A stretch of DNA of 64,000 nucleotides from IMG/VR virus record IMGVR_UViG_3300021197_000841, positions 8,162 to 72,161 of that record. One strand, 5' to 3'. Every line of letters begins with the position of its first letter. The first letter of the stretch is position 1. Origin of the DNA: a virus. The translations under genes and the position numbers were made by a program. This document shows positions 1 through 64,000 of this stretch, one piece after another. The notes under the pieces were generated by a model. That model was not told the origin of the DNA, ran no database searches, and saw only the letters and a list, made by a program, of their open reading frames with translations.

Positions 1-2
1 AC

Positions 3-866
3 TCATGTAATTTCATTTTCTAAACTCTTAATAATATCGTCTGTTAACCAATTTTTATCTACATAATGAAACGGGTATTGCTGTTGAAAGTTTCCTACTT
101 TAAATGTTTTTATGTTGCTAAAATATGTAGGCATACTAAGTGTCCACTTCTCATCTAAGAATGAACCACTAGGCACATCTTGTATAAAACTTTTCATATG
201 TGTAAATGTAGGTAATTCTTTTAAGTCATTTACTGTTGCTTCTTCCTCAATACCTAAAAGTTGTATTGCTAGAGCGTACACGACGTCAGCACTTAATTTT
301 TCAGGCTTGCCGTTTGGCATGTATTTAAAAAAGAAACGTTGCCAATTTTGGAATATAATTTCAACAAATTTAAAAAACTCTGTGGCCTTTTCTGATTTTT
401 TAAAATAAAAGAAAGCAGTATAAACATTTGGCATATTATTTTTTATAAAATATTCTCTGTAATACATATTATGATCTACAGCATTCTCGCCTCTATATGT
501 TTTAACATTTGTACATGCCCATATATCTCTTTCGCATAATGTGTCCCACCAATGACTAACGTCTGTAGGGAATACCATATCAGTATCTAATATAACTGTT
601 TCATCATATGGTGACATATAATAGTATTTCCATTTGTTATCTATTTTCCAATCAGAATCTTTAGCATCATCTTCCCATGGTATTTCAACAACTTGATCAA
701 ATACTTCTAAATATTTTTTAGGTACTTTAGTTCCCTTGTCCACACATACACACAGATTGCTTACAGTCGTCTGTGTTGCTTTTAAACTTAATGCTAGACC
801 ATATGCCATCCTTAAATAATCTGTATCTCCTGAGTTTTGAGCAATAACAATATATCCCCTACTCAT
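3..866 (-). CDS. GT-A-fold glycosyltransferase-like protein
   Basis: DxD motif (TVILDTDM), N-terminal beta-strand/helix 'GYIVIAQN...YLRMAYGLALSLK' and a C-terminal FHY motif. Start moved to the ATG at 866 (MSRGY), which overlaps the upstream gene's stop. Confidence 0.65.
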   Translation of the reverse strand: MSRGYIVIAQNSGDTDYLRMAYGLALSLKATQTTVSNLCVCVDKGTKVPKKYLEVFDQVVEIPWEDDAKDSDWKIDNKWKYYYMSPYDETVILDTDMVFPTDVSHWWDTLCERDIWACTNVKTYRGENAVDHNMYYREYFIKNNMPNVYTAFFYFKKSEKATEFFKFVEIIFQNWQRFFFKYMPNGKPEKLSADVVYALAIQLLGIEEEATVNDLKELPTFTHMKSFIQDVPSGSFLDEKWTLSMPTYFSNIKTFKVGNFQQQYPFHYVDKNWLTDDIIKSLENEIT

Positions 867-1737
867 AATACATCTCCAACAATGTGTCAGCATGTCTTTG
901 TAATGCCCATTTGTTCATTATATGTAAGTCAACATCTTTCCACCTACACAAATGAAAGTCAGCATTTGTTCTAACTTTTTCAACAAACATCGTAATATCA
1001 TTTACGTCATTAATTGAATGTATGTCATCCCAATCAAATGTTTTATACATTCTTTCTATTGGTAGTTGTGGCTGTGCTTCACTTTGAAATCCGTTCATAA
1101 CATGTGCGGCAACACTAAAACTATAATCGTTTCTGTATATAGAACCTGGTAAGTTATATAAATCTTTATAAAAAGGCCAATTCTCTTTTACATGTTTTAC
1201 TATTTCAAAGAAACTTTGAGTGTATGCTGTCTTTTGAAAATAACATACAGTTGCCCAATACATAGTTATTCCTATGTCGTCTACACGCCTCCAGGTATTT
1301 TCTCTTTTAAATTGTATATCCTGTACATTGTGGTGTAGCATTAATTCGTTTTTGTGACCCCAGCAGTTGTTTAAACTGTCGCTGAGTATCAAGTAGTCTA
1401 CATCTAAAACTATGGTTTCATCATATGGTGAAATATCAAATGAGTCACATCTATTAGCATTGTAAAATGATAAACTTTTTACACTATGATTAGTGTCTCT
1501 AAAGTTTCTATAGTTTTTACGTTTGAATTCTTGATCCTTATCGGTAAGGATAATGTTAGGTATATACTTGTCTACGTTTAAATTTTTAGAAGTATATTCA
1601 AGTGAGTTAGAATCAGTAACAACCGTTATGTTCTCTAAGCCTAAATTATACCTAGCCATAGTGCTAGACATACAAGCAAGTTTTAGATAATCTATTTCTG
1701 GATTGTTATGAGCAAAAAATAGTAGTCCTTTAGTCAT
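859..1737 (-). CDS. GT-A-fold glycosyltransferase-like protein (paralogue of neighbour)
   Basis: Shares 'SPYDETIVLDVDY' with the neighbour's 'SPYDETVILDTDM'; DxD motif; same layout. Confidence 0.65.
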   Translation of the reverse strand: MTKGLLFFAHNNPEIDYLKLACMSSTMARYNLGLENITVVTDSNSLEYTSKNLNVDKYIPNIILTDKDQEFKRKNYRNFRDTNHSVKSLSFYNANRCDSFDISPYDETIVLDVDYLILSDSLNNCWGHKNELMLHHNVQDIQFKRENTWRRVDDIGITMYWATVCYFQKTAYTQSFFEIVKHVKENWPFYKDLYNLPGSIYRNDYSFSVAAHVMNGFQSEAQPQLPIERMYKTFDWDDIHSINDVNDITMFVEKVRTNADFHLCRWKDVDLHIMNKWALQRHADTLLEMYYE

Positions 1738-2092
1738 CCTGCTCTATGTCCAAAAGTTTATGGACTTTACGAGCCTGTCTTAACTTAACATATTCAGCAT
1801 GGTAATCGTTTGTAACTTCAAAATATTTGCTTGTGATGTTTTCAAGGAAGTCTGCTAAATCGTCGATTTGAATTGGGTTTTGGAAGTTGTCAATTAGTAT
1901 AACATCTTCTGTATATTCTTGACGAATAAGAGAGTCAACAAAAGTAATCAACTCTCTTGAAATTGTAAAAGTACCGCCATTGATACTGTAAATTAATTTT
2001 GTTTGTAGTTTAGATCGCAACGATACTAACTGATTATTAAGTGTTAACCTGTAATTAGCAAACTCTAATGCTTTAGTAAGTCTTTCGCTCAT
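1730..2092 (-). CDS. hypothetical protein (120 aa)
   Basis: Clean ORF with an AGGA RBS and a CATAAATA box at 2127-2120; overlaps the next gene. Confidence 0.6.
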   Translation of the reverse strand: MSERLTKALEFANYRLTLNNQLVSLRSKLQTKLIYSINGGTFTISRELITFVDSLIRQEYTEDVILIDNFQNPIQIDDLADFLENITSKYFEVTNDYHAEYVKLRQARKVHKLLDIEQDD

Positions 2093-2162
2093 GTAAGTCC
2101 TGTGTGTAGTTTATAATACTATTTATGCATTATAAAGCCGCCTTAACAATAATTAAGAACTA

Positions 2163-3056
2163 TTATAAATCTGAATTAGTTGTATAAGTCGGTGTTGCTA
2201 CAGTTACAGTATAACCATTTGGCAAAGTACCACTGTTAGGTCTTGCTTGACCTATAACACTTTGTAATGTTCCGTCAACACTATCAAAGTAACCTCTACC
2301 TGTATGCGAGTCACCAAACGTAATTAAGAATCTTAATGTTGTTGAGTTATCTGCTTTTGCTTGTATTTGATAAAAGTTAGTTGAGTATGACCCAGAACCT
2401 GCTTTAGTGTATATGGTTTGGTAACTGGTTGTTAAGTCACTGTTACCTATACTTGTAGTTGTACCTGAACTTGCTGTTGTGGCTGTATAAGCCATTTGAA
2501 CTGTACCGATAGCACTTAACATATTAGTCCAGTCAGTGTTCTGATCGTTACTTGAACCACCACTTCGTGACGCACTAAAGTTTAATTTACCGCCAGCATT
2601 AAAAAATGCTTGTCTATGTGCCGCATTACTAAATGTTACAGTACAATCATGAGTAACTGTAGTACTCCATGCCGCTGTTCTAGTACTTGTATCTTTGTTT
2701 TCTGTTGATAAGTAAGATGCGTCAGCAGTTAATCTGCTATTATATCCGTTAGTAATTGTACCTTGAATATTATTTAAATCTGTTTCCTGTATAGTACCAG
2801 CATTAGCAACATCAGAAACTGTGTTGGTTGCTCCGGCATATACCGCTATATCCTGAGCGGCATTAATAATGTCATTAGTGTTTGTATCTGTAATTGTGGC
2901 TCCAGCGGCTGGATTGTAAACACTCCAACTTTGACCCCACCCTTCGGTGCCGGATGCTGTGCCAGTAATTAATAAAATATTGTTTCGTGTAATATCCCAA
3001 TCGGACGCAGTTATTGTGTCTCCTGGTGATCTATTTGTCATTGTTGATAATGCCAT
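2163..3056 (-). CDS. Ser/Thr-rich virion structural protein (tail/baseplate-associated)
   Basis: Very T/S/G/N-rich beta-type composition; AGGAG RBS; GATAAATA box at 3115-3108; tail-module context. Confidence 0.6.
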   Translation of the reverse strand: MALSTMTNRSPGDTITASDWDITRNNILLITGTASGTEGWGQSWSVYNPAAGATITDTNTNDIINAAQDIAVYAGATNTVSDVANAGTIQETDLNNIQGTITNGYNSRLTADASYLSTENKDTSTRTAAWSTTVTHDCTVTFSNAAHRQAFFNAGGKLNFSASRSGGSSNDQNTDWTNMLSAIGTVQMAYTATTASSGTTTSIGNSDLTTSYQTIYTKAGSGSYSTNFYQIQAKADNSTTLRFLITFGDSHTGRGYFDSVDGTLQSVIGQARPNSGTLPNGYTVTVATPTYTTNSDL

Positions 3057-3127
3057 CTGTAATATCTCCTACTTTATACAGCACATTTAATGTGCTCTCT
3101 TCGTAAGTATTTATCAAATAACTTAAA

Positions 3128-5065
3128 TTATGAGTCTTGAGTAAACCTTTTTGTCCATAGTGTAAGACTGTATTTAACGCCTTCTTCCAACTCTTCACAT
3201 ACATGCGGGTGGGTAACTTGTCCGGGCCACAATAGCATAACGCCTCTGGGTACATGCCTATTTGTGAAGTGCTGTCTGGGGAAAGTTAATTCGGCACCCT
3301 GGTAGTCTTCATTTAATTTAACACTTCCACTTACCATGCTGGCATCGTTATGTAAGTTTAATGATGTTTGTGTATCTAAACTGTAACGCATAGCAAAGTA
3401 ATCTCTTATACCGTACATGCTCATAGGCGGCCAATATGCTTCTAGTTGCGGCCAAACATGCTTTGTTAAATTCTTTTCCATTTCTTTATAAAGATTAGGA
3501 CAAAGTTTTTGTATTCTTATTTCCTGTGCCGGATAGGCATCGTCAGGTCTAGGTTCCCATCCACCGAGTTGGTCACATGCTCCAATAATATCATCACACA
3601 TTTGAGGTGTTAAATATTCACATGCTACTATATCATCTGCTACTGTCCAAATTTTATGATACCTAGCAAAGTTAATAGGAACAACCGCACCTCTATTAAA
3701 TAGTTGGTTTACTAGACGTTGATATGCTTTTTTATCTTCGTCGCCACCATTACCATGTAACACACAACTATAGCAACCTGTTTCTTTATTGTATACTTGG
3801 TTATTATCTGACACACTTAAACTGTTAGCAGTACCACTCACACATTGAAATATATAATTTTCTATATCTAATTTAATATTCCAATTGCCTGATAAAAATA
3901 ATTTTTGATAATATAGTTGATCGTCATCTGCTTTATTAATATCCGTGCGTAACATTTCTTTTATAACACTTGCTTTACCAATAAACCCGCCACTGTTTAA
4001 AAATCTATTCCTTGTGTGTACTTGTGGGAATTGTTCTGCTATACTATTGTCTGGCCATATTAACGGTTCGGCGCCAAACACTACATCTGCTCCAAACTGT
4101 TTAAAGCGATTTACCAACTCTGTTTCCGTATCGTTGATAACAACATCGTATCCGTCGACAAACATAACTATATCGCGGTCATCGACATTACGCAATCTAC
4201 TTCTTAAATAATGTACTTTGTGACCTCCGCCTGGGCCATCTGCCATTACACCGCCTTGCCATTTTTCGCCTACGCCTAACATTTCTAAATGTAGATTATG
4301 TATCTCGCAACTCTTAATAAGTTGTTCTGCTTTTTTACTCTCTGTTGCTACAGTAAACAATCTAAAGTCTTTCCATTCCTTAAATCTTAGATTATTTTCT
4401 GTGTCTGTTTTACCTATTGCTGTTTCTCTTTTGTGAGGAGTAAAAATATTATTTTTATATGCTAAGCCTTTTAATTTTGGTAAATCTTTAAACTCTGGAT
4501 ATAAGTCAGCATGTGGACTTGTACCTAACATCATTGGCAAATATTCGTCTGCTGGTATAATGTTTTTTACAGCGACATTGTTTAATAATTTACTTGCTCC
4601 TTGTACACTTAATGCGTATGCGGCCGTCCAATAACAGTATCCTGGTATTTCAAATAAATCATCAAACCCTTGAGCATTATTATCCATATTATACTTGGAT
4701 AGATACACTAAGTCAAATTCATCTAGCCGTTCTGATATCTGAGTAATATTATAGTTGTCTGTGCTATGATATAAATCATCTTCTATGATGATGCCTGGCT
4801 TGCCACTAGTAACAATTTTACTCCAGGCAGTAATATGGCTTAGTGTACATCCTACTTCGCCTGGTGTAAGTGGTCTATCTTCTATTGGGTCTAACCATCT
4901 ACTATTAACCGCCATCTTATTATCTAATACTTTTTGATAATCTACTAATGTTCCGTCTACGGCATTGATACGTTCAAAGTCAGATATATCTAACTTTTCA
5001 AATAATTGCTCAGTATTCTCTTTGCGGTCTATTCGTTTTTCTAAATTAATATAATAGTGCTTCAT
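3128..5065 (-). CDS. GT25 (COLGALT-like) + PLOD-type glycosyltransferase + lysyl-hydroxylase-like 2OG-Fe(II) dioxygenase fusion
   Basis: GT25 motifs: INLEKRIDR, AVDG, GEVGCTLSH, IEDD, YWTAAYALS. PLOD-GT motifs: TVAT, LGVGEKWQGG, GGGHKV, MFVDGYDV, FLNSGGFIG, DDQLYY, HGNG. Dioxygenase motifs: HND...THPH. Start at 5065 gives an ATGA overlap with the upstream stop. Confidence 0.85.
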   Translation of the reverse strand: MKHYYINLEKRIDRKENTEQLFEKLDISDFERINAVDGTLVDYQKVLDNKMAVNSRWLDPIEDRPLTPGEVGCTLSHITAWSKIVTSGKPGIIIEDDLYHSTDNYNITQISERLDEFDLVYLSKYNMDNNAQGFDDLFEIPGYCYWTAAYALSVQGASKLLNNVAVKNIIPADEYLPMMLGTSPHADLYPEFKDLPKLKGLAYKNNIFTPHKRETAIGKTDTENNLRFKEWKDFRLFTVATESKKAEQLIKSCEIHNLHLEMLGVGEKWQGGVMADGPGGGHKVHYLRSRLRNVDDRDIVMFVDGYDVVINDTETELVNRFKQFGADVVFGAEPLIWPDNSIAEQFPQVHTRNRFLNSGGFIGKASVIKEMLRTDINKADDDQLYYQKLFLSGNWNIKLDIENYIFQCVSGTANSLSVSDNNQVYNKETGCYSCVLHGNGGDEDKKAYQRLVNQLFNRGAVVPINFARYHKIWTVADDIVACEYLTPQMCDDIIGACDQLGGWEPRPDDAYPAQEIRIQKLCPNLYKEMEKNLTKHVWPQLEAYWPPMSMYGIRDYFAMRYSLDTQTSLNLHNDASMVSGSVKLNEDYQGAELTFPRQHFTNRHVPRGVMLLWPGQVTHPHVCEELEEGVKYSLTLWTKRFTQDS

Positions 5066-5634
5066 CGCCAATGTGGGCCTTCCACCCATGTTACTAAACT
5101 GTGTCTTATTCCGCTGGTAACTGGTGTTACTCTGTGCCTGTGAAAACTTGGAAATACAATTATTGAACCTTTGTGAAATGCTTCAGGCGGTAGTACCGGT
5201 AAGGTTGGATCAAATTCAAATTTGCCACCTTCGTACTCACTTGGATCAGTTAGTTGAAATACTAAACTTAACTTTCTATGGAATGCTCTAGGTTCTGCCC
5301 AATCAACATCGTGATGCCAATCATACTTACCAGGAGTATCTGGGTCACCTATATATTTTGTAAATTGAATTTCGTTAACATATCGTAAGTCTAAATCAAA
5401 CGAGTCTCTATTAACTTGATTAGCATAGTGCCATATTTCGTCGACTATTGCTTTTTCGCTTTTAGAATTTAACCAACGTATTTCACTTTTACGATAGGAC
5501 GAATCTTGTTTGCCGTTTTCAAATCCTATAATTGCTTCGTTGGGTGTATAATTTTCTGTTGCGTACTCGACAATGTAGTCACACCAACTAGGGTCTAATG
5601 CTTTGTCAAAGAATAACCAGTAATCTCCTTTCAT
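5062..5634 (-). CDS. 2OG-Fe(II) oxygenase (prolyl-4-hydroxylase/PKHD-like)
   Basis: 'YDWHHD' (HxD), 'RKLSLVFQL', 'YEGGKF', 'FPSFHRHRVTPVTSGIRHSLVTW' (distal His and 2OG-binding Arg). Confidence 0.9.
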   Translation of the reverse strand: MKGDYWLFFDKALDPSWCDYIVEYATENYTPNEAIIGFENGKQDSSYRKSEIRWLNSKSEKAIVDEIWHYANQVNRDSFDLDLRYVNEIQFTKYIGDPDTPGKYDWHHDVDWAEPRAFHRKLSLVFQLTDPSEYEGGKFEFDPTLPVLPPEAFHKGSIIVFPSFHRHRVTPVTSGIRHSLVTWVEGPHWR

Positions 5635-5670
5635 ACTACTAGTTATGACTTTTTAAGTTACGTTAAGTGA

Positions 5671-8076
5671 TTATTTGACGCCGACTACAACTTCAACAAC
5701 ACCATCATCAAAGGTATCTTTATTTGTTAATGCTCTACCAATAATACATCTCATATCGTAATCGTTATTGCCTAGTGCTTTAGCAAAACCTGGTTTACTA
5801 CCACTTACTAGTCTTTCGCCTTTCTTAATACGGCCTTCGACCTTACATGGTACTCTACCTGTTAATGCTACCGGCAAACCTTCTGCTTCACTGTTCATTA
5901 AGTATGCTGGGTTAGTAGATACTACTCCAAATACATTGGCATCATTGAATCCAGTTGTTTGTGTAACTTCTGCTGATCCGCCTAACTTAACAACTGTGCC
6001 TGCTTCGTAATCCTGATCTGCTGAATATATCTCAGCCAAATCCGCATATTGAGCCGATGTTGCTGTACCATTAAATGTAGTTGCGTACACATCGTTCCAT
6101 TTGTTACTGCTTGAACCTAAGTCATGAGTATTGTTTGTTTTTGGAACCACGTTAGTTGTTATACTACCTTGTATGCTTACATCATCTGATGCGGCGTTAC
6201 CAAATTGAGTGTTACCAGTAAACGTACCACTTGTACCAGATACAGCACCACTAAAGGTTCCTGCTACACCCGACACATCACCACTAAAGGTTCCTGCTAC
6301 ACCCGACACGTCACCGGCTGATGACAAACTACCTACAGATGTTGCTCCTGATATATCGGCGACGCCATTAATGTCTAATGAGCCACCTTCAATTTCGCCT
6401 GACGCAGTAATTGTTGTTGCTCCAGAAATTGCTCCATTAATAGTTAAATATGAGCCACCTGTGATCGAACTACCTGCTACTATTGTTGTTCCAACGTCTA
6501 ACGCAGTTCCAACAAAGGCTTTTTTCCTAATTACAGCACCACCTTGTGCTCTAAAGGATACTGAATAATCATTGTTGTTGTCAGCATCTGCTGTGCTTTC
6601 AATATGGAATGCTCCGCCAATATTAGCAGTATCAGTAACATAAACGTTGTCAACAAATAATTGTCTCCATCGATAGAGATCTGCACCAATATCAAATTGA
6701 CTGTCTTGCCTTGGTCTCATACCACTTATAATGTCTGCTACAAATTCAACACCGTCTGATGATGAATCACCAACTCTAACACTACCGTTAAGATTTGTTT
6801 GTCCAGTTACAGTTAATGTAGATGAAACATTTGCATATCCAGCCACTGTTAAGTAACCTAAACTGCTTATGCCGTTAGTTGCTGTAATAACGTTTGATAT
6901 AGTAGCATCTGCTGATGTAAAATCATCAAAGTTAATATCTGCTGTTACACTATTAGCAACAATGTTACCTGTAACAATTAAGTCTTCAGTTACATTAACG
7001 TCAGCAAAGTTACCTGTAGTAGCATTTGTTGTTGTAGCATGTATTTGATGTATCTTATTGCCGGTTTCACCTATGCTAAGTTGAGCACCCGAAGCCGGTC
7101 TAATTAAACTTGAACCACCATTTTGACCAAAGTATGCTGTGCCGTTAAGGTGGAGGTCTTGCCATCTGTTCGTACTTGAACCTAAATCATAGTTATCACC
7201 TAAGTCTGCTACAATATCAGCACTTGATCTAACAATAGTACTAATTGGGTAGTAAGAACTACCAATTTTTAAATTTCCTGTAACACTATCTGCTTCGATG
7301 GCTCTATCTGCTAGTGCTATTGATGTGTTAGCATATTCGTTTCTTAGGTTAAAACCTTTTTTGATTTTACCTGATGTTCCGTCGCTTCCTTTAAAGCCGG
7401 CGGATGATACAATTTGATCATACCAAACAAAACTAGATGTATCATCATCTGTTTGAGATACAACATCTGAAACTAAGAATTCAGTGTGATCACTGAATAT
7501 AGCCATAATGGTTTCACCATTTGGATGTTCAGCATCTGTTTCTGAATTATTAACATAAGTCAAGGCATGTACTGCTCTGGCCACACCTGCTGAATCTTTT
7601 AAGAATATTGTTCTGCCTCGTGTACCATAGGATGATGGCGTACCTAACGCACTGACTAACTGATATTCATCTGTTACAGTACCTGAGTAACTCGCATCAT
7701 GGAAAGCACCGCTACTGTAAATTTTTAATTTATTATCGGAAGTATCAAAATATGAAACTCCATCTGATAGACCGTCGCTTGGTGGAGTTTCTGATACTAC
7801 GGTAGAAACCCTTACCCAACCTTCTGTGCCTTTATAAACTCTTAGGACTTTGCCTGTTTTGTCATACCACAACTGTCCAATTAATGGAGATGCTACACCT
7901 GGTGCGGTTGCACTAGCAAAGTTTTCTAAGTGCCTTATAGAATTTTTAACAAACACGTCACCGTAGTTTGTTACATTCTTACCAATAAGTGTAACAGAAT
8001 ATGTTGTAGTATCAAGAGTTCCGTCAGCAACCGTTATTGTACGAGTGCTGTCTGTATTTGAAACTGTATATGCCAT
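5671..8076 (-). CDS. tail fibre / baseplate-attached fibre with C-terminal chaperone-like domain
   Basis: N-terminal 'LIGKN...YG...LENFAS...P..GQLWYD' attachment module, 'DLGSSxxRW' fibre repeats, and C-terminal 'AQYADLAEIY...GVVSTNPAYLMN...ALTGRVPCKV' typical of autocleaving chaperone domains. Confidence 0.75.
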   Translation of the reverse strand: MAYTVSNTDSTRTITVADGTLDTTTYSVTLIGKNVTNYGDVFVKNSIRHLENFASATAPGVASPLIGQLWYDKTGKVLRVYKGTEGWVRVSTVVSETPPSDGLSDGVSYFDTSDNKLKIYSSGAFHDASYSGTVTDEYQLVSALGTPSSYGTRGRTIFLKDSAGVARAVHALTYVNNSETDAEHPNGETIMAIFSDHTEFLVSDVVSQTDDDTSSFVWYDQIVSSAGFKGSDGTSGKIKKGFNLRNEYANTSIALADRAIEADSVTGNLKIGSSYYPISTIVRSSADIVADLGDNYDLGSSTNRWQDLHLNGTAYFGQNGGSSLIRPASGAQLSIGETGNKIHQIHATTTNATTGNFADVNVTEDLIVTGNIVANSVTADINFDDFTSADATISNVITATNGISSLGYLTVAGYANVSSTLTVTGQTNLNGSVRVGDSSSDGVEFVADIISGMRPRQDSQFDIGADLYRWRQLFVDNVYVTDTANIGGAFHIESTADADNNNDYSVSFRAQGGAVIRKKAFVGTALDVGTTIVAGSSITGGSYLTINGAISGATTITASGEIEGGSLDINGVADISGATSVGSLSSAGDVSGVAGTFSGDVSGVAGTFSGAVSGTSGTFTGNTQFGNAASDDVSIQGSITTNVVPKTNNTHDLGSSSNKWNDVYATTFNGTATSAQYADLAEIYSADQDYEAGTVVKLGGSAEVTQTTGFNDANVFGVVSTNPAYLMNSEAEGLPVALTGRVPCKVEGRIKKGERLVSGSKPGFAKALGNNDYDMRCIIGRALTNKDTFDDGVVEVVVGVK
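6246..6315. repeat. 33-bp tandem duplication (GDVSGVAGTFS x2, with degenerate flanking copies)
   Basis: caccactaaaggttcctgctacacccgacac occurs at 6246 and 6279. Confidence 0.9.
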
Positions 8077-8090
8077 CTTTTATTTCCTCT

Positions 8091-8747
8091 TTATGTCATC
8101 TGTATACGCAATGTATACACGACTTCTATTATTCTGTTTAAACTTTTTTGTACTGGGTGAAATACAACGTGTGTTAATAAGTCGCCGCTTGTACTCGCAG
8201 TAGTGGCATTCGCGCCATCTACATACGTCATAAGTCCTAATTCGTCAAATATATAATCACCTTCGTTATTTGAAGATGTATCAAACGATTGTTGTCCTGA
8301 AGGTTCGTTAAGTCCTAATGTACATGTAATTTTCATGTCAGTAAAACCTGATCCTTCAATAACTTCTAACTTGTTACTTGATTGATCATTGTTTTGTGCC
8401 GTTGTACTAATTACTTTAGCAAACGTTTTTCTATACAATGATGCTGATGTCTCTCTGCTTTCGCTAGTGTTTGTGCTTTTGTAAATTACTTTACCCGAAC
8501 TATCTACACTTGTTGCGCCGTTTCCGAATGCCATAAAGTGTATAATTTTATTGTCCTGGTTTCCTAATGCCTGTGATATTAGATAACCTAAGTTACCGTA
8601 GTGAATAGCATTTCTTTTGTTTACTAGTTCCTCGCCAGTTTCCTTATCTCTAATAAGTATATGACCTGAAACATCAAACCCTATGCTATCAGTCATTGGA
8701 TTGTCTGAATTTTCTACTTTTTCGTTGTTGTTATCTTTATCGTTCAT
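8091..8747 (-). CDS. baseplate/tail structural protein (218 aa)
   Basis: 'MAFGNG...FDELGL...LLTHVVFHPVQKS...VYTLRIQ' resembles fibre-anchoring baseplate proteins; lies between the giant baseplate gene and the fibre gene. Confidence 0.6.
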   Translation of the reverse strand: MNDKDNNNEKVENSDNPMTDSIGFDVSGHILIRDKETGEELVNKRNAIHYGNLGYLISQALGNQDNKIIHFMAFGNGATSVDSSGKVIYKSTNTSESRETSASLYRKTFAKVISTTAQNNDQSSNKLEVIEGSGFTDMKITCTLGLNEPSGQQSFDTSSNNEGDYIFDELGLMTYVDGANATTASTSGDLLTHVVFHPVQKSLNRIIEVVYTLRIQMT

Positions 8748-8793
8748 ATCAGTATTTATCTCTTTTATAAAATAGTCCGTTTATTTCTCAACC

Positions 8794-11700
8794 TTAATCA
8801 AAGTAAGATCCTGGTTTATCTTTTAGGAATCGAGCAATAGTGGTGGTTGAATCTGCTAATGCCACATTTGCTTGGTTCCAATATGCTTCTTCTGGGTCAT
8901 TATTACTGCTACTGAAAGCCTGTGACCCGATTTCTATTCTGTTTTGTTCACTAGCATCAATCACTTTTGTTCCTGCTGGATGTGATTCAACACTAGTACC
9001 TAAAGTACCACGTGAAACGTCTTTTAATACATTTCCGTCTATAGCACCAAATGTTATTCTTTCGTCGCCTATATAAATTACACTGGCCTTACTACCTGAG
9101 AACGGTAATGTTACCTTTGTTGCGTCAGTTAATATAATAGTACTATCTGTTTTAGATATTGCTGTTGCTAGTGTTGTTTTAAATTCGTTTGATATTCTAG
9201 TATATTCTACAGAACCATTTAATCCTAAGAACATCTTGTACGATACATTAGCACCGCCACTTTGTGATCCAGATTGTACGTTAAACTGTAAACCTTCGAA
9301 TGCGTTAAATAATACATGCTCTGGTGGTCTGGCCGGGCCAGCATATCCTTTAAAGAATGTATTACTGTCAAATCCAGCATACGTTATTGAATCTCTTACT
9401 AGTTCGCTATCCAATGTTGTATTAGCCATATAATTGTTTACAACTGTATCGCTATCGTATCCATCACCGTCAAACGCAGTTTGATCGTAACCAAATTCAG
9501 TTGCTAGTATCTCATTGCCTATGCGATCATAATATGATTTACTAAACAAATCAGCATTAAGTTCTTCACCATTGAAATCCGCGTAGGCAAGTATTTTTAA
9601 TGTAGTAAGCCTAGTTGCCTTGAGTCCTGTAATAATATCATTTGAGAATGATGTATTGGCAATCTTTGTGTTTAGATCCATTATTGTTGGATGATATACA
9701 AATAGTCTTTCTATGTGATTTATAGGTGTAGCATTTGCTGAGTCTGTTAGTAACTGAGACATTCTTGCTTCAGCAGTTAAACTTGTTGGCTGACTGTAAG
9801 CATTTGCTAATGATACATTACTAGCATCACCTAATGCTATAATATCGGATTGATTCCTGTCTATGTAAACTTTTTCAGTAAACGTTCTAATTTTTGTTGT
9901 ACTATTTAATGTAGCATTCCCCCAATTAGAATATTCCGAATCAGTACTAATAATATTAGCATCTGCTACAGAGTTAGGATCAAGTATTCTTGCTTGTACT
10001 GATAAGTTCGGTTGATACGGTGGCTTATCAAAGTCTGTAGCAAACGATTTAGTAATTTCTGTGTGAGTTTTTCTATCATTGAAATCTCTTAACTTACTAG
10101 TATATGGTTTTACCGTTTTTATGTAATCAGACATATCGCCAAACGGATCAATCTTGGTTGTAATTTTTTGTTCTAAATTATCAGCACTTTGTCTAATATT
10201 AAAGTATGATGATTTAAAGAACCACTCAGTTTGATACTGTTCTGTTAGAATGTAATTTAACATTGTGAAATACAGTTTGTTAGTTAAGTTAGTAGACTTA
10301 AATACATTAGTAATTATAGCATCTATTAGTTGTCTAATTTCTGTTGCTAACACTGAATTTTGTGCGCCATTATAGAACTCTTTCTTAATCTGTATAGTAC
10401 CGTTAATAACTTTAACTAATTCGTAATCGTCTGTAACGCCATTATACTCAAATATTCTATCAGGATTTATATTGTCCACTACTTGTACAAATACACCATC
10501 GTCAATTCCTGTTAGAGCAAACATATCTTTAAGTGTAGTTACATTTAATCTTGCTTTAACATTACTAGATGTGTAGCCTTCTTTTACCCAGTCTGTAACT
10601 TCATACAAGTTCGACGTGCTTACATAAGCATTCCAACCTTTATATACGTCACCCGTTAATATTATTTTTGCTAACTCTCTATTTAGGAATGATCTAGCAG
10701 TTCGTTTTGCTTCAGTAACTTTCATAAACATAGTCTGACGAGGTCTAATACTTATTCCGTACTTCTCAAATTTGTTTAAATGTATATCAGGTACAACATT
10801 ACCTTGCTTGTCTTCACCTGCTAAACTATCGATTAGTTTATTAATAAACTCTCTTGGTATTCTTGACAGTTCAGCATTTTCGCCAAGTAATATATACGAC
10901 TCGTGTTTGTTTTCGTACTTAGTATCTTTCCTAGAAAAGTTTGTTTGTAGAACACTATTGTCATCTGTTAAGTAAGTCTTAATATTATTAAATACCATAG
11001 TGTTATTGTCTGCTACACCATATGTAGGTAATCTTTCTGCTCTAGGTGATTCAAGTAATCTTGATACCTGTTTTGCTGATATTGTTCTGTTCTTAACATT
11101 TTGAGGTACTGAGTCAATATCTTTAACCCAATAATAATATGTGTTACTGTAAGTATTTGTTTTAGTATTAAATACTTGATCTACTAAATAATTCATTGCT
11201 GATAATGGCGTACCTTTACCAGTGTAGTCACTTGGTGTTTGTTTACTTTCTATCCATTCGTATACATCAAAACTTGAACCTGTGACATATGAACCCCAGT
11301 AATCTGCTCTATAATCTACATTTGCTTGTTCATACCAACGTACTCGCATTGTGCTGGTATTCCACCATAATTCTCCAACATTAACTTTACTAAAGTTACT
11401 GCCGTCATTATTATAATATACTGGATCACCATCGCTGATATATTCAATATTTCTTTCTGCTTCTGGAATAATAAATCCTTTGAACGGATCATGTAATATT
11501 ACATCGGTTACTCTTTCGCCATTATCCTTTTGATATATTAAAGCATTCTTTAATTTACTGCTATCAATTAAAGCATCTTGTCTGAGTTTAACAGAGCCAT
11601 CTTCTAAGTGTGCCCAACCGGTAACATCATATTCGTCAATCCAAGTCTTACCAACTGATCGAGCATTGTCATACAAGCCTTTATATCTTCGCGACTCGAA

Positions 11701-14700
11701 GTATAATACATCTACATCAGACTGTAATTTGCTATTTAAAATACTACTATCGTCAACTTTGCTTAGATCATATTTGTATATATCGCCAAATGCTGAACTT
11801 GAAAGTCCTTCAAACTCTGGTGGTACTGTAGTGTTGTACATAACTAAACTATCACCGTCGCCTGATCTATTAAACGGATTACCGTCGCCAGTGTTATTAC
11901 CGTCGCCTAGGCCAAAATCACTACCTGGGTTACCAATTTGTGATCTAAAGCCAATTGATTGAGGACTATATTCGCCAGTAGGTATACCAATAGCATCTAG
12001 TGTTCCTGGAACTACATCTTCTAAATCAAACCCATCACCATCTGAGGTAAATGTTAATACTTGTACGTCAGGATTAATATCAACTACATCTGCTGTTAAT
12101 CCGCCGTCTGGTCCTATTGCTTCATTAATAACATCCGCCAGTGCTTCAGCAGGTGTCTCTGGTCTAGCCGGACCGGCATTATTTGCTACTAAGGCCGGAG
12201 GTTGTCTACAGTCAATAACACTTCTTGATGAAGCAATAACTCTAGCACCAAATCCAGGCCCTTCAAGTCTTTGAGACGCATCGCCGTCGTCTACATATTT
12301 TAGAGGTATTCCTCTTTCTTGTTCTGCTGGGAATATTTCATATACTCCTCTATCTAGTATTCTTAATTTTGTAATACTACCAGATGTATTAATTTCTGCA
12401 ACTTCAAATTGTGCTGATTGTTCTACAATATCTGGATTGTCTTCGGCAATTAACTCCCCTTTGCTTAGTATTGCTCTTGCTTTGAATCCTTGACCCGAAC
12501 CAATTGCTTTAACTATCCAATTTCTCATTGAGAACTCTGCTTGGAATCCACCTTTCTGTATAATTTCTAACCTTGTAATTGTATCTTTATTAGCAGTTTC
12601 ATAATTTGGATCTTCGCTTGGTGACACATAACTAATTTTTATGTTAGGTGTTTTAACTGCTGTAGTATATTCTGTTATACCTACATTTGTAGCACCTTCT
12701 GGTCTTCTAGAAAGTATGTTACTGTCATTTATTAAATTAAATACTCGTCCTGGTCTTGTTACTTCAACATACCATGTACCTTTAATCTGTCTATTTTTAC
12801 CAATTTTATATGTTGTTAAAGTTAAGCCTAATCTAGGATCAGCATTAACAATTTTATAATCGCTGTCATTGGAATATATTTCCCATCTATTAGTTGCGCC
12901 TTCACTAAATCTTGCTTTAATAAACTTGTTGTTTAGATTATTTACAGCATCAATTACTTGTTGTAATGACATTGTACTTGTTACAGGAACGGTTAACGTC
13001 TGTGTACCGCGATCTGTGTATTCTATTGTAATACCTGTGCTTAATGATATACTGCTAGGATCTGCTATTACTGTGCTGTACGCAACATTCTCGCCGCCTT
13101 GTAGCCACTTTCTTAATACGTTGTTAGTATTATTCCAATATGCGCCAGTTGCCTGTGTTAATGCTGTACCGTTACTACTATCATAATCGCTACTGTAAAT
13201 TGTGCCGTTTAAATCTTTACCTTGATTGCCTGCTTGTCGTTTCCAGTTACCAATCCATGGTTTAACCTTTGTGCCGTAACTAACTAAGTTGACACCATTT
13301 GGTTGAACAGTTTCTGCTTGATCTTTACTGGTTACCGAGAATATCATTTCTTGTGGGCCGTTATTATTTTTCTTATAATCATACCCAGGCATAAATCCGC
13401 CTTGATCGTTTTGCCCATTTGCTCCGTATTTTCCTAAGAATTGCATTAATGGCATTCTAGTACCATCCGGTGCTTGTAACCATATCATACCGTAATCGCC
13501 GGGCATAGTACTTCTCATAATAAAGTCAATATCTATATCCTGAATTATAGCATCATCGGGTATCTTATCAAAATTAAATTTAAATACCAATGCTTCAGAT
13601 TCTCCCATCTTAACATACGGACTTGACATTGGCCTATAGACCGTGTTATAATGTATTTTGTTCATGGCCTTTGCTAACTGAAATGCTGGCACTGGCTCTA
13701 CATCTCTTACTTCGTTACCATCGGCATCTTCTGTAATTGTAATAAGTTCGTCCGGTAAATGTACTGTATATGGTACTCTTAAATAACTCTGACTAATATC
13801 TTTCTGTATAACAAATATATCCCAATTTTGTTCTATTGGACTAATTGGTAATGTGGAATTTTGTCTGGACGCATTAACATCAACACTTATGTATTGATCA
13901 GTACCTGATTCTACACTATCAAATTTAAATGTGTTGCTGTCAACCTGTGTCACATTTAATGAGTTAGCCATATCAATTGACACACTAGTTGTTAAACTAT
14001 GTGCTTCAGACTGATCTTGATATGTTACAGTTTTAGTTGTCTGGTTCTGGAACTCACTTATAGTATCAATTGGGTAGAATCTACTCCATAAATTTGTAAA
14101 GTCTGGTACACCGTATGCTTCAAAGTTAGGTGCTTTTTCTAAGCCTAATGTTGTTTCTACTTTAAAGAAAACTCTATTATTACTAACTCTTAAGAAAGTA
14201 ACAATTCTACCATTGAACCTAGTTAGTGTCTGACTTAAGAAATGCTTGTATTCGTTACTTGTATCGCTGTCGTATACTTCAGCATCATGGAAAACTTTTA
14301 GTAATCCTTTTGTGTTTTCTGGCATTGCCGCAAACTTTGTGGATGGATTATGACCATTTGGAAATACTGTTCCATTTGGTATTTCCCATACACATAACCA
14401 TGAACCATTAAGATTACTTAGTTCTATTTCATTGAACACATCATAAACTTTACTGTTCTTAATTAGTTCGGTTCCTAACTCGCCTTTGTCATGAATACCT
14501 AAGCCAAACATCATCATTGCTCCGGCATTTTCATAATCTCTTGTTCCAACAAACAGTTTATATTCTCTACTACTGTTTACTAAGTCTGCTCTTGAACTGA
14601 TTTTAAATGTATCTTTTGCCGATAACTCATCTAATGCTATATCAGATCTTTTGCGATCAATTTCTAGTTCATTAATTGATGATGAGTAAGTATCAATGTA

Positions 14701-17700
14701 GTTTGGAACTGTTTCGCTATTGATCCAATCCTTATCGGTACCGCCGCCTTGTTCGATATATTCTCTATAAAAACTGTGATAGTATGACGTTGCTGATCTA
14801 CCTGCTACTTTTAATGTAGGCTGTAATCCAGTTGTGCTTGGTGCGTAAACACCTCTAACTGTTACGCCTGGTAATTTATGTTTAGGATCATTCTTATCAA
14901 CAATTTCAAATCTTGTATCTGCTGGGTTGTATCCAATACCTGGATTTTGTATATCAACTCTATCAAGGTAGTAAGCACTATTATCTAGTGTTTTAGGTTG
15001 GCCACCTACTATAGCAAGTTTATCACCTATTCTATAGTTAAAGCCTGTACTATCCTCTATTGATCCAGGATTAAATGCTACATTTGAATTTGCGTCAAAG
15101 GCACCGCTTCTGGAACCTTCACCTGATCTTGGTGTTATTGCTAATCCGTCCATTCTTAAATAGTCTGCTGTCATAAATGGGTTACTTTGACTCGGTACAC
15201 CAACAGACTCAGCAAGTTGTATAGTACCGCTTGATGCTTTAGTTGTTAATACCTTAGGAGCAGAGAATCCTGTTCCTGTAGACTTTGATTGTAACTCTTC
15301 GTTAGTTAGATTTGCTCCTAGAGCCAAGTTAGCACTAGCAACTGATTTCTTTTCAACATATGGCATAAAGTCGCCTACTTCAGCAAACGGACTTCTTGAA
15401 CACCCCATGCCTAAACTAAATGGTACAGCACTCTTGATCTTGACAGCCTGTAAAACAGGAATATCGATATCAGTGAAACAGCCTGCTTTTCTTCTTTGCT
15501 GTACAGGATGTATATCCCATAATGAGGTAAAGAAGTATCCACTACCTTCATTATCTCTGGTGTAGTAACTTCTGTCTTTTTCATCACCTGTGTCTGGGCC
15601 ACCCATCTTTTCGCCGTAGCCTACAATCTTCTTATACTTCCAACCTGTTTCGTCATTAGTGTAGTCTTCAAATTTAACGTATTCTTCCAGGCCGCCATAA
15701 CTAAATACTGTTCCTCTTACAAGTAACCCTAAAACTAAGTTTTGTCCAAATCTTGTTGGCTTATGTCTGTTCCTACCTTCTTTAGTAAGATCGTAATTCA
15801 TTTGTTTTAATCGTTGTGTTAAAGGATTACTACCACTAGTATCGTCCTGCTTACTAAGTTGTAGTTCTAATTTATACCAACTAATACCAGGCTTAAAGCC
15901 TTTAAATCTAATTTCTGCTCCACCTAGGTTTAATCCTTTACCGCCTTTGGAACGCATTTGTTTGAAATCTACATTAATCCAATTACAAGTATCGTTACCA
16001 TATCCTCTAATATCGTACCATTTAGGCTGTGTACCAGAACCGGAACCTTGTATAGTTTTATTAACAATATCGCCTTTCTTTTCAGATGAGGGTATTAATC
16101 GTAAAACAATAGTTCTATATCCGCCTTCTATTGGGTCTACGCCTCTATCATTTAATATTTGTTCAACTAACATACCAAAGCCTTTGCCCGGAGGGGATGA
16201 AGGAATACGGACTGTTAGCGGATCGTGTCTGTTTTCTACTTCTGCCCAGCAATCTGTAAGATATCTAGTGTTGTCGCCTTTAACTTTTGGCTTTTTGCCG
16301 CCCCACCTTAAACTTTCTTCTATTAAGTTAGAGCCTGTTGTTGGATCTACAACTTCGCCAAATGCTGTTTCGCCCCAACCTTGGCCGCCACCTGGTATAA
16401 CACAATTAACTTCTTCTTTGGTAGGTTCGCCACATATTGCTCTATAGTCTGAGTTCTGGGAATTGATGCCATCTGCTAACGCACATGGATCACAATTATC
16501 ATTTAAATTAATTCGTTGATTTCCGAGGAACATTACCTCGCCGCTGTTTGAACATAGATCGCCGTCTAGTACTTTAACGTATCCTGGATCGGCCTCGCAT
16601 AAGTCAACTATTGCTTCATTGTATTTAATTTTTTGTTCTGACGTTGCCATTGATCCGTTAACATACGCCAAGTATTGAGTCCATTGACTATAATTGCCAC
16701 CTGCGGCCTGGAAATCTCTCCATCCTACTCTAATTCCTTGATCGTATGTATCGTAGTAAGAACCATTTTCATTACCAATACCTGCGCCGCCAATAATGAA
16801 GTTATAATATTGTTGTGCTATTGCTAACAAGTCGGCGTCAAAATCTTGTACTGCCGCGGCTTCTCCAGCATTGTTTATATCATATAGTGATATCTTAAAT
16901 GAGCCGCAATCTGGGCCATCATCAACTACTGGTCCCTGTGGTCCTTGTGGTCCTTGTGGTCCTTGTGGTCCCTGTGGTCCTTGTGGTCCTTGTGGTCCTT
17001 GTGGTCCTTGACCTCCTGAATAGCCGCCGCCTCCGCCGCCGCCATTTAATTTAATTAACTCGCCCTCTGGCTCGCCAAATGCTGAAACAGTATTAAATGT
17101 CTGGTAACCTGGATTGCCTGTGTAAATTCCATCCATACCTTGTAATTCAGCATACTTCTTATAGGCATTATGTGCGCCTTTGGCCACATCTTTGTTTAAA
17201 TAAGGACTTGTTGACGATGACATAATATTGTTATGATATTCGTTAACTGTTTTGTTTTTTGCAGAAAGTATATCAAGTGTAGGAGCATTACTTTTACCGC
17301 CACCTATTCTAGTTAGTTTTCCTGCTTTTTTGCCTTTATCTATAATCTGCCCTAGATTGTCTTGGTCAATCATGTATTGGCCACTTAACGCCGCTGAACC
17401 TAATTTGGATTTATTGTTTACTAGTATCTGATTAATATAACGTGGAACACCATTTTTAACGGCATTACCCGCATTGTTAGTATCAAATTTTACTGGTTCT
17501 AAGTTTGTTAAGTTGTTTGGTACACTAACAAACTTCTGATTATAAGCCGGATTTAATGGATTGTCTAGTTTAAAGTTTCTACTACCAAACATGAATCCTG
17601 CTGTTATACTTCCTGTACTTTGTATAACACCTTCTTTATACCTTGCGGCAAAGTTTAAACTGTCGCTGACATCTTGTATAGATTTAGTATTAATTAGTGT

Positions 17701-20700
17701 GGTTTTTGCTCCATTAACTTTAACAGAGTTCCAACTATCTAATGAGTATTCAACATTTTGTTCTTTAAGATCGACACGTTTATCGCTGTTAGCAAAACCG
17801 TAAACTGGAATCACTGTTGATTCACCTAAGTCTGGGTCATCTGAGAAAGGCGATGCTGACACCATTGATTGTGCCGCTATTCTATATTTTGCGTTTAGGT
17901 TTCGTTGTATAGCACCGGATATAACCATAGAGTCAAATCTAGGACGTAATTTCATTTCTGATCCTAAGTCTGATGTGCCTTTTACAAGTATAATATCGTT
18001 GACCCAGTATCCTTCTGTATCTACTGGCAATGCTCCTAAGTAAGGTGTTTCGACAGTAATTATATCTTTAGTTACAGCAGACGGTGTAGCAAACCCTGTA
18101 TACTTACCGTTCTTAGTAAGTTTGATTGCTCTGTCTTTGTTTGGTCTGTATGCTGTATATGAAACAGAAAATTCATTTGTTGTTGCCGTAGCACCCGGAG
18201 CCTTAATTGTGTAAAACTGATCTCCTTGATCGCCATCTTCGTCTATAATCACAATAAAATCAAGTATATCAAATTCGTTACCACTTAACGCATGTCCGTT
18301 AATACTGTTTGAGAACTTCAATTTGCCTTTCTCGTAAAGTCCTAAGCCGCCATTGCTTATACGGATATTTACTAGTCCTTCTGAACTTGCGGCTGTTGTA
18401 CTTACTACTTCGGCATGTATAGTGTATTTTCCTATGCCGTGATCTACTGAAACAAAATCAGTAGCAGTAAATATGTTAATTGGCAAATATGTTTCACTTG
18501 ACGGTATTGTATTTCCTAAGAATCCGCTAAATGTAGCATTTGTATTAATACCACCTATACTATCAAAAGTGCTAATATTAATTTCTTTGTCGCCTGTAAA
18601 TGATGCCCATTGTACTTCGTTACTAGGCACTCTACCATATAAATTATTGATAGTATACTTAGGTGGCAATGAGATAACATTTTTATTTAAATCGTCAGTA
18701 TATCTAATAGTTAAATTCGATGTTAGTGCTGTAGGCATAGTACTTAGTGCTATACTTAATGATCTATCTGTTCCAGCAAATACTTCTGCTGTCGTGCCAT
18801 TTAGACTTGCGGTGTCTACACTACCAGTATAGAATGTAACGTTGTCTTCAGGTCCAAAAATATTATTGTGATTATTACAACTTAGATGATATATTTTTCT
18901 AGGTTCTACAAAATATTGCACATCTAAATTTCCATTTGGACTATTAAATACCGCGGCATATTTTAATGATGAAATATCGCTTGTTGGTATAACAGATGTA
19001 TTCGCTACACTTACTTTAAATGTATTTTGTGTAACTTCCTTAACTATAAATGACGTATTGTTTAAATAATCGCTGTTGTTAGTTGTACTAAATATTACTT
19101 TTGAACCTACTATCATATCATGAAGAGGATCAGTAAAAGTTACTAAGTTTTGGTTCAGCGAACTGTTTGAAATAATTTCTAAACTTGATGCGTTTGCTAC
19201 TGGTATAGCATGATTAATTATATTTTGTGCTGATCCTTTAGCAATAGTAATATATGTTTTACCTACACTTGTTACATTGGCCTGTCCTTCAATACCGCTT
19301 ACATTTAAGGTGTCGTTGATTCTAACTATATCTGTGTTTGACATTCCTTCGACATCAGTATATATTTTGCTTTCATTTTTATATGTCGCCATTCTAATAG
19401 TGACATCAACCTCTGTAATTACTGGTTGATTTTTGCCTGTATAGTTTAAAGGCAAGTACTTAATATCAGCATTCAGATCATTACCTAAAATTCCTGTTAT
19501 AGGTGTTGTCGACGTGTTAGGTATACTAACTAAGAAACTACCAGCAGTTGTAATATGTTCTGGCTTATCAGATACATAACCAAATACAGTACCTGTATTT
19601 AAAATACTGTTTGCGTCAGTTGTTGTAAACAATGTAGCACAATATCCTTTATCAGTTGGATCTGACATTTTGATAGGACTAGTTAAGTCATTAACAATAA
19701 TTTGTTTATTGTTATTTTCGTCTATTCTATATAATACAGCCTTAACATCACCTGACAGTTCGTCTGCCGGTATAGAGTTATCGCTATTATCAACTGTAAA
19801 GAATGTATTATCTACACTTTCAATTTTTCTGTCGACTACTTGTGACAAGTTGCCACCAATCATCGATACTCTTAAATTATCTAATTTAAGATTTGTAACA
19901 GGCGATAATGTATAGTTGACTTTAATATTTTTAACTATGACTATAGGAATGATATATTCCTCGCCTATCGATGATGGATATACTGACACTCCTTCGTCGT
20001 ATCCTAATTCTATTCTAAATTTGTTTGCCTCACCTTGAACCAACACACTTTTAGCATCATTGCTCCACCACTCTAATGGTCTATTTGTAGCACTAGGATG
20101 ATGAGGCTGTATGTCGAATTGGTTTTGTTTGTTCTGACTTTTCAGTTTATGTCTATTTTTATATTTTTGAGTACCGTGATAATCACTGGTGTTTTCGACT
20201 CTACTTAAAAACTCAATACCTTCAGAAATACCTGCTCCTCTATCATTAAAATTAAATTTAACTACCGGATTAGCCTCGTTGATATTGCCGCCAATTTCTG
20301 AAACTGTGACATACTTGGATTGCGGATGAGCATAATTTGACGAATTGTGTTCGCCTGGATATCTTTTCCATAATTCTATTCTACTTGAAAAGTTTCTGCT
20401 ACTTGAACTATTACCACCACCTATCACACTCATGTCTACGCGGAATCCATCCAGTGACGGTTTGTTCATAGGTTTTGTATATGTATCAACCCACCAATCA
20501 ACATCTACATTTTTGTTAAAGGCAATCGGTGAATCATCTGTTGGTAGTATACTTCTATTTTCGCCATCAAAGTTTGTATTCTGTAAGTACCTCCTAGGAT
20601 CTCTAGGTAGACTAGCAGGCGATGTTAATTGCTTTAATGTTTCTAAATCTGCTGGTGTAACATATCTGAATTCTAATTCAAGTTCTACGTTATCAATACT

Positions 20701-23700
20701 TCTAAATGATTCTGGCGGTTCAGAAAATATATTTTCAAAACTTAATTTATTATTCCCTGCTAGAGCACCAATATACATTGGCTTATTATTGTATTTGCTT
20801 GACCACTCATTTATTTTACTGCCGCCGGAGCCACCATAATTAATATTAGCACCTTTTAACAAATCTTGTTTTCTTGTAGTATTTCTACTAGAAGTGAATA
20901 ATAATTTCTTAAGATCACCAGCAGTAACATCTTCTCTTAGTCGGATGTCTGCTGTATTATTAGTTGTGTCTTTATCAATATCAACTTTAAATCTTGTTGT
21001 TAAATCCTTAACACCGGCACTTGGGTTCATAACCACTAATCCGTCTACTGAATCAGTTGCCGAAGGCTTACTAAATATAAATTCTTTATTTGTTATGTTT
21101 GAAACTTGATCGTCTGAAACCTTAGTATTACCGTTTAAGAATTTAAATCCTCCTAAACCATATGTACCAATCTTTGTGTTATCAAAATTGTTTATATGTA
21201 ATATGCTCGGTGATTGTAATCTTGTAATATTTCCTTGTAAATTTTGATATTCGCCTTTATATACAACCACATTAGAATTTGTTACAGCACTACCTGTTGG
21301 TTCAGCAATACTTGAATATGTAGTACCAGAATCACTAGTTACCTGTGATTGTATTACTGGGTATACGTTACCAGAGAATTGTGTACTATCTGTCTCAAAA
21401 TGTACAAAGTCAGGTGTATTAAATTTCTTAACTGTTGCGTTACCTTCTATAGTTACAGCATCTCTCCATGCGCCTTGTATTTTGTCAGACGCTCCGTCTG
21501 TAATTAGTACATGAATGCCGCCACCCATTGGCACACTTAGAACTGATAATTTATTGTGTGCTGATTTGGCAACACTCGCATCATGGAATCTTAAATCACT
21601 ACTTGTGATACTAAATGTTTTAGCCGCAGTATCTACATCAGCAACTGTATAAAATTGTGCTGGTATTGTATCAACTGATGAGTTATCACTAGCAGTAGAT
21701 ATTGATACGTTTGTGCTGTTTGTTAAATCTGTTAAGTCACCGGCTTTGAATACAACTTTATTAGTACTAGGTGTTATGCCAGTAATTTCTGCTCTTGTAT
21801 CTTGTCTTAATACAGATTCAAAACCAACATAGCAATTTCCTGTGCCTATTCTAGCAAAAGATGTTGCTGTAATATTTGCTTCTGTAATATAAAAAGTACC
21901 TGCTCCGTTATCGTCTGTAACAAAACCAGCAACGGCATCTATAGGATATTTTTTACCTACAGTCAAGTTTGCCGACGTTGCTCCTGCTCCGTAAAAGTAA
22001 ACATTATCTGGATAATCATTTTCACCGGTTCCTGGTTCTAGACCTTCTATATTGTCCACTGTGATTTGAACACTATTATTAACAGTAGCAATTCTTCTAT
22101 CTTTGGTAACACCTGCTGGTCTATAAAACTCTACATTAGATAGCGGTACTTGTAATTTACCAAAGATTCTTTTTGTTGATCTTGCTTCTGTGTTAGGCAA
22201 TGCTTCTGTGATAACACCCGTGGCACCCGGCGCCACACTAGTGATCTTTCTACTAATTCTTTTTAGTGGTACATACATACCTGTAAATACTGTTCTTGGT
22301 GTAGCAACTAATTGTTCGTTACTCCATTTTAAAACTATATTCGATAATTCAGCATTTTTAACAACTATGTGATTATCAAAATATCGTTTATTGTTAAGGT
22401 CATTGATATCGTTACCATCGGAATATAACGACAATGGATTATTAGAAAATAATGTAGTCTGACCGTTAACTGTGTCTACAAAGTTTTTAGCAGGAACTAA
22501 TCCGCCTGCCCTGTTTTGCTCTCCGTGTAAAACTAATTCATACACATTCCAATCTTCGTTCTCTGCTTTAGCAAGATGTAAATGCTGACCTTCTATTGGA
22601 TTTGTTCTCTTTCCACTAGCAATAATATTATCAAAATTTTGTATGTTAAATGCTTCCCATTCTACATTTGCTCTGTTTACATAACCTGCGTTTGGTATTG
22701 AAAATATAGTGTTGCTTGTAGTTGGCCATATACCTTTATCAACTGTATTAGTTGGACGTTTAAGCATTGTTTCAGTATTGTCAATATCAATAGTGATCTT
22801 GTTATCTGTTGGGTCGTCATCTATAACTTTGTATGTTCTTATGCTAGTTGTGTTAGCAATAATTGTATCATTAGCAACTGATTTGATTGATAATTTAGCA
22901 CCAGGTATATCTGTTGTTAATGTATTGTTAAATTGTACTGTACCCATTTCCGAAATAGTTACGTTAGCATTAATGTTTATATTATTAGCATATTGAGAAA
23001 CATTTGAAAATGTAACTCTGGTTGTTCCAGCAATAGCATTAGATACATTAACTGCTCTATAACTAGGCGTGTTTTTAATTTCCTTGCCGTCTATGTAAAA
23101 TTCAATATACGGATACTGGCCATCAATTTCTACAACGTTGTCGTCTAGCATTTCTGATGTGCCTGTTAGATCAACTGTAAATGTATCTGAAGATATTTTA
23201 GAATTTAACTGCGATGAAGATAGTAAGTTAATACTTCTATCACCGTTATCAAAGCCAAAGTAACTTTTTGTTACACCTACACCGCCAATTGTAACTACAA
23301 TGTCATTGATTGTAGTATTATTAGCAGTTTGTATTGGGAATCGTTGTTGTGGCTGATATCTGCCGGGTGTCATATTTAATACAGATAGTGAAGTACTTGG
23401 GTTACCACCTGGTAACGTGCTTTCTGCTAACTGGAAGTCACTACCTCTAATATATAATCGTTTGTCGCCACCCGATCCATAAACTTCTAACGTTCCTGTA
23501 TCACCTGATATAGATGAACCATATGTTACAGGCAGTCTTAACGACGGATCTTGATACAAATCAAACTGTGTTGTTGAATGCCCTGTTCTAGATACTGTGA
23601 CACCATTAATAGTAACATTATAGTTTCTACTCGGATCATGATCTACATAATAGTTGCCATCAGGTATACTAGTTAAATCTTTAACTTTTACAAAATCAAC

Positions 23701-26700
23701 GTTAGCACTAGCATACGCATCGCCGCCATTTGCTGTTCCTGAATTAGAAATTGTGTTTGCGCCTATGGACAATGCTTTGTCGGTATATAATTCGTATTGA
23801 TAATCAGTACCAGTTTCTTTAACATAGAACGTTGTGTTGTTTAATCCGTTAAATCCTGTACCGCCAACTACATTTTGTAGTAATACTGTATCTCCTGTGC
23901 TAAATGAACTTGATCCTATATTAGCAGTGAACAATGTTAAAATAGCAGTACTGGCACTAGTTATGGCCTGAATAGACGCATTTGCTCTAGTATTGCTAGG
24001 CGAATTAAAACCATGAACACTTCCTGTTGTGACTAATAATGGTAAAGCATTGTGTACATTAGTTACATCAGTTATACTTGCTTTTTCTAAATCAGTATCT
24101 AAATCACTAAATGCTACAACATCTGTGACACTTGCCAAAGATAGTTGCTTGTTAATTTGTGTAACAGTATGCTCTAATGATCTAGCATTTGCTAAGTCAA
24201 TGTCGACACTGGTATTTGATGTTGTTGTATAATCTGTAATAGTTATATTAGATAACGCCGACGTTCCAGTTAACGGTACATCTACATCTGCTGTACTAAA
24301 TGCTAGTCCATTTTGTAATACTTCGTCGATTCTAGCAACAACAATATTACCTGTAATGACTGCTACATTTGGCTTACTGGAATATCCGTCTCCACCTGAA
24401 GTAATTGTAACACTTTCTAGCAAAGCATTACTGTACAGTTTTGCTGTTGCCAGTGCGGCATTACCTTTTGTAGGTGGATCAATTTCTATAGTAGGTGTCT
24501 TAAAGTAAGTAGTATTTCTCTCGTAAACAAATATGTTACTAACAGCACCAGTAATATTTTCTGGATATAGTATTTCTACTTGTTGATTATCTGTTATAAA
24601 GTCACTTTGCTTCAGTGATATATCCATACTCTGATGGTTAAATACATCGCCAAACTGTCCACGTTTAATTGCCCATTCTTCGCTTATCTCGATATTCTTA
24701 TTTGTATTAACAACATTTGATCGTAGCACACTTGTTATAGAATTGGCAGTACCTTTATTTTTAATTATACCTTTATAGAAATCATATTGTGCCGAGTCAC
24801 TAAGTTTAATATTTGCTAGGCTGTTGTTTTTCTCAAAACCAATAAGTCCTCTAGCAAGATCAGTTTTTACTGGATCAATAGTCTGGAAGCCGTTTTCATG
24901 ATAGAGACGTATATTGTCTACTAACAAATCAAAGTTTGGTAGTACACTACCTGAACTGCTTATAATTAAACCTTCAGCATTGTATCTGCCGTCCCAATTC
25001 TTGCTTCGTTGTGTGTGAATTTCTAATCTTTCTTGCCTGATACCAATAACGTTATTATAAATTAAATCATTAAATGCTGTATTATTATTAAATACCGCGG
25101 CATGTTCAACTAACTCTGTATGTATTAAACAGCCAAAAATTTGTCTTTCTGTTGGCGCAGTAATAGTTATTGTATTATCTTGTCTTACAATAGAGCAATC
25201 TCTAATGTTAATCATTTTCCCGTCGCTGTCTACTAATGAATTTTGTTCTTTAAGTGAATTTTTTATTTCTGATATTTTACCAGTAGAACTTTCAAACGTT
25301 ATAGTGTTTGCCATTGGACTTAACACAATACTATCATTTTGTATATGATTCTCTGTAGTCCAAAATAATAGTCTTCTACCGGCAAGTAGCCAATCATTTA
25401 CATCAGCAATAGATGAGTCAAACTCGCCAAAATCATAACCAGACAATTTCTGGAATCTACCAATACCAATTAGTAAATCAAATACGTCTTCGATTCTCTC
25501 GTAATGTTTATTATACGGAACCTTCTCTGTTTTGCTCAGAGGACGTTGATAAAGTGTTGCCTGTGCTCCACCTTCAGTAGGTAAGTCTGCTAATCGTGTC
25601 CATTGTGACGGATTAAATGTTCCAGGTAATACTTGCTCGTTTGCTCTATAATATGCACTACCTAGTTTTACATAACTGTTCACAGGATAAGACGTTTCAG
25701 TATTAAAGTTACTGTGAGAAATCGGTGTCCCGCCTTCTGCTACACCTTGTACTGGGCCTGACTTATCACTTGGTATAATGTCAAACATTTGCGATACTGT
25801 GTCATAGCCGGTTACTGAATAACCAGTTGCTGTTTTAATAACCTTAACACCTGTATAAAAATTACGTGAATTATAACCGCTAGTATGAACTGCTGTTACT
25901 ACATCTTCTTTTGGTATTCGCTGGCCTGCGGAGAATCCGTCGACACTTAAACTGTCGCTGAATACTTTTAAATTTTTATCGTTAATAAATCCACCAAACT
26001 TATGACCTAATCGTGTATCAATTGTTCTGATTGGATTTGCTATCTCTGTATTAGTGTTAAGCGACTGGAATGTCAAGTAACTATCTGTAAGAGTGCTTAA
26101 TCCAAATTTAATTGTAATATTTCTATTTTCTGGATTAATGTATCCGTGCGGTTCGTAATTATCAAACCCTACCCTTTTTCTCGTAGACTTACTAACTGCC
26201 TGTAACGGTGAAGCAGAAAATCTTACCTTGTCACTTTTATCATAAAATGTTGAGAAGAACAATGCTGGTCTTGCCAAGTACATTGCTTCTGCTACAGCAA
26301 ACGGATAGTACGAACTCTTCTTCCAGGCGTATTCTGCCGGAGAGCCGTCACCAAATTTCCAATTATTTCTAGTTGTTATGTTGCTTGCCAGGACAGAAGT
26401 ATGTGTTATTTCTTGTGGCGGTCTTAAATTTCCGCTACTATCCACAGGTATTGCTACATTAGGCCTTGCCCATCTTTTGTGATAACCTTTTTCATCGCCT
26501 GCCGGTATATAACCATTTTGTACATTCTGCCAAAATGATGTGTAACTACTTGTTATTGCCATTGGATATTGTGTAGACCACCATGTTGGTTTTTTAACAT
26601 AGCCAAACATTTCCCATGGTGTAGTATGCGGAGTTTGTGTATCGTAATAATATTCATACACTCCTCTCCAATGTCCTGGTAACTTATGGTCTGATTCATA

Positions 26701-29700
26701 GTTCCAAGTAAATTTGTTAGAGGAGTCGTAATTGGAATTATCTCTCCAATCAACACCTGTTGCTCTAACCCACTTGTTAAAATTATTTTCTAGTAAGTCG
26801 TTAATTTCAAACCAATCGTAATCTGTATCGCTATATTTTGAAGGTTTGAGATCTTTTATAAAACAGTACTCTTCTGATCTGTTTGCTTTTCTGTATTCGT
26901 CTTTTATATTATTATATATTAGTCTTTCAAAGTCTAAAATAACTTGATCAATTTTATCACCTTGTCTAGGTACATAACTACCGTCATGGCATCTAATTAC
27001 ATCTAGGTCTTCTTGATAAGATGTATCTGAAATAAATGCTGGTTCGTATGCTGTTGCTATACCAAGTTTACTTAAACTTGCTGGTATCAATGCTGGTTCA
27101 GAATCTTCGTATATTCTTAGTTCTACAATATCATTCTTATTCAATGATACACTACTGTCAAATTTTATATCTAGTGGTGTTGATGATTCTATTTTAAAAT
27201 CTTTTTCAGAACATAATACAGAACCATTATGAGTAATAGTATATAATGTTGTATCTAAATTAATATTAACAGTATTACTAAATGTATAATCCAGTACTGA
27301 TGCGTTGCTTACACTAACACTTGATGTAGTGTAGTTTGTACCAATAGGTGCCATATAAGAAAGTTTATGAGCATCTTTTGAAATCTTAGAACTTTTAATA
27401 GTTTTAAGAATTGTGTCAATAATTTCTAAATTTGTTTGACTAAGATAATCATTATTATTAAGATACGATTCTGCTGTACCAATAAACTTGTTTTTAAATT
27501 TAGTATATTCGTTGCTACCAAATCTTAGAGCGTTTACAAACTCTCTGGATGGTGCTTTTGACATATACATTGCTGTAATTATATCGTCGGATGTTTGAGC
27601 AATCATTGCCTGTGTAGTTGCCGACTTGGCAGTATCTTTATAATTGTTAGAGCCACTTACTGACCCAGTAAAGCCTGATTGGTTCTGTACTACTGTATGG
27701 AAATGACCGATCATATCACCAAAGGAAAGATTGTTAATTGATGTATTTTTAGGATTAAACTTTAATACTTCTGGTATTTCAAAAAATCCATACGCATCAA
27801 TTGTGGTTAATCTATCTTCCTTTGTGTAGGTCTTAACATTTATAAGATCGCCTTTTTGTAAAGTAACAGTATCTAATAATCTAATTCCTTGATCCTCGGT
27901 TACGATATTATAATCAGTTCCTAATTTTAATAATTCATCATTCTTGTAAACAATAATATCATTATTATATGGTTTAGCACTAGTTACTAGTACATTACTT
28001 GATACTGTTGTATCAGTAATTTGAATTACATCTTCGACATATTGCTTAGATGTTACTGGAAACTTGTCCTCATAATAATCATAATCAGCAATATCAAATT
28101 GACCTGCTGTAAGATCTGACTTTGCTACAAAATATGAGTTTTCAAACTTTACTACTTCGTCTTTGTGATATGTTGCTACACTATTAAAGTCTCTGTAATT
28201 TGATGGCAACTGTATTGGATGCCAATTATTTCTAAGTAATGCGTTGTCTCTACCTTCGTAATCCTGATTTAAATCTTTAAAATAAAAATAACCTGGTATT
28301 GTAGTTGGGTCTGCTATAGCAGATGTTTTATACGTTACTGTATGATGCTCTAAATGATTATGGAACGTAGGTTCACTGCTAAACTTACCACTTTGATAAA
28401 CAACATTTGCCTTTAAAACAGTATCATATGTTCCTGTACTGTCGTTTGTATTATATGTAAATACTGGACAGCCTGTAAAATCACTATTTGGGTATTTTGC
28501 TATGTCGTCAACCTTAACACCCTCGTCATCGTATAACGTAAATTTAGGTGCTTGTTGAATTTTAATTTTTTGTTGTGCTTGTTCCCATCGATTACCATTC
28601 CAGAAATAGTCTTTACCTGCGTTGGTTCCGCCAGTACTAAAAACATGTCCGCCTGTTACCACAATTGACGATAATGATGTTACATCGTTAAATTTCATTA
28701 ATCCTGTTTTATTAGTACCAATAGTTTTTACAGTTGCTTTACCAAGCACTATATTGTCTACACCTACAGTAATTAATATATCGCCAACTGAAGGTGTGGT
28801 TAGTTTATTTGCATAAATTATATTAGTGGTTGTAAGGCTATCAGTGTCTGTTATAAGTCCAGATGTTGAAGCATTTCCTAATATAGGTGTTATATTACTT
28901 GATACACTGGCGTTTGCTATAGCATCAGTATCAGCAGATGGAATAATTAATACCTTATCATCAATTGAAATTACTCCTGAAAAATTTTCTACTTCTAGTT
29001 CTTGTCCATGATTATATATTTTGTAAATTTTCTTTGCTGTAGTAGATTCGTTGTTAGGGAAAATTATTGTAGACCCGGCACTACCACTACTACTGTTTAT
29101 AGGAAAGCCTATTGCTAACCCTTCTATTTCTTCTTTTGGCTTATCAGCAATAATGTCAACTGTGGATATAAAACTGTTACCCCAATTATGTAATTCCAGG
29201 TCTCTGTTAAATTCTAAAATTGGTCTTGTTGCTCTGATTGCTCCTACTGGTATACTAAAGTTAGAACTATTATCTGCTAATGGTTCTTTGAGAGAATCTG
29301 CGTGGTACCAGTAGTTTAATCTGCTCCACGGATTTTTATTTTTAGAGCCTCTTTCTATTACCATATAGTCAGCAATATTCTGAATTGGTGTGTTATCCCA
29401 TGTGCTAACTTCCCAAGCATACGATAATACGGCGCCTGTTTGACTAACATCATATTTAATTGTTTCAACGTTGGCTGTTTGTAATGTTGCTAGAACATTT
29501 GCGGCTGATTCTACATCGCCTGCCGCATTAAGAAATACCGGGTATAAAGTATAATTAAATTTACCTGTTCTTGGGTTTACAAAGTTATCACCTGATTTTT
29601 GACCACCGTATTCCGAAGTTCCTGTGTTTATATAAAACGTCTTAGTATCCGGTGTGCCTATAACAGTTGTTTCTGTTCCTGCTGTTAATGTTCCTATTGT

Positions 29701-31515
29701 TTTGTCAAAGAACACTTTTGCTCCTGTGGCCATTGAAGGCAACATACTAGGCATGTCATCTGAATATATTTGTACTTGATTATCTGACAAGTCACTACCG
29801 TAGTTTATAAAGGTAGCATTTGTATTTCTTGCTCTTGCTGTATCACTGCCGCTTAAAACAATATCAAAACTATTGCTAGTCTTATTTGATATCACATGAC
29901 TTGATATATTGCTTGTATCAATTGCCGAAGTAGTACTGGCTAAACCAGATGTCCCACTGGCGCCAGCAAAAGGATTGTTTCTAGCATCACCTGTTACATT
30001 TGTAATTGTGACAGCATTACCGTTTGCTTCGATTATTTGTAAACTGCTTGTTGTAGCAATAGCACTTAAATTATCTATTCCTTCGTCGTTGATAGCATTC
30101 ATTAAGTCTAAAGGAGATGCGATCAATGCCGCATCGTCAACACCAGTATATGTGTTCAGGTCTGCAATTTTTAAATCTGATCCTAATGTACCGCTTTCAA
30201 CTGTAATAGTTTTAGCACCTGATCCACTACTGATTGTAAATTGTGGTTTTTGATTTTCAAAACTTATGCTGGTTTGTGAGTTAGTATATATTGTAATGCT
30301 ATGACTAAGTACAACATTGTCAGCATTAACTGTTGTTACAGTTGCTTGTCCTACTTCAGGATGGTTAACTGCTACACCAGGTTGTATGCCGCCTGTGCTA
30401 CCTAGATATAATGTGTTTGTTATAATCTCAGAATCTACTGAACTATCGCCTCCGGCATTACTAAAAGTACTGGAAATATTTAAACTGGTTGTTGGTTTAG
30501 TACCATCAACTAAGGTTAAATATGTACCAACAAATCCATATGGTGTGCCAACATTGCTACTTATAACTTTATTTGTTGTATCGAATATATCTAATCTTAC
30601 ATTGTCACCATTAAGTAAGCCTTGTCCGTAGTCACCTGTGAACGTTGCTGTAATTGTTGTGCCTGCTGTATTAGTGTTTAGTTCTACTGGTCGTGCTATG
30701 CCAAAATCAAAAGTTGCGTGGTTGACATTTGTATTAGCAAATGTTAATATATTACTAACACCTAAAGATGCTATTGGATCTACGTTGCTCTGTGTGCCAG
30801 TGGATACTCCATTTGGTACAGCATTAGCATCATATGGCTGAGTTTTAAATTCGCCATAAGCACTTATTGTGGTTTCTGCTGTGGGCACGTCTTCTAGTAT
30901 TATAGATCTACCTACTCCTTCTACAATATACGACTGGCCTATATTATAACTACCTGTAGTAATATGAGAACCAGCAAACTGTATTACCATACCTGACTTA
31001 AATACAACTCCATTGGGCGATGTATAGTTAGATGTACCTATAATATCAGCAACAACTACTTGGACTGATGCGTTGCCTAAAACCTCAATAGGTTCTGGTC
31101 CTGCCGCATACCAATAGTAATTGTGATAATTTATAAACTTATCTAAATCAATCGGTGGAGCAAAATTGTATTGCTCTGTTTTAAAAATTCTATCATGGTT
31201 TCCTATCAACCCACCATTGGTTCTGTGATTGAAAATAAAGTCTTCATAGAAAACAAAATTGTCAGCCTTACCACTTGACCTATTAATAGTTGTAACAGTT
31301 GGCTCTAAATTATAAAACTCTCTGTTAGGTGCTGGTTGCTCTACAAAAACTGTATTAGGATTTGTGTCAACGTTTGGTATCTTCCTTCCTATATAGCCTG
31401 AAACATCTTCAATATTTGCTTTGGCAAATAATTGTTCTACGGTGCTTTCAAAAAAGTTCTTGTTTACACCTGTCTGATGCTGTATTGGCAATAAGTCAAA
31501 ATATTTTTTATTCAT
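8794..31515 (-). CDS. giant (7,573 aa) baseplate wedge/virion structural protein, gp7-like position
   Basis: Uninterrupted 22.7-kb ORF coupled (TAATG) to the gp6-like gene. N-terminal '[16 protein letters not shown]'; C-terminal '[10 protein letters not shown]' and 'ERITF...RGTLGT...HPAGTKV' wedge-type motifs. Confidence 0.75.
16930..17010 (-). repeat. 9-bp tandem repeat x9 encoding collagen-like (QGP)9
   Basis: tggtcc(t/c)tg repeated 9 times, preceded in the protein by a poly-Gly linker. Confidence 0.95.
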
Positions 31516-34500
31516 TAGTAACTACTTCCGCTTGATCCACTACTACTGCTACCACTACTAGAAGAACTACTTGACGAACTGCTCGTAGCAGTTGTACTAG
31601 TTGTTCCCTCAGTTGGTGCTGTTGATTGTTTTAAATTGATGCTTGTTAAACTCTTAACAACTTCTACGTTGTCGACTGTGGCTGTACTCATAAAGAATTC
31701 GTCTGGCTCACACCTGACTTGATATAAGTCTCCAAAGTTAGATTGTGCTTTACTTGGTACTATAACTACAGTTGCTACTTGTCCGCCTAATTCTTGGTGG
31801 ATAAAAGCACTTAGTTCTGAGAAGTAAAATGTTTCTCCAAAGTCCCAGTTTGAAATACTAAAATATTGATCTATTAATTCAAGTACAGCACTTCTAATTT
31901 CTGTATCGCTTGTTGTAGTATTTGGTAATTTTACTACTTTAATTTGTGCCTGTACTTCTTCGCCGGCATCCGAACCAAACAGCAATTTAAATTTGCCACT
32001 TGTGAATACCATCTGATCACTTAAACTTTTATAATTGTCTAAGGACGATAATTCTTGTGCTAGTTCATCTGACGTAGGATGCTCTGGTAATTTACTAACA
32101 ACTTTATTTTTGTATTCTATCATACTATTGTAAAAACTTTTTGTAATAACAAACATTTCTATGATGTTACTGATGCTTGGATCTATTCGAACATCTGATG
32201 GCGCAAAATGATTCCATTTAAAACTACAATTTCGTGGACGAGGTTCTAATATATTTTGTGTAAATGATCGTCCTGGCTTAACATTATACGCATTGTTTTC
32301 TGATAGTATAACTAGTTTAGGTGTTGTTAAATCATTTATTAATTCGTAGACCTTAGGTAGTTTTGCTACTGGGAATACTAATTTATGTATTAATTTACCT
32401 ACACTATTACCTAAAAACTGTTGTGCTATTTCTAAACTTTTTACATATATTAAATCAAAATCTGAAAATTTTGTTGTGTCATCTGGGTTTGAACCAGGTG
32501 CTATGGTTTCTAAACCAAAGTTTACACTAATTTCGTCTTCTGCTTGTAAATCTAAAATTTTAAATTTAGCAGGCTTCTCATAACTATAACCATCTAGATC
32601 AACTTTAGTTTCAAAAAATACAAAATCTGTTGAAGCGACAAAGTCGTCAAATAGTGATGGATTATCTGGGAATCCGTCATAATTGCTGTCTAAAGGAGCA
32701 ACTATCATTTTTGATGGATCTGAATATCCATCGTTATACTTGTATGGGTCAACTACTTCAAACTGTAATGGCTCGTCTAATGTTTCTTTAGAATTTCTAT
32801 AAATTACATCAAGTCTGTCCTTGTGCCTAAATCCTTGCCATCTATTTGTTAAAGTATCAAAATCCGAAATCTTAATACTGCTGTTTGATAATAAGTCAAT
32901 ATGTCCTTCATTTGAATAAGCACCTACTTCATACGAGGTTGTTGTAGCATTGCCTTGATATGTTTTATAACTGGAACTACCAATGTCCCACTTAACATAC
33001 GCAATGTTGCCATTTGCTCCGCCGGTTACACTTTCGCCTATTTGCGATACTGGTATTTGTATTTCGCTTGGGAAAGTTGTAAGTGTGCCGCTATTAGTTC
33101 TAACTACTGCTTTACCTGTAGAAGCACTAACTGGATCTACCTTAATGGGTATTTCTACCGGGGATATAAAGTCACCTTGGGCATAATTAGATGAACCACT
33201 TATTGTTGTTTCACCGTTCTGTAATATACCAAAGTTACTAATAAATCTTAATTCTAAGTCTTTTGCTTTAGAGTTTCTGCCTCTTAAAACAATGTTTTGA
33301 CTTGCGCCTGATGGCATATATGTTGCGTCGGAATCAACTAACTTCCATGAATCTGATATTCCGTCCTCGTCAGTGTCTTCCCAAATATATGTTTCTTTAA
33401 TCTGAGGCTTAAAATTCTCTGTGGTTAATTCTATGATGTCTTTTTTAATTTTACCTGTTGTGCTATCATATGTTTTTTCATCATTGCTAAAATAAAATTT
33501 AATATCATTTAAACTTTCAAAAATATACCTAGAACCTCTGCTGGTAAATGTATACTTAGAAATAGTACCTTGAGATTCGGCCATGTTATATTCTGCTTTG
33601 ATTAGCCAACTAGCACCTGACTCTCTTTGAGCAACAAAATTTTTGTCTTTCTGTAATTGGGTGTTATCAATAATGTACCAATGACTATCAGCAACATTTA
33701 TTGGATTGTAATCGTAACCTATACCAAAGTCTTCGTTGGCTTTAATCTTGTTTTGAAACTCTACAGCAATGTCCTGCTCTAATAAGTCTGCGTTTAGTGA
33801 CGGTAGTATTTCATATGCTAACCAGCCATTTGGAATATCTCTACTTAATTTAACTACTCCTGTTGAAATTGCTAATTCGTTTAACGGTACAGCACTATTT
33901 TGTATTTCTGTAATACTGGCTAACAATTGATCTGTTGGATCATTTGGATTTCTAAATCTCAAATACGATCCTTCTTGAATAATTCTGTTATCATTAGCAC
34001 TATTGTTTAGAATTTCTCTTGTTCCGCCATTTAGTGTTGTGAAATAACCTGTTTCATTTTTAGGAGCACTTGGTTGTGTTTTCCATAATATATCTTTTTG
34101 TAATAAGTCAAACGCACCTGGGTTACTAGCATTGTGTACTTTTCTAAAGTCATCGTAAATGTAGTTTTGTAAACTATAATGCTTAGTTATATTACTAATA
34201 TCATCCTTTAGAATTTGTGTTTCTGTTTTATTCAATCCAAAAGTAATAAACGTTTGAAATGGTTCGTCGTCTTTGTACAATGCGCCATCATCAGCATATG
34301 AAGTAACTTTACTAAATCTACCTGTAGGATCTTCAATATCAATATACCTACTATGCCCAGCATGTGTTCTGTTTGTTGCTTTTAATTTTAATATGTTTAC
34401 ACTCTGACTTAATGGATAAACATTATAGTCCTGAGCACTTACCATTCTATCTTGAGTGTAGTATGTTTGGGGAGCATTGTTTTTAATACTACCTAAACTT

Positions 34501-35735
34501 TCTGCTGGTGCTGAATTAAATACTGAATTCTGTAATTCTAAACTAATTGTTAAATTATGTAATTCGTTTGCCGAATTGAAATAAGGTATGTCTATTGTCA
34601 AGTTGTTAAAGTTTTCTGGTCTTAAAGTTAATGATGTGCCAGCACTTTTTCTATAGTATAATCTAAATATGCCTGTTGGTACATTACCAAGGTTACCATC
34701 TGAAAATTTAATTCGTATGCCGTCGTTAATAGTGTTTTCTACACTATACACATTTCTATCATTTAATGACAACGAGTTGTATGCTAATGTTTGTCCTGTT
34801 AGATTAGGTACTTGTTTCCATGATGTTTTTCTTACAGCATTTTCATCTAATTGCTGAAAGTATACATCTGTTTCGTTAATGTTTGTATCATTAACGTCAA
34901 TAAATCTGTTTGCTAATGCTCTATCAAATATATAATCTTCAAATATAAGTTCGCCTTGCTTAAACATAAAAAAGAAACCAGTGTTAGCACTATCTAATCC
35001 TTTCTTATCATTTCTATATACAAATCTAATTGGCTGATAAACATCTGGTTGTGCTTCTCTGAAAACATTATTCTCGTTAATGTCCGAACTTACTATTTCA
35101 AAAGGATATGTTTCGCCGTTTACACTTGCTTGAAACTCATACCCTATAGTTTTACCTGTTTGGCTGTTGAGAGCATATATTTCTGTTGGGATTGTTCCTA
35201 CATTTTTTGATATAATAGGTTTAGTAAACGGATTATTATTTGTCATAGCACTATTAAGAATAGCAACAAACTTATCAAAACTATCAGGGTCTTCTTCGTC
35301 GTCCCATTCTATAGTAGTATTTTGTAAATTAACACCCGAAGTATCTAATATTGGTTCGGTTGTAGATATTGCTGTTACTTTGATTAATCCACTTGCTGGT
35401 ATATTACGTTTAGGAGTGTATCCTAACATATTAGCAAGTCTTAAAATACTGTCTTTGCTTTCTGCTGTTGATAAAAAGTTTTCTCTAGTGTTTAGATCTA
35501 CTCTGAATGCTAAACTTTGTGACAGGTACGAAAGCAATTCAATGATTGCTACAAACTCTGAACTTTCAATATAGTCATTGAAACTTTCAGGATAATTTTC
35601 CCTTATATAGTTTAACATCGCCGATCTCATTGTACTGAAATCGTATGCTTTAAAACTTACATTTGTATAAGCCGAGTAGGCTACTTCCCAATTCTCCGCG
35701 GCAAATAAATTACTATTTCTTTTACTGATTGCCAT
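31515..35735 (-). CDS. gp6: baseplate wedge subunit, T4 gp6-like
   Basis: 'YDFSTMR...FNDYIESSEF...LLSY...RENFLSTA...LANMLGYTPKR', 'IKFSDG..G..P', 'ESLGSIKNNAP..Y.TQDRMVSAQDY'; follows gp25. Confidence 0.85.
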   Translation of the reverse strand: MAISKRNSNLFAAENWEVAYSAYTNVSFKAYDFSTMRSAMLNYIRENYPESFNDYIESSEFVAIIELLSYLSQSLAFRVDLNTRENFLSTAESKDSILRLANMLGYTPKRNIPASGLIKVTAISTTEPILDTSGVNLQNTTIEWDDEEDPDSFDKFVAILNSAMTNNNPFTKPIISKNVGTIPTEIYALNSQTGKTIGYEFQASVNGETYPFEIVSSDINENNVFREAQPDVYQPIRFVYRNDKKGLDSANTGFFFMFKQGELIFEDYIFDRALANRFIDVNDTNINETDVYFQQLDENAVRKTSWKQVPNLTGQTLAYNSLSLNDRNVYSVENTINDGIRIKFSDGNLGNVPTGIFRLYYRKSAGTSLTLRPENFNNLTIDIPYFNSANELHNLTISLELQNSVFNSAPAESLGSIKNNAPQTYYTQDRMVSAQDYNVYPLSQSVNILKLKATNRTHAGHSRYIDIEDPTGRFSKVTSYADDGALYKDDEPFQTFITFGLNKTETQILKDDISNITKHYSLQNYIYDDFRKVHNASNPGAFDLLQKDILWKTQPSAPKNETGYFTTLNGGTREILNNSANDNRIIQEGSYLRFRNPNDPTDQLLASITEIQNSAVPLNELAISTGVVKLSRDIPNGWLAYEILPSLNADLLEQDIAVEFQNKIKANEDFGIGYDYNPINVADSHWYIIDNTQLQKDKNFVAQRESGASWLIKAEYNMAESQGTISKYTFTSRGSRYIFESLNDIKFYFSNDEKTYDSTTGKIKKDIIELTTENFKPQIKETYIWEDTDEDGISDSWKLVDSDATYMPSGASQNIVLRGRNSKAKDLELRFISNFGILQNGETTISGSSNYAQGDFISPVEIPIKVDPVSASTGKAVVRTNSGTLTTFPSEIQIPVSQIGESVTGGANGNIAYVKWDIGSSSYKTYQGNATTTSYEVGAYSNEGHIDLLSNSSIKISDFDTLTNRWQGFRHKDRLDVIYRNSKETLDEPLQFEVVDPYKYNDGYSDPSKMIVAPLDSNYDGFPDNPSLFDDFVASTDFVFFETKVDLDGYSYEKPAKFKILDLQAEDEISVNFGLETIAPGSNPDDTTKFSDFDLIYVKSLEIAQQFLGNSVGKLIHKLVFPVAKLPKVYELINDLTTPKLVILSENNAYNVKPGRSFTQNILEPRPRNCSFKWNHFAPSDVRIDPSISNIIEMFVITKSFYNSMIEYKNKVVSKLPEHPTSDELAQELSSLDNYKSLSDQMVFTSGKFKLLFGSDAGEEVQAQIKVVKLPNTTTSDTEIRSAVLELIDQYFSISNWDFGETFYFSELSAFIHQELGGQVATVVIVPSKAQSNFGDLYQVRCEPDEFFMSTATVDNVEVVKSLTSINLKQSTAPTEGTTSTTATSSSSSSSSSSGSSSSGSSGSSY

Positions 35736-36109
35736 TAAACACTATCCCCTTCAAAATTAAAATCAAATTCGGCTATGAGTGTATCTTCTGTTAGATTTGC
35801 TTTATATTGTAAATACATTTCAACTCGTAAAGTATGCTCTAATTCTGCTACATTTAGATTGATTAATGATACTCTAGGATCGCCATTTACTATTCTTATA
35901 CAGTCATCTTCTATATCTTGTACAGTCAACGCATCTAATGGTTGCATTAGACTTTCTTTGATTATGGAGCCAAAATTTGGCCTCATGACTCTCTCACCCT
36001 TACTGGTGTTTAATTGATTAAGTAAATCCTGTTTAACTAAGTCTAGATCGACTAGGTTGAATGGTGGTTTTACTTTTCCGTCTGTACTAAATCCAATAAA
36101 TGTAGCCAT
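35735..36109 (-). CDS. gp25: baseplate wedge subunit, gp25-like
   Basis: 'VKQDLLNQLNTSKGERVMRPNFGS...DPRV' is the GPW/gp25 signature. Confidence 0.9.
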   Translation of the reverse strand: MATFIGFSTDGKVKPPFNLVDLDLVKQDLLNQLNTSKGERVMRPNFGSIIKESLMQPLDALTVQDIEDDCIRIVNGDPRVSLINLNVAELEHTLRVEMYLQYKANLTEDTLIAEFDFNFEGDSV

Positions 36110-36168
36110 ACAAGTATTTATCAGGTTTATTAACGGATGCTTTAATGATGGGGGTTTTTAAGTAGGTT

Positions 36169-36726
36169 TTACGACTTAGACTGTAGATACTGTAAAGCCT
36201 TGGCTTGCATTTCAGGATCTAATTTATCTAACGCACCTTTAAGAGCGGCATCTTCCGGAGAAAGTGTACCGTCGCCGTTCTCATCGCCTTTAACTTGTGA
36301 GTCTGAACCTGTCTCGTCGCCGTTAACTTGTGAGTCTGAACCTGCTCCTGTGTCGTTCATGTCTTTGTATACCATTGCCATGAATACTTTATCTACATCT
36401 TCCGGAGTTAGTATTCTGGTTCCTTTGAGTAAAGGTGCTATAGAGTTAAGTCCTTGTGCTAGGGGATTAGAAATTTGGTATTTCTCTTTTAAAAATTTGG
36501 CGAGCTCGTTGCCTGTGGTCACAGTTATGTCTGCCTGGGGGAATCTTCTGGTTTTCCATTTGATAAAGTCATTGGATATTTTTTTAGCAAGAGGTTTTGC
36601 CTGTTTTATTTCTTTGTTTGCTAGCCGCCTGGTGCCAAAGTTTTTTATACCCTGCTTTACGCCGGCATACCTTTGTTTTATGTCGTCTAGACCAAATTCG
36701 TTAATAATTACTTCATCAATACGCAT
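36169..36726 (-). CDS. hypothetical protein, possible head-packaged internal protein
   Basis: Likely start MRIDEVIINE at 36726 (AGGAG RBS; GATAAATA box at 36754-36747); contains an 11-aa duplication. Confidence 0.55.
   Translation of the reverse strand: MRIDEVIINEFGLDDIKQRYAGVKQGIKNFGTRRLANKEIKQAKPLAKKISNDFIKWKTRRFPQADITVTTGNELAKFLKEKYQISNPLAQGLNSIAPLLKGTRILTPEDVDKVFMAMVYKDMNDTGAGSDSQVNGDETGSDSQVKGDENGDGTLSPEDAALKGALDKLDPEMQAKALQYLQSKS
36279..36343. repeat. 33-bp tandem duplication (GSDSQV[N/K]GDE x2)
   Basis: ttaacttgtgagtctgaacctg repeats with a 33-nt period. Confidence 0.85.
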
Positions 36727-36808
36727 AGTATTTTTCTCCTGCCAGTTATTTATCACTTTTTTGTATCTTGGTGCTTAAATATATGTTGAACTTATACAAG
36801 GAATATAT

Positions 36809-37360
36809 ATGAAATATGTTTTAGCAGTTGCTCTTGCTGAAGAACTCGAGGGCATTAAAGGTGATTATAATATAATCTATACTGGTGTAGGCAAGGTCAA
36901 TGCCGCAATTACACTTACTAAATACCTATCAGAAAATCCAGACACAGAATTAGTAATCAATTACGGTACTGCTGGTGGTGTTGATCCTGATATGAAAGGT
37001 ATGCTCCATATAGGCAAATTTGTACAAGCAGATATGGATTGTAGAGAATTTGGGTTTGAAAACTTTCAAACACCGTTTGAGTCACTAACAACGCAAATAG
37101 TGGTTGACCATAACGGTTTTACATGTTATACTCAGGATAAGTTTGCCACAGTTGCACCCGAAGGGTATTGTAATTGTGTCGACATGGAATCATACGCACT
37201 AGCAAAAGTATGTACGATTTTTGATATTAAATTTAAATGTATGAAGTTTATTAGTGATATTATAGGACAAGGAGATCAAACGTCAGAATGGGAAGCCAAT
37301 AAGTCGTTAGGTGTAGAAATGTTTGAAAGTTCACTGAAAGACTTAATTGGAGAAAAATAA
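36809..37360 (+). CDS. mtnN: 5'-methylthioadenosine/S-adenosylhomocysteine nucleosidase (PNP_UDP family)
   Basis: 'ALAEE', 'TGVGKVNAA', 'INYGTAGG', 'QADMD', 'VDMESYALA', 'KFISD'. Confidence 0.85.
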   Translation: MKYVLAVALAEELEGIKGDYNIIYTGVGKVNAAITLTKYLSENPDTELVINYGTAGGVDPDMKGMLHIGKFVQADMDCREFGFENFQTPFESLTTQIVVDHNGFTCYTQDKFATVAPEGYCNCVDMESYALAKVCTIFDIKFKCMKFISDIIGQGDQTSEWEANKSLGVEMFESSLKDLIGEK

Positions 37361-37362
37361 AA

Positions 37363-39078
37363 ATGAACGAACAAGATAAGAACTTTTTAATAAACTTTAG
37401 TCCTATGCTTGCCGCGGCGGTTATTGGATTTTTATTGCTTGTGGCTTTTGAGGCCAAGGCAGAAGATATAGAGGAAGTGATTGTGGTTGCTCAACAGGTT
37501 GAAACCACAGAAGCAGATGCTTTAACAACTACTACTATTACAGAAAGTATTTTACCAGAGTTTACTTGGACAGCAGGAGGCACTGGTGCCTTTCAAGGTT
37601 ACAATGAACGTGGTGCTCAAGCAGTACATACGTCAGTTTATAAAAATGGTATTCCATCTAACACCCCAGGTTCTGCTTGGTATGACTTTGGACACGAAAT
37701 TGTAAGTGGTCAAAATGTTAAAGTTATTTCAGGTGCTAATGGAGTCATGTATGGCTCAGGTAGTATTGCTGGCGCAGTATTAATTGAGGATACTATCGAA
37801 AGAAGTATCACAGCAAAGTTAGGTAGCAGTCAAGAAAGATATATTAGTGTTGCTCCTACATCATGGTTTCAGTACACAGACTACACAACTGACCAACAAG
37901 CAAGAAACGACAACACGGAAAGTGACACATACAAAAATCAAAGTGCTAAAATTATCGCTGATGCCGGAGACTTTGAATTAATAGTAAGTGCTACAGATTA
38001 CGCATATGATTATGATAATTGTTATACTGCTAGTTTTAGTCAAAGTAATGACTGCTTACAAGACGGCGAAAAGTTTACTGTTAGTGTTAGAAATGAATAT
38101 TTCACTATAGGCAGAACAGAAGACAAAGCAGAATACTTCACAGAAGGTGTTAGCACATATCAAAACGAAAGCAGTAGAGATTATTTTAGAGCAGGCGATA
38201 CAGTAGACTTGTCTAAGTTATTACAAGTTACATACGGTGTCGACGGCAGTAAAGATCAATACAATGAACATGAGCAAGACAACTATGGTGCGTTTTTAAG
38301 TATCAATGCCGAATTTGCCTTGAAGTATAACTTTGGATTTAGAGTAGGCAATGCTGATCAAAACGCAATGAGAATTGGTATAGAAAGCGGACAGTTCTTT
38401 ATGAATGTTGGTACAAGTTTTAGACGTCCTAACTTATATGAAGTATACGGTGATAACTGGGTAAGTGCTAATGAAGAACTATTACCAGAAGAAGGCACAG
38501 GTTACGAAATAGGTTTTGGTGCTTTAAGTATATTCATGTACGACTTTGAACAAGCAATTGAATATGCTAGTGGCTACACAACTACAAACATTATTACTCC
38601 TGAGATCACCACAACAGATCCTGATACAGGTGTAGTTACTGTAACGCCTGCTGTAACAGAAGATATCTATACACCTGCTATGTATTACAATACCGGTAAC
38701 TATTCAACACAGGGCGTTAGATTTGCTAACACGTGGGGTCCTATTAGCCTTATGCTAAAAGTCAACGACACAGAACAAGTTAGAATACCAGAATATGTTG
38801 CTGTGATATCATGGGAACAAAATTATAAAGGTGTGGATTACAGAATCAAATACTCAGGGCAGTTTGACAGAGTACCAGGGCAGTATGACTTCTTACCAGA
38901 AGGACAGGAATACTTAGACGACTTAAAGAAACTAAACATTTATGTTGGTAAGCAATTTGCGTCTGGCTTAAATCTCAACTTTACTATTGATAATATTACT
39001 GACCAAGAGGTCGAAGTATTACCTGGCTATGATAGCCAAGGCAGAGAATATCAATTAACAGTACAGTATAATTGGTAA
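37363..39078 (+). CDS. TonB-dependent outer-membrane receptor (compact, BtuB-like)
   Basis: Signal peptide ending AKA; TonB box 'IEEVIVVAQ'; plug motifs 'ERG..AVHTSVYKNGIP' and 'ISGANGVMYGSGSIAGAV'; 'TSFRRPNLYE', 'LLPEEG', 'NITD'; C-terminal 'GREYQLTVQYNW'. Confidence 0.9.
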   Translation: MNEQDKNFLINFSPMLAAAVIGFLLLVAFEAKAEDIEEVIVVAQQVETTEADALTTTTITESILPEFTWTAGGTGAFQGYNERGAQAVHTSVYKNGIPSNTPGSAWYDFGHEIVSGQNVKVISGANGVMYGSGSIAGAVLIEDTIERSITAKLGSSQERYISVAPTSWFQYTDYTTDQQARNDNTESDTYKNQSAKIIADAGDFELIVSATDYAYDYDNCYTASFSQSNDCLQDGEKFTVSVRNEYFTIGRTEDKAEYFTEGVSTYQNESSRDYFRAGDTVDLSKLLQVTYGVDGSKDQYNEHEQDNYGAFLSINAEFALKYNFGFRVGNADQNAMRIGIESGQFFMNVGTSFRRPNLYEVYGDNWVSANEELLPEEGTGYEIGFGALSIFMYDFEQAIEYASGYTTTNIITPEITTTDPDTGVVTVTPAVTEDIYTPAMYYNTGNYSTQGVRFANTWGPISLMLKVNDTEQVRIPEYVAVISWEQNYKGVDYRIKYSGQFDRVPGQYDFLPEGQEYLDDLKKLNIYVGKQFASGLNLNFTIDNITDQEVEVLPGYDSQGREYQLTVQYNW

Positions 39079-39123
39079 TGTAATAAATAATATTTGTAAA
39101 TTAACTAACATTGTAGGACCACA

Positions 39124-39393
39124 ATGACCACAGATAAAATTATTAAAAAAATTATTAGCACGTTTAAAGAATTACAATTACGTTCTAATGAAATCAACCA
39201 CGCATCAGGCGAACTTGTTTTAGCAACATGTATTCAAAAAGATAGAAGAGGAAAGTATGACAGTTTAGGCTTTTACAATGTAAAAACTAAAAGATATGCT
39301 TTAGTCTTTATTCGTGATTATATTGCTAGGAATGTTAATCATATTCCAGAACTTGATCAGATGCGTTCACTTGTAAAAGAATCTGCTCTATAG
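39124..39393 (+). CDS. hypothetical protein (89 aa)
   Basis: ORF with AGGA RBS and an upstream AATAAATA box (39082-39089). Confidence 0.55.
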   Translation: MTTDKIIKKIISTFKELQLRSNEINHASGELVLATCIQKDRRGKYDSLGFYNVKTKRYALVFIRDYIARNVNHIPELDQMRSLVKESAL

Positions 39394-39398
39394 AAGCA

Positions 39399-39605
39399 AT
39401 GACTAATAACAGAATTAACAATTCTCTAAATAACACACTTGAAGAAGAACTTAGGGTTATGCTTGTAGAAAAGAATAACGAAAACCGAGAGTTAAGAGCA
39501 CAAGTTAAAATTTTAGAGGATTGTGTTGCTGAAGAACAAGAAGCAAAATATAGAGCATGGGTTAAATTAGCCGATCTTAAAAAAAGTACTGGTACTACAG
39601 AGTAG
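39399..39605 (+). CDS. small coiled-coil protein (68 aa)
   Basis: Heptad-like 'LEEELRVMLVEKNNENRELRAQVKILE'; follows the previous ORF directly. Confidence 0.55.
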   Translation: MTNNRINNSLNNTLEEELRVMLVEKNNENRELRAQVKILEDCVAEEQEAKYRAWVKLADLKKSTGTTE

Positions 39606-40419
39606 AAAACAGTTCTGCTTCTACAAGTCTCTTATTATATAATTCGTGATTAACAATCTCTTTGTCTTTTTTAATGATACTAGAGAAATCTAAAAAATGA
39701 GATGCTACCTTATTATAATGCTGATTATTAAGAGTTAATATAAGATTACTATTAATTAATCGTTTTTCTTCTACATCGAATGCTAACGATATAAGAGCCG
39801 CAAACTGAGATTTACTTATTGGAACTGTAACTAAACGTTGAATCGTGTTGATTGCTAATTGTAAATCGATAGTAAATAGTTTTCTGATCGTGTTGTTATC
39901 AACTCCATTTTGAAAACTACAAACATATATTCCGGTATCTTTATCAAATACTTCTAATTCGCTAAAGTTTGCTAAAGAAAAACTATTCTTAGTAAATACA
40001 TTGCTTCCTTTTAATTCCTGGAACTGCTGTTTAATAATACGTTGTACTTCGCTGTTATCTAAAGATACATAACCATAGTCGCGATAAGCAATCATGTTAT
40101 TTGCTATTTCCATTTGTGTTAGTTTGTGTTCGAAGCCAATGTATGTTTCTCTGTTATATTGTTGTGGGTATGTGTATACTGGCACAATAGATTTAATAAA
40201 CACCTCTAACTCTTTCATAAAAACAGGTTCTAATGTATGGTCAGTAGGTAATACTAAATTAGTTTGAGCAGTACTTTTATTATATTCGGGTATAACTTCG
40301 CCTGTAGACCAATTATATGCTGTACCTAAAAAATATCCATCCGGTGATGAATAGTTTGCTGGCTTTTTGTCTGAAAAGTCAATTTGTCCAGGTAGCAAAT
40401 CTGTTTGAGCATTTATCAT
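39595..40419 (-). CDS. lysozyme-like (GH24) protein, probably catalytically degenerate
   Basis: C-terminal 'ISKSQFAALISLAFDV...LNNQHY...LYNKRLVEAELF' matches the phage-lysozyme fold; coupled to the gp5-like gene. Confidence 0.65.
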   Translation of the reverse strand: MINAQTDLLPGQIDFSDKKPANYSSPDGYFLGTAYNWSTGEVIPEYNKSTAQTNLVLPTDHTLEPVFMKELEVFIKSIVPVYTYPQQYNRETYIGFEHKLTQMEIANNMIAYRDYGYVSLDNSEVQRIIKQQFQELKGSNVFTKNSFSLANFSELEVFDKDTGIYVCSFQNGVDNNTIRKLFTIDLQLAINTIQRLVTVPISKSQFAALISLAFDVEEKRLINSNLILTLNNQHYNKVASHFLDFSSIIKKDKEIVNHELYNKRLVEAELFSTL

Positions 40420-42107
40420 TTAAATCCACCTTTGAACGGCTTGTCTTTCTTAGACGTACTAGGTTCTGGTTGTGGTACTCTAGAAAGAATAGTTTTTACA
40501 CCTTTGTTGATCATTCCTTCCCACTTTGGTACCCCTTGCGGACTACCGGGCGGAAATATCATACGAGTAAGTGTTTTACCTTGTACTTGCTTACCTGGCT
40601 GTTCCGGTAACGGTACCGGGAGAGGTATAATATCAAAGCCAAATAGTGTCATAGGCTTGAATTTTGTTCCTATATAATCTGATACTTTTAATTCTGGAAA
40701 TTCTAATACTGGAGTAAATGCCTCTGGAGCAATATCTACCATGGCTCCTTCTAAATTAAGTTTTGCCATACCTTGAACAACTGTGTTAGTACTTGTAGCA
40801 GTTAAAGTGCCTAATGGGCCTGTGACTAAATTAATTTTACCAGGTATTGGATTACCCATTACAACTCTGCCGTCTGCTTGACCTATAATATTTTGCGATT
40901 TTATTTTTGTTTCGCCTGCTGAGTTTAGTAAAATCTTACCCTGTGTACCAGTTAATTTTAAAAACGGCGATGGTTGTGCTGAGAACTCTAAGTTTTGTCC
41001 TTTAATGTTTACATCTTTGTAACCTTCAATGTTGACTGTGCCTTTTGTAAGAGCGGCAACAAAGAGTGGGCCTGCTTGTGGGTCGGCCATGGCTAAATCT
41101 ACCTCCTCCACTATGCCACCTAAGCCTCGACCTTCATCCAATGGATGGGGAGAATTATTAGCGGCCTTTATATTAATATCTTGGCCTGCTTCAATGTTTA
41201 CATTTTGATCTGCTCTTAAATTTAAGTCGCCCATAGTTCTAACATTATAACTGCCTTTGCCGAATATATCTATATTGCCTTCACCATCTATTTCAATATA
41301 CCCTGTTCCTTTTTTGTTCACAATATAGATAATATCGTTCGTATCGTTTAATAAAATCTGCATACCCTGGCCTGTACGCAATCTAATTAAATTATTATTA
41401 TCATTGTCATCCATTACGAACTGATGGCCTGGATTTCTTGCCTTGGGATTTCCATCTTGTCTAGAGCCCGGTGTTAATATACCAAATACTTCAGAAATAT
41501 CTTCTCGTCTGGCACCACTAGTACTTTGCCCTCTAACAAAATCATCTGCCAATCCTTGATGGAATAAATTATCTGCTAATGGGTGTTGAGGCCTCTTTGA
41601 CGACTTGGGCACAGTTTTTGTGCCTTTATACTCATACTCCATGTCAAAATTACTTGGATCAGAATTCAGGTTTACTTCTGTAACAGCATCGGGCAATCCA
41701 TTTGTAGTTTGTCCTGCTGGAATACCTGGCACCATAGAGTTTCTTAAAGAGTGAAATAAACATGATATAATTACTGGTATCTTTTTTGCGTTCTTAAACA
41801 CAATGCCTACTATAACTTGAGTACCAGGGTCTGGTGGTCTCATCCACATACCGTAACTGGTTTGTGCCGCTGTAGGATCTGCGTCATCTGTGTTTGCGCC
41901 TAATTCCGTTGCTCCAGCAAATGGCGAAGACCATTGACAGTTAAATAATGCGTCATCGGTTTCATCTGACCCTGTTATCTCTGGGATATGTACTAACATA
42001 TTTCCGTTGCGGGTTGTATCTATAACTTTCTTGATTGTGCCAATCCAGAGTTGCTTAGTTTCCAATACTGAATTGTAGTGCTCTCTTAACTTATCTTTTC
42101 TTGCCAT
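40416..42107 (-). CDS. gp5: baseplate central spike, gp5/VgrG-like
   Basis: OB-fold 'D..RNG...VHIP...SYGMWMRPPDPGTQVIV', then 'GHQFVMDD...IRLRT..G.QILL.D', followed by beta-helix repeats. Confidence 0.8.
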   Translation of the reverse strand: MARKDKLREHYNSVLETKQLWIGTIKKVIDTTRNGNMLVHIPEITGSDETDDALFNCQWSSPFAGATELGANTDDADPTAAQTSYGMWMRPPDPGTQVIVGIVFKNAKKIPVIISCLFHSLRNSMVPGIPAGQTTNGLPDAVTEVNLNSDPSNFDMEYEYKGTKTVPKSSKRPQHPLADNLFHQGLADDFVRGQSTSGARREDISEVFGILTPGSRQDGNPKARNPGHQFVMDDNDNNNLIRLRTGQGMQILLNDTNDIIYIVNKKGTGYIEIDGEGNIDIFGKGSYNVRTMGDLNLRADQNVNIEAGQDINIKAANNSPHPLDEGRGLGGIVEEVDLAMADPQAGPLFVAALTKGTVNIEGYKDVNIKGQNLEFSAQPSPFLKLTGTQGKILLNSAGETKIKSQNIIGQADGRVVMGNPIPGKINLVTGPLGTLTATSTNTVVQGMAKLNLEGAMVDIAPEAFTPVLEFPELKVSDYIGTKFKPMTLFGFDIIPLPVPLPEQPGKQVQGKTLTRMIFPPGSPQGVPKWEGMINKGVKTILSRVPQPEPSTSKKDKPFKGGFK

Positions 42108-42125
42108 ACTGCTATTTAATCTCCA

Positions 42126-45086
42126 TTATCGAAATCGACTGCCGGATCTGATCGAGGAAATGTAATTAACCACATTGTCTACGTCTTGGTTAGTATCTGC
42201 CTGTGGTTGTTCACCACCTGCCTGTGGTTGTTCACCGCCTGCTTGTGGTTGTTCTTGCCTCGGGTCAATTACAGCAGGTGCTTCAAGTACTTCGGCTTGA
42301 GCCTGATCTTCTGATTCGTTGTCATCGTCGGCATATACAGGGTGATTGGGTTCTTTTTGATTTTTAATACATTTCAATAATTGTTTAAACTGCCCACCGC
42401 TAAATTTATGCGTTACTTCTGTAATCATATAGTATCCAGAATACGATGGATCTATTTGTTTAATATCTACTATACCAGTATGCTGTTCAAAGTCATCAGC
42501 ATAATGTTCATACTCTTTAGGGAAAACATATCTAAATGCTGTAAATACCGAGCCGTTACCATATGGCGCGGATGTTTTAGACTCTCTATCTGTTGTGTAT
42601 TCTTCTTTCCATGTATTTGGCTCAGTCTTATCCTCAGGTGTTACCAATATAGACGGAGTGCTATTTTCATTTTTTGAATAGTCTTCTCTACCAAACCAAT
42701 ACGGATCACCTTTAACAGTTAATTCCATCTGGACCAAGTAGGGTATGCCTTCTTTTTTATATGAAAGCATTGTTGAAGCATAATGTTGTTTAGGCGTTAC
42801 ATCGTTTGAATTGGGATCTTCACCTACAGGAACACCTTCCACTTGGGTGTAAGAAAAATCAAATGCGTCAGGATCAACTCCAGAAAAATCCATTTCTTCT
42901 AAATATGTTAATTCGTGTTCTGGAGCACTCGAAGCCTCTAACATTTCAAATGTAAAACTGTTTTTATTAATAGCAGGTGCTCCGGAAAATCCTGGCGGTG
43001 CCGTGGCAAATTGTGCTATTTCATCAATTAGTGTTTGTGCTTCGCCTAGACCCGGTATATCATCTGGACTTAAACTTAATCCGGTTCCGGCAATTACTTG
43101 ATTTACGTTGTCAACTAAACCGTCAATCCCACTACTGAGAGATGTCAGTCGTTTTGCTAAGCCTGATGTAAATTCAAACGGACTAGATGCACCCGTAATA
43201 ATCTGTGCTATTTGTCCAGCCGCAATGTTTAAACCACCAGCAAGGTCCCCTGCTGTGTCTTCTAGCACTGATTGAAAGTCTTGTATATCAGCAAATAATC
43301 CATCTACTACTTGCGTGCCTTTGGCAACTGATTCTATTTTGTTAAAAATTGCTATAGGTGAACTTGGTAATCTTCGAGATAATGTAGTACCCGATATGCC
43401 ACCTGCTACACCAGATGCTGTTGCTTGTATCTCAGCAATTCCTGTAATTGCGTCTCTTGTATTTTTACCTAATGAGGAAACTGTGGATTTAAGATCACTT
43501 CCTAATTGTTTAAAATGATTAAGTAATGTTTCGGTGGAGGCTTTACCAGCCTTGGCTTGCTGTAATAGTCTGGTTGTGGTTTTTTCTCTGGCTTTCTCGA
43601 GGCTCTTTGCATCCACTTGCCTTGCCTTAGAATCTTGATAAGTAGGTTGTATTCCTCCATACGCAGGAAATATAAATACCTGCCCTGTGGGGAAACTTAA
43701 ATCCACATCTAGTACTTGATCGTTAATACCAGTAAACATGTAATCGTATTGTTTAACAATATTCCATTTATCAATTGCTTTCTTCTTTTTGTCTTTTTCG
43801 TCGTTGCTAAAGTTTTCTGTGTTACATGTTGCGCCGGCTTGTAATTGTAAATCCAAAATGTATATAACGTTAAATGCCGGAGTTCCAGTAGGCAACGAGT
43901 CAGCCTGAGGTTTTTTAATAACAGATGATCTTATTACTGGTGCCCATATGGCATCATTGCATTCTTTAGTTGCTATAATATTATCTTCAGATGCTATGGC
44001 TTTTATGTCTGTTACATAATCTACAAAGTAAGCACTCTTTTTCATTATATCTTCAATGGCTTGTTCTATACTTGTGCCTTTTTTAATGTTATGTTCAACC
44101 TGGAGTTTTTCTACTCCTTCAATTGTTGATGGATCTTTAACTGGATCTGTTTCCTTGTTACCATTAATATGAAATTTTGGATCAATCTTAAAATCTTCAG
44201 GTTCCAATGGGACTTTATCTTTTATGCCGTATTTTTTGCCAAGACCAATTCCTATACTATGAAAACCACTAAGTTTACTACCTGATGGCGAATCTAACTC
44301 TATTCCTTTCTGAGTTAACATCTCGGCGAATTTTTTTAACAGACGTTCAGTAGTTAAGGTGGCCGACTGTTTCGGGTCGGCTTCGATCGTTATAGTCATA
44401 TCTTCTACTGCTCTTTTAGTATAGTCAGGTAACTTTGCGCCAATTTCGGTAAATGATACGCCGGCCAAATTATATTCTGTGCCATCAGTAGTAGGATTGA
44501 AATCAAAATTTGTTAACCAAAACGGCCATGCCCATGATCCGAGTATTTCATAATCTTGTGACGGCATGCCATCAGTGTCGACTAGTTCTTTTTCGTCGGT
44601 CGTCCAGTCTCTGTATCCAACTAAATCTACTTCTATTAGATATGGAAGATCTAATGGTCCTTTGGATTTGCCTTTATCATTTTTATATAACTTGTCTACA
44701 TCAAACTTAGATTCTTGATCCATCAATCTAAGTTTGTTAAATGCTATTTGAATTAACGTAAAGAAACTGGCACCAATCGGCTCGGTGATTGTAAATGCTA
44801 TTTTTGTCGAATATCCTTTGCTATTATCAGGTGTACCTAAACCATATGTGTCAACTACTGTTTGTATATCTAAGTTATCTATATTAAATTTTGTAGTTAC
44901 GCCTGTTTGAGCAATGATAACTTTTTTTGTGCCCTTGGAAACTCCTAAAGGCAATATACCAGATTGGTGAAAACTGTTTGGTAAAGCACTGAATGTAATA
45001 TTATATGTATAACTAGATAGATAATCTAAAGAATTCGGCATTGGATCACCGCTAGTATACAAATTATTTTTATCTGTATCTGCCAT
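42126..45086 (-). CDS. baseplate hub protein (gp27/gp44-like) with large insertion
   Basis: 'FTITEPIG', 'KQYDYMFTGINDQVLD', 'LTVKGDPYW', 'SGYYMITEVTHKFSGGQFKQLL'; lies between gp53- and gp5-like genes. Confidence 0.65.
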   Translation of the reverse strand: MADTDKNNLYTSGDPMPNSLDYLSSYTYNITFSALPNSFHQSGILPLGVSKGTKKVIIAQTGVTTKFNIDNLDIQTVVDTYGLGTPDNSKGYSTKIAFTITEPIGASFFTLIQIAFNKLRLMDQESKFDVDKLYKNDKGKSKGPLDLPYLIEVDLVGYRDWTTDEKELVDTDGMPSQDYEILGSWAWPFWLTNFDFNPTTDGTEYNLAGVSFTEIGAKLPDYTKRAVEDMTITIEADPKQSATLTTERLLKKFAEMLTQKGIELDSPSGSKLSGFHSIGIGLGKKYGIKDKVPLEPEDFKIDPKFHINGNKETDPVKDPSTIEGVEKLQVEHNIKKGTSIEQAIEDIMKKSAYFVDYVTDIKAIASEDNIIATKECNDAIWAPVIRSSVIKKPQADSLPTGTPAFNVIYILDLQLQAGATCNTENFSNDEKDKKKKAIDKWNIVKQYDYMFTGINDQVLDVDLSFPTGQVFIFPAYGGIQPTYQDSKARQVDAKSLEKAREKTTTRLLQQAKAGKASTETLLNHFKQLGSDLKSTVSSLGKNTRDAITGIAEIQATASGVAGGISGTTLSRRLPSSPIAIFNKIESVAKGTQVVDGLFADIQDFQSVLEDTAGDLAGGLNIAAGQIAQIITGASSPFEFTSGLAKRLTSLSSGIDGLVDNVNQVIAGTGLSLSPDDIPGLGEAQTLIDEIAQFATAPPGFSGAPAINKNSFTFEMLEASSAPEHELTYLEEMDFSGVDPDAFDFSYTQVEGVPVGEDPNSNDVTPKQHYASTMLSYKKEGIPYLVQMELTVKGDPYWFGREDYSKNENSTPSILVTPEDKTEPNTWKEEYTTDRESKTSAPYGNGSVFTAFRYVFPKEYEHYADDFEQHTGIVDIKQIDPSYSGYYMITEVTHKFSGGQFKQLLKCIKNQKEPNHPVYADDDNESEDQAQAEVLEAPAVIDPRQEQPQAGGEQPQAGGEQPQADTNQDVDNVVNYISSIRSGSRFR
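42197..42254. repeat. 21-bp tandem repeat x~3 (EQPQAGG)
   Basis: ctgc(c/t)tgtggttgttc at 42197, 42218 and 42239. Confidence 0.9.
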
Positions 45087-45087
45087 G

Positions 45088-45390
45088 TTATCCCCTAGTT
45101 AGGTTTTCTACTGTTTCTTTACTTGGAACTTTAATTTCTATTCCTGCCTGGAAATCCATTAGCGGATCTTTTATAATGTCTAAATTGCGTAATGTAAAGA
45201 CCCACCAAAACTCAACATTATTGTATAAATCGTATGCTAGTAGATCAGGCCGCATACTGTATTTTTCTTGTAGTATAATAGTCTGATCAGTAATACTCTC
45301 TTTGATTCGAGGTAAATTAGCATAATTAAGACCTGTATAAAAAGACTTATTAGGTGCCGAATTAAGGAAACTGTTTTTTGAATATGCCAT
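45088..45390 (-). CDS. gp53: baseplate wedge gp53-like LysM protein
   Basis: 'RPDLLAYDLY....WWVF..RN..IKDP..DF.AG..I.VP'. Confidence 0.85.
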   Translation of the reverse strand: MAYSKNSFLNSAPNKSFYTGLNYANLPRIKESITDQTIILQEKYSMRPDLLAYDLYNNVEFWWVFTLRNLDIIKDPLMDFQAGIEIKVPSKETVENLTRG

Positions 45391-46097
45391 TAAATAAATC
45401 CTATGTTTTTGCCACGTTTCATATCATCAAGACTAAAATCTTTACGAATTCGTCTAGGTGAATATTGCGGTGTAAGGTTAATTGTAAATTCTACATCGGT
45501 TGGCACATAAGTAACACTCTTATCACCAAACGCACTAGCAAAGATGCCCGAAGATATTTTCCCGTCTTTATCCGGTTGTTGTCCTGTGGGCGAAGCCGGT
45601 ACTGGAACATAATCAACCTGATTCGAGAGCATCATGTTAAAGTCTGTTAGTAGAACTGGAACTCTATCAAATCCAAAAGGCCCTAAGTATGAAAATTGCA
45701 TCAACGGTGGAGGCGCACCAAATTTCTTAGATGCTATTGCTCTTTCACCAAAATCACTTTGGGTCATTGCATTTAGGAATCTAAATGTTGCTAATAAGTA
45801 TTGTGCTTCTTCTTTTGAACTTGCTGTAAATTGTGCTATAAGAGGTATAATTGGCGGAGCAGAGTTTATATAACTATATATAGGATAGTTTGCTCCTTTA
45901 AAATCCATCTGCCCATAATTTGCCGATCTGGCAAAGTAAAGGTTTGGTGTATACGGAAATACAATTCCTCTATTTGCTTTTAATGGGAACATTACATTAC
46001 CTTCTTTAACTGTCTCGTCAAAGAATGATTCAGAGTACTTTTTAAACAACTGTAACCTTGCTCTATAATCAGAATTTAATGTTGTTTCAAAACCCAT
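45390..46097 (-). CDS. tail-tube initiator / baseplate protein (gp48/gp54-like)
   Basis: 'IVFPYTP', 'GAPPPL', 'FDRVPV', 'VDYV', 'YVPT...INLTPQYSP'. Start revised to the ATG at 46097 (GGAG RBS; late box at 46136-46129). Confidence 0.65.
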   Translation of the reverse strand: MGFETTLNSDYRARLQLFKKYSESFFDETVKEGNVMFPLKANRGIVFPYTPNLYFARSANYGQMDFKGANYPIYSYINSAPPIIPLIAQFTASSKEEAQYLLATFRFLNAMTQSDFGERAIASKKFGAPPPLMQFSYLGPFGFDRVPVLLTDFNMMLSNQVDYVPVPASPTGQQPDKDGKISSGIFASAFGDKSVTYVPTDVEFTINLTPQYSPRRIRKDFSLDDMKRGKNIGFI

Positions 46098-46182
46098 ATG
46101 CTCTCCATTTTTATAAAAGTATGTAATGTATTTATCGATTTCAATAAAACTACACTTAATTCCTAAAAGTGGATAATTATAC

Positions 46183-46210
46183 TTGACTTCTGAAAAAATA
46201 AATGTATAAT
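46183..46210 (+). promoter_or_regulatory. sigma70-type promoter for the gp55-gp47-gp46 operon
   Basis: TTGACT-16 nt-TATAAT, followed by a GGAG RBS and the ATG at 46234. Confidence 0.7.
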
Positions 46211-46233
46211 ACATTAAACGGAGATTACAAACA

Positions 46234-47079
46234 ATGGCACAAAAATATCTTAATAATAAAGACTTACTGAAAGAAATTCATAAAAGTAAAATGAGTTTTT
46301 GCTGGATTAAGTCACCACAGTACGACAGACCCGACATTATTGTCAACGACGTCAGCGAAATAAACAAATCTGTATATGATCAAGCAAAACAAAATAAAGC
46401 AGGTCGTATGAAGGATCTAGCATACCAATCGGCAGTAAAAGGATACGAGGGACCAGCAAACAAAAAGCCTAAACAGAAGGATTTTTTAGTTGAACCAGAT
46501 TCTATTGCTGATGAAGAGATTACTATTAGAGTAATGGATATGGAACACATTCCACTGGAGCCAGGCAGAAAGAAAAATCCCAGGAACGAAGCAGAAACAA
46601 AAGCAAAGTGTAACTTTCCAGCATTTAAACACTATGCTAAAGTAAATGGAGAGATTACAGAAGTTGCTAGAAGTCACTGGAAGGGCGGACTTAAGAGTGG
46701 TAAGTTTAATGTCGAGCACGGAAGTATTACTAACGAACTTGGCAAAATGTATCTCAAACTAGTAGAAAGATATAGTCAGAGAGCAAACTGGAGAGGCTAT
46801 ACATACATTGATGAAATGCGTGGACAGGCACTATTGCAGTTAGCAATGATAGGCTTACAGTTTAATGAAGCAAAGTCTGACAATCCGTTTGCTTATTATA
46901 CAGCCGCAATTACAAACAGTTTTACAAGAGTTCTAAACATTGAGAAAAGAAATCAGAATATCAGAGACGATATACTTATTGACTCAGGACATTTACCGAG
47001 TTATGGTAGACAGATTAAGCACGAAGAAGAAATGAAAGCACAAAGAGAAGAAGCACAAAATTCTAATTCGGATGCTTAA
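46234..47079 (+). CDS. gp55: late-transcription sigma factor, gp55-like
   Basis: 'YLNNKDLL', 'NWRGYTYIDEM...FNEAKSDNPFAYYT...NSF.R.LNIEKR'; adjacent to gp47/gp46 as in T4-like phages. Confidence 0.8.
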   Translation: MAQKYLNNKDLLKEIHKSKMSFCWIKSPQYDRPDIIVNDVSEINKSVYDQAKQNKAGRMKDLAYQSAVKGYEGPANKKPKQKDFLVEPDSIADEEITIRVMDMEHIPLEPGRKKNPRNEAETKAKCNFPAFKHYAKVNGEITEVARSHWKGGLKSGKFNVEHGSITNELGKMYLKLVERYSQRANWRGYTYIDEMRGQALLQLAMIGLQFNEAKSDNPFAYYTAAITNSFTRVLNIEKRNQNIRDDILIDSGHLPSYGRQIKHEEEMKAQREEAQNSNSDA

Positions 47080-47081
47080 TT

Positions 47082-48095
47082 ATGACAGATAACTTATTCA
47101 AAAAAGCCGCAGTCTTTACAGACATACATTACGGCCTAAAACAAAATAGTCATCAGCATTTAAAAGACTGTAATAATTTTGTTGACTGGTTTATTGCCGA
47201 AGCAAAACTAAGAGAAGCAGAAACATGTTTCTTCTTAGGCGACTGGCATCATCACAGAGCAAGTATTAATATTGCTACAATGAATGCTAGTTTGAGAGAT
47301 CTTAAAAAACTAAATGACGCATTTGAAAAAATATATTTCATAACCGGCAACCATGATTTATATTACAGAGATAAACGCGAACTTAACAGTATAGAATTTG
47401 CTCGTGACTTACCTAACTTTATTATGGTAGATGAGATATTTGAAGAAAAAGGTGTATCTATAATACCATGGTTAGTTGGAACAGAACATAAAAAAGTTGC
47501 TAAGATCGATTGTAAATATATGTTTGGCCATTTTGAACTGCCGTTCTTTAAAATGAATGCAATGGTAGAAATGCCAGACCATGGTGGTATTACAGCAAGT
47601 ATGCTTGACAAACCAGAATATGTTTTTACAGGACATTTTCATAAACGTCAATACAACCATAACATACATTACATAGGCAATGCGTTTCCGCATAATTACG
47701 CAGACGCACAGGATAACGATAGAGGATACATGTTCCTAGAGTGGGACAAAGAACCGCAATTTGTTAATTGGCCTGACTGCCCTAAGTATGTTACATGCGG
47801 TCTAGTAGAACTTATCGATGATCCTGCTAAATTTTTAGGCGCAACAACGTATGCTAGAATCAAATTAGATGTAGACATCAGTTATGAGGAAGCATCTTTT
47901 ATTAAAGAAAACTTTATGGACAAATACAAGTGTAGAGAAATACAACTTGTACCAGTCAAGGAAGTTGAGGAAGAATACGAAGCAGGCGAAATACATTTCG
48001 AAAGTGTCGAACAAATTGTTATCAGTCAATTACAAACGATTGAAAGTAGTACCGTAGACACTGATAAACTTATTAACATTTACCAGAACTTATAA
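47082..48095 (+). CDS. gp47: recombination nuclease, Mre11/SbcD-like
   Basis: Metallophosphoesterase motifs DIH, GDWHH, GNHD, GHFE, GHFH. Confidence 0.92.
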   Translation: MTDNLFKKAAVFTDIHYGLKQNSHQHLKDCNNFVDWFIAEAKLREAETCFFLGDWHHHRASINIATMNASLRDLKKLNDAFEKIYFITGNHDLYYRDKRELNSIEFARDLPNFIMVDEIFEEKGVSIIPWLVGTEHKKVAKIDCKYMFGHFELPFFKMNAMVEMPDHGGITASMLDKPEYVFTGHFHKRQYNHNIHYIGNAFPHNYADAQDNDRGYMFLEWDKEPQFVNWPDCPKYVTCGLVELIDDPAKFLGATTYARIKLDVDISYEEASFIKENFMDKYKCREIQLVPVKEVEEEYEAGEIHFESVEQIVISQLQTIESSTVDTDKLINIYQNL

Positions 48096-48096
48096 T

Positions 48097-49869
48097 ATGC
48101 TAAACATAAAAAACATCAGTGTGAAGAATTTCATGAGCGTTGGTAATAACGTTCAAGGTGTTAGATTCGACGACAAACACTTAACACTTGTATTAGGAAA
48201 CAACCTAGACCTAGGTGGTGACGGTAGCAGAAATGGTACAGGCAAGACTACTATTATTAACGCTCTAAGTTATGCGTTATACGGCGAAGCACTAACCAAC
48301 ATTAGACGTGATAATTTAATTAACAAAACAAACGGCAAGGGCATGATTGTTTCTTGCGACTTTGAACTTAACGGTATAGAGTATCGCATAGAAAGGGGAA
48401 GACGTCCTAATGTGTTACGTTTATTTGTTAATGGTACAGAACAAGAAGATCAAGAACAGCAAGGCGATAGCAGAGAAACACAAAAACAAATAGAAAAAAT
48501 TATCGGCTTTAGTCATCAAATGTTTAAGCACATTGTTGCTCTAAATACTTACACAGAACCTTTCCTTGGTATGAAGAATAACGACCAACGAGATATGATA
48601 GAACAGTTGTTAGGTATTCAAGAACTTTCGCAAAAAGCAGAAATTCTAAAAGACAGAATGAAGGACACTAGAGATAATATTAAAGAAGAAGAATTCCGTA
48701 TTAGTGCTATGAAAGATAGCAATGAGCGTATGGACAAAAATATCAAAGAACTAGAAAGTCGTAGCAATGCCTGGGAACGAAACAAGTCTGTTAAACTAAA
48801 CGAAATGGCTGATGCGTTAGAGCAACTAAAAGAAATTGATATTGATCGCGAGGTTGAAAAACATAATACATTAGTTGTTATTAAAGATCACGAAGCAAAC
48901 TTAAATATATTATCAAACAATTTAACAAACACCCTTAACTCTTTTAAAAGAAGTAAAACTAAACTAAGCGAACTAGAGGCTAATTTAGTTAAAGCAAAGG
49001 AAGGCGTGTGCCCCACATGTGAACAAGGTACAGCACATTTAGACACACATGAAGCATACACAAAAGATTTAGAAACCAAGATAGCAGAAGAAAAAGAATA
49101 CTTCACAGGTTTAACTATTAAAGAAGAAGATTTAAAAGATGGCATAGAAACACTAGGACCTGTTGAAGAAAGACCCAGTACGTTTTATAAAACATTAGAA
49201 GAAGCACTTACACATCGTAATAATGTTGATAATTTAATAGACAGCATTAGCACAAAGCACACTGAAGAAAATCCATACATAGAACAAATAGAATCTATGA
49301 AACAAAGTGGTATACAAGAAATCAGTTGGGACACAATCAACGAACTCACAGCACTAAAAGATCATCAAGAATTTTTATATAAACTACTAACAAGCAAAGA
49401 CAGTTTTATCAGAAGACGTATTATTGATCAAAACATTGCTTACTTGAATCACAGATTAGCACACTACTTAGATGCTATTGGCTTACCGCATGACGTTAAA
49501 TTTAACAGCGACCTAAGTACAGAGATTACAGAATACGGCAGAGATTTAGACTTCGATAATCTAAGCAGGGGCGAACGTAACAGACTTATACTGAGTTTGA
49601 GTTGGGCATTTAGAGATATATTCGAAAGTCTTAATCACCCAATGAACTTCCTGTGTATCGACGAACTTATTGACAGTGGCTTAGATGCTACAGGTGTCGA
49701 GAATGCGTTAGGTATACTTAAGAAAATGAGTAGAGAGCAGAACAAAAACATTATGCTTATATCACACAGAGAAGAACTAAGTGGCAGAGTTAATGATGTA
49801 TTGTATGTGATCAAGGAAGGAGGCTTCACTAGTTACAACACGGACACAGAATATGTAGGCGATAAGTGA
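48097..49869 (+). CDS. gp46: recombination ATPase, Rad50/SbcC-like
   Basis: Walker A NGTGKTT, coiled coil with CPTC zinc hook, signature LSRGE, Walker B CIDE, ISH. Confidence 0.93.
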   Translation: MLNIKNISVKNFMSVGNNVQGVRFDDKHLTLVLGNNLDLGGDGSRNGTGKTTIINALSYALYGEALTNIRRDNLINKTNGKGMIVSCDFELNGIEYRIERGRRPNVLRLFVNGTEQEDQEQQGDSRETQKQIEKIIGFSHQMFKHIVALNTYTEPFLGMKNNDQRDMIEQLLGIQELSQKAEILKDRMKDTRDNIKEEEFRISAMKDSNERMDKNIKELESRSNAWERNKSVKLNEMADALEQLKEIDIDREVEKHNTLVVIKDHEANLNILSNNLTNTLNSFKRSKTKLSELEANLVKAKEGVCPTCEQGTAHLDTHEAYTKDLETKIAEEKEYFTGLTIKEEDLKDGIETLGPVEERPSTFYKTLEEALTHRNNVDNLIDSISTKHTEENPYIEQIESMKQSGIQEISWDTINELTALKDHQEFLYKLLTSKDSFIRRRIIDQNIAYLNHRLAHYLDAIGLPHDVKFNSDLSTEITEYGRDLDFDNLSRGERNRLILSLSWAFRDIFESLNHPMNFLCIDELIDSGLDATGVENALGILKKMSREQNKNIMLISHREELSGRVNDVLYVIKEGGFTSYNTDTEYVGDK

Positions 49870-50516
49870 GCGGTTGGGAAGGCGATAACACACAACGGCT
49901 TATAGAACTTGTAGGCGGTGATGTTCACGAAGACTTCCAGGCATTAAAGCAACGGTCTATAGATGCTCACAATCTTAGATTTGCAGACTACATAAACACC
50001 AGTGATATAGTTCTAGACTTTGGCAGTGGATTAGGCTTTGGTGCCAACGCATTTGCTGACACCGTATCGCAATACATTTGTGCCGATGTATCTAGATCTA
50101 TGCTGATGTCCGCACACCAAAATATATCACACCATAGCAATATCGAACTTAAACTTATATCACGCAATAATTTGTCTGCTTTAAAAGATTATAAATTTAC
50201 AAAAATAATTTCACATGCTGTTTTTGTGCACTTAGAAATACCTGAAATAATTTACTATCTAAAACAATTTAAAAACATACTAGCAGACAATGGGGAAGTA
50301 TTATTTACATACAAAAACTTAGACTTATTAAATGTAAACGATCACTTGCTTACAGAACACACAGAAAGACTTATGCGTAATAGAGAATTTCAAACTCGCA
50401 GTATAAGTTATGTAAGTCCTACCGTTATTAAGAATGTCGCAGAGCAATTAGATTATAAGTATATAGAAGTCGAATGCGATGAGTTTGATCGTACAGCGAG
50501 ATTAATTAATGAGTAA
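49866..50516 (+). CDS. class I SAM-dependent methyltransferase
   Basis: 'VLDFGSGLG', 'ADVS..ML', 'SHAVFVHL', 'LADNG'. Confidence 0.8.
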   Translation: MSGWEGDNTQRLIELVGGDVHEDFQALKQRSIDAHNLRFADYINTSDIVLDFGSGLGFGANAFADTVSQYICADVSRSMLMSAHQNISHHSNIELKLISRNNLSALKDYKFTKIISHAVFVHLEIPEIIYYLKQFKNILADNGEVLFTYKNLDLLNVNDHLLTEHTERLMRNREFQTRSISYVSPTVIKNVAEQLDYKYIEVECDEFDRTARLINE

Positions 50517-50934
50517 ATGGTTACACAATGGTAAAGCAATAGAATCGCTACCGGAAGATTGCGAAGCATTTGTATATCTTATTACTAATAACACAAATGA
50601 CAAAAAGTATGTTGGCAAGAAACTAGCAAAGTTTAAAACAACCAAACCCCCACTGAAAGGCAAAAAGAACAAACGTAGAGGCACCAAGGAATCAGATTGG
50701 CAAACTTACTGGGGCAGTTCAGACAATTTAAAAGAAGACGTTTTAGCACTTGGAGAAGATAAATTTACCAGAGAAATTTTATACTTTTGTCCTAGCAGAG
50801 GCGTCGCTAGTTACCTAGAGGCTAGAGAACAGTTCGAAAGAAGAGTACTACTCTCAGATGACTACTACAATGGAATTATCAACGTTCGAGTTGGTGGTTC
50901 AAAAATCTTACGTGAAGGTCTCAAAGACCGATAA
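50509..50934 (+). CDS. small GIY-YIG endonuclease (T4 EndoII-like size)
   Basis: 'AFVYLITN...KKYVGKK', 'YWGSS', 'FTREIL', 'YLE', 'YYN'. Confidence 0.8.
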   Translation: MSKWLHNGKAIESLPEDCEAFVYLITNNTNDKKYVGKKLAKFKTTKPPLKGKKNKRRGTKESDWQTYWGSSDNLKEDVLALGEDKFTREILYFCPSRGVASYLEAREQFERRVLLSDDYYNGIINVRVGGSKILREGLKDR

Positions 50935-50975
50935 CTAATTGCTGAAGAACACAAAAAAACACGGCAAATTCAGAC

Positions 50976-51439
50976 ACCAAGTCTAACTCACATTACGGCA
51001 CACACATAGGACTATACACCCGCCCCAACAGAGGCATTGAATATCTGGCTCCTCGACAATCCGGCAATGGAAACACCCGGTGCGAGATTATTGGAGATGT
51101 ATAGCGGCAAAGATACAAACACACGACAAACAGTATTAGAAGAATGTAGGCACTGAGAAAAAGCAACCTACAAGTTTGTATAACAGAACTCTACAATGTT
51201 ATACAGACTTCCGTGAGATTCGAGACGGTAGTGTATGGGGAGAGAAGGCTCACCGCTTCCTAATAGCACCCGAGTTAGAGATGGTAATGGTTCACTTGAT
51301 GACCCCTTTCATTGTTCTCCTTGCTTAAGGAGAATTATGGCTCAAGTTACTTGATAACTTTAATCTTAAAAACATTGCAAACAAAAACGATATGAACGAA
51401 GTGAATGAAGTTTGTAGTTGGCAAAGACACGAAGTGTCT
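50976..51439 (+). ncRNA. candidate large structured non-coding RNA (core 50976-51285 plus 3' hairpins)
   Basis: 531-nt gap in an otherwise gapless genome; at least 10 mutually compatible helices including long-range ones (see findings). Family not recognised. Confidence 0.6.
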
Positions 51440-51465
51440 AATAAAGTAAACACATAAATATTAAT

Positions 51466-52374
51466 ATGATACCAGTACAAGATAATTGGATGCACATAAA
51501 AAGTGAATTTATAGATAGTTGTGAGTCTGATATCAACAACATACAAAAATTCAAACAACTGGGTTTATTCAAAATGTTATTGCCTACTTCAATGGGTGGT
51601 ATAGATGGTCACTTACAAGACTTACTGGAATGTCAACTACAGTTGAGTCAGCATTGTGTAGACACAGCAAACAAGTATATACGTTGTGCGAGTGCTCCGT
51701 ATTTGATAAAACAGTTCGGAGAGGAAGTATTCCAAGAAGTATACGGGCAGGATAACGATGCGTTGGTATTGTTGTACCCCGGAGATCTAGAAACTGCTAG
51801 AACTATGACAGTAGAGTCTATATACGATTGGATTATAGTACAACATGATGCGGATTACTGTTTGCTTAATGTGGCGGATAGAAATTTTGGGCCGGAGCGG
51901 TATGTACTAAGCCTCGACACAATGTACAACAACACACAGATACTATCTTGGTTTCAACTGTATAATAGAGTGCTTACAGCAAGTGCTATTGGTAGCCTGG
52001 AACATGTATGCCGCATACTGATGAACACCGCTTACAACGACTTATACGCAGTCTTAGGCATGGTTTTAAGTGAGGCCGATGAAATGAAACTGGTGTTACA
52101 CAGGAATATAAACCACGCATTGCTACACATACAGGATGGTGAACAAATACCTTTATATGATCGTACCAAATACAAGGTACAGAGCACACATTCATATATA
52201 AAAGCAGTAAAATACCTGAAAAAAGTCGTTAATTTAACCGATAACAAAGAGGTTAGGAGTATATATGCTCAGGTTAACTCAATGGATTTAGAGCATTTAA
52301 ATAACGTTAAACAGGATTATAAGGGGTATATTATGTATCTTAACAGCAATATACTTGTCGATACATACTTGTAA
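51466..52374 (+). CDS. divergent acyl-CoA-dehydrogenase-fold / HsaA-like flavin monooxygenase homologue
   Basis: 'FKQLGLFKMLLPTSMGG', 'QFGEEVFQEVYGQDNDALV', 'DWIIV', 'ASAIGSLE'; shorter than typical family members. Confidence 0.55.
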   Translation: MIPVQDNWMHIKSEFIDSCESDINNIQKFKQLGLFKMLLPTSMGGIDGHLQDLLECQLQLSQHCVDTANKYIRCASAPYLIKQFGEEVFQEVYGQDNDALVLLYPGDLETARTMTVESIYDWIIVQHDADYCLLNVADRNFGPERYVLSLDTMYNNTQILSWFQLYNRVLTASAIGSLEHVCRILMNTAYNDLYAVLGMVLSEADEMKLVLHRNINHALLHIQDGEQIPLYDRTKYKVQSTHSYIKAVKYLKKVVNLTDNKEVRSIYAQVNSMDLEHLNNVKQDYKGYIMYLNSNILVDTYL

Positions 52375-52620
52375 TTACATTTGTTCTTGTTTCATTTGAT
52401 TTTTACCGCCCGGATTCTTTGCCGCTACATACTCTTCAAATGTTTCTATTAGTAATAATCTATCTTCGGAATCGATGCCCCAAGCATCTTCCATTCGTAC
52501 GGAGCCTTCGCTGAAAATAACTAATTCGAACACATTCTTTGTGATCGCTTTAGATTGCTCTTTTAAGGCTCCTAGGTAGTTCCTGATATCTTCAGGCTCT
52601 GCTCTATCTAGGAAGTTAAG
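52375..52620 (-). CDS. unannotated -1-frame extension (81 aa) of the gp26-like gene; gp51/GT-like
   Basis: Open frame LNFLDRAEPEDIRNYLGALKEQ...KQEQM* begins at the slippery T TTT TTC (52626-52620). Its stop abuts the convergent gene's stop. Confidence 0.7.
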   Translation of the reverse strand, partial: LNFLDRAEPEDIRNYLGALKEQSKAITKNVFELVIFSEGSVRMEDAWGIDSEDRLLLIETFEEYVAAKNPGGKNQMKQEQM

Positions 52621-53459
52621 AAAAAAGTTACTGGGTCGAAGTCAATTGGTACTTCGTATTCTGCGTTGCACTCGGCACATGCTGTTTTGTGTACTTTATT
52701 AATACCACCATTATTAATACTGCTAACAGCATTATCAATTTCTTTGCCTAATGTTGATTCAATGTTGTCTACAAAGTCGACAATCTCTTCGTATTCATCA
52801 ACTACCACATCACTATCTGGTATTTTAATATATCTAATACTGTTTACAAGTACACCGTAATTAAATTGTGCTAATTTTTCAAAAGCAATACCAATATCAG
52901 CAATTCTTTCGTCTTCGCTTTCAAAATCCTCATTGCTTATTTTAGCCAATTTATTTGCTTGTTCCAGCATTGCTTTGGCAGTTTTAATACTATACAAATA
53001 ATTTGCTGGACGTATTCCAATTTCCAAACCATTTGATAATGTAAATTCGCTTAATGATTTAATTTCTTCAAAGTCTTGTACAGCAAGACCAAGATCCATA
53101 TCAAATGAATTTTCATGCCCACATTCTGGACAATCACGATCTACTGTTAATGTGCGATCTTTTTCAGAAGCGGCTCTTACTGCTACTAAAATTAACTCCA
53201 TATCCGGCGCAATAATTTCCGCAGGTTTTTTAATAGTTGGTACACAACTTTCGATGACTTTGAGAACAGCATCACCATTAAGTAATGCGTCAGGGTTTCT
53301 GACGATAAGTTCGTCTTTTGGTGTCATTGCTAATACAGGTAATTCGCCGCTTTCCGGCCAATCAATAACGTCATCGTCATAAAATTTACCGCCCGACGGC
53401 AACTGTATGTATAACTTAGGGGACCTATAAAAGTCTTTAAGTGCTTGTTTGTTTGTCAT
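52608..53459 (-). CDS. baseplate hub assembly / tail assembly chaperone, gp26-like
   Basis: 'PKLYIQLPSGG', 'AMTPKDEL', 'D.E.ILVAVRAAS', two CxxC motifs (CPEC, CAEC), C-terminal 'FDPVTFF'. Confidence 0.7.
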   Translation of the reverse strand: MTNKQALKDFYRSPKLYIQLPSGGKFYDDDVIDWPESGELPVLAMTPKDELIVRNPDALLNGDAVLKVIESCVPTIKKPAEIIAPDMELILVAVRAASEKDRTLTVDRDCPECGHENSFDMDLGLAVQDFEEIKSLSEFTLSNGLEIGIRPANYLYSIKTAKAMLEQANKLAKISNEDFESEDERIADIGIAFEKLAQFNYGVLVNSIRYIKIPDSDVVVDEYEEIVDFVDNIESTLGKEIDNAVSSINNGGINKVHKTACAECNAEYEVPIDFDPVTFFLTS

Positions 53460-53486
53460 TTTAACTCCATTATAGCATATTTTAAT

Positions 53487-53541
53487 TTTATCGATAAATA
53501 CTACTGTGTCGATAAATGCTCTTGTAAGACTATTTATCGAT
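53487..53541. promoter_or_regulatory. bidirectional late-promoter region
   Basis: GATAAATA on + (53493-53500) and on - (53538-53531), within the 11-bp inverted repeat ATCGATAAATA/TATTTATCGAT. Confidence 0.65.
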
Positions 53542-53570
53542 CATAAAGCACATACTTAATAGGAAAGTGA

Positions 53571-56477
53571 ATGGCAAACGATCAATTAACAACATATAAC
53601 GGTGTAGGACCAGACGGTAACTTTAGTATCGACCTGCCAGGTTGGGCAAGAGAAGCCACACAGGCTAAAATGCTAACACAACTCCGAACTATGAATAAGG
53701 AGTTTGGTAATCTTCCTAAGAATATGGAAACTGCTGTTTCTAATGCTTTAAAAGGTAATTATAAACTCTTGAAAGATTTGAATAGTAAGCAAAAGGAAAC
53801 TACTAAGAATAAAAAACAAGAGGATAAAAACCAGAAACAAAATCAGAACAAAACTCAAAAAGCACAAGAAGATACTGCTAAAGCATTATTTTCCAATGCT
53901 CAGGGTATTAAAGAACTACTTGATTTAACTAAGAACGGAAATAACAGCGACAAGCAAGGAGACGGCAGTCTACTTGATTTGGCATCAAAAGTAAATCCAG
54001 TTGCTAAGATGGTCAACGGTCTTTTCAGGGTTGTTGGCGCACTTGCTGGAGTAGTAAAAGGAATACTTGGTGTAATGACTACTTTTGCTGGTTTTACCAT
54101 CAGAGAGTTTTTCAAAGCATTTAATTTGTTAAATAAAGGTCTGCGTGACGGCACAGGTATGCTTGTTGGCTCATTTACTGAATCAGCAGTTAATGTAGCA
54201 AAACAGGCCGCTAGAGCAGGTCTAGGCCTATCGGAATTTCTTGACGCATTACGCGATAACTCCGAAGAAATCAGAGTGTTAGGTACAAAAGGATTTGTTG
54301 ACTTACGAAATAGTGTAAGAGATGCGTCTGATGGTTTTTTTGATATGGGTTACCAGAATGAAGAAATAACAAAACTACTTGGTAGAGAAATATCGATAAG
54401 GTCATTGTTAGGTATGCGACTAGACATGGCTGGAAAAGGTTTATCAGAAGATGTAGTATATGTAGGGAAACGATTACAAACAGTTGGAGCGGCGGCAGGT
54501 ATGAGTATAGAAAACTTGTATGCCGCGTCTAAATTAAGCGACGAAACAAACTCATTAATAGCCGCCAGGGCACGAAACCTAGGCGACGATGGTATATCAG
54601 CACTACAAACAAGTATAAGAGATTTATCATTGAGAATGGTAGCACTATCGCCAACTTTTGGTGCTTCCATAACTGAACCCTTGGTTAACGCCATGATAAC
54701 AGGTGCTGTTGGTTTAGATCAAGGTTTTACTGATTTAGTTACTGTATTCCCTGGACTAGTAGATGCGTTTAGAATGGGCAGAGACGAAATTGCGTCAACT
54801 GGAGAATTAAGTGCCGATGGCATTACTAGCATTATTGAATCTTTAGCAGACACCAGCGATGAAGAATTTGATAGGGCAAAAATGCTTGCCTTAATGACAA
54901 GAAATCAAACTGCAATTCAGGCAGTGAATTTTGCCAGTGAAGCACGAGCAAGAAAAAGTTTAATGGACGCCATTAATAAAGAATCGTTAACAATTAATTC
55001 AGCGGCGACTATAAGTTCCCAGGCAAAAATATTCTTTGATTTATTAAAAGCACCATTTGAAACAATGGTTCCAAACTTTATAATGAGTGTGCTAGGTGTG
55101 CCTTCAGGAAAAGATGCTAACTTGGCCATGGTAGTAGCGAAATTTGGTGAAGAAACACAAAGGTTTTTAGTAAACCTGCCATTGATTGGTAAAGCCTTTG
55201 AAGGTGATTTCTTTGCTAATCTTTCCGCGGCCGTAGAGGCTTACTTTGATCCAGACTCAAAAGCTCAAGACCGCGAAGATGCCACAGCAAGAATAAACAT
55301 AATGGTAGCAGATATGATTTCTCGTGTAGGCACAGCATTAGGTGATGGTTTGCGAGCCGGCACCATAGGCCAATCAATTGCTAAAATGTTTAGAGATTTA
55401 TTCGATGACATTATCGCAAATATATACGAATCGTCAGGTGGTGTGCTCATGAAGGAATCTATGATGGGTGTCCACCTGAGAAAAGGCAACTTTAGAGAAG
55501 CATTAGAAATTGATCCTATATTTGGTAGCAATATGATGGAACAGTTGGAACAAGATTATATTAAGAAGACTGAAGATATAATGTTAGATGCTGGAGCCAA
55601 TTTGGGGGCTTCTCAACTAAAAAGAGGATTTTGGGAAGAAGTTTTCATGGGCGAGATACTGGATTGGGTTGATTTTGGCAAGAACATGGGTAAAGTATTT
55701 AACGACGTCTTTGACCCGGACATGCCCGAGGATGTAAAGAAAGATATGATGGCCCGTCTTGCGGAAAGAGATCAGGATTTTGCAGATTTATTTAATGACA
55801 GTGGCTTTACTGACAAGTCCGGCAATAAAATGACTCCGGAGAGTTTTAAATCATTTATAACTGGCTTCGATGGAAAAATTGATTTTACCAAATTACAAGA
55901 CATCGCTCTAGACCGCGACGACGCCAATAACAAAGCGGCAGAGAAGATACTTAGTGCGTTATATGATCCTTCTGTTATGGAAAGGATCATGGAATACTCG
56001 GGCGATACCTCTTTTGAAACAAGTGGTAAATTTGCTACGGTAGAAGGCGGTAGAAGAGCACCAACATTAAAATCTGATGGTAAAACACCCGTTGCTGGCG
56101 CAAAAAAATTATCTCTTACCGCAACGGATATGGTCGGGTTTAGGCATAGTGTTGTAAGCGAAGTAGCAAGTTATAGACAACCATTAGCGGCCGCTACAGT
56201 TAATTCACTCCTCTTAGAGAATGAGAAATTTTTAGACATGTTTAAAAAGGAACAGATTAATGGAAAGCAAGTAGTTCAAATAGATAATGACGAATTTGCT
56301 GAATTATTTGGCCGGTACAGAAAAGACGACCCAAGACACGATGACGCATCATTGCCTACATTGGCACCAGGAATGCTCGATAAACTATTTGAAAAATTAG
56401 AGATAGGGACACAAGAATCCGCCGATCTTAAGGCACAAATGAACAAACTGCTAATGCGAATAGAAGACCACAGTTAA
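53571..56477 (+). CDS. tape-measure-like alpha-helical virion protein
   Basis: 968 aa, Ala/Gly/Leu/Met-rich and helical with a hydrophobic segment; lies between the chaperone-like gene and the portal. Confidence 0.6.
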   Translation: MANDQLTTYNGVGPDGNFSIDLPGWAREATQAKMLTQLRTMNKEFGNLPKNMETAVSNALKGNYKLLKDLNSKQKETTKNKKQEDKNQKQNQNKTQKAQEDTAKALFSNAQGIKELLDLTKNGNNSDKQGDGSLLDLASKVNPVAKMVNGLFRVVGALAGVVKGILGVMTTFAGFTIREFFKAFNLLNKGLRDGTGMLVGSFTESAVNVAKQAARAGLGLSEFLDALRDNSEEIRVLGTKGFVDLRNSVRDASDGFFDMGYQNEEITKLLGREISIRSLLGMRLDMAGKGLSEDVVYVGKRLQTVGAAAGMSIENLYAASKLSDETNSLIAARARNLGDDGISALQTSIRDLSLRMVALSPTFGASITEPLVNAMITGAVGLDQGFTDLVTVFPGLVDAFRMGRDEIASTGELSADGITSIIESLADTSDEEFDRAKMLALMTRNQTAIQAVNFASEARARKSLMDAINKESLTINSAATISSQAKIFFDLLKAPFETMVPNFIMSVLGVPSGKDANLAMVVAKFGEETQRFLVNLPLIGKAFEGDFFANLSAAVEAYFDPDSKAQDREDATARINIMVADMISRVGTALGDGLRAGTIGQSIAKMFRDLFDDIIANIYESSGGVLMKESMMGVHLRKGNFREALEIDPIFGSNMMEQLEQDYIKKTEDIMLDAGANLGASQLKRGFWEEVFMGEILDWVDFGKNMGKVFNDVFDPDMPEDVKKDMMARLAERDQDFADLFNDSGFTDKSGNKMTPESFKSFITGFDGKIDFTKLQDIALDRDDANNKAAEKILSALYDPSVMERIMEYSGDTSFETSGKFATVEGGRRAPTLKSDGKTPVAGAKKLSLTATDMVGFRHSVVSEVASYRQPLAAATVNSLLLENEKFLDMFKKEQINGKQVVQIDNDEFAELFGRYRKDDPRHDDASLPTLAPGMLDKLFEKLEIGTQESADLKAQMNKLLMRIEDHS

Positions 56478-56515
56478 TAATCATTATTAACCATACACCT
56501 GTTTATTACTCAAGG

Positions 56516-56544
56516 TTGACACAATATGATAAATATAGTATTAT
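56516..56544 (+). promoter_or_regulatory. composite sigma70 + late promoter upstream of portal
   Basis: TTGACA-17 nt-TATTAT, with GATAAATA (56528-56535) inside the spacer. Confidence 0.55.
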
Positions 56545-56572
56545 ATAATATGTAAAACTTGGAATAATAGAT

Positions 56573-58291
56573 ATGAGTTGGAAAAAATACTTTAACCCTA
56601 TAGAAAACAGTGCACTGCCGTCAGGCGTAGCCGGAGACAAATCCGGTAGTGCTGATATGTATGCCAGTAGGTACAGCAGTTGGTTGCCTGAAGTTTATCA
56701 AGGATCACCAGATAGGGTTATGCGTTACTATCAATATGACGCAATGGATAGAGACTTAGAAGTAAACGCGGCACTAGATATTATATCAGAGTTCTGTACA
56801 CAGGAAGATGACGATACAAAACTGCCGTTCCTTATTAATTATAATGATAAGCCTAGTTCACCTGAAGTAAAAATTATACAACAGAGTTTACAAAGATGGT
56901 GTAAACTTAATGAATTACCAAGACGTATTTTTAAAATGTTCCGCAGTACTGTTAAATACGGCGACCAAGTTTATATCAGAGACCCAGAAACTAAAAAACT
57001 ATACTGGGTAGATCCGTACCAAATTGAAAAGGTTTTAGTAAACGAAAGTAATGGTAAAAAGATCGAACAATACTTTATTAAAAATTTAGATCTACATTTA
57101 AAAGATTTAGCGGCAACCAGTGTTTCGCCTAGTTCACAAAGACCATATGGTTCAGGTGCTATAATGAGTGACTACACTAACCCGCAAGCCAGTACTGGAT
57201 TTAAGAGTAGTAGTTCGGGTTACGGTCCTGACTCGAATAACGCAGTACCAATTGATGCTCAGCATGTATTACACATAAGCATGAGCGAAGGCATGGAAAC
57301 AACATGGCCTTTTGGTAACAGCATATTAGATCCTGTGTTTAAAATTTTCAAACAAAAAGAATTATTAGAAGATGCTATTATTATTTACAGAGTACACAGA
57401 GCACCGGAAAGACGTGTGTTCTTTATTGATGTAGGTAATATGCCACCACACAAAGCACAACAATACTTAGAACGTGTTAAGTACGAAGTACAACAAAAAC
57501 GTATACCTAATAAAACAGGCGGTGGTCAAAACGTAGCAGACAGCAGTTACAATCCTATGAGTATGTTAGAAGATTACTTCTTTGCTCAAACAGCCGACGG
57601 CAGAGGTTCTAAAGTTGATACACTACCGGGTGGTGATAACTTAGGCGAAATTGATGATTTGAAATTCTTTAATAATAAACTTATTAGAGGATTAAGAATA
57701 CCAAGCAGTTACTTGCCTACTGGTCCAGACGATGGATCGGCACCATTTAACGATGGCAAGGTCGGTGTAGCATATATTCAAGAATACAGATTTGCTAAGT
57801 ATTGCGAAAGATTACAAAGACAAATTATTAAAAGTTTAAACAACGAATTCAAAGTGTTCTTAAAAGCAAGTGGCATTGAAGTAGACAACAGTTTATTTGA
57901 TATATCATTTACTGATCCGCAAAACTTTAGTTCTTACAGAGAACTGGAATTAGATCAAGCAAGAACTCAATTGTTTGGAGCACTTGAAGGTATACCTTAC
58001 TTATCCACACAATTTAAACTTAAAAAGTACTTAGGATTAACAGAAGACGAAATTGCTAGAAACGAAACATTATGGCAAGAAGAAAACGGGTATGACGCAG
58101 ATGATATCGAAGCAGATACTACATCTTCGGACTTACGTCAAGTAGGCGTAAGGCCTCAACCAGCCGGCGATGTTAGTGTAGCACCTATTGATATGGGTGC
58201 GGCTGAACCTGGCTTAGGCGGAGATATGGCAGGCGGCAACGAAGCAGGCTTAGATGAACTAAATACATTAGGAGGAGGCCCAGAAGTATAA
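56573..58291 (+). CDS. gp20: portal protein
   Basis: 'LLEDAIIIYRVHRAPERRVFFIDVGNMP..KA.QYL', 'SMLEDYFF', 'GRGSKVDTLPGG.NLGEIDD', 'LRIPSSYL'. Confidence 0.95.
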   Translation: MSWKKYFNPIENSALPSGVAGDKSGSADMYASRYSSWLPEVYQGSPDRVMRYYQYDAMDRDLEVNAALDIISEFCTQEDDDTKLPFLINYNDKPSSPEVKIIQQSLQRWCKLNELPRRIFKMFRSTVKYGDQVYIRDPETKKLYWVDPYQIEKVLVNESNGKKIEQYFIKNLDLHLKDLAATSVSPSSQRPYGSGAIMSDYTNPQASTGFKSSSSGYGPDSNNAVPIDAQHVLHISMSEGMETTWPFGNSILDPVFKIFKQKELLEDAIIIYRVHRAPERRVFFIDVGNMPPHKAQQYLERVKYEVQQKRIPNKTGGGQNVADSSYNPMSMLEDYFFAQTADGRGSKVDTLPGGDNLGEIDDLKFFNNKLIRGLRIPSSYLPTGPDDGSAPFNDGKVGVAYIQEYRFAKYCERLQRQIIKSLNNEFKVFLKASGIEVDNSLFDISFTDPQNFSSYRELELDQARTQLFGALEGIPYLSTQFKLKKYLGLTEDEIARNETLWQEENGYDADDIEADTTSSDLRQVGVRPQPAGDVSVAPIDMGAAEPGLGGDMAGGNEAGLDELNTLGGGPEV

Positions 58292-58503
58292 TGAAGATAA
58301 TGGAATTTTACGAACCAGCACATGACGAGATTCAACAACGTCATAAAACTGATACAAGAAAAAAAATGTTAAGTCTTGAAGAAGTTGGAAAACTTAGAAA
58401 GATTAGAGCACTAAAAAAACTAGAATCAGAAAAACATAAGAAACTTGCTCAGCAAATGTACAGAAAGCCAGCAGGCGACGACACTGGCGGCGGCTTACTG
58501 TAA
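58291..58503 (+). CDS. small basic head-assembly protein (gp67/68-like position)
   Basis: TAATG-coupled to the portal gene; 'DTRK..L.L...KLRK.R...MY'. Confidence 0.6.
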   Translation: MKIMEFYEPAHDEIQQRHKTDTRKKMLSLEEVGKLRKIRALKKLESEKHKKLAQQMYRKPAGDDTGGGLL

Positions 58504-58507
58504 CTAA

Positions 58508-59323
58508 ATGAAGACCCTTGTTGTCTGCGGTTGCAGTTGGAGTAGCCGTGACCCTGTATATCCCAATTTTGAATATGGCTATTTGGTAGCAAAAAAACTT
58601 GGTTACAATTATATCAATCTAGCAAGATGCGGTATGAGTAACTTTGGTATAAGGTTACAAATAGACTATGCTTTAAAACACCTTGACCCGGATCTAATGA
58701 TTATTAATGCTACAGGTGTTAATAGATTTGAAATCCTAAAAGAACTAGATAACAAATACGATCATAACAAAGCATACGATCAAATATGCTTTGGTGATTT
58801 TGATTGGGATCACTTTGATCACGAACATCACATTAATTTTGACAAAACATATGACCCACAAATTTGGTGTGACAGCATTTATACTGTAATCAGCCAAGAA
58901 GCACGCCGTTATCAACATATTGACAAAGATAGAATAAACGCATTAAAAGACTATGCGTATTATGTGTTTGACGAAAACATCAAAGCACACAATGACTATT
59001 ATGTATTACAAAGTGGTCTTTTAAGCATCATAAAACATGAAGTACCGTTTTTATTCTCACCTAATACTTTTGAATATGCTGAGTTTGATAAAACGGGTTT
59101 AATAGAGGACCATCACCATATAGACAGTTTTAACTGGGACTTCGTTCCTGATAAATATTACTTAGAAAATGGCGCAGGATACTATGCTCAATTCAATCCA
59201 GAAATGGAGGATGAGGCAGGTAATATAACAACACACTATCCTGTAAGCCATCATAACAGTCCATACGCACACTCTATATACGCAGAACATATACTAGACG
59301 AAGTGCATAAAAGACAGTTATAA
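58508..59323 (+). CDS. SGNH/GDSL-hydrolase-like protein
   Basis: Block I 'LVVCGCSWS', 'INLARCGMSN..I', C-terminal 'HNSPYAH..YA'. Confidence 0.6.
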   Translation: MKTLVVCGCSWSSRDPVYPNFEYGYLVAKKLGYNYINLARCGMSNFGIRLQIDYALKHLDPDLMIINATGVNRFEILKELDNKYDHNKAYDQICFGDFDWDHFDHEHHINFDKTYDPQIWCDSIYTVISQEARRYQHIDKDRINALKDYAYYVFDENIKAHNDYYVLQSGLLSIIKHEVPFLFSPNTFEYAEFDKTGLIEDHHHIDSFNWDFVPDKYYLENGAGYYAQFNPEMEDEAGNITTHYPVSHHNSPYAHSIYAEHILDEVHKRQL

Positions 59324-59447
59324 CTATAATAGTCAAAAATCACTTCAAAAAACACCGTTATTAGAATAAAACAGCACATATTAAGTAAATAAAAATACGA
59401 TATATCAGATCGAGTGTCTGTTATACAAAAAATATAGGAGAGTTACT

Positions 59448-60311
59448 ATGTCAGAGAACAAAAGTGTACTAGAGCAAGTTCTAGAACATCTTCTAGCAGA
59501 AGACGAGGCCAAAGCCACTGAATTATTACATGGGTTTATGGTTGAGAAGAGTAGAGATATCTATGAAAGTCTTTTAGACGAAGATGCTTTGGAAGAAGCA
59601 ATTGAAGAAGTAGCATCCGACGAAACAGTTGAAGAAGCAGAAGAATCCGATGAAGACGCAGTTGAAGAGGCTGAAGAATCAGAAGAAGAGCCTGTTGAAG
59701 AAACTGTAGGCGGATCACCAAGTGAAGACTTCTATGATGAAATAGAAGCAAACGTTGGCGCAGACGAAAGCGGCGTTAATGAAGAAGAAGACGAAATGGA
59801 ACCTGAAATGGAAATTGACGGTGAAATGGATTCAGAAGAAGGCGAAGAGGAAGTCGAAGATAGAGTTGACGACCTTGAAGCACAACTTGACGAATTAAAA
59901 GCAGAGTTTGAAAAGTTAATGGGCGACGAAGAAGGCGACGAAGAAGTTGCTGACGCAGAAGCAGATTTAGAAGATGAAATGGAAATGGAATCTTTTGAAG
60001 AAGAAATCGACCTTGACGAAGAAGTTGAAGAAGAAGTTGTAGAAGAAGCAACTACTTTTAGTAAGCCTCAAAGTGCTAAAAACGACGCAAGTGGCGACCA
60101 CACAGCATCACCAAAATTCCCAAAGAAAGAAAATTTCGGATCAGATGAAAAATCTTTATTTGGTAATGACGGTAGCGAAGGCAAGAAAGGCGGAGACGCA
60201 CCTAAAGATAATCCAGCAAGTGATAACATAGGTGAAAAACCAAAATCTGCTCCAGCACCAAAAGTTGCTAGTGAGAAGTCAGAAAGTCCAATAGCAGGAA
60301 AAGTTAAGTAA
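59448..60311 (+). CDS. highly acidic prohead core/scaffold-like protein
   Basis: Extreme Glu/Asp content; 'A.ELLH...VEKSR.IYE.L' and 'EDRV.DLE..LDELKAEFE.LM'; directly upstream of the protease. Confidence 0.7.
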   Translation: MSENKSVLEQVLEHLLAEDEAKATELLHGFMVEKSRDIYESLLDEDALEEAIEEVASDETVEEAEESDEDAVEEAEESEEEPVEETVGGSPSEDFYDEIEANVGADESGVNEEEDEMEPEMEIDGEMDSEEGEEEVEDRVDDLEAQLDELKAEFEKLMGDEEGDEEVADAEADLEDEMEMESFEEEIDLDEEVEEEVVEEATTFSKPQSAKNDASGDHTASPKFPKKENFGSDEKSLFGNDGSEGKKGGDAPKDNPASDNIGEKPKSAPAPKVASEKSESPIAGKVK

Positions 60312-60340
60312 TTAACTTAATATAATTTAAGGAGATTAAG

Positions 60341-60967
60341 ATGGCAAGACAGTTATTTGAATATTATAACCCAGCAGATGCAGAAATCATAGTAGAATCC
60401 TCTAAGGATGGAAAAGATTTATGTATGAGCGGTTTGTTCATTCAAGGCGAAGTTAAAAACCAGAATGGTAGAGTTTATCCAAAAGATGAAATTGTTACAG
60501 CAGTTGAATCAATTGGAAAAAGGCTAACAGGTGGCGAAACTGTACTTGGCGAATTAGATCATCCAACAGAATTGCAGATAAATTTAGATCGTGTCAGTCA
60601 TATGATATCAGAAATGCGAGTCGAAGGCTCAAATGGATATGGCAAACTTAAACTATTGGATACTCCGATGGGTAAGATTGCTGAAGCATTACTAAAAGGA
60701 GGCGCTAAACTAGGTGTAAGTAGCCGAGGAAGTGGTAATGTAAATGAAAGTGGTAGAGTTAGTGATTTTGACATAGTAACCGTTGATATAGTAGCACAAC
60801 CAAGTGCCCCTGACGCCTACCCTAAAGCGATCTATGAAAGTTTATTTAATATGAGAGGCGGCGCGGCTATCCATGAGATGGCTAGTGCAGTCACACACGA
60901 TAAAAAAGCAGAAATACACCTTGCTCGTATGATGGAATCCTTCATACGTGAATTAGAACTCAAATAG
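60341..60967 (+). CDS. gp21: prohead core protease
   Basis: 'G.FIQ..VKNQNGRVYP', 'GELDHP', 'RVSH', 'TPMGKI', 'LGVSSRGSG', 'DIVAQPSAPDAY'. Confidence 0.95.
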   Translation: MARQLFEYYNPADAEIIVESSKDGKDLCMSGLFIQGEVKNQNGRVYPKDEIVTAVESIGKRLTGGETVLGELDHPTELQINLDRVSHMISEMRVEGSNGYGKLKLLDTPMGKIAEALLKGGAKLGVSSRGSGNVNESGRVSDFDIVTVDIVAQPSAPDAYPKAIYESLFNMRGGAAIHEMASAVTHDKKAEIHLARMMESFIRELELK

Positions 60968-60977
60968 GAGATAGCAA

Positions 60978-62108
60978 ATGGCGGAAACAACCACATTTAA
61001 TGACCTTTTAGAATCTGGAAACTTATCAGAAGACGTTAAGATTTCAATTCAAGAGGCATGGGAATCACGCCTTGCTGAAGCCAAAGACCAGTTAACTGCA
61101 GAACTTAGAGAAGAATTTTCACAAAGATTTGAACATGACAAACAACAAGTTGTTGAAGCCATGGACAAATTTATTACTGAATCTCTAACAGACGAGTTAG
61201 CAGAATTGGCCGAAGATAAGAAGGCAACTGTAGCCGAAAGAGTAAACTATAAAAAGGCTGTTAGCGAACATGCTAACGTCCTTAACAAGTTCATCACAGA
61301 AACATTAGCATCAGAAGTTACTGAATTAAAAGCGGATAGAACAGCACAAAGTGAAAACTTTGCTAAACTTGAAAACTTTGTTTTAGAAGCAGTAGCAGAC
61401 GAAATTAAGGAATTCCACGCAGACAAACGTGAATTGGCTGAAAAGAAAGTTCAGTTAGTCCGTGAAGGAAGAACTCAATTAGCAGATGCTAAAAAAGAAT
61501 TTATTAGAAGAGCGGCAGATAAGGTTGAAGCAACCATATCTTCAGCATTGAAAAACGAAGTTTCTCAATTCAAAGAAGATATAACTAAGGCTCGTGAAAA
61601 CGAATTCGGCAGAAGAATTTTCGAAGCAATGGCAAGTGAGTACGGAACTTCGTATTTAAATGAAAATACTGAAGTAAGAAAACTCAAAGCAGAATTAACA
61701 TCACTGAAAGGTGAAATTAGTAATGCTAAAGTTAGTGCTGAAAAAATTGCAGAAGATAAAAAATTAGTTGAATCTAAACTCAGAATTTCAGAGGATAGAG
61801 CAACAAGAACAAAGGTCATGACAGACTTACTTGCCCCTTTAAGTAAGGACAAGAAAGAATTAATGACAGAACTGCTAGAAACAGTTAAAACAGAAAAACT
61901 TGAAGAATCATTTAACAAGTACCTTCCAAGTGTAATAAACGAAGAAGTTTCAGTTAGAACTAAGAAAGCAGTTATCAATGAATCAGTGACATCAGAACAC
62001 ACTGGTAATAGATCGTTGGACGGGCAGACCGGCTCCACCAATGAAGAAATAGTTGATTCATCAGTCGTAGAGATCGATGAGTTAAGAAAACTAGCCGGAC
62101 TTAAATAA
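60978..62108 (+). CDS. gp22: prohead core scaffolding protein
   Basis: Long Glu/Lys-rich coiled coil between the protease and the major capsid gene. Confidence 0.8.
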   Translation: MAETTTFNDLLESGNLSEDVKISIQEAWESRLAEAKDQLTAELREEFSQRFEHDKQQVVEAMDKFITESLTDELAELAEDKKATVAERVNYKKAVSEHANVLNKFITETLASEVTELKADRTAQSENFAKLENFVLEAVADEIKEFHADKRELAEKKVQLVREGRTQLADAKKEFIRRAADKVEATISSALKNEVSQFKEDITKARENEFGRRIFEAMASEYGTSYLNENTEVRKLKAELTSLKGEISNAKVSAEKIAEDKKLVESKLRISEDRATRTKVMTDLLAPLSKDKKELMTELLETVKTEKLEESFNKYLPSVINEEVSVRTKKAVINESVTSEHTGNRSLDGQTGSTNEEIVDSSVVEIDELRKLAGLK

Positions 62109-62120
62109 TAGGAGAATATA

Positions 62121-63266
62121 ATGGCAGAAGCATTATTTGAATCAAATTGGTCCGCAACCAAGGAAGCCTTACTAGAAGGTTTACAAGGATCAAAAAAGAG
62201 CACTATGGATGTGATTCTTGAGAACGCAAAAGTTCAATTACAAGAAGCCGCGTCTGCAGGTTCAACAATGAGCGGAAACATTGCCTCTTTAAACAAGGTT
62301 ATGTTACCTCTTATTAGAAGGGTTATGCCTTCATTGATCGCCAACGAATTACTTGGTGTGCAACCAATGAGTGGACCTGTAGGACAGATCCACACATTAA
62401 GAGTTAGATACGCAGAGACTAAAGACTCTGTGACAGCGGGACAAGAGGCTTTAAGTCCTTTCGCATTAGCAACAGCATATTCAGGAACACCTGATGCAAC
62501 TGCGGCAAGTGAAGGAACTGCAGGAAGCAAAATGTCTATCCAAATCTTAAAACAAACAGTCGAAGCAAAATCAAGACGTCTATCAGCAAGATGGACTTTT
62601 GAGAGTGCACAAGACGCAAACGCAATGCACGGTGTTGATGTAGAGGCAGAAATTATGCAAGCCTTAGCACAAGAAATTGCGGTAGAAATCGATCAAGAGA
62701 TGTTAGCGAAGTTAAGAGCACTTGCTCCAACAGTCGAAACATTAGATTTCAACACTGGAATCACAGGTACACAAACGTATATCGGTGAAAGACATGCAAT
62801 CTTAGCGATTCTAATTAATAGAGTTGCAAACTTGATTGCCGCTAGAACAAGAAGAGGCGCAGGTAACTATGTTGTTGTAAGTCCACAGGCTTTAACAATA
62901 TTACAATCAGCGACTACTTCAACTTTTGTTAGAAGTACAGAAGGTCCATTTGAAGCACCAGTAAACAGTAAGTTTGTTGGAACTTTAAACGGTACTGTTA
63001 AAGTATTTGTTGACAATTATGCGGCAGATAACACGTCAGTACTAGTAGGATATAAAGGTTCATCTGAAACAGATGCTCCAGCATTCTACTGTCCTTACAT
63101 TCCGTTAATGAGCACAGGACCAGTTATGGATCCTGCTACATTTGAACCAGTAGTGTCATTTATGACAAGATACGGTTACATTGAGTTGACTAATACAGCA
63201 TCATCTCTTGGTAACGCGGCTGACTACTTAGGTGAAATTGCATTAGCAAACGTTTCATTCAAGTAA
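62121..63266 (+). CDS. gp23: major capsid protein
   Basis: 'LIRRVMPSLIA.EL.GVQPMSGPVGQI', 'TVEAKSRRLSARWT.E.AQD..AMHG', 'EIDQE', 'TRRGAGN', 'FYCPYIPL', 'FMTRYG'. Confidence 0.96.
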   Translation: MAEALFESNWSATKEALLEGLQGSKKSTMDVILENAKVQLQEAASAGSTMSGNIASLNKVMLPLIRRVMPSLIANELLGVQPMSGPVGQIHTLRVRYAETKDSVTAGQEALSPFALATAYSGTPDATAASEGTAGSKMSIQILKQTVEAKSRRLSARWTFESAQDANAMHGVDVEAEIMQALAQEIAVEIDQEMLAKLRALAPTVETLDFNTGITGTQTYIGERHAILAILINRVANLIAARTRRGAGNYVVVSPQALTILQSATTSTFVRSTEGPFEAPVNSKFVGTLNGTVKVFVDNYAADNTSVLVGYKGSSETDAPAFYCPYIPLMSTGPVMDPATFEPVVSFMTRYGYIELTNTASSLGNAADYLGEIALANVSFK

Positions 63267-63288
63267 GAACTCTTACAAGAAACAGATT

Positions 63289-63319
63289 AAAGCACTTCCT
63301 TCGGGAGGTGCTTTTTTTT
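63289..63319 (+). terminator. rho-independent terminator after major capsid gene
   Basis: AAAGCACTTCC-TTCG-GGAGGTGCTTT stem with a cUUCGg tetraloop, followed by a T8 tract. Confidence 0.92.
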
Positions 63320-63344
63320 GACTCCGCAATTATTTGACTATTTT

Positions 63345-63352
63345 GATAAATA
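63345..63352 (+). promoter_or_regulatory. late promoter box GATAAATA
   Basis: Same octamer as at 3108, 8753, 36115, 36747, 46129, 53493, 53531 and 56528; a variant of the T4 late box TATAAATA. Confidence 0.7.
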
Positions 63353-63385
63353 TGTTAAAGCAACCTATCATAGTGTGGAGTATAA

Positions 63386-64000
63386 ATGGCAGACAAGAAA
63401 CATATAATTAGATCCCAGGGAAGTATTGACTTTAGTGGTAATACTACTATAAGCAGTACAAATGAACTTAGGGTCAATGATGATCAAATAATTGTTAATG
63501 CCGATCAATCTGCAACAAACTCTACATTAGTTTTTAGACGCAACGGTGGTAGTAATGGTGAAATAAAATGGGTCACTAACGGTTCATCTGGAGAGTTCCA
63601 ATTTACCGGAAATATGTCCTCAAGTCTGTTTAATGGCATTACTACAGATAGTCTATCAGAAGGGTCAAACAATTTATATTATACCGATGCTAGAGCAAGA
63701 GCAAGTATCAGTGAAAGTTCAACACAATTAAGTTACAATAGCAGTACTGGTGTATTAACATATACACAAGGCGATACTGATACAGTTTCAGAAGGTTCCA
63801 CAAATTTATACTTTACTAATGAACGAGTTGACGATAGAGTTAGTGCGTTAGTACAAAACGGAACAGGCATATCTTTTTCATACAACGATAGTGCTGGAAC
63901 ACTAACACCAACTGTAACTTTAACACCATTTGATACTGACGCACTAAGCGAAGGTTCTACAAATTTATACCACACAACTGCTAGAGCAAGAGCAAGTATA
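63386..64000 (+). CDS. fibre-like virion protein with TDxLSEGSxNLY repeats (truncated by window end; absent from the ORF track)
   Basis: GGAG RBS then ATG at 63386 (MADKKHIIRSQG...); open to the window end; three 'TD(S/T/A)(L/V)SEGS(N/T)NLY(Y/F/H)T' repeats. Confidence 0.8.
   Translation, partial: MADKKHIIRSQGSIDFSGNTTISSTNELRVNDDQIIVNADQSATNSTLVFRRNGGSNGEIKWVTNGSSGEFQFTGNMSSSLFNGITTDSLSEGSNNLYYTDARARASISESSTQLSYNSSTGVLTYTQGDTDTVSEGSTNLYFTNERVDDRVSALVQNGTGISFSYNDSAGTLTPTVTLTPFDTDALSEGSTNLYHTTARARASI

What the first reader, a model, noticed from the sequence alone, without database searches (positions are those of the whole stretch)
50976..51360. Unrecognised large multi-junction structured RNA directly downstream of a GIY-YIG nuclease gene
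Seen: this is the largest non-coding gap in the window (50935-51465), and it folds by eye into nested, compatible helices. Closing stem: ACCA-ag-TCTAACTC (50976-89) pairs with GAGTTAGA-ga-TGGT (51272-85), ~290 nt apart, with a purine 2x2 internal loop. Domain 1 is closed by CTATACA (51012-18)/TGTATAG (51098-104) and contains CTCC/GGAG, TCG/CGA, CCGG/CCGG and a TG-GAAA-CA GNRA cap (51068-75). Domain 2 is closed by TATTAG-AAG (51134-42)/CTT-c-CTAATA (51256-65) and encloses TGTAGG/CCTACA (51145-72), a 13-bp stem with one G-U pair (51173-85/51197-209), CCGT/ACGG (51211-28) and GGgGAG/CTCaCC. Two more hairpins follow (51315-34, 51344-60). Two loops carry UGAGA, a T-loop-like motif. G-U pairs and the GNRA loop favour a + strand RNA. 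I do not recognise it as tRNA, tmRNA, RNase P or a group I/II intron. Inference: a novel phage ncRNA. It may partner the compact, basic GIY-YIG protein encoded 40 nt upstream (by analogy with HEARO/OMEGA nuclease-RNA pairs), or act in replication with gp46/47.
Basis: partly seen in the sequence, partly recalled or inferred. Interest (0 to 1): 0.9.

Follow-up and report, generated by a model that had tools for sequence, protein, structure and literature searches.

The report
New large structured RNA in marine phages
The gap holds a previously undescribed, strongly conserved and pseudoknotted non-coding RNA of about 350-450 bases found in many uncultured marine T4-like phages, whose function is still unknown.

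Summary
The finding is real, but the drawn fold and the proposed mechanism need correcting. Window 50935-51465 is the largest ORF-free gap. It holds a + strand structured RNA, with a core at about 51008-51360 and two 3' hairpins reaching 51439.

- **Conservation:** homologues lie in at least 120 viral contigs and carry no conserved ORF.
- **Structure:** on 65 sequences, 96.5% of cells pair in a 92-pair model. Compensatory changes occur in 61 of the 92 pairs, against 14-20 in slid controls. The model includes two pseudoknots.
The closing stem, the domain-2 closing stem, CCGT/ACGG, GGgGAG/CTCaCC and the 51344-60 hairpin are not.
- **Known families:** nothing matches in Rfam 15, ARAGORN, cultured phages or the 80 genome loci tested.
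- **Expression:** RNA-library contigs from four studies centre on the RNA.
- **Unexplained feature:** two direct-repeat tracts flank hairpin 51315-34 and co-vary by identity.
- **GIY-YIG link:** linkage to the upstream gene is strong, 77 of 81 loci. An RNA-protein complex is still unlikely. The protein is nearly invariant while the RNA body is swapped or replaced by a small ORF.

The function is unknown.

The parts
50509..50934 (+). SegE-type GIY-YIG gene (141 aa) directly upstream of the RNA
   Evidence: Pfam PF19835 E = 9.7e-33, matching profile positions 1-123 of 123. phrog_447 E = 7.6e-36. Nearly invariant across locus types.
50955..51005 (+). A/C-rich leader with GGCACA-type repeats and one CAGACACCAAGTCTAACTC unit (mini-hairpin AGAC/GTCT).
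   Evidence: Poorly aligned and variable in copy number: 1-3 units in related loci. No conserved pairing to 51268-86.
51012..51104 (+). Domain 1: H1 51012-18/51098-104 enclosing H2 51029-32/44-47, H3 51049-52/93-96, H4 51053-55/83-85 and H5 51061-64/77-80
   Evidence: helices 1-5. Paired cells: 99.0, 99.2, 78.6, 91.0 and 95.9%. Compensatory pairs: 3/7, 4/4, 2/4, 0/3 and 3/4.
51112..51137 (+). H6 hairpin GATAC/GTATT
   Evidence: helix 6: 100% paired, 2 of 5 pairs compensatory, G-U in 56 of 63 sequences.
51145..51172 (+). H7 hairpin with the near-invariant loop GGCnCUGAGAAAAAGCAACC
   Evidence: helix 7: 99.2% paired. The loop is invariant in A2 and A3. It was used as the search pattern.
51174..51208 (+). 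H8, a 12-bp hairpin whose loop (51189-93) forms pseudoknot 1 with 51276-80
   Evidence: helix 8: 11 of 12 pairs compensatory. Helix 9 (pseudoknot 1): 95.9% paired, 4 of 5 compensatory. By my reading of A3 the pairing is longer (about 7 bp) in the divergent members.
51213..51272 (+). Pseudoknotted core: pseudoknot 2 51213-17/51249-53, H10 51226-28/51270-72 with 51231-34/51266-69, and H11 51238-42/51256-60
   Evidence: helices 10-12: all 100% paired; 4/5, 3/7 and 3/5 pairs compensatory. In one search pseudoknot 2 is 94.2% paired on 76 sequences. Paired variants read from A2/A3 include GUGAG/CUCAC, GUGGG/CCCAC, GUAAG/CUUAC, GUUGG/CCAAC and GCGUA/UACGC.
51283..51305 (+). Tract A, the first of two co-varying direct repeats (ATGGTAATGGTTCACTTGATGAC)
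   Evidence: Identity covariation with tract B, for example 51296:51351 AA 37, TT 14, GG 14. Statistic.
51315..51334 (+). H12 hairpin TTCTCCTT/AAGGAGAA between the two tracts. A short outer helix probably extends it: a YCAU in the spacer pairs with the AUGR that starts tract B.
   Evidence: helix 13: 92.3% paired, 4 of 8 pairs compensatory. The outer helix is my reading.
51337..51358 (+). Tract B, the second direct repeat (ATGGCTCAAGTTACTTGATAAC). It holds a 2-6 codon mini-ORF whose peptide is not conserved.
   Evidence: RNA-library contigs end at 51339-51366.
51376..51423 (+). H13, a long irregular hairpin
   Evidence: helices 14-16: 7/7, 2/2 and 2/2 pairs compensatory. U-G in 9 sequences at one pair, which favours the + strand.
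51425..51439 (.). H14 hairpin AGACAC-GAA-GTGTCT. On the - strand it is followed by TTTT, so it is probably the terminator of the convergent baseplate-hub transcription unit.
   Evidence: helix 17: 100% paired, 4 of 6 pairs compensatory. All 378 cells are Watson-Crick. Sequence; the hub gene lies downstream in 28 of 55 loci.

Best explanation
Window ~51008-51360 (+ strand) encodes a member of a previously undescribed family of large, pseudoknotted non-coding RNAs. The family occurs in uncultured marine T4-like phages related to pelagimyophages.

**Shown**
- The RNA is modular. One 'body' has domain 1, hairpins H6-H8 and a double-pseudoknot core. In related phages a different body replaces it.
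- Downstream lies a conserved 3' module: tract A, hairpin H12, tract B. The two tracts are 8-20 nt direct repeats that stay identical to each other while they vary between phages.
- Next come hairpin H13 and a hairpin (H14) that looks like the terminator of the convergent late operon.

**Inferred**
- The RNA accumulates as a stable product of the transcription unit that ends with the GIY-YIG gene.
- It acts through its 3' module. Two segments kept identical are the signature of segments that must both fit one complementary partner.
- For the AUGR starts of the two tracts, that partner is probably the YCAU spacer in front of H12. That would make an alternative-pairing switch.
- For the tract cores the partner lies outside the element. 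It could be an RNA or DNA encoded elsewhere in the phage or in the host.
- The neighbouring GIY-YIG gene is most likely a conserved gene bordering a variable slot of the genome, not an obligate protein partner.
For: **Family and conservation**
- 44 of 84 loci fetched through flanking proteins match the gap at 70-100% identity.
- nhmmer gave 149 hits over 202 loci, of which 65 are distinct full-length copies.
- No ORF is shared.

**Structure**
- In the 92-pair model 96.5% of cells pair, against 84.8% in shuffles.
- 61 pairs show compensatory change, against 37.2 in shuffles and 14-20 in slid controls.
- The covariation score is 0.374, against 0.044-0.089 slid; 0 of 500 shuffles reach it.
- With 19 divergent members added, 32 of 40 pairs are compensatory.
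- RNAalifold on its own predicts 74 pairs, 49 of them compensatory.

**Strand:** 467 G-U cells against 27 A-C cells.

**Expression**
- RNA-library contigs of four studies cover 50971-51366.
- In run X15 single contigs over the RNA have depth 12.9-46.6. The contig over the GIY-YIG gene has 8.06 and the one over the next gene 3.89.

**Modularity**
- Model R1 (body) hits 45 of 80 GIY-YIG loci.
- Model R2 (3' module) hits 10 of the 21 R1-negative loci that have enough downstream sequence. Their bodies are unrelated.

**Twin tracts**
- Identity covariation appears at six column pairs.
- Of the 6 nt before GAU, a mean of 4.27 are identical in 15 distinct A/B combinations. Shuffled partners give 2.97 +/- 0.24, with a maximum of 3.87 in 2000 shuffles.
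- The same relation holds in divergent and type-2 members.
- The purine after the AUG of tract A and of tract B: GG 21, AA 29, other 13, of 63 rows scored.

**Protein independent of RNA type:**
Against: - No function has been tested.
- No complement of the tracts was found in the element, in the 64-kb window or in the held flanks of 64 loci, where 8 had scattered 8-mer matches. The 'common partner' is therefore an inference.
- The contigs laid cannot show RNA ends, strand or true levels. DNA carry-over in RNA libraries cannot be excluded.
- The sequences are related to each other, and my structure was derived from the same alignments on which it was counted. The shuffle and slide controls therefore overstate significance. 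R-scape was not available.
- The spacer/AUGR helix is read by eye and was not counted with a tool.
- The strong gene linkage (77 of 81) would also fit a functional tie to the nuclease.
Confidence: 0.45

Rival explanations
1. The RNA is the partner of the GIY-YIG nuclease. It would guide, target or regulate the 141-aa catalytic-domain-only protein, with the twin tracts serving as guide or target-mimic segments.
For: - The gene lies on the same strand within 1.5 kb upstream in 77 of 81 RNA-fetched loci. The RNA hit starts within 20 nt of its end in 53 of those 77.
- The protein is a bare GIY-YIG domain with a basic segment and no recognisable DNA-binding domain.
- The RNA ends in a variable tract.
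Against: - Of the 66 GIY-YIG loci with at least 985 nt downstream, 11 have neither RNA model. Nine have a small ORF in its place.
- Melnitz and three cyanophages have the protein but no RNA.
- The protein does not change with RNA type.
- ORFs can be inserted between the gene and the RNA.
- One divergent RNA (L183) has no GIY-YIG gene nearby.
- No GIY-YIG enzyme is known to me to use an RNA guide (recalled, not searched systematically).
Confidence: 0.12
2. A cis-acting regulatory element, riboswitch-like. The body would sense a signal and the 3' module would be an expression platform. In that platform the spacer pairs either with the start of tract A or with the start of tract B. This would expose or hide the Shine-Dalgarno-like arm of H12 and the AUG at 51337.
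For: - The 3' arm of H12 is purine-rich (AAGGAGAA, AGGTGAA, GGGTGAA) and lies 2 nt before a conserved ATG.
- The architecture is a variable body plus a constant platform.
- Alternative pairing is suggested by the identical AUGR starts.
- In type-3 loci a similar start context opens a real 38-aa ORF.
Against: - The ORF at tract B is only 2-6 codons in the 33 of 99 sequences my pattern found, and its peptide is not conserved.
- In type-2 members H12 is GGAACC/GGTTCC and often has no ATG.
- Nothing lies downstream to regulate except terminator-like hairpins and a convergent gene.
Confidence: 0.15
3. A self-assembling 'ornate' RNA of the GOLLD/ROOL kind, or an anti-defence decoy. It would act as an RNA-only particle or sponge, carried in a variable region of the phage genome.
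For: - The size, the pseudoknots, the phage restriction and the apparent abundance.
- The position in a slot whose content varies between relatives.
- GOLLD, ROOL and OLE are reported to form homo-oligomers (PMC12286853; search listing and abstract only).
Against: - There is no sequence or model similarity to those families.
- No evidence of oligomerisation.
- The twin tracts are not self-complementary in most members.
Confidence: 0.15
4. A DNA-level or replication element. The transcript would form an R-loop primer, or the direct repeats would be protein-binding iterons or recombination sites.
For: - Direct repeats kept identical.
- GGCACA-type repeats about 10 nt apart upstream.
- The neighbourhood of recombination genes.
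Against: - 467 G-U against 27 A-C cells and 61 compensatory pairs show selection on a folded + strand RNA.
- No joint that skips the stretch between the tracts was seen in the contigs laid.
Confidence: 0.06
5. Chance structure or a decayed gene: the gap is a pseudogene remnant with no function.
For: The single-sequence folding energy is only marginal: z = -1.93, and 5 of 100 shuffles fold as well.
Against: Conservation without an ORF in dozens of contigs, together with the covariation.
Confidence: 0.01

Closest known systems
GOLLD and ROOL RNAs (large ornate RNAs associated with phages and prophages; Rfam families)
   Same: Several hundred nucleotides, many helices and pseudoknots, phage-borne, function unknown, found by comparative analysis.
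   Different: No match to any Rfam model. A different architecture: a swappable body plus twin direct-repeat tracts. Fixed position after a GIY-YIG gene rather than near tRNA genes (the tRNA association of GOLLD/ROOL is recalled).
HEARO/omega-RNA with IscB, and TnpB with its omega-RNA (OMEGA systems)
   Same: A structured RNA gene lies immediately beside a small nuclease gene. As with TnpB, the RNA lies at the 3' side and ends in a variable segment (TnpB layout recalled).
   Different: The nuclease is a GIY-YIG domain, not RuvC/HNH. The protein occurs without the RNA and does not co-vary with it. No transposon ends. The variable tract is duplicated inside the RNA.
Free-standing Seg-type GIY-YIG endonuclease genes beside structured RNA genes (T4 segB in the tRNA cluster; recalled)
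   Same: A SegE-family GIY-YIG gene lies next to a conserved RNA gene. In cyanophage S-RIM8 the homologue sits just upstream of tRNA-Arg.
   Different: This gene is not sporadic in this lineage. It is about 76-91% identical across the 80 best viral loci and keeps its catalytic motifs, which is unlike a decaying selfish endonuclease gene.
Riboswitch or attenuator expression platforms with mutually exclusive helices
   Same: Two similar segments (the AUGR starts of tracts A and B) can pair with one spacer segment next to a hairpin that carries a Shine-Dalgarno-like arm and an AUG.
   Different: No regulated gene lies downstream and the ORF has only 2-6 codons. The element is far larger than known riboswitches.

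Membership tests
Any Rfam 15 family (including tmRNA, RNase P RNA, group I/II introns, GOLLD, ROOL, HEARO, IMES, glutamine riboswitch) | Score at or above the family's gathering threshold with its covariance model | tested here: not met
   0 matches in the whole window. In E-value mode over 50700-51700 the best match is SNORD111 at 20.3 bits against a gathering score of 46, E = 1.2. In 17 related loci only a tRNA and a freshwater-2 motif were found, both elsewhere.
tmRNA (one-piece or permuted two-piece) | tRNA-like domain plus tag reading frame, as detected by ARAGORN | tested here: not met
   ARAGORN finds 0 genes in the window. The tmRNA of the nearest cultured relative, Melnitz, is a different locus (gene 86; PMC9004378, passages read).
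OMEGA-type RNA-guided nuclease pair (IscB or TnpB with omega-RNA) | The nuclease belongs to the RuvC (with or without HNH) IscB/TnpB family | tested here: not met
   The only Pfam hits of the 141-aa protein are PF19835 SegE_GIY-YIG and PF01541 GIY-YIG.
OMEGA-type RNA-guided nuclease pair (IscB or TnpB with omega-RNA) | Obligate co-occurrence of the nuclease gene and its RNA | tested here: not met
   77 of 81 RNA loci have the gene upstream. But 11 of 66 gene loci with at least 985 nt downstream have no RNA model hit, and four cultured relatives have none.
OMEGA-type RNA-guided nuclease pair (IscB or TnpB with omega-RNA) | The RNA binds the protein and directs cleavage by base pairing | not testable with these tools
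   Needs biochemistry.
SegE-type GIY-YIG endonuclease (PF19835) | Full-length match to the family profile with the catalytic motifs kept | tested here: met
   E = 9.7e-33 over profile positions 1-123 of 123. In one search all 30 aligned sequences keep xVYLITN (FVYLITN in 28, FVYIITN in L014, IVYLITN in L060), Y[VI]GKK, KRR, YYNGIINVR and the E of the RE/RQ motif except L026, which has TRQIL.
SegE-type GIY-YIG endonuclease (PF19835) | Homing behaviour: sporadic presence or absence, and cleavage of alleles that lack the gene | tested here: inconclusive
   The genomic context differs between phage groups. Within this lineage the gene is constant and highly conserved. Cleavage was not testable.
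Intrinsic terminator (for H14, 51425-39) | G+C-rich hairpin followed by a U run | tested here: inconclusive
   The simple scan finds no terminator on either strand; the stem has too few G-C pairs for its rule. On the - strand the hairpin is followed by TTTT, and all 378 cells are Watson-Crick.

The most novel reading that the evidence does not exclude
The RNA is the specificity or control subunit of the conserved GIY-YIG enzyme. A bare GIY-YIG catalytic domain would be programmed, or held in check, by a large RNA whose two identical single-stranded tracts pair with nucleic acid. That would be the first RNA-partnered GIY-YIG nuclease. The swappable RNA bodies would be alternative regulatory heads.
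Probability: 0.1. Interest if true: 0.95.

Novelty: new member of a known kind. Interest (0 to 1): 0.8.

Why it matters
Large, highly structured non-coding RNAs are rare. Each of the few known classes (ribosomal RNAs, RNase P, group I/II introns, tmRNA, OLE, GOLLD, ROOL, HEARO) proved to be a ribozyme, a ribonucleoprotein core or a self-assembling particle.

This family comes with unusually clean comparative support and two pseudoknots. It also appears abundant in ocean metatranscriptomes and belongs to a widespread group of marine phages related to those of SAR11 and OM43.

Two features are unusual and open new questions:
- One genomic slot holds interchangeable RNA 'bodies' joined to one conserved 3' module.
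- Two direct-repeat tracts co-vary by identity rather than by complementarity. This points to a shared pairing partner or a conformational switch that can be tested directly.

If the RNA turns out to work with the neighbouring GIY-YIG enzyme, it would define a new type of RNA-dependent nuclease.

Tried and rejected
- **Known RNA families:** Rfam in gathering and E-value modes, and ARAGORN: nothing.
- **Coding remnant:** the longest stop-to-stop frames differ in strand and frame between homologues.
- **Cultured-phage homologues:** blastn of the window gap and of two divergent members found none. R1 and R2 do not hit Melnitz, P-SSM2, S-SRM01 or S-RIM8.
- **Cellular homologues:**
By my estimate an exact 16-mer should match a collection of that size by chance some hundreds of times.
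  - R1 on 80 of those rows gave one 21.9-bit hit (E = 0.0077), which I treat as chance. The other 40 or more rows were not examined.
- **tmRNA idea:** the Melnitz paper places its two-piece tmRNA at another locus.
- **A cis or trans complement of the twin tracts:**
  - none consistent inside the element;
  - only scattered 9-10-mers in the window;
  - 8 of 64 loci with scattered 8-mers.
- **Ideas for the tracts considered by eye and dropped**, because defining features are missing or not conserved: C/D-box or kink-turn, hammerhead core, anticodon-loop mimic, 11-nt receptor, translational bypass, mini CRISPR array, type III antitoxin repeats.
- **The tract B AUG as the start of a real gene:** rejected; the ORF has 2-6 codons.
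- **Promoter and terminator scan:** nothing above the shuffled expectation.
- **RNA contigs:**
  - they stop at about 51339-51366, and depth falls to 0.28 at 51361-51401;
  - this is only a weak hint of a 3' end, because contigs cannot show ends.
- **Tools and searches that gave nothing:**
  - the paper search was badly framed and gave nothing useful;
  - the searches found no paper describing this RNA (listings and abstracts only);
  - supplementary files of papers were not consulted, and the Melnitz supplement might list further RNA features.
Full report
**Setting**

The window is part of a 72-kb IMG/VR virus record estimated to be 20% complete, and the element occurs once in it. Around the finding lie:
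- an SbcC/gp46-like gene (48097-49869);
- a methyltransferase gene (49866-50516);
- a 141-aa SegE-type GIY-YIG gene (50509-50934; PF19835, E = 9.7e-33);
- the gap 50935-51465;
- a 302-aa gene with no family (51466-52374);
- a convergent baseplate-hub gene (52608-53459, - strand).

The nearest cultured relatives by the GIY-YIG protein are the Methylophilales phages Melnitz, at 70.4% identity. The gap is the largest ORF-free stretch of the window.

**Is it more than chance?**

As a single sequence, hardly. The + strand MFE is -96.7 kcal/mol, z = -1.93, and 5 of 100 shuffles fold as well. The - strand gives z = -1.42. The case rests on homologues.
- Of 84 loci fetched through the two flanking proteins, 44 match the gap at 70-100% DNA identity, in most directly after the GIY-YIG gene.
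- None shares an ORF: the longest stop-to-stop frames are 36-124 aa and differ in strand and frame.
- An HMM of the first alignment found 149 hits in 202 loci. There are 112 distinct sequences; 65 are full length and 34 are divergent, with scores below 70.

**Structure**

I derived a model from mutual information, RNAalifold (74 pairs, 49 with compensatory change) and inspection. I then counted it on a 65-sequence alignment (A2).
- Of 92 pairs, 96.5% of cells form standard pairs, against 84.8% in shuffles.
- 61 pairs show changes on both sides, against 37.2 in shuffles and 14-20 when the partners are slid by 1-3 columns.
- The covariation score is 0.374, against 0.044-0.089 slid. None of 500 shuffles reaches the observed values.

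Two caveats apply. The sequences are related to each other. The structure came from these same alignments, so the controls flatter it. Even so, the size of the effect and the number of distinct pair types per position leave little doubt.

The model has these parts:
- domain 1: H1 to H5, 51012-51104;
- H6;
- H7, with a near-invariant loop GGCnCUGAGAAAAAGCAACC;
- the 12-bp H8;
- a double-pseudoknot core;
- hairpin H12;
- the long H13;
- the small H14.

Pseudoknot 1 joins the H8 loop (51189-93) to 51276-80: 95.9% paired, 4 of 5 pairs compensatory. Pseudoknot 2 joins 51213-17 to 51249-53, inside the loop of H11: 100% paired, 4 of 5 compensatory. Adding 19 divergent members keeps both. In that set 32 of 40 pairs are compensatory, and pseudoknot 2 appears as GUGAG/CUCAC, GUUGG/CCAAC, GCGUA/UACGC and others.

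G-U cells outnumber A-C cells 467 to 27, so the + strand is the folded strand.

Seven of its helices are confirmed (see the observation check). Five are not. In one search five helices (26 pairs) were counted together: TG/CA, TATTAG-AAG/CTT-c-CTAATA, CCGT/ACGG, GGgGAG/CTCaCC and hairpin 51344-60. They pair no better than shuffles: 74.4% against 75.2%, with 492 of 500 shuffles as high.

The 290-nt closing stem pairs in 64.6% of cells on A1, and part of it is gapped in 22 of 33 sequences. Over 65 sequences the upstream region is no more complementary to 51268-86 than after shuffling: 6.15 against 5.78 nt.
- Its 5' arm is one copy of a short unit (CAGACACCAAGTCTAACTC) that occurs 1-3 times in related loci.
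- Its 3' arm is the partner of pseudoknot 1.

**Known families**

Nothing in Rfam 15 reaches threshold, either in the window or in 17 related loci. ARAGORN finds nothing. Melnitz was reported to carry a two-piece tmRNA and a glutamine riboswitch, but at another locus (PMC9004378, passages read). Model R1 does not hit the Melnitz region held here.

blastn of the window element and of two divergent members finds nothing among 50,697 phage records. The 16-mer scan of bacterial and archaeal genomes gave only what I take to be chance matches. R1 on 80 of the 120 or more rows gave one hit of 21.9 bits. Two literature searches found no description of this RNA (listings and abstracts only).

**Expression**

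Twenty runs from 11 studies hold the stretch, and six of them are RNA libraries. All four RNA runs that I laid are kept as contigs, which cannot show ends, strand or levels.
- In X15 the single contigs over the RNA have word depths of 12.9-46.6. The contig over the GIY-YIG gene has 8.06 and the one over the downstream gene 3.89.
- The three small-share runs, from other studies, hold contigs at 51131-51366, 51132-51302, 50971-51112 and 51135-51284. These lie on the RNA. One further contig lies at 50729-50977.
- Cover is nearly absent at 51361-51401.

I read this as moderate evidence that the RNA accumulates, and as a weak hint that it ends just after tract B.

**Modular family**

Model R1 (147 positions, H7 to pseudoknot 1) hits 45 of the 80 GIY-YIG-fetched loci. 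Every hit is on the + strand downstream of the gene. Of the 35 others, 14 have fewer than 450 nt downstream. Among the remaining 21:
- ten carry an unrelated body but the same 3' module, and model R2 hits them (seven of the ten helped build R2);
- nine carry a conserved 38-aa ORF instead;
- two carry something else.

So one genomic slot, between the GIY-YIG gene and (in 28 of 55 loci) the convergent hub gene, holds alternative cargos.

**The 3' module and the twin tracts**

Hairpin H12 (51315-34) is flanked by tract A (51283-51305) and tract B (51337-58). They are direct repeats. Their variable positions co-vary by identity, not by complementarity: 51296:51351 is AA 37, TT 14, GG 14. Five further column pairs behave the same way.

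In 15 distinct combinations a mean of 4.27 of the 6 nt before the conserved GAU are identical. With partners shuffled the mean is 2.97 +/- 0.24. The relation holds in divergent members and in type-2 members whose bodies differ.

Constant differences remain between the tracts: tract A has one extra C, and GAUGA in A corresponds to GAUAA in B. This argues against simple homogenisation of the two copies.

No complementary segment exists in the element, the window or the held flanks.

By eye, a YCAU just before H12 pairs with the AUGR that opens tract B, and C occurs at the Y position only where R is G. Tract A opens with the same AUGR; the R values of A and B are GG 21, AA 29 and other 13, of 63 rows scored. 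That pattern fits two mutually exclusive helices. The AUG of tract B opens an ORF of only 2-6 codons with no conserved peptide.

H14 is Watson-Crick in all 378 cells. On the - strand it is followed by TTTT, so it is probably the terminator of the convergent operon. The simple scan did not call it.

**The GIY-YIG link**

From the RNA side, 77 of 81 loci with at least 500 nt upstream have the gene on the same strand within 1.5 kb. Two of the four exceptions have it about 1.5 kb upstream with two ORFs in between. One divergent RNA has none, and one is only a partial hit. These loci share contigs with the gene-fetched set, so the two counts are not independent.

Against an obligate complex:
- the gene occurs without the RNA in close relatives (78-80% protein identity) and in cultured phages;
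- the protein, including its basic segment and catalytic motifs, is almost unchanged across all locus types.

In S-RIM8 the homologue sits just before tRNA genes. This recalls T4 segB in the tRNA cluster (recalled from memory, not tested).

**Verdict**

This is a real, expressed, previously undescribed large structured RNA family. Its function is unknown. My best reading is a stable RNA that acts through the twin-tract module, with the GIY-YIG gene as a neighbour rather than a partner (confidence 0.45). The rivals are a nuclease partner (0.12), a cis-regulatory switch (0.15), an ornate RNA particle or decoy (0.15), a DNA-level or replication element (0.06) and chance (0.01).

Noticed in passing
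window 39079-39594: The second-largest stretch without an ORF of at least 100 aa (516 nt). It is covered only by ORFs of 60-99 aa. It was not examined for RNA structure beyond the window-wide Rfam scan, which was negative.
   Followed up: no
window 51466-52374: The 302-aa gene downstream of the RNA has no Pfam or PHROG family. Relatives were found in only 4 viral loci. In most related loci the RNA is followed directly by the convergent baseplate-hub gene, so this gene looks like a lineage-specific insertion. The sequence CATAAATATTAAT just before its ATG resembles a T4 late promoter (recalled consensus TATAAATA).
   Followed up: partly
L046, L048, L055, L058, L062, L064, L067, L081, L085 (about 100-230 nt after the GIY-YIG stop): In nine related loci the RNA slot holds a conserved 38-aa ORF (MAQVKVLIIAASKWWYDNVSHRYEPSKHYF... 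in L046). Its start context GATTATGGCACAGG resembles the start of tract B in the window, AATTATGGCTCAAG.
   Followed up: partly
L015 3440-3520; L026 3450-3530: Tandem 20-nt units (CAGACACCAAGTCTAACTC-like, each with a mini-hairpin AGAC/GTCT) occur 2-3 times between the GIY-YIG stop and the RNA body. The window has one copy at 50970-50990. Other members have GGCACA repeats spaced about 10 nt apart. Their purpose is unknown.
   Followed up: partly
L007 3421-3978; L042 3418-3984; L197 4122-5581: Extra ORFs are inserted between the GIY-YIG gene and the RNA in some phages: about 0.55 kb in L007 and L042, and ORFs of 343 aa and 142 aa in L197 and L097.
   Followed up: no
L144 11068-11144: A freshwater-2 RNA motif (RF02980, 58 bits against a gathering score of 49.9) lies elsewhere on a contig that carries a divergent member of the RNA family.
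   Followed up: no
L070 and L071, about 3410-4080: Two loci have a 670-nt ORF-free gap after the GIY-YIG gene that neither R1 nor R2 hits. Part of it resembles domain 1 of the divergent members. It may be a further RNA variant.
   Followed up: no
L207 (S-RIM8) 1465-2183: In cyanophage S-RIM8 the GIY-YIG homologue (gp202) lies 56 nt before a small ORF and a tRNA-Arg gene.
   Followed up: no
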